Assembly: GCA_041736305.1 (NCBI GenBank)
Contig: JBGSTX010000053.1
Span: 1 to 27,304, forward strand
DNA: 27,304 nucleotides
Source: Oligoflexus sp.
Lineage (GTDB): Bacteria; Bdellovibrionota_B; Oligoflexia; Oligoflexales; Oligoflexaceae
Reading direction: 5' to 3'
In this document: positions 1 through 27,304 of the stretch, piece after piece
Layout: each line of letters begins with the position of its first letter
Numbering within the stretch: the first letter of the stretch is position 1
Program-made: the position numbers and the translations under genes
The notes under the pieces: model-generated
What the model was told of the DNA's origin: nothing
Database searches by the model: none
What the model saw: only the letters and a program-made list of their open reading frames with translations

Positions 1-240
1 CGCAGTAAGCGGTTTTTCTTTCTCCTTAGATCCACTTACCTTTGCAATCAGCTGATCTATAGACTGCGGAGGAAGCGATGCCAAACTCCCCAAGCTCACG
101 GCTCGAGTTCTTCCTGAATCGGGAAGTTGAGCCGCCATAAAGTCAGAATTCAAAACAAATTCTGACGCAAAACCGGCGGTCCCATAGCAGCTTAGGCCAA
201 GCACAAGCGATATGTTTTTTTGCCAGGTGCGTATGCTCAT
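1..240 (-). CDS. Partial exported hypothetical protein (N-terminus only, runs off the left edge)
   Basis: Hand translation from ATG at 240 gives MSIRTWQKNISLVLGLSCYGTAGFA-SEFVLNSDF...KEKPLTA, open to position 1. The N-terminus resembles a signal peptide. An alternative in-frame ATG lies at 264. Not in the supplied ORF track. Confidence 0.6.
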   Translation of the reverse strand, partial: MSIRTWQKNISLVLGLSCYGTAGFASEFVLNSDFMAAQLPDSGRTRAVSLGSLASLPPQSIDQLIAKVSGSKEKEKPLTA

Positions 241-291
241 AGAACCCAATCCCACTGACCTCATTCGGAGTGAATGCAGGTCTCGTCTTAG

Positions 292-318
292 TCTTCGGCA
301 TTTTCCCCTCGTACTTAA
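292..318 (-). promoter_or_regulatory. sigma28 (FliA)-like promoter
   Basis: Minus strand TTAA-N15-GCCGAAGA versus consensus TAAA-N15-GCCGATAA, upstream of the 1..240 ORF. Confidence 0.4.
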
Positions 319-456
319 TAGCAAATACGGAGGGCATTTTCTGCCAGCCTACTCGGATATCAGAAACCATTCTACGAGCTCATTATTAAGAGAAGCTGAG
401 ACTGATGAAAAGGGGCTTTTTTAGGAAATTCCCAAAAAGAAGGGGCGGGGTATAGC

Positions 457-1074
457 TCAGTTAAAAACTTTTCTTAGGCTTTCTTGGAGGCTGCTCGGTA
501 ATGCAGGAAGAACGAGGAGTTCGAGCAGGGAAGATTTGCAGCGGTCTCTGGCAGCCAAGCCTAGATAGCTTTCCCAGCGCTCCAAAACCTGATGCGCTTC
601 AGCCAAACTTGAGGGTCGGCGGGCTTCGATCTCGATACAAGCCTGAAAACTCTGCTGGTAAGTCGCCCGATAAAAAACGACTTCAACGTCTTTGAAATAA
701 AACACCTGGACAGATTTAGCCAAAGTCCCGGACCATAGGATGCCAAGAGGTTTAAGAAAAGCATCTATTGCCGCAGCCTGATTTCCCCGTCTGACATCAA
801 GGGCGAGATTAACTTCGGTTCTCGCCTCATTATCGCCAGCTAGACTTTTGAAAGTAAGCTCTTGCAGCTTAGAATCGATCCGGTGCCTAAAGACACCTGC
901 TGGCAAACTGCCGGTCAGATAATACGTATCGCTCACTTCAGTGGTATAGGCCTCGGAGGGTCCTCGGGCTTTTAACTTCTCGAGAAGAACTGTTTCATCG
1001 TAGTCAAAAGGTACGAGAAACTTATGCTCGATCTCGAGAAATTGAAGCGCTGAGGATGAGGACAGGTCAGTCAT
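457..1074 (-). CDS. CYTH-domain (triphosphate tunnel metalloenzyme) protein, divergent
   Basis: ExExK motif (EIEHKF), DTYY, FRHR, LTFKS, IEIE and SLLEL appear in CYTH order. ATGA overlap with the upstream gene. Confidence 0.75.
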   Translation of the reverse strand: MTDLSSSSALQFLEIEHKFLVPFDYDETVLLEKLKARGPSEAYTTEVSDTYYLTGSLPAGVFRHRIDSKLQELTFKSLAGDNEARTEVNLALDVRRGNQAAAIDAFLKPLGILWSGTLAKSVQVFYFKDVEVVFYRATYQQSFQACIEIEARRPSSLAEAHQVLERWESYLGLAARDRCKSSLLELLVLPALPSSLQESLRKVFN

Positions 1075-2507
1075 TGAATCGTCTGTATTGTGAAGAGATT
1101 ACTTGCCTCTTTGCCAACTGACGAGAGCGTTATCGAAACAAAGACATATCGATTGCCGTCGGTGAGCCATGTTCTGCGCGTCATAAGATTGTTGATGATG
1201 GGGAAAACTTGCTCAATATCAGGCGCTTCATCCAACAGTATGCCCATGACCCCGCGAACAAGTCGCAGTCGACGGACGACTTCGGGTGACATCGTTACAG
1301 CAATAACTGGCGTCCGCACCCCATACGAAGAAAGATGCAAGGCGGTATTTCCAGCTTTAGTTAGGCAGACGATGGCCTTCGCCTGATTACGATAGGCAGC
1401 CTTATATGCAGCAAAGGTGACGGCTTCAATCTCATTAGTGATGTCAGGATTCTTTTTGAGCCAGTTGAGATCTAGATCGTTTGGCGTCGACTCGGCGTCT
1501 TCGATGGTTTTGATAGCCAAAGAAAGGCCGCGTTCAGCATAGCGTCCGTAGGCAAGATCCTCAGAGAGGACAACGGCATCGGCCCCATCAAACACCGCGT
1601 TGGCGATGTCAGACACCTCAGCCCGGGTCGGAGTTGCGTTGTGACGCATAGATCCTAGCATCTCGCTTGCTACCAAAGTCATCTTAGCGAAATCATTGCA
1701 TTTTTGTATTGTTTCTTTAGTCACCATAGGGACCAGCGCGGGGTCCATCTGCATGGCCAAATCAACTCTAGATATCACTACGCCTTTGACGAAGGGCAGC
1801 AACTCATCAAGATTATTAAGGGTCGTACGATTGGCAACTTTCAGAAGCAACCAGGGACAGCTCGGCTGGGATTCTAGCCGACGGGTGATCTTTTCAAGAT
1901 CAGCTGGCTCCTCGATCGAAGGCAGAATGAGATAATCAATATCAGCATCGCCTGCCGCTCTCCAGGTTTCCTCTGGAATATCATCTACTTTGACAGCTCT
2001 AAGAGTAGCTGGGCATTGGATGTCGGCATCTGGATAGACCATTCCACCTTGGACTACTTCAAGCGTGACCTCATCGCGGCCTACTTTTTTAGTCTTCAGG
2101 ACGACCATGCCTTTACCAAGATAGACAGAATGATCGGCAGCGAAGAGTTCTTGCCATTCATCCGTTCGGATGCGGAAGTCTCCCTTACCATTGGCAGGGG
2201 TCATGGTGATCTCTTCACCGAACTTGAGATCACGAGGACTTTCGAGGTCTACAACGCAGCCACGCGTATGTTCGTGCAAATCGACGAGTAGAGGAAGTTG
2301 CTCTTTAGCGAGAGGGACTTCGCGTTTAATACGTCGGCAGTACTGGACCACCTGATCGAGATCGCCCCGTCCTGATACGATACGTATAGCATCAACTTTA
2401 TTAGGATCGATCTTCTTCATCAGTTCATCTGTAAGGCACGAACTATCGAAAGACCAAACCACGTGGGTTCTGCGCATGCGGTTGACCATAAGTGAAACAT
2501 TCTCCAT
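1071..2507 (-). CDS. Pyruvate kinase family protein with degenerate active site (possible pseudo-enzyme)
   Basis: PTRAEVSDIANAVFDGADAVVLS, full A/B/C domain length and a C-domain with AIVCLTKAGNTA...LRLVRGV. Several catalytic motifs are altered (see findings). Confidence 0.9.
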   Translation of the reverse strand: MENVSLMVNRMRRTHVVWSFDSSCLTDELMKKIDPNKVDAIRIVSGRGDLDQVVQYCRRIKREVPLAKEQLPLLVDLHEHTRGCVVDLESPRDLKFGEEITMTPANGKGDFRIRTDEWQELFAADHSVYLGKGMVVLKTKKVGRDEVTLEVVQGGMVYPDADIQCPATLRAVKVDDIPEETWRAAGDADIDYLILPSIEEPADLEKITRRLESQPSCPWLLLKVANRTTLNNLDELLPFVKGVVISRVDLAMQMDPALVPMVTKETIQKCNDFAKMTLVASEMLGSMRHNATPTRAEVSDIANAVFDGADAVVLSEDLAYGRYAERGLSLAIKTIEDAESTPNDLDLNWLKKNPDITNEIEAVTFAAYKAAYRNQAKAIVCLTKAGNTALHLSSYGVRTPVIAVTMSPEVVRRLRLVRGVMGILLDEAPDIEQVFPIINNLMTRRTWLTDGNRYVFVSITLSSVGKEASNLFTIQTIQ

Positions 2508-2580
2508 CGAGACCGGGCAAAGGGGTTTTCGAAGTTTTCTTTTTAAGAGAACTTCTAGGAGCTAAGTTCACCGATCCTGT

Positions 2581-3444
2581 TTAAGTCTTCGGTGAATTCA
2601 GCTTTTCTCCCATGCGTACTGGTCGACTTGACCAAGCTTGGTCCATACGATAGCGTTTTGCCAAGGTCTCGTCAAAAGCAATAATCACCGTCGAACCTAG
2701 CATAAAGGTCCCGAGCTCATCACCTGGAACAAGAGCTGCAGAATGCTCGAGGGTAAAGCTCTGGGGTCCGTCCAGAGCCAATTTGTGGCGTCCTCGATTG
2801 CTTGCGAAATCTTCCAGAAAAGGCGTAGTCATCCGCCCCACGTTTAAGGCTCCGACCATCGCGAGATAAAGTGTCCCTTCGCCGGTTTCAAGGTCGAAGA
2901 CCAATCTTTCATTCCGCGTAAAGAGACGAGGGGTCCATCGGACTGAAGGCTTATTGACAGGCCAAAGTTCTCCGGGAAAATAACGCAAGTTGCGGAGAGT
3001 TCCACGGACGGGACTATGAACTCGATGATAGTTGTGTGGGGCTAGATATATTGTGGCTGAATAGGCCAAATGCACCGAAGATGGGGCCTTAGACCCAAAC
3101 ATTAGCTCTGAGAGTGAGTAGGTCAAGCCTTTTGCCTGCACAGCAGTATTATTGACTGCAGGCCCCGCTACACTCAGGATCCCGTCAGCCGGACTGCAGG
3201 GTTCGCTTTCTATGGGCCGCAGTCCATCCTTAAGCTTGCGAGTAAATAGGTCCTGGACTGAAGCATAGGCTTCGAGCTGGTGTTCGGCTTCGCTCATATC
3301 GATTCGAAAAGTCCGGGCAAAACTCGAACAAAGGAGCCTATTCAGGGGAGCCGGCAGTTTAATCTGCGACACCGACCCTGCAACGCTGCTGGCAATATTA
3401 AGGGGAACAATGCGCCCTATCCCGTCAAACACCTTCGATCGCAT
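2581..3444 (-). CDS. psd: Phosphatidylserine decarboxylase proenzyme
   Basis: FTRKLK, SPADG, YLAPHNYHRVHSP, RNER, VGALNVG and the LGST self-cleavage motif. ATG 3444 is preceded by AGGAG, so it is preferred over the TTG at 3477. Confidence 0.95.
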   Translation of the reverse strand: MRSKVFDGIGRIVPLNIASSVAGSVSQIKLPAPLNRLLCSSFARTFRIDMSEAEHQLEAYASVQDLFTRKLKDGLRPIESEPCSPADGILSVAGPAVNNTAVQAKGLTYSLSELMFGSKAPSSVHLAYSATIYLAPHNYHRVHSPVRGTLRNLRYFPGELWPVNKPSVRWTPRLFTRNERLVFDLETGEGTLYLAMVGALNVGRMTTPFLEDFASNRGRHKLALDGPQSFTLEHSAALVPGDELGTFMLGSTVIIAFDETLAKRYRMDQAWSSRPVRMGEKLNSPKT

Positions 3445-3593
3445 CGGCTTATCTCCTAAAGCAAGTCCAAGAGGCAATTTATCGACCTGGACCGTAATAC
3501 TCCAGCCATACCATAGGACGCGCCAGCGTCTGAGGCTTGGCTGGTGATATAGGGGCCACTGCTATCTCCCAGATCGGAGATACTCTTCAAAAT

Positions 3594-3622
3594 GGGTGCC
3601 GGTCTATTCCCGGCTGTCACCC
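3594..3622 (-). other. Bulged GC-rich hairpin at the 3' end of the omegaRNA (possible terminator or processing element)
   Basis: GGGT-GACA-GCCGG-GAATAGA-CCGGC-ACCC followed by ATTTTG. Confidence 0.5.
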
Positions 3623-3629
3623 GTAAAGG

Positions 3630-3885
3630 CGGCATTTCTGCCGTAGATTCTCTTCGTCAATGTTAGCCGGTGGTTTTTAGAGAAAGCACTGTCCCTACCC
3701 ATCAGGACTGTTTAGCCGTCTCTCGCAGAGCCTGGGACTAGAGAAGTATCCCAAGGTGCCTATATCATTCACCAGTAACGTAGCCCTGTTGCCAGGACTG
3801 AGACTAATCAACCAAGAGCTTAGAAATTTGCTTCCTCCTTTCCAAGCCCTACCCATACCCGTCAGGGTTGGGTGGGGTGATTGAC
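3630..3885 (-). ncRNA. HEARO / omegaRNA (IscB-type OMEGA guide RNA scaffold), orphan
   Basis: The minus strand has the family landmarks in order: GTCAATCACCCC, GGGCTTG, AAGCTC, GGTTGATTAG, CTACGTT, ATAGGCACCTTGGGATACTTCTCTAGTCCCAGGCTCTGCG, TAAACAG...AGTGC, AAAACC, AACATTGACGAAGAG, and a terminal CGGCA-GAAA-TGCCG hairpin. The helices pair. Confidence 0.85.
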
Positions 3886-3891
3886 CAGAAT

Positions 3892-5301
3892 TCAATGCAC
3901 TTCTAAACTTGCGCCTAAAGAAGACAAGCCATCCATACGCGAAATATTTTGGGCAAGGTAATCTTCGAACACAAGCTGTGCCTCCGCCGCCTGGGCCGCT
4001 CGACGTTCCACCTTGCTTTGACCACGGCGTTTCGGAAGGCTAGGCAAGAGGCCCAAGTGGGCATTCATAGGTTGAAAGTCGCCAAGACCGCCTCCCGTAA
4101 CGTAAGCCGCCAGCGCACCTAAGATGGTGCCTCGAGGTGGAAGGTTCCAGTCTTGTCCCGTGAGCCGAGTGCTGGCTAATCTACCGACCAAGAGGCCTAT
4201 AGCTGCGGATTCAACATAACCCTCCACGCCGGTAATCTGTCCAGCCAGATACACATGCGGTGCTTCTCTGAAAGAGAAATCAGCCTGAAGGACTTCAGGG
4301 CTCTTCAGATAGGTGTTGCGATGCACAGAGCCGTAGCGAAAAAATTCGACTTCAGCGAGCCCCGGTAGCATGGAAAAAATTCGCTTTTGCTCGGGCCATT
4401 TCATTTTGGTCTGAAAGCCGACCATCGAAACCATCGTTTCCTCGCGGTTTTCCATCCTCAGCTGAACCGCAGCCCAAGGTCGCTGACCGGTTCGAGGATC
4501 GATAAGCCCCATAGGTTTCATAGGCCCGAAACGCAGGGTTTCACGGCCCCTTTCAATCATAACTTCGATCGGCAGGCAGGACTCAAAGTAGCGAACGTCT
4601 TCAAATTCATGAAGAGGCATTTTTTCCGCCGCAATTACTGCATCGATAAAACGTTCGTACTCCTCCTTATTAAGGGGAACGTTGAGATAATCACCAGGCC
4701 CTTCATCATAACGACTTGCTTTGAAGACCTGTTTAAGATCTATCGAATCAGCTGCCAAAATAGGCGCAATCGCATCATAAAAGTGCAGGCTCTTCTGGCC
4801 ACGACTTAAACCCTGGAGGCTTGTGCTCAGGCCAGCAGATGTTAAAGGTCCACTCGAAACGATCCAAATTTCGCCTGCTTCAGCAGCAGCAAGCTCAGTT
4901 GGCAACTCGATAATTTCTTCAGAAATCTTCTCGAATCCAGGATAAGCACTCAGCTTAGCTTCAATCAGCCGCGAGAAGGCCAGACGTTCAACGGCTAGTG
5001 CTTGTCCAGCCGGGACAGAGCTCGCCTGAGCTGCTTGTATGATCAGTGAGTCAAGAGCTAGCATCTCCTGTTTCAAGAGGCCAGGAGCTGAGTCCGGATT
5101 TACAGACTTGAGAGAGTTGGAGCAAACTAGCTCCGCTAAATCCCCTGTTTGGTGAGCTGCGGTCATTTTTTGCGGCCGCATTTCATAGAGACGGACGCGG
5201 AGTCCACTTCGCAAAGCTTGCCAAGCAGCTTCGCAGCCAGCTAAACCACCTCCCACAATATTTACCAAAGTTCCGCGCTTCATCGCCTCTTCCTTTGTCA
5301 T
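3892..5301 (-). CDS. trmFO: Methylenetetrahydrofolate-tRNA-(uracil-5-)-methyltransferase TrmFO
   Basis: GGGLAGCEAA FAD motif, ELVCSNS, FYDAIAP, FESCLPIE, FGPMKP, HRNTY and AGQITGVEGYVESAA. Confidence 0.97.
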   Translation of the reverse strand: MTKEEAMKRGTLVNIVGGGLAGCEAAWQALRSGLRVRLYEMRPQKMTAAHQTGDLAELVCSNSLKSVNPDSAPGLLKQEMLALDSLIIQAAQASSVPAGQALAVERLAFSRLIEAKLSAYPGFEKISEEIIELPTELAAAEAGEIWIVSSGPLTSAGLSTSLQGLSRGQKSLHFYDAIAPILAADSIDLKQVFKASRYDEGPGDYLNVPLNKEEYERFIDAVIAAEKMPLHEFEDVRYFESCLPIEVMIERGRETLRFGPMKPMGLIDPRTGQRPWAAVQLRMENREETMVSMVGFQTKMKWPEQKRIFSMLPGLAEVEFFRYGSVHRNTYLKSPEVLQADFSFREAPHVYLAGQITGVEGYVESAAIGLLVGRLASTRLTGQDWNLPPRGTILGALAAYVTGGGLGDFQPMNAHLGLLPSLPKRRGQSKVERRAAQAAEAQLVFEDYLAQNISRMDGLSSLGASLEVH

Positions 5302-5333
5302 ATTCGAACGTTCGCCCTTACCAGAGGTATTTG

Positions 5334-6086
5334 TTAGCCAGCGAAAGCCACTATTTTCGCAAATTCATGGGGATCTAAGGATGCACCCCCGACAAGGGCT
5401 CCGTCGACATCCGGCTGCTGCATCAAGCCTTTAATCAGTGAAGACTTCACGCTGCCTCCATAGAGGATCTTGCAACTCTCAGCCTTGGCACCAATTTTTT
5501 GCTTCAAAATGCCCCGAATGAAAGCATGAGCATCTTGAGCTTGCTGATCACTAGCGGTAAGCCCGGTACCAATCGCCCATACGGGTTCGTAGGCGAGTAC
5601 ATACTGAGCCGAAGAAGGGAGGGCCTCAAGAACCGGCCTAAGCTGCTTGCTCAGTACGGCCTCAGTTTGGGCGGCTTCGCGCTCAGCTCGCGTCTCGCCA
5701 ATGCAGATGATAGGAGTGATGCCATTTTCACAGGCGACCTTAGCTTTGGCTGCAACACTCACATCGGTTTCATTGAAATACTGGCGACGCTCGCTGTGCC
5801 CAATCAGCGTCCAGTTGATCCCTAAATCCTTGAGCATTGCCCAGGATATTTCACCGGTGAATGCACCTTCGGCCTTCTCGTGCATATTTTGTGCAGCAAT
5901 AATGAAACCGTCCGCACTGGCTAGCTCTCGGGCCTGCGGTAGAAAAGGGGCAGGAACCGCAAGCAGGACTTCCGCCCGATGGGGGCCTGCAGCTTTTAAT
6001 GAACGCGAAAGCTCCTGAAAATATCCCGGTACGTTCGAATTCAGTAGATTCATTTTCCAGTTGCCAGCAATCAGAGGTGTTCGCAT
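5334..6086 (-). CDS. tpiA: Triosephosphate isomerase
   Basis: AGNWKMN, IGHSERR, AYEPVWAIGTG, YGGSV and LVGGASL. Confidence 0.99.
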   Translation of the reverse strand: MRTPLIAGNWKMNLLNSNVPGYFQELSRSLKAAGPHRAEVLLAVPAPFLPQARELASADGFIIAAQNMHEKAEGAFTGEISWAMLKDLGINWTLIGHSERRQYFNETDVSVAAKAKVACENGITPIICIGETRAEREAAQTEAVLSKQLRPVLEALPSSAQYVLAYEPVWAIGTGLTASDQQAQDAHAFIRGILKQKIGAKAESCKILYGGSVKSSLIKGLMQQPDVDGALVGGASLDPHEFAKIVAFAG

Positions 6087-6103
6087 AGCTAGGCTACTCC
6101 TTT

Positions 6104-7291
6104 CTATTTCAATAGAACTTTGACACCAGGCAGAATCTTGCCTTCGAGAAATTCCAGCGAAGCACCACCGCCGGTCGATATGTGATCTATTTTTTCCGAG
6201 ACGCCTGCCTTATTAGCTGCTGCTACGCTATCGCCGCCGCCGATGACTGTGTAACCCGACGCCTTTGCCATAGCTTCTGCTATCCGGATCGAGCCCCTGG
6301 CAAATGGATCCCACTCAAAGACTCCCATAGGTCCATTCCAAAGGACCGTCTTCGAAAGAGCTATGATGTCTGTGAAACGTTTCCCAGTCCTAAGACCAAT
6401 ATCTAGCCCCATCAGGCCGCGGGGAATGGTTTTGCTGGGGACTTCAACCGGCGTCGCCGTAGCTTCAAAGCGATCGGCACAGATGTGATCCTCGGGAAGA
6501 ATGATCTCGACCTTCCGTGCTTCGGCGTTGCGATAAATCGATGCAACAAGATCCATTTTATCGGCTTCAACCCGCGAATCGCCAACGTCAATGCCCTGAT
6601 ATTTAAGGAAGGTGTAAGCCATAGCGCCCCCTATCAAGAGGTAGTTCGCTTGGTTCATCAGATTGAGGACTACCCCAATCTTATCGGAAACTTTGGAACC
6701 ACCCATAATCACCGTAAACGGTGCCTGAGGCTTCTTCTGCAGCGTAGAAAGCACTGAGATTTCCTGCTCGACAAGAAAGCCAGCAGCTCTCTTTTCAGGC
6801 GGGAAGAGTTCTGCGACCGCGACGACAGAAGCGTGAGCACGATGCAAGGTTCCAAACGCGTCATTCACGTAGCAATCAAAGCCTTGAGCCAGTTTGCTGG
6901 CAAAGTCTAGATCATTTTTGGTCTCACCTGGATGAAATCGGAGATTTTCAAAAAGTATGATCTGATTTCGATCGAGTTGATTGAGAACATGTTCAGCAGG
7001 TTCTTCGGTATAATCTTTGACGAAGGCGACGTCGCAGCCAAGAAGCTCCGCCAGTCGCGCTCCAACCGGCTCGAGGGAAAACTCAGGCATGACTTCACCA
7101 TCTGGCCGCCCTAGGTGAGACATGAGAGCTATTTTATGGGTTCGCTCAAGCAGGTATTTGAGAGTCGGGATAGCTGCGGTAATCCGCGTCTCGTCGGTGA
7201 TCTTGCCTTTTTTAATGGGAACGTTGAGGTCTAATCGAACTAGCACCTTTTTGTTGTTAATATCAAGATCGGCGAGTTTTCTTAGTTCCAT
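6104..7291 (-). CDS. pgk: Phosphoglycerate kinase
   Basis: RLDLNVP, SHLGRP, ENLRF, NDAFGTLHRAHAS, WNGPMGVFE, GGGDS and STGGGASLEFLEG. Confidence 0.99.
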   Translation of the reverse strand: MELRKLADLDINNKKVLVRLDLNVPIKKGKITDETRITAAIPTLKYLLERTHKIALMSHLGRPDGEVMPEFSLEPVGARLAELLGCDVAFVKDYTEEPAEHVLNQLDRNQIILFENLRFHPGETKNDLDFASKLAQGFDCYVNDAFGTLHRAHASVVAVAELFPPEKRAAGFLVEQEISVLSTLQKKPQAPFTVIMGGSKVSDKIGVVLNLMNQANYLLIGGAMAYTFLKYQGIDVGDSRVEADKMDLVASIYRNAEARKVEIILPEDHICADRFEATATPVEVPSKTIPRGLMGLDIGLRTGKRFTDIIALSKTVLWNGPMGVFEWDPFARGSIRIAEAMAKASGYTVIGGGDSVAAANKAGVSEKIDHISTGGGASLEFLEGKILPGVKVLLK

Positions 7292-7410
7292 CTCCGCTTC
7301 CTTTCCTAGAAATCACGAGCATTCTTATGACTAGTTGAAACGTCGGCCGCGAACGTTTAGACTCCAGCACCATACAAGGACAGGCAAACCTTGCAAGTGA
7401 AAGAGACCAT

Positions 7411-8391
7411 ATGGGCAAGATCCAACACCTCTTTATTATCGATCCTATCGAAACCCTCAACCTGAAGCTGGATTCTAGCCTCAGAATGGCCAGGGCTCTG
7501 CGTAACATTGGCCACGAAGTGGCTCTCTGCACCCCAAGCCAAATCGAATGGCTAAGTCGCGATTCGAGCGCAGCTTGCTTCAGCCAGGACTTACGTTTTG
7601 GAAACCATGACATCAACTCTTTACAATTGGGTACGACCCAAAGGCGAAGACTCGATCAGTTCACCGCTATCCATATGCGGAAAGATCCTCCCTACGATCT
7701 GCATTATATTGCCTGTACATGGCTGCTCGATAGCGCTGTGGCCCGTGGCGTGAGAGTCTTTAATGCACCCGCGGCGTTAAGAAACCTCAACGAAAAGCTC
7801 AGCATCTTTCGTTTTCCGGAGGCTATTAACGAGGGACTCGTATCATCTCAGCCTGATCAGTTTCTGGCTTTTCTGGATGATGCGGCGCAGGGAGATGCGA
7901 TTCTCAAGCCTCTCACGCTGTTTGGGGGGCGCGGAGTTCTACGCCTCTGCAGGCAGCAGATGGGCGATGAGCAGATTCGCCATATTTTAAACGAAGAAAC
8001 GCGGCACGGTGAAGATATGCGTCTGATGCAACCTTTCGACCGGCGCATTTTTGAAGGAGAAGTTCGAGCTTTTACGGCCGGTGGACAAGCTGTTTCTTGG
8101 TGCGTGAAAAAGCCTCAAGGCGGAAATTTTTTAGCGAATACCCGCTCGGGGGCGACGATCGAACCCTACAAGCCTTCGCCTAGCGACCTTATACTAGTCA
8201 CAAATATTGCAGAAAAACTCTATGAAGAAGGCGTTTTCTTTGTGGGTTTCGATGTCATAGGTGGTTTTGTCTCAGAGATTAACATAACTAGCCCAAGGCT
8301 TCTCCATGCGGCTCAAGATACCCGAGACTATTATGCTGATCTCGCCAAGATGATTGAGAGTGAGCTGCAGCTTAAAAAAATATATCCATAA
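7411..8391 (+). CDS. gshB: Glutathione synthetase (prokaryotic ATP-grasp type)
   Basis: IDPIETLNLKLDSS, MRKDPP, LRNLNEKL, ILKPL..GGRGV and GFDVIG..SEINITSP. Confidence 0.85.
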   Translation: MGKIQHLFIIDPIETLNLKLDSSLRMARALRNIGHEVALCTPSQIEWLSRDSSAACFSQDLRFGNHDINSLQLGTTQRRRLDQFTAIHMRKDPPYDLHYIACTWLLDSAVARGVRVFNAPAALRNLNEKLSIFRFPEAINEGLVSSQPDQFLAFLDDAAQGDAILKPLTLFGGRGVLRLCRQQMGDEQIRHILNEETRHGEDMRLMQPFDRRIFEGEVRAFTAGGQAVSWCVKKPQGGNFLANTRSGATIEPYKPSPSDLILVTNIAEKLYEEGVFFVGFDVIGGFVSEINITSPRLLHAAQDTRDYYADLAKMIESELQLKKIYP

Positions 8392-8415
8392 TTTTAGTTA
8401 GTTAAAATAATTTCG

Positions 8416-8442
8416 TAAAGCCCGGGTCAGAGCTTCCGAATC
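8416..8442 (+). promoter_or_regulatory. sigma28 (FliA)-like promoter
   Basis: TAAA-N15-TCCGAATC, about 40 nt upstream of the LysM gene start. Confidence 0.35.
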
Positions 8443-8481
8443 GTCATCCCAGTAATACTTGGCTAACTCAGGGGTGATATA

Positions 8482-9447
8482 GTGAAAACGTTGCGAAACA
8501 TAATCCGGGCAGGCGCTCTCTCTGCTATTCTACTCTCCACCAGCTGCACCAGCAGCGATAGTGCCACAGTAGACGAAATTGTCGACGAATCTTCTGATAA
8601 TCAAATTAGTTCTCAAGAGCCCGAAGAAGCTCCTGCTAGTCCTGACATTCCTTCGCCTGCTGACGTTTCGAAAGAAGTCGCTGGGGCCTCTGGAACGATG
8701 GCTGACAGTGGCTCGGTCGATTCCGGCAGCCCTACTTCGATTCAAGATCTTCCGCAAGATCAGCAGGGGGTTGACTCAATAAATCAAGCCGAAGACAACA
8801 GTGTGTCGGGTTTGTCCAGCGGTTCTCTCGATCAGGTTAGTCCTGACGTTCCGCCTCCTCCTTCTCTTTCAGAAATCGTAGGGGACCAGGAACCGATGGG
8901 TTCCGATAACGAAACCCCCGACGCCCTTTCGCCCGCTCCTGAGAAAAAAGTGAAGAATCACGGCAAAAAGATTCGGAAGAACAAAAAGGCCAAAATGCAA
9001 GATGCTTCGCGTAGCACGCAAGGCAGTGGCGACTCTAAGGTTTATATTGTCCAACCCGGCGACACTCTCGGGTCAATCGCCAGAGTGATCTATGGCTCAA
9101 GCCGCCGTTGGCATTCCATCGCCCGTACGAATCAACTGTCACACAGTACTAGAATCTATCCTGGAGACATGCTTCGCTACGATGCCGACGCCGATTCATC
9201 AAGTTTCGATGCTGAATGGCAAAGCCTCCCGCAGAGCAGCGTTTCGGTCCGAAAGTCGGATACTCTGTCTTCGATCGCAGCTCGCATTATGGGCAATTCA
9301 CAGTACTGGAAACTGATCTGGCGCTGGAATGAGGATACTCTCAGTAACCCTCACCGCATCTCTCCCGGCACCCAACTTAAATACGTTAAACCTCAGGATT
9401 TGACGGCGTTTCTTACCGAACGTAAAAACCGGGAACTAGCTCACTAG
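8482..9447 (+). CDS. Lipoprotein with acidic disordered linker and two C-terminal LysM domains
   Basis: Lipobox-like LSTSC. LysM repeats YIVQPGDTLGSIA...IYPG and VRKSDTLSSIA...NPHRISPG. S/D/P-rich N-terminal region. Confidence 0.85.
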   Translation: MKTLRNIIRAGALSAILLSTSCTSSDSATVDEIVDESSDNQISSQEPEEAPASPDIPSPADVSKEVAGASGTMADSGSVDSGSPTSIQDLPQDQQGVDSINQAEDNSVSGLSSGSLDQVSPDVPPPPSLSEIVGDQEPMGSDNETPDALSPAPEKKVKNHGKKIRKNKKAKMQDASRSTQGSGDSKVYIVQPGDTLGSIARVIYGSSRRWHSIARTNQLSHSTRIYPGDMLRYDADADSSSFDAEWQSLPQSSVSVRKSDTLSSIAARIMGNSQYWKLIWRWNEDTLSNPHRISPGTQLKYVKPQDLTAFLTERKNRELAH

Positions 9448-9491
9448 ACGAGAGCTTATTCTCCATCCTTTTCGATATATCCAGGAGTCTC

Positions 9492-9519
9492 TCAAGTTGT
9501 GGGGTCACATTCACGATAA
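9492..9519 (+). promoter_or_regulatory. sigma28-like promoter (weak match)
   Basis: TCAA-N16-CACGATAA upstream of the metalloprotease RBS (AGGAGG). Confidence 0.3.
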
Positions 9520-9553
9520 GACCTGAGAGACAAGAGGATCAGGAGGATGCAAA

Positions 9554-10423
9554 ATGAGCGCGCTTACGAATTACCTTGGTGGAATTTCAGCTATCTTTCT
9601 GACATTTGGTAGTTTTATAGCCTGCGGAACCCAGATGTATAAAGTATCGGTCGCTGAGGACTTCGATTCAAAGCGGTCCGAAGCAGCCCATCCTGCTTCT
9701 GCAGACAAGAATTCCAGCCTCTACGGTATCCACGCTCCCTCCGGCTGGGCCAAATTGCCTGTAGATTTTCGATTTTCTCCTGAAATGGATCCAACCCAGC
9801 GCGTTCAGCTGATGGCTGCAATGAAGAAATGGGAATGGGCGGTAGGACAAAAACTCTTTGCTTATGCCGGCGAACACACGGGCATCGTCGGTGACTCGTT
9901 CAAAGACCTTTATTCTTCTTTGCTGGATGACGTTAACGGGCATTACCTAGACGAACATTGGGCGAAAACTAACAAGCCTGACCATGTACTTGCTACAACG
10001 ATTTGGAATAACGCCCATGACTTCTCCCTCATAAGCAAAGCAGATATCCGCTTTAACAGCCAGCACTACCTAATAGGCGATAGTTTTGAACTGAAGGCGA
10101 CGGCAGAACGTGAGGTAGTTGATATGCAATCGCTTGCCCTCCACGAACTAGGTCACCTACTAGGTCTAGCCCATACTGACGATGAAGTTGATTCGCTCTC
10201 GATAATGAATCCATCGCTCTACATCGGTGAAGGCCTTAGCTCGAGAAAACTCTCGCGCGGTGATTTAGAACGCATTCACCTTATTTACGGCTGCCATGGT
10301 AGAGCCTGCGATATCGATGCACTTCTACAGGAACAAGAGAGCGTAGACTGGGGCAAGCTAACCTTGTCGGCAAAGCGTTGGATGGAATCAGAGGGTCAGT
10401 CTCCCGAACTCAACTTCAACTGA
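9554..10423 (+). CDS. Matrixin-like (M10, metzincin) zinc metalloprotease, probable lipoprotein
   Basis: HELGHLLGLAH (HExxHxxGxxH), Met-turn SIMNP, ADIRFN and lipobox-like FIAC. Confidence 0.9.
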   Translation: MSALTNYLGGISAIFLTFGSFIACGTQMYKVSVAEDFDSKRSEAAHPASADKNSSLYGIHAPSGWAKLPVDFRFSPEMDPTQRVQLMAAMKKWEWAVGQKLFAYAGEHTGIVGDSFKDLYSSLLDDVNGHYLDEHWAKTNKPDHVLATTIWNNAHDFSLISKADIRFNSQHYLIGDSFELKATAEREVVDMQSLALHELGHLLGLAHTDDEVDSLSIMNPSLYIGEGLSSRKLSRGDLERIHLIYGCHGRACDIDALLQEQESVDWGKLTLSAKRWMESEGQSPELNFN

Positions 10424-10450
10424 ATTTTTCCAGTCAAAAAGACCTTCTAC

Positions 10451-10480
10451 GAGCTCGCGAAAGCGGGCTTTCTCTCCTTT
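10451..10480 (+). terminator. Probable intrinsic terminator
   Basis: GAGCTCGC-GAAA-GCGGGCTT followed by TCTCTCCTTT. Confidence 0.55.
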
Positions 10481-10579
10481 AAACACTCAAGCCCATAACC
10501 AAATAATGATCGACGAGGCCTGGCGCAGAACCTATATTGATTGGCACCCACAAGGCATGCCTAAAGGAGCCCGTCATAC

Positions 10580-13243
<2,664 letters not shown>

Positions 13244-13262
13244 AAATTTTTATTAACTCCAC

Positions 13263-13288
13263 GCCTGCTCAATGTCTGAGCAGGCTTT
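13263..13288 (+). terminator. Probable intrinsic terminator of valS
   Basis: GCCTGCTCA-ATGTC-TGAGCAGGC (9-bp stem) followed by TTT. Confidence 0.6.
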
Positions 13289-13706
13289 CCCCCCCTTCTG
13301 AATTGCGCAATTAGAAATAGATTTCTTCAGATTTTCTATCTTCTTTAAAATACCTGTCACGTCATTCATCAATAACTTTGCGGTACGTGGCTTTCGTGAA
13401 AAGATCATTCTGTTCGGCAGTCTGTGCCGAGCTTTCAAGCTTAGGATCGTTTACGTGCCTATGAACGCGCATCGTTCATATCCATGCTACTTCTTTCATC
13501 AGCTACGAATTTGCTGCGAATGATTCCAGTTAGTGGTCTTTCGTATTTACACAAACCCATGACAGGTCTATCAAGGATCCATCGCCTTCCCTCGAATTTT
13601 CGCGGGATAAAAATTTGCTTCCTTTAGTACGGAATTTCGTTTTTCAGTAAGCTTTCGGCGGTTTCATCAGTTGGTGACGATTCACTTTTCCATTTAGGAG
13701 AGCACG

Positions 13707-15833
13707 ATGAAAATGACAAAGCACCTTGCTATCGGACTTGCTATCACTTTTGGATTGGTCGCGTGCAGCAGGGATTCCCAAAAATCCGAGGCGCCCCAGG
13801 CGATTGATATAGGCAGATCATTAGGTAGTACCGCGGCCAACACTGACGCAAATACTGATCTTAGTGAAAAATTCACCATCATGTCAGATGCAGAAAGACA
13901 GAACTTAGAAAATGAAATCAGTACTTTAAAGGGCAATATTCTACAGAAAAAAACTGATATCCAAGACCTGCAAAAACAAATAGTCGACCAACCCGAGAAT
14001 GAGTCGAAGCTGCAAACCAGCTACAAAGAACTCGTTAGCTCGCTTGACGACTTAATAAAGCAATATTCTGAGAGAAGAACAATTCTCGTTGAGGATGATA
14101 TTCAGAAGGACCTTTATCAATTACTCCAGGATGAAGGACTTGCATCACTCGATCAGTTGCCCCAAACTTTTACTAAGGTAAAGGCGAATGTAAACCAAGA
14201 GATAGAGCAAGCTAAAGGCCAAGAAGGTCCGCTCCAAGCGCAAATGTCACAGGCGGAGACACAGTTCAAGTATTCCGTGTCTAACCTACAAAATCTTGAG
14301 ATGACGCTCAGAACAAGGGCTGACGGTCTTAAAGCGCAAGGCTCCTTAGCTCCAGCTCAAGAGGAAGAGCTAATTGCTATCCAAAGTTATCTAGAAGCCG
14401 CGAGCAAAAGGAGTGAGCTCGAGGGCAAAGCGATGGCTATGGACCAGGATATCAAACAGTTAAAGGATGCCATTTATCTATCTCAGCATGAAATGGCGGG
14501 AATACAAGCTCAGTTCATTGAAGCCAAGATGGCCCTTGAAAAAATAGAAGCATCTGCGGAAGATGCTCGGGCGGAAGCACAGGAAAAAGTCTCGAAGCTT
14601 GAAAGTGAACTTGCCAGGCTTGACCTGAACCAAGAACTTGATATGAGCAAACTTCAGAAGAGCCAAGATATATTTGATCAAACTCGCCTGGATTATTCCA
14701 CGGCTGTCAAAAACTTAGAAGAAGCCAGAGCAAAACTCTCACCGCTGACACCAGAAGTGACAGCGGATGCTTCGTTCGATCAAATGAAGGAAGCACAAGA
14801 CAGCCTCGATGCTCTGCATGAACAGGAGGCCAAATGGTATAGCGAGATCAATGGTTTAAAAGTAAATTTGGATAAAATTGAAGTATTAGAAACTTACTAC
14901 CAAGCACGCTTCACCGGAGGATCTGTAGAACAAACCCCGACTACAGAGCAGCAGACCCCAGTTGTACAGCAGACTCCAGCTACAGAGCAGCAAACCCCAG
15001 CGGTGCAGCAAACCCCATCTGCAGAGCAAAAAAGTCCTAGTACTAAACCGCAAGAGCCCACTGTAGAGCAAAAGGCGCCTAAAACTCAGCAAGTCCCTCA
15101 AACCCAAGAAACACCTTTGCCGCAGCAAACAGCTCCGGTAAACCAGCAAAAACCAACCCCAGAAAAACAAACCACAACATCTGAAGTGCAGGCACCGGTA
15201 ACTCAGCAGCAAAAGCCAACCACCGAGCAGCAGGCACCAGTAGCCCAACAGCAGCCAGCCACCGAGCAGCAGGCACCAGTAGCCCAACAGCAAAAGCCAA
15301 CCACCGAGCAGCAGGCACCAGTAGCCCAACAGCAAAAGCCAACCACCGAGCAGCAGGCACCAGTAGCCCAACAGCAGCCAGCTACCGAGCAGCAGGCACC
15401 AGTAGCCCAACAGCAAAAGCCAACCACCGAGCAGCAGGCACCAGTAGCCCAACAGCAGCCAGCCACTGAGCAGCAGGCACCAGTAGCCCAACAGCAGCCA
15501 GCCACTGAGCAACAGGCACCAGTAGCCCAACAGCAGCCAGCCACTGAGCAGCAGGCACCAGTAGCCCAACAGCAGCCAGCCACTGAGCAACAGGCACCAG
15601 TAGCTCAGCAGCAGCCAGTTGGATCACCTGTTCAGAAATCGCCTGGAACTGATGAGGAAACCCCCTCAGAAAGTGCTGAGCCGCCCGTACAAGATGAAGT
15701 AATAATCGTGGAGCAAGAATCTACCAAAAAAGACGAAACCATTCAGATTCAAGAGGACAGCACAGCTCCAGTGCAAACGACAGCTGCCGCTCCCGCTCAA
15801 TCGTCTCAGCAGATCGGAATAATGTCACTATGA
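13707..15833 (+). CDS. Lipoprotein with long coiled coil and Q/P/A/T-rich repeat tail
   Basis: AGGAG RBS and lipobox LVAC. Heptad-like E/Q/L/K-rich region at about aa 60-400, then a low-complexity repeat C-terminus. Confidence 0.85.
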   Translation: MKMTKHLAIGLAITFGLVACSRDSQKSEAPQAIDIGRSLGSTAANTDANTDLSEKFTIMSDAERQNLENEISTLKGNILQKKTDIQDLQKQIVDQPENESKLQTSYKELVSSLDDLIKQYSERRTILVEDDIQKDLYQLLQDEGLASLDQLPQTFTKVKANVNQEIEQAKGQEGPLQAQMSQAETQFKYSVSNLQNLEMTLRTRADGLKAQGSLAPAQEEELIAIQSYLEAASKRSELEGKAMAMDQDIKQLKDAIYLSQHEMAGIQAQFIEAKMALEKIEASAEDARAEAQEKVSKLESELARLDLNQELDMSKLQKSQDIFDQTRLDYSTAVKNLEEARAKLSPLTPEVTADASFDQMKEAQDSLDALHEQEAKWYSEINGLKVNLDKIEVLETYYQARFTGGSVEQTPTTEQQTPVVQQTPATEQQTPAVQQTPSAEQKSPSTKPQEPTVEQKAPKTQQVPQTQETPLPQQTAPVNQQKPTPEKQTTTSEVQAPVTQQQKPTTEQQAPVAQQQPATEQQAPVAQQQKPTTEQQAPVAQQQKPTTEQQAPVAQQQPATEQQAPVAQQQKPTTEQQAPVAQQQPATEQQAPVAQQQPATEQQAPVAQQQPATEQQAPVAQQQPATEQQAPVAQQQPVGSPVQKSPGTDEETPSESAEPPVQDEVIIVEQESTKKDETIQIQEDSTAPVQTTAAAPAQSSQQIGIMSL
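15204..15605 (+). repeat. In-frame coding tandem repeat, 10 units (4 x 42 bp QQQKPTTEQQAPVA and 6 x 39 bp QQQPATEQQAPVA)
   Basis: Counted directly, in the order K,P,K,K,P,K,P,P,P,P. Degenerate 39-bp copies lie at about 14928-15030. Confidence 0.95.
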
Positions 15834-15867
15834 CACCATTCAAAGCATTAGATTCGTTCTAATAGAG

Positions 15868-15892
15868 AGTGGGGACGTACGTCTCCCACTTT
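15868..15892 (+). terminator. Probable terminator hairpin
   Basis: AGTGGG-GAC-GTAC-GTC-T-CCCACT followed by TT, about 35 nt after the stop codon. Confidence 0.5.
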
Positions 15893-15942
15893 CGACTTTA
15901 AGAAGATCCGGATAAGTTGGCTGGTACTTCGCCTCTTAAGCT

Positions 15943-16566
15943 GTGATAGTCTCGGAACAGACTATCCGAAAAGCAGTTCATGATAGGGGGGTACCAGTGT
16001 CGGTTCGACGAGCCTTAGCGATTGTTGCGACTCTCATTTTTTGTGGGATAGCTGCAGTTTACTTAGTTGCGGCTCGCAAGCCTGACCATTACCAAATTGT
16101 TCGGCATGTTCAGATTAACGCAAGCCCCGAACTAATCTTTGAATGGATAGGATTTTTTCCACGCTGGGAGCACTGGTCGCCCTGGAAGTATCGGGATCCA
16201 AGTATCGTAAATCGATTTGAAGGGCCTGAATTTGGCATAGGGTCGAAACTCATTTGGACTAGTAAAAAGAGCGGATCAGGTGAATTTGAGTTCGTCGCCT
16301 ATGAACCAAATTCTAAGGTTCGCTATAGCCTGATCTTTCGTGATTGGGCTTCGACAAGTGAAGGTGAGATCAGTTTGCAGGAACTCCGCAAAGGCTATAC
16401 CGACGTAAGCTGGAAAATTGAAGGCAAAAATTCAATTGCTACCAAAGTCCTTTGGACAGTTTTTGGGATGGAAAAGGCTATGGCGGCAGATTTCGACCTA
16501 GGGCTTTCACTTTTAAAGGCGAAATGCGAAGCCAAACAGTCAGCAGGCGTCCAAAGAATCCACTAA
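15943..16566 (+). CDS. SRPBCC (polyketide cyclase/START-like) protein with N-terminal membrane anchor
   Basis: RHVQINASPELIF, WEHWSPW..DP, GIGSKLIW, G.GEFE, TDVSW and DFDLGLSLLK. The true start may be GTG 15997. Confidence 0.85.
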   Translation: MIVSEQTIRKAVHDRGVPVSVRRALAIVATLIFCGIAAVYLVAARKPDHYQIVRHVQINASPELIFEWIGFFPRWEHWSPWKYRDPSIVNRFEGPEFGIGSKLIWTSKKSGSGEFEFVAYEPNSKVRYSLIFRDWASTSEGEISLQELRKGYTDVSWKIEGKNSIATKVLWTVFGMEKAMAADFDLGLSLLKAKCEAKQSAGVQRIH

Positions 16567-17784
16567 GATGCTCAGGACACTTTCCCACTCTTCCTCACGC
16601 AAATTAAGGGCAGGTGTTAGGGCCAAACCCTGACCTTCCATCCCATTTGCTAAAGCTATAACGCCGTGAGCACGTAAAATATCCATCCAGCGCGCTCCCT
16701 GACCTGGATTTCTCAATTCGATTCCTGTCATCAAGCCAAGGCCACGAATATCAAGTAGTAGAGGATGGTCGCCCAGAGCCTTCTTGAGATCATTACGCAT
16801 GCGCTCACCAAAGCTCAGCGCTCGCTGCGCAAGTCTTTCATTCCGGATCGCTTGCAAAGTCGCCAGACCCAAGCGGCAACTCAGGGGATGTCCAAAAAAG
16901 GTGCCCGTGTGGATAGCCTCACCCTGGTTTTCAGGCCAGGCATCCATAACTTCTTTGCGACCAAAACACGCCGAAAGTGGCAAACCACCGCCAAGTGCCT
17001 TGCCCAGGCAGAGGAGATCGCATGGAATATCTTCGGCAAAGCTCATCTGGCCCGTTCGGCCAAGACCAGTGTAGATTTCATCGAAAATCAGCAAAACCCC
17101 TTCTGCATGGCAGAGTTCGGCCAGCTCCTTCAACCAATCAGCCGGAGGAAAGCGTATACCCGCACGACCTTGAATTGGTTCGACGATTACTCCCGCACAA
17201 CCGTACCCTCTTCGTCGCTGCTCTTCAAACGCTGCGTAGACTGTCGCCATACTACAGCCGAAAGGCAGTTCCTCTACAAAGTGTTCCGGTATCCAGCCCT
17301 TAAAGGGAGCTTTAAAATCTCGTCGCGAAGTAAGTGGCAAAATACCTAGATCAAGGCCATGATAACTGCCTGAGAAGCTAATAAAACCGCGGTGTCCGCT
17401 GGCAATTTGCGCGGTCTTTACCGCTATTTCAACCGCCTGACCGCCACTGAGTGCAAGCGTGCCTTTCTGCAAGTGTTGCGGCAGGAGCTCCCCAAGGTAC
17501 GCCAACAACTCGATTTTAGCCTGCGACGGGTAAACGTCTCCCATGGCATGTACAGACCAGCTTTCGTCCATAGTGCTGCGGAAAACTTCTTGCTGAACCT
17601 CACTATTGTGACCAAGCGCCAGCACACCAAATCCTGCGCACATATCAATATAAGGCCGACCTTCAACATCCCAAATCGTCGAGCCTTTAGCTCTAGCAAA
17701 AACTAGCGGTGGTTTCGCCGAGATATAACTCGCGTCGCGACATTCCCATTTCTCTAAGATCTGCATCCAGTCTGAATTAAGCAT
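16540..17784 (-). CDS. Class-III PLP-dependent aminotransferase (ArgD/GabT-like; substrate unknown)
   Basis: DMCAGFGVLALGH, SYHG, EPIQGRAG, DEIYTGLGRTG, GKALGGG (PLP lysine) and TGTFFGHP. Confidence 0.93.
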   Translation of the reverse strand: MLNSDWMQILEKWECRDASYISAKPPLVFARAKGSTIWDVEGRPYIDMCAGFGVLALGHNSEVQQEVFRSTMDESWSVHAMGDVYPSQAKIELLAYLGELLPQHLQKGTLALSGGQAVEIAVKTAQIASGHRGFISFSGSYHGLDLGILPLTSRRDFKAPFKGWIPEHFVEELPFGCSMATVYAAFEEQRRRGYGCAGVIVEPIQGRAGIRFPPADWLKELAELCHAEGVLLIFDEIYTGLGRTGQMSFAEDIPCDLLCLGKALGGGLPLSACFGRKEVMDAWPENQGEAIHTGTFFGHPLSCRLGLATLQAIRNERLAQRALSFGERMRNDLKKALGDHPLLLDIRGLGLMTGIELRNPGQGARWMDILRAHGVIALANGMEGQGLALTPALNLREEEWESVLSILVDSLDAC

Positions 17785-18435
17785 TTAGACTCCCTTAGCG
17801 CGTGGATGCCAGATATACTTGTGCTGCTGGAGATTGAGGCGAACGCGGGAAAGTCTCTCATCTAGGAGCCACTGCACGAGCTGCTGCGGCTCAAGCAGGC
17901 CAAAAGCACTTGAAAACAAGATTTGAAAGCGTTCATCGAGCTTCTGCTCCCGAACCGTATCCCGTGCCCACTCGAAATCAACTCGATCAGCAATTACAAA
18001 TTTAATTTCATCTGAAGGTTTGAGAAAATTCAAGTTAGACCATAGGTTGCGCTCAAGCATTCCGCTGCCTGGGCACTTTAGATCCATAATAATATGGGTC
18101 TCCATCGGTAGAGTATCGACAGGTTCTGAACCACTGGTCTCAATCATCACACGGTAGCCCATGCGAATAAGTTCCTCGGCTAGCAAAGGCGTAGCGCTCT
18201 GAGCCAAAGGTTCCCCACCCGTGAGTTCAACTAAGGGCAGGCCTAGATGATCGAGTTCTGCAAATATATCTTCAAATGAAAGGAGGCGGCCGCCCTTGAA
18301 GCTATAAACAGTGTCGCACCACCGACAGCGCAGAGGGCAACCGGTTAACCTGATGAAGGAACAGGGCCAACCTGCAAATGCCGCTTCCCCTTGGACACTT
18401 TTATAAATCTCAGTTATGTGTAATGAGCGTTGCAT
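17785..18435 (-). CDS. queE: 7-carboxy-7-deazaguanine synthase QueE (radical SAM)
   Basis: EIYKSVQGE, FIRLTGCPLRCRWCDT, TGGEP, ETSG, DLKCPGSG, EIKFVI and QQHKYIW. Confidence 0.88.
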   Translation of the reverse strand: MQRSLHITEIYKSVQGEAAFAGWPCSFIRLTGCPLRCRWCDTVYSFKGGRLLSFEDIFAELDHLGLPLVELTGGEPLAQSATPLLAEELIRMGYRVMIETSGSEPVDTLPMETHIIMDLKCPGSGMLERNLWSNLNFLKPSDEIKFVIADRVDFEWARDTVREQKLDERFQILFSSAFGLLEPQQLVQWLLDERLSRVRLNLQQHKYIWHPRAKGV

Positions 18436-18460
18436 GCACGATTCCCGCGGTTAGGAACTT

Positions 18461-19402
18461 TTGATGAAGAATGATGGGATGCCCTCCGTGCCCCCTATAG
18501 AGCCTGAAGGTGGCCCCTTTCCCTGGCAGCAGGGTTGGAAAGCGCTAAAATCTACTTGGCCCCAACTGGTTTATATCAGCACAGTCTCTATAGCAATACC
18601 GCAGTGTTTTCTCTTTTGGTTCCAGAGTCAGCGGGCTTTTGAGCTAGGTGAGGGATTTCACCTCGTCGAAACCCTATCTATCCCTATAATTATAAATATT
18701 TTGAAGAGTTTTCTCTTTTCGTACCTCTTTGCCAAGCTAGTAGCATTCATTTTCGCAGCCATCGGCTACTTAAGCGTCATAGCTTATATGGCGCGCCTCA
18801 GCGAGGGTCACGAAGGAAAAACCCTGCTCGCGCTTCGCGAGGGCTGCAGAGCCTTTGTACCCGGAGGTATTTTAAGCCTTTCCTTTCTTATACCTATTTC
18901 GGGCCTGCTCATTCCCTTTGCGCTGGCTCCTGCAGGCGGGCTTTTGATTCAATACGTCATAATATCTTTTTTTGTTCTTTTCGCCGCAGTCCCAGTTTTG
19001 CTTGTCCGAGAGCCACGGGCGCCATTTTTAGCGATAAGGAAGTCTATACGACTGGATTATGTCACTGGTTCGGGGATTTCCAAATGGTCCGCATTTTTCG
19101 TCTTGCTTACCTATGAGATGATGCTGTTTGCCGCACTTTATTTACTGGATTTTTGTCATCAGCAGTTACTCTTTCTCGATCAAACCCTGGGCCTACCACG
19201 CGAAGTTTGGTTTCGAGCTAGTTCAGGTCTGCCTTTTGGGGTACTGCCCTTCATTTTCGAGTGTCTAGTCTGGCTCATCACGGCCCTAGCTTTAGCCAGC
19301 TTCGCAGTTTTCACATCAAGTTTTATTCTCGAACTTTTGAAAAGACAGGAACAGGCACGGGCACGCGCCATGGCGAATGTTGAGATCAAAAAATGGGTCT
19401 AA
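18461..19402 (+). CDS. Multi-pass membrane protein of unknown function
   Basis: About 6 hydrophobic segments over 313 aa, filling the gap between neighbouring genes. Confidence 0.75.
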   Translation: MMKNDGMPSVPPIEPEGGPFPWQQGWKALKSTWPQLVYISTVSIAIPQCFLFWFQSQRAFELGEGFHLVETLSIPIIINILKSFLFSYLFAKLVAFIFAAIGYLSVIAYMARLSEGHEGKTLLALREGCRAFVPGGILSLSFLIPISGLLIPFALAPAGGLLIQYVIISFFVLFAAVPVLLVREPRAPFLAIRKSIRLDYVTGSGISKWSAFFVLLTYEMMLFAALYLLDFCHQQLLFLDQTLGLPREVWFRASSGLPFGVLPFIFECLVWLITALALASFAVFTSSFILELLKRQEQARARAMANVEIKKWV

Positions 19403-19420
19403 TGCCTAGGCGGCATGAGC

Positions 19421-20089
19421 TCACTTTCCGACGCGATTCAGGATGTGAGAGATTTGATCTCCTGGTACTTTAATCAATTCTTCTTGAAGACCGAGGCGCA
19501 CGACTTCGGGAAAAATACCGGCAAAGTGCGTTTGCCACTCTTCGGCACTTTTTTGTGTAAGTTCAGCAAGCCCCATCAAAAAATCACGGTGAGACCTTCC
19601 CTTTCGATAGTCGGGTTCGGCACTAGGATGTTGAAGGTAGCGCTCAATCAAATCAATTCTTGGCTCCACTAGAATTGAAGCCTGATAAAGAAGGTAATTT
19701 CGACTTCTAAAAAGCGAAGTACCAGCTAGCTTCCTTTGCCCCAGAACAATGTCCGAGAAACCTCGCTGAGCGAATTCAATCTGGTCGAGCTGCCTCTGAA
19801 GGGTCGACATAACCGCCTGATTGAGAATTCGAAAATATCGATCGTTGTGATAAAATTCCCGGACCCAGCAGCCGACGCTTACGACTAGACAACCGCCATG
19901 GAGCAGGACTGTTCCTCCCCCGCCCATTCGCTTTAAGATGCTTACCGAATCACGGTGACAAGCATCCACGTTTACTTCGCGATCGGCACTATTGCTTCGA
20001 CCGAGTACAACCAAATTATCGTGAGGTACCCACAGCTTGGTACAAAGTGTTTCTGAGCTAGCTTCGAGGACTTGATCGTCGATCCACAT
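19421..20089 (-). CDS. Lipoate-protein ligase family protein (catalytic domain only)
   Basis: VVLGRSN, KRMGGGGTV, SDIV..RKLAGTS and YQASIL. ATG 20089 is preferred because the TTG at 20131 overlaps mgtE. Confidence 0.85.
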   Translation of the reverse strand: MWIDDQVLEASSETLCTKLWVPHDNLVVLGRSNSADREVNVDACHRDSVSILKRMGGGGTVLLHGGCLVVSVGCWVREFYHNDRYFRILNQAVMSTLQRQLDQIEFAQRGFSDIVLGQRKLAGTSLFRSRNYLLYQASILVEPRIDLIERYLQHPSAEPDYRKGRSHRDFLMGLAELTQKSAEEWQTHFAGIFPEVVRLGLQEELIKVPGDQISHILNRVGK

Positions 20090-20099
20090 GTCATTAACC

Positions 20100-21473
20100 T
20101 TAGAAAACGAAACGCGAGACCGCGAAAGCAATGTTAAACAAGGTCAGAATACCGAATAAATCCATTAGCGAGGAGATCACGGGTGACGATGAAACCGCTG
20201 GATCAAGATTGAGCTTGCGCAGTAGAAAAGGCAGCATCGAGCCAACCAAGACACCTGAGACGACGACCGTTATCAAAGTTCCCGCGATGATGAGGCCATG
20301 ACTAGCATCAAGCTGTCCTAATATCAGAGCGCGCAGAAACCCGAGTGTCCCAAGAAGAAGGCCAAGGCCAAGCCCTATCACTATCTCGCGCTTCAGTACT
20401 CGCCACCAATCGAACAGCTCAATCTCTCGGACTGCGAGACCTCGAATAATCAAAGAAGCTGCTTGGGAGCCAGAATTCCCGCCTGAAGCAATGATAAGGG
20501 GCATAAAAAAGACCAAGAAACTCATCGACTTTATTGCGCCGTCGAAGTGCTCTAGAGCGTTCGCACTGAACATCGACATCAGAAAAATCATGGCGAGCCA
20601 GCCGCCTCGTTTCCGAAAAAGCGTAAAAATCGAAGTCTGAAAATAGGAATCTTCCAGGGTTGCCTGACCACCGAAAGCCTGAATATCTTCGGTAGCTTCC
20701 TCTTCAGCCACATCGAAAACATCATCGGCTTCGACCAAACCGACCATGCTTCCATCATCGTCGACAACGGGAATATAGGGCCGGTCGTACTTCCGAAAGT
20801 AATCGACTGCTAGGCTCTTGTCGTCGTTAACCCGAAGCTTAACTTGAGCTGTATCCATCAATTCGTCGACGGGTATAGTCGCGGGATCTGCCAAAACCAA
20901 GGATGACAAGTGCACATGGCCAATCAATTTTTGACTGTCGTCAACAATGAAGATCTGATTGAGCAGGTCTTCAGGTATTTTGCTTCCCGTCCACCGAATA
21001 TCCGCTAAAGCATCACGCACTGTCATACCCAGCTTGATCGAAAAAAACTCGGGGCTCATCAGACGTCCGACTGAATCCTCCGGGTAAGAAAGGAGTTGCC
21101 AGGCAATTTTTCGCTCTTCGGGGTTAAGCTTCAGAATAAGCTTAGTACTCAACTCAGGGGGCAGCTCCTCGAGCAGCTGAGTTCTATCAACTGGCTCCAT
21201 TTCATTGAGCAGGGAGACCGCTACCGCATCGGGCAATTGATCGAGGAGCTTCTGCTGGAGCTCATAAGGGAAGTAAGAAAATACTTCGGCACGATTTTCT
21301 TTAGGAATCAAGCGGAACAAAACAATACACGCGACGATATCGAGGTCGGCAAAGTAGTCGGAGATGTCGGCAGACTCTATGGTGCGAAACAGCGTGCGCA
21401 GGCGCTTGAAAGCGCGAGCTGCGAGTAGCTGTTGAACCTCATCAACCGACAACCTAGCTTCTTCCATCCCCAA
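20100..21473 (-). CDS. mgtE: Magnesium transporter MgtE
   Basis: MgtE_N region, YPEDSVGRLM, CBS pair, EEATEDI, PLIIASGGNSGSQ and DPAVSSSPVISSLMD. Confidence 0.96.
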   Translation of the reverse strand: MGMEEARLSVDEVQQLLAARAFKRLRTLFRTIESADISDYFADLDIVACIVLFRLIPKENRAEVFSYFPYELQQKLLDQLPDAVAVSLLNEMEPVDRTQLLEELPPELSTKLILKLNPEERKIAWQLLSYPEDSVGRLMSPEFFSIKLGMTVRDALADIRWTGSKIPEDLLNQIFIVDDSQKLIGHVHLSSLVLADPATIPVDELMDTAQVKLRVNDDKSLAVDYFRKYDRPYIPVVDDDGSMVGLVEADDVFDVAEEEATEDIQAFGGQATLEDSYFQTSIFTLFRKRGGWLAMIFLMSMFSANALEHFDGAIKSMSFLVFFMPLIIASGGNSGSQAASLIIRGLAVREIELFDWWRVLKREIVIGLGLGLLLGTLGFLRALILGQLDASHGLIIAGTLITVVVSGVLVGSMLPFLLRKLNLDPAVSSSPVISSLMDLFGILTLFNIAFAVSRFVF

Positions 21474-21482
21474 CTTTCCAAG

Positions 21483-22517
21483 TTAATGGTTGACCTCTTT
21501 ACAGAGACTTTCCAAAGCTTTTTCTGCCACGCCCAATCTTGCCTCTGCATGTTTCAGCAGATCGAGAAATGTGCCGATCTTTACCGGCCCTAAACAATCG
21601 AGAGCTCTTGAAAAACGCTCTGTGTCCGGACTATAAAGAGATGCTCCCAGTATCGATGCATTGTTCCAAGGACGATTCCGGCTTGCTGCATAGGCTTTGG
21701 TGGCCATTACTGGAAAACGCTCGGTACGGAATTCCTCAATCGTTTTGGCCTTCATATCGAGACGCTGATCGTAAGTCAGCTCTTTTTGCTCGTATACCTT
21801 GCTCAAAGCCTCTTTAAGTTGCTGTAACCAGACTCTCAAGAGCTCCTGGTCGGCTCGTTCTGCTTTGAGGTCTTCAAGGCCCTGGCCGTTGAGTTTTTCA
21901 AGCAAGAATTTCTCCGCTAGCCGGAGCCCGACAAACTCCGCGAGATTTTCATTGAAGACTACAGAACCATTTGACCAAAATGTCCTATGGGCCAACTCGT
22001 GAAATAAGAGTTGCACGAAGTCAGGATCTGACCGTTTAGTCATAGATGCATATATTGGGTCGTCAAACCAACCTAAACTCGAAAATGCCCCTACCGATCC
22101 TACACTTACATCAAAACCCTGGCTCCGTAAAGCTTGAGCCAACTCATCTCGTTCCTTAATGTTGAAAAAAGCGAGGTATGGAACCCGGCCGACCAGCGGG
22201 AACCACCAAGTCTTCGACTCGAGTCGATCAGCAAAAGCGGCCTGTACGGAATAGCTGACCTGTGCACTCTCTTCAGGAATGTAGTGCTGATAGGCGCCAC
22301 CGACGTTAAGACCCTCCTCACGCGCGTAGAGCATAACCTGTCGGTTCAGCACAAGTTTCTTCCTAGGGAATTTTGATCGATTCCCGACTTGTTCAGAGAG
22401 AACGGATTCTATCGAAATTCGACTATTATAAGCATTGTTGAACCAATAAGCCTGCCTAATCGAATAGCATCCGCCTAAAGACAAACTCAAAGCAATGATG
22501 CTAAAAATCTTCTGCAA
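21483..22517 (-). CDS. Putative zinc aminopeptidase lipoprotein (Aminopep/DUF2265-like)
   Basis: Lipobox LGGC, WWFPLVGRVPY, AFSSLGWFDDP, FHELAH, FNENLA and NNA. Confidence 0.85.
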   Translation of the reverse strand: MQKIFSIIALSLSLGGCYSIRQAYWFNNAYNSRISIESVLSEQVGNRSKFPRKKLVLNRQVMLYAREEGLNVGGAYQHYIPEESAQVSYSVQAAFADRLESKTWWFPLVGRVPYLAFFNIKERDELAQALRSQGFDVSVGSVGAFSSLGWFDDPIYASMTKRSDPDFVQLLFHELAHRTFWSNGSVVFNENLAEFVGLRLAEKFLLEKLNGQGLEDLKAERADQELLRVWLQQLKEALSKVYEQKELTYDQRLDMKAKTIEEFRTERFPVMATKAYAASRNRPWNNASILGASLYSPDTERFSRALDCLGPVKIGTFLDLLKHAEARLGVAEKALESLCKEVNH

Positions 22518-22532
22518 AACTCGCTTTTCCTT

Positions 22533-22563
22533 AAAAAAAAGCGCGGCTTCGACAGGGCCGCGC
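22533..22563 (-). terminator. Intrinsic terminator of ileS
   Basis: Minus strand GCGCGGC-loop-GCCGCGC followed by T8. Confidence 0.85.
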
Positions 22564-22587
22564 CTTGTTTTAGTCTAGCTCCCTTGC

Positions 22588-25500
22588 TCAGATTCGAGCT
22601 ACTCCCAGCTCCATTGGAACTTCCCCGACCTCAAAGCTACCTTGCAGCTCAGACTCTATCGAATCACAAAGAACCAAACTACGCGCAAGAGTTTCCGAAG
22701 CTATGTAATCTTTGAAGCGCTCAATAGCGCGAGCCAGCTCGCCGCTAGCTTGTATCTGGATCTGGATGTGATCGCTGACCTGTAGACCGCTGTCCTTTCG
22801 AAAGTTTTGGATCCGATTAACAACTTCTCGAGCAAGACCTTCCAATATCAGATCATCTGTTAATCGGGTATCGAGCAGGACTGTGAGGCTCATTGCCGTT
22901 GCAATAAGCCGTTCGTCTTTCGGAACTCTGTCGATTAGCATATCCTCAATTTGGACTTCATGCCCAAAAATCTGGATGGTCTGACCATCTTCAAGCTGCT
23001 TGAGGAGTGCAGCGACTTTTGCTGGCTGCTTATTTAATTCTTCTAACTGACTTTTAAAGCTAGCCAGATCTTTGCCGAGACGTTTACCTAAGACCTTAAG
23101 GTTGGGCCTCACGGCAAGATTAACGTACTTGTTCTCTTCAGTAGTGAATACCACTCCTTTAAGATTGAGCTCTGTCTTGAGGAGGTCCTGCGCTTTCTCG
23201 ATCAGGGCTGCGTCGGCCTCATTGCGGGCGATAACGAGCATTTCCTGGAGAACCTGTCGCGTTTTGATTTGATGCTTAGCTCGCAGAGAGCGACCTAGCT
23301 CTGCTACTGTGCGGATCAAATGCATCTGCCGCTCAAGCTCTAACCGGACCTTTTGCGGGTTTGCCATCGGCACATCTGAAAGATGGACAGAAAGCGGAAC
23401 TCCTGTCAGATCTTCAACCAATCCCCGATAGATACGCTCTGATACGAAAGGAGCAAAAGGTGCGAATAGTTTTGAGAACTGAACCAGAACATAATAAAGG
23501 GTCTCATAACCCTCACGAGTGTCCTGACTCATCGTCTGAGACCCAGCCCAAAAGCGCCGCCGGCTAAGTCGGATGTACCAATTGGTCAAATCTTCTATAA
23601 ATGCAATGACCTGTGGAACGACATTAAAGAGTAGATAGGCCTCCATTTCACGATGCACATCCCCAAGCAAGGTGTGGAGTCTCGAGATTATCCAGCGATC
23701 AAGTTCTCCTTTGACCTCAGGAGTTTGTCCCTGAGCCAGCTCTGGGGTAGGCTTCCAGGAGTCTGCGGCGGCATAGGTGCTAAGGAAGCTATACGCATTC
23801 CAAAGAGGCAAAATAACGGCTCGGGTCGTGTCTTTAACACCTTCGTTAGTAAAGCGAAGGTCCTCGGCCCTCAGAACTGCTGAGTTCAACATATAAAGTC
23901 GGACACTATCCGCCCCAAACTTATCGATCAGTTCGATTGGAGGCGTATAGTTCTTCCAACGCTTAGACATTTTCTTGCCGTCGGCAGCAAGAATGAGACC
24001 GTTGACGACAACATTCTTAAATGCCGATTTATCAAAAAGAGCCGTGCTCAATACACTCAAGGTATAGAACCAACCGCGCGTCTGGTCCAAGCCTTCGGCA
24101 ATAAAGTCCGCGGGAAAAATTTCATCAAATCGTTCTTTATTCTCAAATGGGTAATGAAGCTGCGCATAGGGCATAGATCCGGACTCAAACCAACAGTCGA
24201 AAACCTCTGGAACGCGCCGCATCTGCCCTTGACATTGCCCGCAGGAAAATCGCAGGTGATCAATAAAGTGAATATGCAGATCCTTGACCTCTGCACCTGT
24301 TCGCTCCTCCAGCTCGGCCACGCTGCCAATGCAGAGGCGGTGCTCTGGATTCTCTTCGCAAATGTAGATAGGGAGCGGAGTACCCCAATAGCGATTCCGG
24401 CTAATAGCCCAATCGCGAGCGTTTTTCAGCCAGTTACCCATCCGGCCCTGCTGCAAATGTCCAGGTACCCAGTTGATGCTGGTGTTTTGCTCGACCAGCC
24501 TTTCTTTGAAAGATTCGACCGCGACAAACCAGGAAGGGATTGCCCGGTATATCAAGGGGCCTCCGGTTCGATCGCACATAGGGTAGCTGTGGACCAGGGT
24601 CTCATGGCGAAGCAGCTGAGCGCTTTCCTTTAAAGTCTTAATGATTTCCTTATCAGCATCCTTAACGAAAAGGCCTTTGAAGTCTGAAATAGCATCCTTA
24701 AATTTTGCTTCTTCATCTAAGGGGTCCACAAGGCCAATGCCGGCTGAATTGCAGACTCTAAAGTCGTCTTCTCCGTAAGCCGGCGCCATATGAACAACGC
24801 CCGTACCATCTTCGGTCGTTACGAATTTATCGACCAGAATACGGAAAGCACGCGGTTGATCTTTAAAATAAGGAAAAAGCGGCTCATAGGCGCGCCCGCC
24901 TAGATCTTCCGCTTTGATTTCGCCTAAAATTTCGTAGGGTGCTTCCTCGGGCTTTTTGCTCTTTTTAAAAACAGCTTCAAGCCTCGACTTTGCCAAGTAA
25001 TAGGTTTCGCCATTTTCAGCAGCGCGAACCTTTACGTATTCAATTTCGGGCCCTATGGCTAAAGCGAGGTTAGAAATCAAGGTCCAGGGGGTAGTCGTCC
25101 AAGCAAGGACATAAGCTTCCTCATCCTTAAGTTTGAACTTAACCGTGATCGCAGGATCCTGAACATCCTGGTAGTTTTGGTTGGCTTCAAAATTAGAAAG
25201 AACCGCGGTAATGCGCGGTGAATAAGGCACAACCTTATGGCTTTGATAGACTAAGCCACGATCGTATAGCGTTTTGAATACCCACCAAACCGATTCCATA
25301 AAATCGCGATCCATCGTCCGGTATTGATTGTCCCAATCAACCCAGCGGCCAAGGCGGGTAATAGTCTTCTGCCATTCCTCGGCATAATGGAGGACTGATT
25401 TACGACACAACTCATTAAAGGTCCCAACACCCATATCTAGGATGTCTTGCCGACCCTTTAGATTATGAGTTTTCTCGATTTCAAATTCGACCGGTACCCC

Positions 25501-25761
25501 GTGAGTATCCCAGCCGAAGCGACGTTCAACGGCAAAACCGCGCATATTCCAATAGCGGGGAACCGTGTCCTTAATCGTATTGGCTAGCAAGTGACCGTAG
25601 TGCGGAAGCCCGTTAGCAAAGGGGGGGCCATCGTAAAATGCAAATTCTTTCTTGCCCTTACGACCCTGGTTGCTCTGTTCAAAGATTTTTTGGTCTTTCC
25701 AAAAGGAAAGTAATTCTTCTTCCATCTCGGGAAGGTTCACGTTCGAGCCTGTTGCCTTCAT
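22588..25761 (-). CDS. ileS: Isoleucyl-tRNA synthetase, type 2 (archaeal/eukaryote-like)
   Basis: DGPPFANGLPHYGH, RRFGWDTHG, WTTTPWTL, DWAISRNRYWGTP, FIAEGLDQTRGWFY, KMSKR, NWYIRLSRRRFW and EGLAREVVNRIQ..RK. ATG 25761 is the more likely start. Confidence 0.97.
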   Translation of the reverse strand: MKATGSNVNLPEMEEELLSFWKDQKIFEQSNQGRKGKKEFAFYDGPPFANGLPHYGHLLANTIKDTVPRYWNMRGFAVERRFGWDTHGVPVEFEIEKTHNLKGRQDILDMGVGTFNELCRKSVLHYAEEWQKTITRLGRWVDWDNQYRTMDRDFMESVWWVFKTLYDRGLVYQSHKVVPYSPRITAVLSNFEANQNYQDVQDPAITVKFKLKDEEAYVLAWTTTPWTLISNLALAIGPEIEYVKVRAAENGETYYLAKSRLEAVFKKSKKPEEAPYEILGEIKAEDLGGRAYEPLFPYFKDQPRAFRILVDKFVTTEDGTGVVHMAPAYGEDDFRVCNSAGIGLVDPLDEEAKFKDAISDFKGLFVKDADKEIIKTLKESAQLLRHETLVHSYPMCDRTGGPLIYRAIPSWFVAVESFKERLVEQNTSINWVPGHLQQGRMGNWLKNARDWAISRNRYWGTPLPIYICEENPEHRLCIGSVAELEERTGAEVKDLHIHFIDHLRFSCGQCQGQMRRVPEVFDCWFESGSMPYAQLHYPFENKERFDEIFPADFIAEGLDQTRGWFYTLSVLSTALFDKSAFKNVVVNGLILAADGKKMSKRWKNYTPPIELIDKFGADSVRLYMLNSAVLRAEDLRFTNEGVKDTTRAVILPLWNAYSFLSTYAAADSWKPTPELAQGQTPEVKGELDRWIISRLHTLLGDVHREMEAYLLFNVVPQVIAFIEDLTNWYIRLSRRRFWAGSQTMSQDTREGYETLYYVLVQFSKLFAPFAPFVSERIYRGLVEDLTGVPLSVHLSDVPMANPQKVRLELERQMHLIRTVAELGRSLRAKHQIKTRQVLQEMLVIARNEADAALIEKAQDLLKTELNLKGVVFTTEENKYVNLAVRPNLKVLGKRLGKDLASFKSQLEELNKQPAKVAALLKQLEDGQTIQIFGHEVQIEDMLIDRVPKDERLIATAMSLTVLLDTRLTDDLILEGLAREVVNRIQNFRKDSGLQVSDHIQIQIQASGELARAIERFKDYIASETLARSLVLCDSIESELQGSFEVGEVPMELGVARI

Positions 25762-26001
25762 AAAAATTCGCAACCTTTTATAAGCTAGATCCTGATAAGG
25801 ACTGGCGAAAAGTCCTAGATTGGGCGGTCCATGCCTCTCTTGTACACCCGATGATCCAGCTGAACAATAGGAACCCATTCGAGTTCAAAGGTCATTTCAG
25901 GTGGCTAAGGTGCTTACATCCTCTAATTGTCTGCCTGACGTTCCCTTCAAAAAGAAGGCTGTATTTTTGCATCCCTAGAAGGTTTGCAAACCCTGGTTTA
26001 A

Positions 26002-26017
26002 TGGCATGCTACTTGCT
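26002..26017 (+). promoter_or_regulatory. sigma54 (-24/-12) promoter
   Basis: TGGCAT-GCTAC-TTGCT matches TGGCAC-N5-TTGCW with exact spacing, about 80 nt before the 26095 ORF. Confidence 0.6.
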
Positions 26018-26094
26018 GATCTATTTATAGAAGGCCACTTGGCCATAAGTGTTCGAGTGCGGAAGCTGGGATCTACTGTGGAGTAGTTGGACGA

Positions 26095-27201
26095 GTGAAT
26101 CTAAGCTTAAAAAAACTATATTTACCCATTATTATTGGAATAATTCCAATTCTTCTCGCGCCGCGCTCCCTCCGCGCGGACGATACATTACCGACAAACG
26201 ACGAATGGCAATCTAGCCGACCTATGCTTGAAAAAGCTCGCCCTCTGGAACCCCATCGTCAGGTACCCTTCCTTAAAGCCGTCCAGGCTGCAATTGTCAG
26301 GACCTTTTCTAATTTAGATCACGCCAAAGAAATGGCCAAGATCCAGCAAGAACAAGCAGCCCCTCTGGCCTCTCGTGGTAAGGGCATCTTGGTGCCTCTT
26401 TCCATGTCTTCGACTACCGAGAAAGAAACTCAAATAAGTAAGTCGCTGACTAAGACTCTAAAAACCTTCGCGCAAAAGGAGGGAAGTACAGACCTTCTTC
26501 CGGACTCCTATCGACTTGGTTTGAACTTTGGCTTTGGCGGACCTTCCCATACTGGACTTAAAGCCTCACCTAAACCAAATTATAGACTGATAGTAACAAA
26601 TATAGAGCCTGACTCTAAGTCCATGAAACTCGCGTCGCTCAATTCTAATGACTATGAACTGCTGCCTTATGCTGGCAAAGCTAACCTAGAGTATGATGTT
26701 GGCCTCGTCTATGAAGACTCGAGTGCACCTATCTATCGAACTCAAATTAGGCCAACCAACTCATCTCTATGGGATACAATTTATGAGTCCCCTAGCCTTC
26801 GCTTCAACGGTCGCATCACTCCAAAAGGGTTTTTAACAGATGGCAAGCTTTCGCCCGTCCAAGTTCTCACCCTTGAACAAGTCGATGGCTACTATGCCTA
26901 TGAAGCTGAGATGCAGTCGAGCATAGCTCCAAAGACAGCCGTACATCGCCTCCGCGTGCCGATTTTAGGCGGTGCGAAGTACGGAGAGGACTGGAATCAG
27001 GACTTTAAAAAGGTCAAGTCGAGTATTGAAAGAATATACGCGAGTGGACCTTTCAGTCTCAACCTAGAGCGCTATGAGTTAGAGAACAGGTATCAAACGG
27101 GCATCATCTACAAAGCTTCGACGACACAAGTCGAGATTTACACTTTTATTCCCGACTCCTCATTACTTGAGAGTCCGGAGTTCTCCGGCTTAACTACATA
27201 A
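26095..27201 (+). CDS. Exported hypothetical protein (beta-rich C-terminal half)
   Basis: Signal-peptide-like N-terminus (KKLYLPIIIGIIPILLAPRSLRA-DD) and GGAG RBS. No family recognised. Confidence 0.75.
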   Translation: MNLSLKKLYLPIIIGIIPILLAPRSLRADDTLPTNDEWQSSRPMLEKARPLEPHRQVPFLKAVQAAIVRTFSNLDHAKEMAKIQQEQAAPLASRGKGILVPLSMSSTTEKETQISKSLTKTLKTFAQKEGSTDLLPDSYRLGLNFGFGGPSHTGLKASPKPNYRLIVTNIEPDSKSMKLASLNSNDYELLPYAGKANLEYDVGLVYEDSSAPIYRTQIRPTNSSLWDTIYESPSLRFNGRITPKGFLTDGKLSPVQVLTLEQVDGYYAYEAEMQSSIAPKTAVHRLRVPILGGAKYGEDWNQDFKKVKSSIERIYASGPFSLNLERYELENRYQTGIIYKASTTQVEIYTFIPDSSLLESPEFSGLTT

Positions 27202-27304
27202 AAAAAGCCAGCGAATCGCCAGCTCTTTGAAAATTATAAATTGAGTAGCGCTGCATTAAGGTTAAGAGTGTTTTCGACCAAGAAAATACCAAATCCAAAA
27301 CACA

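What the first reader, a model, noticed from the sequence alone, without database searches (positions are those of the whole stretch)
1071..2507. Full-length pyruvate kinase homolog with a systematically rewritten active site
Seen versus canonical motifs (human PKM2 numbering, aligned by eye): TKIVCTxGP becomes THVVWSFDS. RLNFSHG becomes RIVSGRG, losing N75, S77 and H78. DTKGPEIR becomes DLHEHTR. KIE becomes KVA, changing metal ligand E272 to Ala. ARGDL becomes SRVDL. ATQMLESM becomes ASEMLGSM (T328S, Q329E). SGETA becomes SEDLA. The PTRAE..D.ANA helix and the C-domain remain well conserved and the frame is intact. Inference: a pseudo-enzyme kept as a metabolite sensor, scaffold or hetero-oligomeric regulator of a canonical Pyk, or an enzyme with new chemistry.
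Basis: partly seen in the sequence, partly recalled or inferred. Interest (0 to 1): 0.7.

Follow-up and report, generated by a model that had tools for sequence, protein, structure and literature searches.

The report
Dead pyruvate-kinase paralog with an arginine-less partner
This gene encodes a full-length copy of pyruvate kinase that has lost the residues needed for catalysis but is strictly conserved across a whole bacterial class, whose real pyruvate kinase has in turn lost an otherwise universal subunit-interface arginine that the dead copy keeps, suggesting the two work as a pair.

Summary
Window 1071-2507 (minus strand) encodes a 478-aa protein with the pyruvate kinase (PK) fold. The K+ site, the nucleotide contacts and Mg ligand E272 are replaced exactly as described. 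It is not decaying. dN/dS is about 0.05-0.07. Orthologs occur in 90 of 95 genomes of its order, and more divergent forms occur in sister orders. It scores 212 bits against NCBI's pyruvate kinase model, below the 306-bit cut-off.

A canonical Pyk is present in the same genome. In all 50 genomes examined that hold a PK-like gene, that canonical Pyk lacks the arginine of the PTRAE motif (PKM2 R342). This arginine is present in 85 of 85 and 90 of 91 other Pyks, and the PK-like protein keeps it in 142 of 142 sequences. In studied Pyks this arginine reaches across the A-A interface to prime the neighbour's active site.

My best reading, at about 0.4, is a catalytically dead partner subunit that supplies this arginine in trans. 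No binding has been shown. A stand-alone role with the co-located psd and CYTH genes remains a serious rival.

The parts
1071..2507 (-). PK-like gene, 478 aa: full A/B/C pyruvate-kinase architecture with a remodelled active site
   Evidence: ORF. Pfam PK and PK_C. AF2 model pLDDT 86.7. Foldseek best match Mtb PYK 5ws8, TM 0.82. TIGR01064 212 bits, below the 306.4 cut-off.
2364..2384 (-). RIVSGRG, replacing RLNFSHG. R42 (=R73) is kept. N75, S77 and H78 (K+ and nucleotide contacts) are lost.
   Evidence: Family: R in 141/142; the N75 position is V in 115 and A in 14.
2262..2282 (-). DLHEHTR, replacing D-x-x-G-P-[EK]-I-R. D76 (=D113) is kept and the loop is one residue shorter.
1833..1841 (-). 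KVA, replacing KIE. K223 (=K270) is kept. Mg ligand E272 is Ala.
1755..1772 (-). SRVDLA, replacing ARGDLG (the alpha6' active-site helix). G295 is Val. D296 is kept here but varies across the family.
1647..1670 (-). ASEMLGSM, replacing ATQMLESM (T328S, Q329E). S281 is invariant in 142/142.
1596..1634 (-). TPTRAEVSDIANA: the A-A interface helix, with R295 (=PKM2 R342) invariant. This is the most conserved stretch of the family.
   Evidence: Role of the arginine from PMC3467265 section 8 and PMC5980995 sections 18 and 20.
1551..1565 (-). SEDLA, replacing SGETA. S315 is kept. Glu sits at the G363 position in 132/142.
1341..1361 (-). TKAGNTA: C-domain loop at the position of the effector phosphate-binding loop of Pyks, nearly invariant in the family.
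   Evidence: T 136, K 108, G 142, N 137, T 142, A 134 of 142. That this loop binds the effector phosphate is recalled knowledge, not tested here.
457..1074 (-). CYTH (triphosphate tunnel metalloenzyme) gene. Its ATG overlaps the PK-like TGA (ATGA).
   Evidence: 24.8 bits, cut-off 23.2; ExExK plus the Arg/Lys/Glu set invariant in 18 sequences.
2581..3477 (-). Phosphatidylserine decarboxylase gene directly upstream, 73 bp from the PK-like start.
   Evidence: upstream in 26 of 27 related loci.
3892..7291 (-). Context on the same strand: pgk (6104-7291), tpiA (5334-6086), trmFO-like GIDA-family gene (3892-5301).
   Evidence: tpiA is named from its translation and was not scanned against Pfam.

Best explanation
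The gene encodes a catalytically dead paralog of pyruvate kinase, a pseudo-Pyk, which is a core gene of an Oligoflexia-type bacterial class. It keeps the whole PK fold, the oligomerisation helix and the C-domain effector-type loop. It has lost the K+ site, the nucleotide contacts and a fixed Mg site, so it cannot transfer phosphate from PEP to ADP. Up to here the account rests on sequence and comparative evidence; no activity was assayed. Inferred: it forms a mixed A-A' dimer or tetramer with the genome's catalytic Pyk. That Pyk keeps every catalytic residue but has lost the universal trans-acting arginine (PKM2 R342). The pseudo-subunit would supply its invariant Arg295 across the interface to prime the catalytic subunit's alpha6' helix. 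Pyk activity would then depend on, and be regulated through, the dead partner, in the manner of a 'prozyme'.
For: (1) Active-site losses are confirmed. The metal-ligand and K270 positions vary within the family, so they are not catalytic.

(2) It falls below NCBI's pyruvate kinase equivalog cut-off, 212 against 306 bits, whereas a relative's canonical Pyk scores 517.

(3) Purifying selection is strong. dN/dS is 0.050-0.069 in the three closest pairs. Between G000 and G002/G006 the protein is about 73% identical, compared with psd at about 66% and CYTH at about 54%.

(4) Distribution: 90 of 95 genomes of the order match at E<=1e-50. Divergent forms occur in 10 of 10 examined genomes of sister family f19 and in f18 genome G097. 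The group is monophyletic and separated from all Pyks by a branch of about 0.94 with support 100.

(5) A canonical-type second match is present in 39 of 41 relatives and in G000 itself.

(6) Complementary loss. The canonical Pyk lacks the PTRAE arginine in G000 and 8 relatives, in 29 more genomes of the order, in 10 f19 genomes where it is K or H, and in G097 where it is Q. Arginine is present in 85/85 and 90/91 other Pyks. The PK-like protein keeps P-T-R in 142/142, and the sub-groups keep it in 14/14. Of 61 columns that are at least 90% conserved in general Pyks, the order's canonical Pyks depart only at P, T and R of PTRAE and at the A of N-A-V.

(7) The replacements are varied (L, A, I, F, M, K, H, Q). 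That pattern fits a released constraint rather than a specific substitute.

(8) The two genomes of the class in which no PK-like gene was found but the psd locus or a good assembly is available (G027, G041) have a standard PTRAE Pyk.

(9) Published role of the arginine: R342 of the adjacent protomer hydrogen-bonds the alpha6' backbone and primes the active site, and mutating LmPyK Arg310 abolishes activity (passages read in PMC3467265 and PMC5980995).
Against: - No physical evidence of a complex exists, and hetero- versus homo-oligomer was not modelled.
- The two genes are not linked. The canonical pyk lies on other contigs, while the PK-like gene is syntenic with psd and CYTH throughout the order. 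That synteny points to another functional context.
- The co-occurrence may rest on essentially one ancestral event plus one or two losses. G027 is a MAG with 8% contamination.
- Five genomes of the genus also carry a third, standard PTRAE Pyk, so the pair is not the only route to Pyk activity there.
- G023 has an arginine-less Pyk, but its PK-like gene carries a single frameshift in the assembly.
- G051 has an arginine-less Pyk and no PK-like gene was found. Its psd is missing too, and the genome is 88% complete.
- In the sister order the replacement is Lys, which might still function.
- Pairwise-distance correlation between the PK-like protein and Pyk is no higher than either shows with psd.
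Confidence: 0.4

Rival explanations
1. A stand-alone protein, homo-oligomeric and unrelated to the canonical Pyk. It would be either a ligand-binding sensor or an enzyme with new, nucleotide-independent chemistry on a phospho- or carboxy-metabolite, working with the co-transcribed psd and/or the CYTH triphosphate-tunnel enzyme.
For: psd lies directly upstream in 26 of 27 related loci. CYTH was found downstream in 22 of 27 loci; in 17 of them, as in the window, its start lies -4 to +26 bp from the PK-like stop. The CYTH catalytic set is intact. Several pocket residues are invariant or nearly so: R42, D76, R82, R247, S281, S315, E316 and the new R288. The effector-type loop TKxGNTA is nearly invariant.
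Against: The synteny is confined to one order. In the sister order the neighbour is a Fur-family gene, and neither psd nor CYTH is nearby. Within the order, CYTH is replaced by YqeY or an unknown ORF in 4 loci, and separated from the PK-like gene by an extra ORF in 5. The residues that would be catalytic (the K270, E272 and D296 positions) are not fixed in the family. This reading leaves the arginine loss in the canonical Pyk unexplained.
Confidence: 0.3
2. A hetero-oligomeric partner of the canonical Pyk that inhibits or merely tunes it, for example a sensor subunit, without the specific arginine-donation mechanism.
For: The same co-occurrence and interface conservation as the main explanation.
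Against: It does not by itself explain why the canonical enzyme could afford to lose an arginine that is essential in studied Pyks.
Confidence: 0.15
3. Still a genuine pyruvate kinase with unusual cation and nucleotide handling.
For: R73, D113, K270, D296, S362 and a Ser at T328 are retained in the window's protein. Some sources annotate it 'pyruvate kinase'.
Against: E272 is Ala. N75, S77, H78 and K207 are lost. There is no Lys at the 118 position that K+-independent Pyks use; the relatives' canonical Pyks have that Lys. The metal-ligand positions vary within the family. It scores 212 bits against a 306-bit cut-off.
Confidence: 0.05
4. A decaying pseudogene or relic.
For: Catalytic residues are lost. 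One relative, G023, has a frameshift.
Against: The frame is intact in all but 2 of the 94 genomes that matched: G023, with one frameshift, and G044, whose break sits at an NN scaffold gap. dN/dS is 0.05-0.07. 44 positions are invariant across 45 diverse members.
Confidence: 0.01

Closest known systems
Canonical bacterial pyruvate kinase (PykA/PykF type; nearest solved fold M. tuberculosis PYK, 5ws8)
   Same: The same three-domain fold (TM 0.82), the same length, the PTRAE/DxANA interface helix, the C-domain with an effector-type loop, and the C-terminal strand.
   Different: 22-25% identity. The K+ site, the nucleotide contacts and Mg ligand E272 are lost. It falls below the TIGR01064 cut-off and forms a separate, long-branched clade.
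Heteromeric plastid pyruvate kinase of plants (PKp alpha/beta complex)
   Same: Two PK paralogs assemble into one enzyme, and one subunit is needed for the activity and stability of the other. This comes from passages of the review PMC13409958, sections 16 and 28, read.
   Different: In plants I know of no report that one subunit is catalytically dead or that a trans-acting arginine is divided between the subunits (recalled, not checked). Here a complex is only inferred.
Pseudoenzyme activators of their catalytic paralogs ('prozymes', e.g. trypanosomatid AdoMetDC prozyme). Recalled from memory; no paper was read here.
   Same: A dead paralog kept under selection, whose proposed role is to activate the live paralog by hetero-oligomerisation.
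   Different: A different fold and pathway. No such case has been described for pyruvate kinase in the searches made.
CYTH / triphosphate tunnel metalloenzymes (the downstream neighbour)
   Same: The neighbour carries the ExExK motif and the conserved Arg/Lys/Glu set.
   Different: It is a neighbour, not a homolog. No link to PK-type proteins was found in print (one unrelated review).

Membership tests
Pyruvate kinase (EC 2.7.1.40) | PK barrel with inserted B domain plus the C-terminal alpha/beta domain | tested here: met
   Pfam PF00224 and PF02887. AF2 model and Foldseek TM 0.82 to Pyks.
Pyruvate kinase (EC 2.7.1.40) | Score at or above the curated equivalog cut-off (TIGR01064, 306.4 bits) | tested here: not met
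   212.4 bits. A relative's canonical Pyk scores 517.5.
Pyruvate kinase (EC 2.7.1.40) | Monovalent-cation site (N75, S77, D113, T114), or the Lys at position 118 of K+-independent enzymes | tested here: not met
   V44, G46, D76, L77. Position 118 is T here and variable in the family. The roles of these residues are recalled knowledge.
Pyruvate kinase (EC 2.7.1.40) | Mg2+ ligands E272 and D296 | tested here: not met
   A225 and D249. Family values are D/S/G/A at the first position and E/D/S/A at the second.
Pyruvate kinase (EC 2.7.1.40) | Catalytic Lys270 and phosphate-binding Arg73 | tested here: met
   K223 and R42 are present in the window's protein. Lys is not fixed in the family (K 96, R 43 of 142).
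Pyruvate kinase (EC 2.7.1.40) | Nucleotide contacts H78, R120, K207 | tested here: not met
   R47 (variable). R82 is offset by one residue. The K207 position is A/M/T/S. The roles are recalled.
Pyruvate kinase (EC 2.7.1.40) | PEP + ADP -> pyruvate + ATP activity | not testable with these tools
   Needs an enzyme assay.
Pseudoenzyme (dead paralog under selection) | Clear homology to an enzyme family, with catalytic residues lost and those positions not fixed | tested here: met
Pseudoenzyme (dead paralog under selection) | Purifying selection and long-term retention | tested here: met
   dN/dS 0.05-0.07. 90 of 95 genomes of the order.
Pseudoenzyme (dead paralog under selection) | A live paralog in the same genome | tested here: met
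Hetero-oligomeric activator ('prozyme'-type) of its catalytic paralog | The catalytic partner lacks an element that the dead paralog retains | tested here: met
   The PTRAE arginine is lost in the canonical Pyk of every PK-like-bearing genome examined and kept in 142/142 PK-like proteins.
Hetero-oligomeric activator ('prozyme'-type) of its catalytic paralog | A physical complex, with activity that depends on the partner | not testable with these tools
   Needs co-purification and mixed-enzyme assays.

The most novel reading that the evidence does not exclude
Pyruvate kinase in this bacterial class is an obligate two-gene enzyme. One subunit is catalytic and has given up the universal trans-acting arginine. 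The other is a dead paralog that supplies that arginine across the A-A' interface and senses a metabolite through its intact effector loop. The last step of glycolysis would then be gated by a dedicated pseudo-subunit. That would be the first 'prozyme' arrangement described for pyruvate kinase, and the first in a bacterial central-metabolism enzyme.
Probability: 0.35. Interest if true: 0.85.

Novelty: new variant of a known kind. Interest (0 to 1): 0.72.

Why it matters
Pyruvate kinase is among the most studied allosteric enzymes, and the interface arginine (PKM2 R342) is treated as universal and essential. A whole bacterial class whose catalytic Pyk lacks that arginine, and which always carries a dead paralog that keeps it, would be a natural experiment in how allostery and catalysis can be split between paralogs. 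It can be tested directly with two recombinant proteins. There is also a practical point: these genes are currently annotated 'pyruvate kinase', which overstates glycolytic capacity in metabolic reconstructions of Oligoflexia-type genomes.

Tried and rejected
- **Complex prediction, PK-like with CYTH.** No verdict (score 0.00). This is not evidence either way. It used the only complex job, so the PK-like:Pyk pair could not be modelled.
- **Public sequencing runs.** No RNA holder was listed, so nothing can be said about expression or co-transcription. No reads were laid.
- **Distance-matrix ('mirror tree') test over 24 genomes.** The correlation between the PK-like protein and Pyk is r 0.93, partial 0.44. 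That is no higher than PK-like with psd (0.94, partial 0.54) or Pyk with psd (0.93, partial 0.46). All three follow the species tree, so there is no specific co-evolution signal.
- **Promoter and terminator scan of 1-7600.** It found only a weak 9/12 promoter-like site at 2675-2647 on the minus strand, and no minus-strand terminator between psd, the PK-like gene and CYTH. This is too weak to define the operon.
- **Literature searches.** No paper describes a dead PK paralog, a PK-CYTH link or Oligoflexia Pyk. One search was swamped by the term 'pseudokinase'. Supplements were not consulted.
- **ESM Atlas.** Only PK clusters came back; nothing new.
- **Earlier findings of this scan.** None.
- **Pfam on ORFs near the PK-like gene in some relatives.** No family was found for the 314-388-aa ORFs inserted between the PK-like gene and CYTH, nor for the 177-aa ORFs that follow it in L034 and L035.
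- **dN/dS for the window's own gene against relatives.** It could not be computed because dS is saturated. The values quoted come from closer pairs within the genus, where dS is about 1.1-1.2 and already near saturation.
- **Rejected: recent duplication of the local Pyk.** The PK-like clade does not nest within the order's canonical clade. That tree is a quick search rooted at the midpoint.
Full report
**The observation**

Window 1071..2507 holds an intact 478-aa ORF on the minus strand. Pfam finds a PK barrel (E 2e-35, 123 bits) and a PK C-domain (E 4e-18). An AlphaFold2 model built on 45 family members is confident (pLDDT 86.7, pTM 0.87). Its best structural matches are solved pyruvate kinases, led by M. 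tuberculosis PYK 5ws8 at TM 0.82 and 24% identity.

Their residue equivalences hold in the HMMER alignment to PKM2 chains and in MAFFT alignments with canonical Pyks from related genomes. In PKM2 numbering:
- kept: R73, D113, K270, R294, D296 and S362;
- lost: N75, S77, H78, E272 (now Ala), G295 (now Val) and K207;
- changed conservatively: T328 to Ser and Q329 to Glu.

**It is not a pyruvate kinase by curated criteria, and it is not decaying**

The protein scores 212 bits against NCBI's pyruvate kinase equivalog model (cut-off 306.4). The canonical Pyk of a relative scores 517.

Nei-Gojobori dN/dS is 0.050-0.069 for the three closest ortholog pairs (dS 1.07-1.19) and 0.04-0.13 across the 29 of the 40 listed pairs in which it could be computed. 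For the window's own gene, dS against every relative is saturated.

Between G000 and its congeners G002 and G006, the identities are:

| Protein | Identity |
|---|---|
| Canonical Pyk | 82-87% |
| PK-like | 73% |
| psd | 66-67% |
| CYTH | about 54% |

. The PK-like protein therefore evolves like an ordinary constrained protein. It is faster than the true Pyk and slower than its neighbours.

**Family and distribution**

Names that sources give to close homologs point to Oligoflexus, Oligoflexales, Bdellovibrionota and Pseudobacteriovorax. All 41 searched genomes (G000 plus 40 relatives) matched the query. 39 carry a strong ortholog, G013 has only a contig-end fragment, and G027 has only a canonical-type hit. 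39 of the 41 also show a canonical-type match at 21-35% identity.

Across the 131 genomes of the phylum group, 94 match at E<=1e-50. Within the window's order that is 90 of 95, counting G000. Apparent breaks were checked. G048 is intact, G044 breaks at an NN scaffold gap, and G023 has one real frameshift in the assembly.

In a library clustered at 50% identity, about 55 clusters score above about 190 bits. Scores then fall to about 165 bits for ordinary Pyks. Between those levels lie two divergent sub-groups of 490-536 aa, one of which has an insertion before the K270 strand. These correspond to second PK genes found in 10 of 10 examined genomes of sister family f19, and to a reduced 360-aa form in the 1.2-Mb genome G097.

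A quick maximum-likelihood tree puts all PK-like forms (28 rows) on one side of a long branch (0.44 + 0.50, support 100) and 34 Pyks on the other. The 34 include the 8 canonical Pyks of the same order.

**What is and is not conserved**

In 142 family members the positions of K270 (K 96, R 43), E272 (D 60, S 22, G 22, A 19), G295 (V/R/I/L) and D296 (E 99, D 24, S 11, A 7) vary. Outside the window's family, a D at the E272 position goes together with R or K at the G295 position. Inside the family, both positions are small or hydrophobic. In a conserved metal-dependent enzyme the metal ligands would be expected to stay fixed. This looks more like a metal site that has been filled in.

Invariant or nearly invariant residues are R42, D76, R82, R247, S281, S315, E316 and a new R288. 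So are the stretch A280-E316, which includes T-P-T-R-A-E-V-S-D-I-A-N-A, and the C-domain loop T-K-x-G-N-T-A.

**The canonical partner**

G000 has a canonical pyk split over two contig ends (C197 and C339). It carries every canonical motif: TKIIGTLGP, RLNFSHG, DLQGPKIR, AKIE, ARGDLG, ATQMLESM and LSGETASG. It also has a PPDK-type gene.

The unexpected result is in that canonical enzyme. Where Pyks read P-T-R-A-E, it reads A-S-A-A-E.
- The same arginine is missing (L, A, I, F or M) in the 8 canonical Pyks first fetched, in 29 further genomes of the order and in G051.
- It is K or H in 10 genomes of the sister family.
- It is Q in G097.
- Arginine is present in 85 of 85 diverse Pyks and in 90 of 91 library representatives, the exception being a truncated fragment.
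- Of 61 alignment columns that are at least 90% conserved in those 85 Pyks, the order's canonical Pyks depart at only four: P, T and R of PTRAE and the A of N-A-V. The PK-like proteins (26 of 26) and the divergent sub-groups (14 of 14) keep all four.

According to passages read in two papers, this arginine (PKM2/CpPyK R342, LmPyK R310) reaches from the adjacent protomer across the A-A interface. It hydrogen-bonds backbone carbonyls of the alpha6' helix (R294, G295) and primes the active site, and mutating it in LmPyK abolishes activity (PMC3467265 section 8; PMC5980995 sections 18 and 20).

**Exceptions and controls**

- G027 (same order, 87% complete, 8% contamination) has a psd locus with no PK-like gene downstream. 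Its only Pyk is a standard PTRAE enzyme, 43% identical to the order's type.
- G041 (family f17, 94% complete) likewise has only a standard Pyk.
- G051 has an arginine-less Pyk and no PK-like gene was found. Its psd is missing too and the genome is 88% complete, so the locus is probably unassembled.
- Five genomes of the genus carry a third, standard PTRAE Pyk. G000 does not, within a 92.7%-complete assembly.
- G098 has both a PTKAE and a PTRAE Pyk as well as a PK-like gene.

**Gene context**

On the minus strand the order is pgk, tpiA, a trmFO-like gene, psd, the PK-like gene, then CYTH. The CYTH start codon overlaps the PK-like stop codon as ATGA.

psd is directly upstream in 26 of 27 related loci; the 27th is cut by a contig end. 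CYTH was found downstream in 22 of 27 loci. It follows within -4 to +26 bp in 17 of them and lies behind one extra ORF with no Pfam hit in 5 more. In 4 loci a YqeY gene or an unknown ORF takes its place, and one locus is cut by a contig end. The CYTH protein keeps ExExK and the Arg/Lys/Glu set.

In the sister order the PK-like gene instead sits beside a Fur-family gene, with neither psd nor CYTH nearby. The psd/CYTH synteny is therefore limited to one order, whereas the pairing with an arginine-less Pyk spans the class.

**Interpretation**

Supported by sequence and comparative evidence: this is a dead PK paralog under strong purifying selection, a core gene of its lineage, and it coexists with a live Pyk.

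Inferred, at about 0.4: it assembles with that Pyk and donates Arg295 in trans. Three observations fit this. The losses are complementary. The residues now found at the freed position are varied. The interface helix is the most conserved part of the dead copy.

The main rival, at about 0.3, is an independent ligand-binding or new catalytic role tied to psd and CYTH. A milder version, at about 0.15, is a regulatory hetero-oligomer without arginine donation. Normal PK activity (about 0.05) and decay (about 0.01) are unlikely.

The distance-matrix test gave no specific co-evolution signal. No binding evidence exists.

**Novelty**

Searches of the held literature found no description of a dead PK paralog, an arginine-less Pyk clade, or a PK-CYTH link. 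The nearest known arrangement is the heteromeric plastid PK of plants (review passages). The nearest mechanism is that of the 'prozyme' pseudoenzymes, which is recalled rather than checked.

Noticed in passing
G000 contigs C197:2-553 and C339:4120-4485 (L001, L002): The genome's canonical pyk is split over two contig ends with about 15 residues missing between them. It has all catalytic motifs but reads RASAAE where Pyks read RPTRAE.
   Followed up: yes
L102-L106 (G010, G007, G002, G004, G008): Five genomes of the same genus carry a third PK gene of standard type (ISKIE, ATQMLESM, SPTRAE). G000 has none in its 92.7%-complete assembly.
   Followed up: partly
L073 (G097:C18), 360-aa ORF: A 1.2-Mb genome of a sister family has a shortened PK-like protein. 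Its Pfam PK match covers only profile positions 232-323, plus PK_C. It still reads TPTRAEVSD. Its canonical Pyk reads IPTQAE.
   Followed up: partly
L057-L066, L072 (sister family f19): Divergent 510-623-aa PK-like genes. Database relatives of this sub-group (P0168-P0177) carry an insertion with an 'RHPS' motif before the K270 strand. A Fur-family regulator gene lies directly upstream in the three loci scanned (L059, L061, L062).
   Followed up: partly
L018, L020, L022, L023, L033: An extra ORF of 314-388 aa with no Pfam hit lies between the PK-like gene and CYTH in five relatives.
   Followed up: partly
L110 (G023:C6:219900-221700): The PK-like gene of G023 has a single frameshift near residue 326 in the assembly. 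Both halves are otherwise conserved. It may be a sequencing error or a real break.
   Followed up: partly
window 13707-15833 (+): A 708-aa ORF with no Pfam hit. It has a lipoprotein-type N-terminus (…GLVAC), a long coiled-coil-like region and a tandem Q/P/T/E-rich repeat (…QQKPTTEQQAPVAQ…). This explains the AT skew of 0.36 at 14001-16000.
   Followed up: partly
window 5334-7291 (-): pgk and tpiA lie on the same strand upstream of trmFO, psd and the PK-like gene, so a dead glycolytic paralog sits about 3 kb from two live glycolytic genes. Whether this linkage holds in relatives was not checked beyond trmFO.
   Followed up: no
G000 C227:3165-4034 and C188:14322-15224: Two PPDK_N-domain genes (919-aa and 794-aa frames). 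The genome therefore also has a pyruvate phosphate dikinase or PEP synthase type enzyme.
   Followed up: no

What the first reader, a model, noticed from the sequence alone, without database searches (positions are those of the whole stretch)
3630..3885. Orphan, apparently intact IscB-type omegaRNA (HEARO) with no nuclease, embedded in a housekeeping gene run
Seen: the minus strand carries the ordered HEARO/omegaRNA landmarks and the helices pair. These include GTCAATCA/TGGTTGAT, GCTTGGAAA/TTTCTAAGC, AGTCCTG-GCAA-CAGGGCT, GTTACTGGT/ACCGGCTAAC, CTTGGGA/TCCCAGG, a candidate pseudoknot TTCTCT/AGAGAA and CGGCA-GAAA-TGCCG. GTC/GAC appears where I recall GCC/GGC in the consensus, which would be a compensatory change. 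Established: omegaRNAs normally lie directly upstream of iscB in IS200/IS605 elements, and stand-alone trans-acting copies have been reported. Seen: only about 185 nt separate the scaffold from psd, and the window has no iscB, isrB or tnpA ORF. Inference: this is a trans-acting guide for a distant or novel effector, or a domesticated structured RNA maintained in the pgk-tpiA-trmFO-psd run.
Basis: partly seen in the sequence, partly recalled or inferred. Interest (0 to 1): 0.9.

Follow-up and report, generated by a model that had tools for sequence, protein, structure and literature searches.

The report
Gene-less mobile element carrying IscB guide RNA
The sequence is a real, intact IscB guide-RNA (omegaRNA/HEARO) scaffold carried by a 403-bp protein-less jumping element that landed recently between two housekeeping genes, while the matching IscB nuclease genes sit elsewhere in the same genome, which is a known kind of arrangement.

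Summary
The scaffold is the front of a 403-bp element (3483-3885) that is an iscB-deleted derivative of an ISC (IS200/IS605-family) transposon. It keeps the scaffold-side end, a junction hairpin, and the far end with its subterminal hairpin. It sits at an N|ATAA target with no duplication, 6 nt after the trmFO stop and 38 nt before the psd start. A contig from a strain about 95-97% identical joins the flanks precisely without the element. Eleven of 11 same-genus relatives and 20 of 20 named relatives lack it there. So it is a recent insertion, not a domesticated RNA. The nuclease is missing only locally: the genome has two intact IscB genes, each behind a scaffold 86-88% identical. It also has at least nine iscB-less minis and more than 20 scaffold ends. 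The likely role (inferred) is a guide used in trans by IscB to re-cut the vacated site after excision. Standalone omegaRNAs of this kind are already published. It is a new member of a known kind, and interest is low to moderate.

The parts
3483..3885 (-). Complete 403-bp iscB-less mini-element, an ISC / IS200-IS605-family, PATE-like element. Its termini are 5'-GT...CG-3', and its position has a 1-nt ambiguity because a G flanks both ends.
   Evidence: Homology to other genomic copies starts exactly at 3885 and ends at about 3478-3483. A contig in run X2 skips 3484-3897 with 11 other letters between, a net 403 nt missing.
3643..3885 (-). HEARO / IscB omegaRNA scaffold as matched by Rfam RF02033.
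   Evidence: 125 bits, E 8.4e-26, full model. Covariation supports the helices and both pseudoknots.
3630..3643 (-). 3'-terminal hairpin of the scaffold (CGGCA-GAAA-TGCCG), beyond the Rfam model.
   Evidence: A hairpin is present at the same place, with changed letters, in the IscB-linked and subfamily-B copies. It is an inverted repeat. Meers et al. note that RF02033 lacks downstream elements.
3886..3901 (-). Putative 16-nt guide. It is the flank 5' of the scaffold and overlaps the trmFO stop codon (3892-3894).
   Evidence: This is inferred from published IscB architecture, in which the guide lies immediately outside the transposon end. Every copy has a different flank here. The only exact genomic match is this locus.
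3588..3619 (-). Deletion-junction segment with the hairpin GCCGG-GAATAGA-CCGGC (3598-3614) and a short T-run. It replaces the iscB ORF.
   Evidence: It is absent from the full elements C219 and C254. It is present in minis of both scaffold subfamilies in G000, G004 and G009. It scores as terminator-like in the B minis C371 and C342 but not in the window copy. The DNA fold gives z -3.1.
3563..3582 (-). Hairpin TATCTCC-GATCTG-GGAGATA, the element that follows the iscB stop codon in full-length copies.
   Evidence: It aligns to C254 4723-4776, just after the iscB stop. The same hairpin follows iscB in G004:C107 and G008:C100.
3502..3544 (-). Subterminal imperfect hairpin of the far end, 19 nt from the terminus. 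It is the presumed TnpA recognition structure; in Meers' naming the far end is the LE.
   Evidence: The DNA fold gives -13 to -13.7 kcal/mol, z -2.2 and -3.0 on the two strands. The sequence block is conserved in 8 far ends. Subterminal hairpins are described for ISC/IS605 in Kapitonov 2016.
3478..3482 (-). Target motif ATAAA abutting the far end. It is the insertion target and the presumed IscB TAM.
   Evidence: Eight A-type far ends are followed by ATAAA (4), TTAAA (3) or CTAAT (1). Seven B-type ends are all followed by ATGAA. The motif is retained in the empty site of X2. It matches the N|ATGA / ATAA targets of ISC elements.
3892..5301 (-). trmFO (GIDA-family), the upstream host gene. Its stop codon lies 6 nt before the element.
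   Evidence: Pfam GIDA at 7.8e-86; ORF listing.
2581..3444 (-). psd (phosphatidylserine decarboxylase), the downstream host gene. The conserved ATG is at 3444, an AGGAG lies at 3453-3457, and the start is 38 nt after the element end.
   Evidence: Pfam PS_Dcarbxylase at 3.1e-48. The N-terminus aligns from residue 1 to relatives.

Best explanation
Window 3483-3885 (minus strand) is a 403-bp, protein-less, non-autonomous derivative of an ISC (IscB-encoding IS200/IS605-family) transposon. Functionally it is a PATE-like 'standalone omegaRNA' element.

It arose from a roughly 1.6-kb full element by loss of the whole iscB ORF. It keeps (i) the scaffold-side end with a complete omegaRNA scaffold, (ii) a junction hairpin, and (iii) the far end with its subterminal hairpin.

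It was inserted, without target duplication, 5' of an ATAA(A) motif in the short trmFO-psd spacer, in the same orientation as the operon. The insertion is recent on the scale of strain divergence. All of this is shown.

The rest is inferred. A Y1 TnpA encoded elsewhere moves the element. Read-through transcription from trmFO makes an RNA whose 5' 16 nt (3901-3886) act as the guide. One of the genome's two IscB proteins binds this RNA in trans. After TnpA excision the re-joined donor site (guide match followed by ATAAA) is cut by IscB and repaired from the sister copy, so the mini-element is kept ('restorative homing').

I put about 0.9 on the identity and origin, and about 0.55 on real in-trans use by IscB.
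For: Identity:
- The Rfam HEARO match is 125 bits over the full model.
- 82 of 82 predicted pairs are standard in the window copy. Against the IscB-linked copies, 14 and 13 pairs changed but stayed paired, and 1 each broke.
- Both pseudoknots covary across 22 scaffolds.

Multi-copy and mobile:
- The genome has 14 HEARO matches, 8 of them over the cut-off.
- At least 20 scaffold 5' ends all carry different upstream flanks.
- Homology begins exactly at 3885.
- A second copy (C194, 96.8% over 282 nt) carries the same deletion junction in other flanks.
- Nine iscB-less copies carry the junction.

Deletion derivative:
- 3885-3620 aligns to the scaffold of C219/C254, and 3587-3478 aligns to the post-iscB tail of C254. 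Both end in TAAA.

Insertion:
- The X2 contig (7,671 nt) covers 3000-3483 with 25 differences and 3898-4400 with 16 differences. It skips 414 nt with 11 letters between, a net 403 nt missing with no duplication.
- The spacer is -20 to +56 nt in 11 of 11 same-genus relatives, against 447 nt here.
- 0 of 20 named relatives has a HEARO near trmFO.

Family features:
- The apparent ends 5'-GTCA...CGATAA-3' and the ATAA/ATGA targets match Kapitonov 2016.
- The subterminal hairpin is present.

Effector in trans:
- Two intact IscB genes of 377 and 394 aa carry RRXRR and HNH domains and match solved OgeuIscB at E 1e-49 with the nuclease motifs aligned.
- The far end of C254 abuts TTAAA, the same target class.
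- Published passages say that mobilised standalone omegaRNAs co-occur with effector loci and work in trans, and that PATEs often encode omegaRNAs.
- The mini architecture with a terminator-like junction hairpin is shared by two scaffold subfamilies and three species.
Against: - There is no expression evidence for this locus. All runs laid are contigs, and the only RNA-library contigs (X11) are 92-96% relatives of the scaffold and could be DNA carry-over.
- No sigma-70-like promoter is predicted on the minus strand in 3300-4100, so guide transcription depends on an assumed read-through.
- TnpA is seen only as fragments (open frames of 98, 71 and 62 aa, two of them on contig ends, plus one with 5 stops), so current mobility in this genome is unproven.
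- Compatibility of this scaffold (86-88% identical) with either IscB is untested.
- At least one related mini (C284) has lost most of its scaffold, and two copies are truncated (C216, C161). Scaffold retention is therefore not universal.
- The structure used was derived from the same sequences.
- The high identity among subfamily-A copies (95-98%) means intactness may only reflect youth.
Confidence: 0.8

Rival explanations
1. It is the same mini-element, but the omegaRNA is passive baggage. The scaffold persists only because the copy is young and because its first tens of bases double as the transposon end. No IscB uses it, and it is on its way to decay.
For: - Subfamily-A copies are 95-98% identical, so there has been little time for decay.
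- Decayed relatives exist: C216 is truncated after 136 nt, C161 lacks the scaffold, and C284 has an internally deleted scaffold.
- There is no expression evidence for this locus.
- No own promoter is predicted.
Against: - Nine of the iscB-less copies that carry the junction keep the scaffold or its assembled part.
- The mini architecture, with a terminator-like hairpin right after the scaffold, recurs in two diverged scaffold subfamilies and three species. That is hard to explain if only the ends mattered.
- Differences from the IscB-linked scaffolds are overwhelmingly pair-preserving.
- In-trans function of standalone omegaRNAs is reported in print.
Confidence: 0.33
2. It is a domesticated structured RNA, or a regulatory insert maintained in the pgk-tpiA-trmFO-psd operon. 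For example, it could be an attenuator or processing site controlling psd.
For: - It is co-oriented with the operon, 6 nt after the trmFO stop and 38 nt before the psd start.
- It contains a hairpin followed by a T-run between the two genes.
Against: - It is absent from this site in 11 of 11 same-genus relatives and in 20 of 20 named relatives.
- A strain about 95-97% identical has the empty site.
- The same element occurs at many unrelated sites.
- The hairpin is not called as a terminator in this copy.
Confidence: 0.03
3. It is a trans-acting guide directed at another genomic or foreign target, or it serves a novel, non-IscB effector.
For: - The scaffold is intact and has no adjacent nuclease.
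- The biological role of standalone omegaRNAs is stated to be unknown.
Against: - The 16-nt guide has an exact match only at its own locus. The 39 hits with up to 3 mismatches agree with my own estimate of about 38 expected by chance. The only 12-nt exact match elsewhere (C187) lacks the ATAAA motif.
- Cognate IscB genes are present, so no new effector is needed.
- tblastn finds no further IscB/IsrB-like gene.
Confidence: 0.04

Closest known systems
Standalone (effector-less) omegaRNA loci of OMEGA/IscB systems. Altae-Tran et al. 2021, seen here only as summarised in the introduction of PMC10691335.
   Same: - A mobilised omegaRNA with neither effector nor transposase next to it, in a genome that also has effector-bearing loci.
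- The guide position lies just outside the transposon end.
   Different: - The host here is an Oligoflexus-like bacterium.
- The copies form a distinct mini-element lineage with a junction hairpin, terminator-like in subfamily B, that the full elements lack.
- In-trans activity is not tested here.
PATE-like protein-less IS200/IS605 derivatives. Meers et al. 2023, bioRxiv 10.1101/2023.03.14.532601 (passages); Fig. 4 legend of Kapitonov 2016.
   Same: - Short and protein-less, and it keeps both transposon ends with subterminal hairpins.
- It must be moved by TnpA in trans.
- Meers et al. say PATEs often encode omegaRNAs that need a nuclease in trans.
   Different: - Meers' statement concerns TnpB-type omegaRNAs in Geobacillus. 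Here the RNA is the IscB/HEARO type.
- This element is larger (403 bp) because the 259-nt scaffold is retained.
ISC transposons of Cyanobacteria and Proteobacteria (ISC1-1_MA type), Kapitonov et al. 2016, PMC4810608 (passages).
   Same: - The apparent termini are 5'-GTCA...CGATGA-3', with true termini 5'-GT...CG-3'.
- Insertion is at N|ATGA (also ATCA/ATAA) with no target duplication.
- The far end is shared with an antisense TnpB element; here that is C83.
   Different: - Those elements encode IscB, and this one has lost it.
- The target here is ATAA(A) for subfamily A and ATGA(A) for subfamily B.
HEARO RNA, Rfam RF02033. Weinberg et al. 2009; the paper is not held, so I know it only from citing passages.
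   Same: The sequence and secondary structure match over the full model.
   Different: The family name implies an adjacent HNH ORF, and this copy has none.

Membership tests
HEARO / IscB omegaRNA (Rfam RF02033) | Covariance-model score at or above the curated gathering score, over the full model | tested here: met
   125.0 bits against 83, model 1-211/211, E 8.4e-26. It scores between the two IscB-linked copies of the genome, at 134.8 and 116.4 bits.
HEARO / IscB omegaRNA (Rfam RF02033) | Conserved helices and the two pseudoknots, kept by compensatory change | tested here: met
   82 of 82 pairs are standard in the window copy. The middle pair of PK1 takes 4 pair types, and PK2 has 3 pairs with changes on both sides. 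0 of 500 shuffles reach the covariation score.
HEARO / IscB omegaRNA (Rfam RF02033) | Lies directly upstream of an iscB (HNH/RuvC) ORF | tested here: not met
   No RRXRR or IscB hit lies on contig C59, and the next gene is psd. The feature is met by the paralogous copies on C219 and C254. This describes the usual context rather than the RNA itself.
HEARO / IscB omegaRNA (Rfam RF02033) | Binds IscB and guides DNA cleavage | not testable with these tools
   This needs a pull-down or an interference assay.
Non-autonomous ISC / IS200-IS605 element (PATE-like) | Several copies with sharp common boundaries in different flanks | tested here: met
   The common start is at 3885 in at least 12 A-type copies, each with its own flank. 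The same far end and deletion junction are present in C194.
Non-autonomous ISC / IS200-IS605 element (PATE-like) | Precise insertion without target-site duplication, shown by an empty site | tested here: met
   The X2 contig joins 3483 to 3898 with 11 letters between, a net 403 nt missing and no duplicated bases.
Non-autonomous ISC / IS200-IS605 element (PATE-like) | Insertion next to a specific 4-5-nt target (N|ATGA / ATAA class) with 5'-GT...CG-3' termini | tested here: met
   A-type far ends are followed by ATAAA (4), TTAAA (3) or CTAAT (1) of 8, and B-type by ATGAA in 7 of 7. The termini were read.
Non-autonomous ISC / IS200-IS605 element (PATE-like) | Subterminal imperfect hairpins at the ends | tested here: met
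   The far-end hairpin at 3502-3544 lies 19 nt from the terminus (z -2.2/-3.0). The near-end hairpin lies within the first 60 nt (z -3.0). TnpA binding itself was not tested.
Non-autonomous ISC / IS200-IS605 element (PATE-like) | A Y1 (TnpA) transposase available in trans | tested here: inconclusive
   PF01797 gives 4 matches. Three have short open frames (two of them on contig ends) and one carries 5 stops, in an assembly that is 92.7% complete with 392 contigs.
Non-autonomous ISC / IS200-IS605 element (PATE-like) | No protein-coding capacity | tested here: met
   The only ORF of 60 aa or more inside it (3695-3895, 66 aa, TTG start) overlaps the scaffold and has no Pfam match.
Domesticated / host-maintained small RNA | Conserved at the same syntenic site in relatives | tested here: not met
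   It is absent at the site in 11 of 11 same-genus junctions, 0 of 20 named relatives have a HEARO hit there, and a close strain has the empty site.

The most novel reading that the evidence does not exclude
The iscB-less minis are not sporadic deletion relics. They are a self-sustaining 'guide-only' lineage that parasitises both TnpA and IscB.

They have acquired a hairpin plus T-run right after the scaffold, terminator-like in subfamily B, which the full elements lack. This architecture is shared by two diverged scaffold subfamilies and three species. In this genome the minis outnumber IscB genes by at least 9 to 2.

If so, one nuclease here serves a dispersed library of genome-encoded guides, which would be a natural intermediate between one-guide transposon nucleases and multi-guide CRISPR-like systems. 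Insertions such as this one could also modulate host operons.
Probability: 0.3. Interest if true: 0.55.

Novelty: new member of a known kind. Interest (0 to 1): 0.3.

Why it matters
The finding shows that an 'orphan omegaRNA in a housekeeping operon' need not imply a new effector or a domesticated RNA. Here it is a textbook-type non-autonomous ISC element whose nuclease lives elsewhere in the genome.

It is a clean natural example, with a filled site, an exact empty site, the target motif and a cognate IscB all available. That makes it a convenient test bed for in-trans guide use and restorative homing outside the few model hosts.

The ratio of many guides to few nucleases, and the mini-specific terminator-like hairpin, are modest new details worth a look by people who work on OMEGA systems.

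Tried and rejected
- **Distant target for the guide.** The 16-nt flank matches exactly only at its own locus. There were 39 hits with up to 3 mismatches, against about 38 expected by my own arithmetic. One 12-nt exact match (C187) has no ATAAA. Rejected.
- **Orientation bias of copies behind co-directional host ORFs**, as expected if guides rely on read-through. A crude ORF rule over 20 sites gave 10 co-oriented, 5 opposite and 5 undetermined. No conclusion.
- **Expression.** All four runs laid are Logan contigs. X11 (an RNA library) has two 225-nt contigs on 3663-3885 with 8 and 17 differences. These are relatives of the scaffold, are not this locus, and may be DNA carry-over. X3 covers only 13 of 30 bins. 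There is no verdict on transcription.
- **An own promoter or terminator.** No minus-strand promoter-like site lies in 3300-4100. The only minus-strand terminator-like call lies inside the scaffold.
- **Further IscB fragments at contig ends.** tblastn finds only C219 and C254. The HNH hits on C66, C109, C166 and C268 do not match IscB.
- **Exact empty-site alignment with GTDB relatives.** They are too diverged (trmFO about 65-73% DNA identity), so they gave spacer lengths only.
- **Papers.** The Weinberg 2010 Genome Biology paper does not mention HEARO (wrong paper). Weinberg 2009 and Altae-Tran 2021 are not held under the ids tried, so what I say of them rests on citing passages. Supplements were not consulted; Kapitonov's Figs S2-S6 and Meers' Extended Data Fig. 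2e may show closely similar cases.
- **Tools.** One paper search failed on a term format and was re-sent.
Full report
**1. The observation**

The Rfam 15 scan of the whole 27,304-nt window returns a single match. It is HEARO (RF02033) at 3643-3885 on the minus strand, 125.0 bits against a gathering score of 83, E 8.4e-26, covering model positions 1-211 of 211. The family rings in 0 of 14 control genomes.

In an alifold consensus of four closely related full-length copies, all 82 predicted pairs are standard pairs in the window copy. That structure was derived from these sequences, which favours it.

I aligned 22 scaffolds, 8 from this genome and 14 from relatives, and counted three named helices.
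- The 3-bp pseudoknot has an invariant G-C and C-G around a middle pair that is AU in 14, CG in 4, UA in 2 (window and C254), GC in 1 and unpaired in 1.
- The loop-tail pairing (TTCTCT/AGAGAA here) has three pairs with changes on both sides: UA10/AU9/CG3, CG19/UA3 and CG19/UA3.
- The covariation score is 0.326, against 0.139 in shuffles (0 of 500 reach it) and at most 0.125 when partners are slid by 1-3 columns.

A further hairpin (3630-3643) follows the Rfam model. It recurs with changed letters in the other copies.

**2. Surroundings**

On the minus strand the order is pgk (6104-7291), tpiA (5334-6086), a GIDA-family trmFO (3892-5301), the RNA, psd, and a pyruvate kinase (1071-2507). The rest of the window is housekeeping too: glutathione synthetase, ValRS- and IleRS-type synthetases, an aminotransferase and MgtE.

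The psd protein aligns to relatives from residue 1 if it starts at the ATG at 3444, which is preceded by AGGAG. The TTG at 3477 that heads the longest ORF is therefore not the start.

No RRXRR, Y1_Tnp or IscB-like hit lies on this contig.

**3. It is one copy of a repeat family with sharp ends**

The window is contig C59 of an assembly with 392 contigs, rated 92.7% complete. That genome has 14 HEARO matches, 8 of them over the cut-off. A motif scan finds more than 20 scaffold 5' ends, every one with a different upstream flank.

blastn shows that similarity to other copies begins exactly at 3885 and runs to about 3478. Most near-identical copies (95-98%) sit on contig ends, as expected for an assembler breaking on repeats.

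Two scaffold subfamilies exist.
- Subfamily A includes the window, C194, C310, C88, C19, C214, C265, C26, C2, C295 and the truncated C216.
- Subfamily B includes C342, C371, C178, C179 and relatives.

**4. It is an iscB-deleted derivative**

The genome has exactly two iscB genes.
- C219 26742-25609 encodes 377 aa.
- C254 3540-4724 encodes 394 aa.

Each lies about 48 nt after a HEARO match. Each has RRXRR and HNH domains, and they are 77.6% identical to each other.

The C254 protein matches solved OgeuIscB chains (7utn, 7xht) at E about 1e-49, with the GxDxG, ExN, HNH and H..D stretches aligned. That these stretches are the catalytic motifs is my recollection and comes from no call.

Window 3885-3620 aligns at 86% to both IscB-linked scaffolds, up to about 27 nt before their start codons. 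Window 3587-3478 is collinear with the 119 nt that follow the iscB stop on C254, and both end in TAAA.

Between these two blocks lie 32 nt (3619-3588) with a GC hairpin and a short T-run, which the two full elements lack.

So the window element is a full element of about 1.6 kb minus the whole iscB ORF. The same junction occurs at C194 in different flanks. It also occurs, with B-type scaffolds, at C342, C371, C178, C179, C68, C115 and C273.

That makes nine iscB-less copies against two IscB-linked ones. One further copy has most of its scaffold deleted (C284), and two are truncated (C216, C161). The remaining ends are cut by contig ends and cannot be classified.

**5. Ends and target**

Eight A-type far ends share a conserved block and are followed by ATAAA (4), TTAAA (3) or CTAAT (1). 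Seven B-type far ends are all followed by ATGAA.

The far end folds as DNA into an imperfect hairpin at 3502-3544, 19 nt from the terminus (z -2.2 and -3.0 on the two strands).

These features match the passages I read in Kapitonov et al. 2016 (PMC4810608).
- ISC elements of Cyanobacteria and Proteobacteria have apparent termini 5'-GTCA...CGATGA-3' and true termini 5'-GT...CG-3'.
- They insert at N|ATGA (also ATCA/ATAA) without duplication.
- They have subterminal hairpins for a Y1 transposase acting in trans.
- They share one end with TnpB elements encoded on the opposite strand.

Here one A-type far end (C83) does belong to a tnpB gene in the opposite orientation.

Meers et al. [quoted passage not shown] In their naming, 3885 is the RE and 3483 is the LE next to the target motif.

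**6. The empty site**

Among 20 public runs that share words with 3300-4100, I laid four on 3000-4400.

In run X2 a single 7,671-nt contig covers 3000-3483 with 25 differences and 3898-4400 with 16 differences. That is about 95% and 97% identity. It skips 3484-3897 (414 nt) with 11 other letters between.

Read on the minus strand, those 11 letters plus the G at 3483 replace the 12 window bases 3897-3886 and share their last five bases. The relative therefore reads ...TTCTG directly followed by ATAA...

The net difference is 403 nt with no duplicated bases. The position is ambiguous by one base because a G flanks both ends.

The same run has at least 6 different flanks at 3885 and 4 at 3473-3478, and a contig spanning the mini junction. 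So the mini family is present in that strain at other sites while this site is empty.

More distant relatives agree.
- trmFO and psd are adjacent with spacers of -20 (five genomes), 13, 18, 26, 31, 54 and 56 nt in 11 of 11 same-genus genomes for which I retrieved the junction. G009 and G011 gave none. The spacer here is 447 nt.
- An Rfam scan of trmFO with 1.5-kb flanks in the 20 closest named relatives finds no HEARO. These are Oligoflexus/Oligoflexaceae and allies, with TrmFO 60-74% identical.
- HEARO itself occurs in 8 of 13 same-genus genomes, 1 of 8 genomes from other genera of the family, and 0 of 19 genomes from other families of the order.

The element is thus a lineage-restricted mobile repeat, and this copy is a recent insertion.

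**7. How it most likely works**

Shown:
- The scaffold is intact.
- Both transposon ends are intact.
- The insertion is precise and target-specific.
- The mini form exists in several copies.
- Two apparently intact IscB genes lie in the same genome, and their own elements abut the same target class (TTAAA for C254).

Inferred from the published model:
- A Y1 TnpA moves the element in trans.
- The 16 nt 5' of the scaffold (3901-3886, spanning the trmFO stop) serve as the guide.
- IscB loaded in trans with this RNA cuts the re-joined donor site (guide match followed by ATAAA) after excision.
- Recombination with the sister copy then restores the element.

No minus-strand promoter-like site is predicted in 3300-4100, so the guide would have to come from trmFO read-through. 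This fits the co-orientation and the 6-nt distance from the stop codon, but it is not shown.

Altae-Tran et al. 2023 (PMC10691335, introduction passage) state that mobilised standalone omegaRNAs lacking an effector occur in genomes with effector loci. They state that these were shown to work in trans, and that their role is unknown. Meers et al. say that PATEs often encode omegaRNAs needing a nuclease in trans.

In support of real use:
- Differences from the IscB-linked scaffolds are pair-preserving. Against C219, 36 differences give 11 unpaired sites, 14 pairs kept and 1 broken. Against C254, 34 differences give 13, 13 and 1.
- A 93%-identical scaffold is IscB-linked in relative G004.
- The junction hairpin is found only in minis, in G000, G004 and G009. 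The following hairpin sits after the iscB stop in full elements.
- In the B minis C371 and C342 the junction hairpin scores as terminator-like, with 5 GC pairs and a T-run. That would give a discrete guide RNA.

Against real use:
- There is no expression evidence.
- Only tnpA fragments are found.
- Compatibility with either IscB is untested.
- The copies are young.
- Some relatives have lost the scaffold.

I put about 0.9 on identity and origin, and about 0.55 on in-trans use.

**8. Rivals**

- Passive baggage on a young PATE: 0.33.
- Domesticated or regulatory RNA of the operon: 0.03. This is contradicted by the empty site and by absence in relatives.
- A guide for another target or a novel effector: 0.04. 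The guide matches only its own locus beyond chance, and no further IscB/IsrB-like gene is found.

**9. Comparison and novelty**

The RNA is a member of RF02033 by score and structure. The one contextual feature not met, an adjacent HNH ORF, is explained by the deletion.

The element meets the tested features of a non-autonomous ISC/IS200-IS605 element. Availability of TnpA is inconclusive.

The kind, a standalone omegaRNA or PATE with omegaRNA, is in print. I did not find this particular mini architecture or host group described in the passages I read. However, I could not read Altae-Tran 2021, Weinberg 2009 or any supplements, so I claim no more than 'new member of a known kind'.

**10. Verdict**

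The 'orphan' is orphaned only locally, is mobile and recent, and is not domesticated. Interest is 0.3.

Noticed in passing
window 3886-3897 (minus strand), compared with the X2 contig: The 12 bases just 5' of the element (the guide region, including the last trmFO codon and its stop) differ from the close strain at 5 of 12 positions. The flanks differ at 41 of 987. The five bases nearest the target motif are identical. The strain ends trmFO on a different codon and stop. This could be relaxed constraint at a gene end, or change linked to the insertion or to targeting.
   Followed up: no
G000:C219:25400-25609 (L015/L021): The IscB element on C219 has no recognisable far end after the iscB stop. 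A nucleotidyltransferase-like ORF starts about 75 nt later, and its IscB is 17 aa shorter than the C254 one. It may be an immobilised copy.
   Followed up: partly
G000:C83:10681-11843: A tnpB gene (372-aa open frame) lies next to an A-type far end in the orientation opposite to ISC elements. ISC and TnpB elements therefore appear to share that end, as Kapitonov 2016 described. The genome has 7 TnpB-type hits over the cut-off.
   Followed up: partly
G000:C284:17450-17800, C161:300-450 and C216:1309-1444: These are degenerate relatives. C284 keeps the scaffold start and the tail but lacks most of the scaffold. C161 has only the tail. C216 has the first 136 nt of the scaffold followed by unrelated sequence.
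   Followed up: partly
window 3663-3885, run X11: A sediment metatranscriptome holds two 225-nt contigs, 92-96% identical to the scaffold, that stop at its first base (3885). This hints that related omegaRNAs are abundant in an RNA library, but DNA carry-over is not excluded and it is not this locus.
   Followed up: no
L029, L030, L032, L034 and L047 (relatives G002, G006, G008, G007, G004): In 5 of 11 same-genus relatives the trmFO stop and the psd start overlap by 20 nt, which suggests translational coupling. The window's lineage had a short spacer that offered an ATAA target.
   Followed up: no
window 13707-15833 (+) and 26095-27201 (+): Two long ORFs (708 aa and 368 aa) have no Pfam match at E <= 1e-5, among otherwise well-annotated housekeeping genes.
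   Followed up: no
G000 compared with relatives: HEARO matches outnumber RRXRR (IscB) matches in G000 (14 vs 2), G004 (8 vs 4) and G009 (3 vs 1), but not in G002 or G006 (1 vs 1). Effector-less scaffolds are therefore a feature of some species of the genus only.
   Followed up: partly
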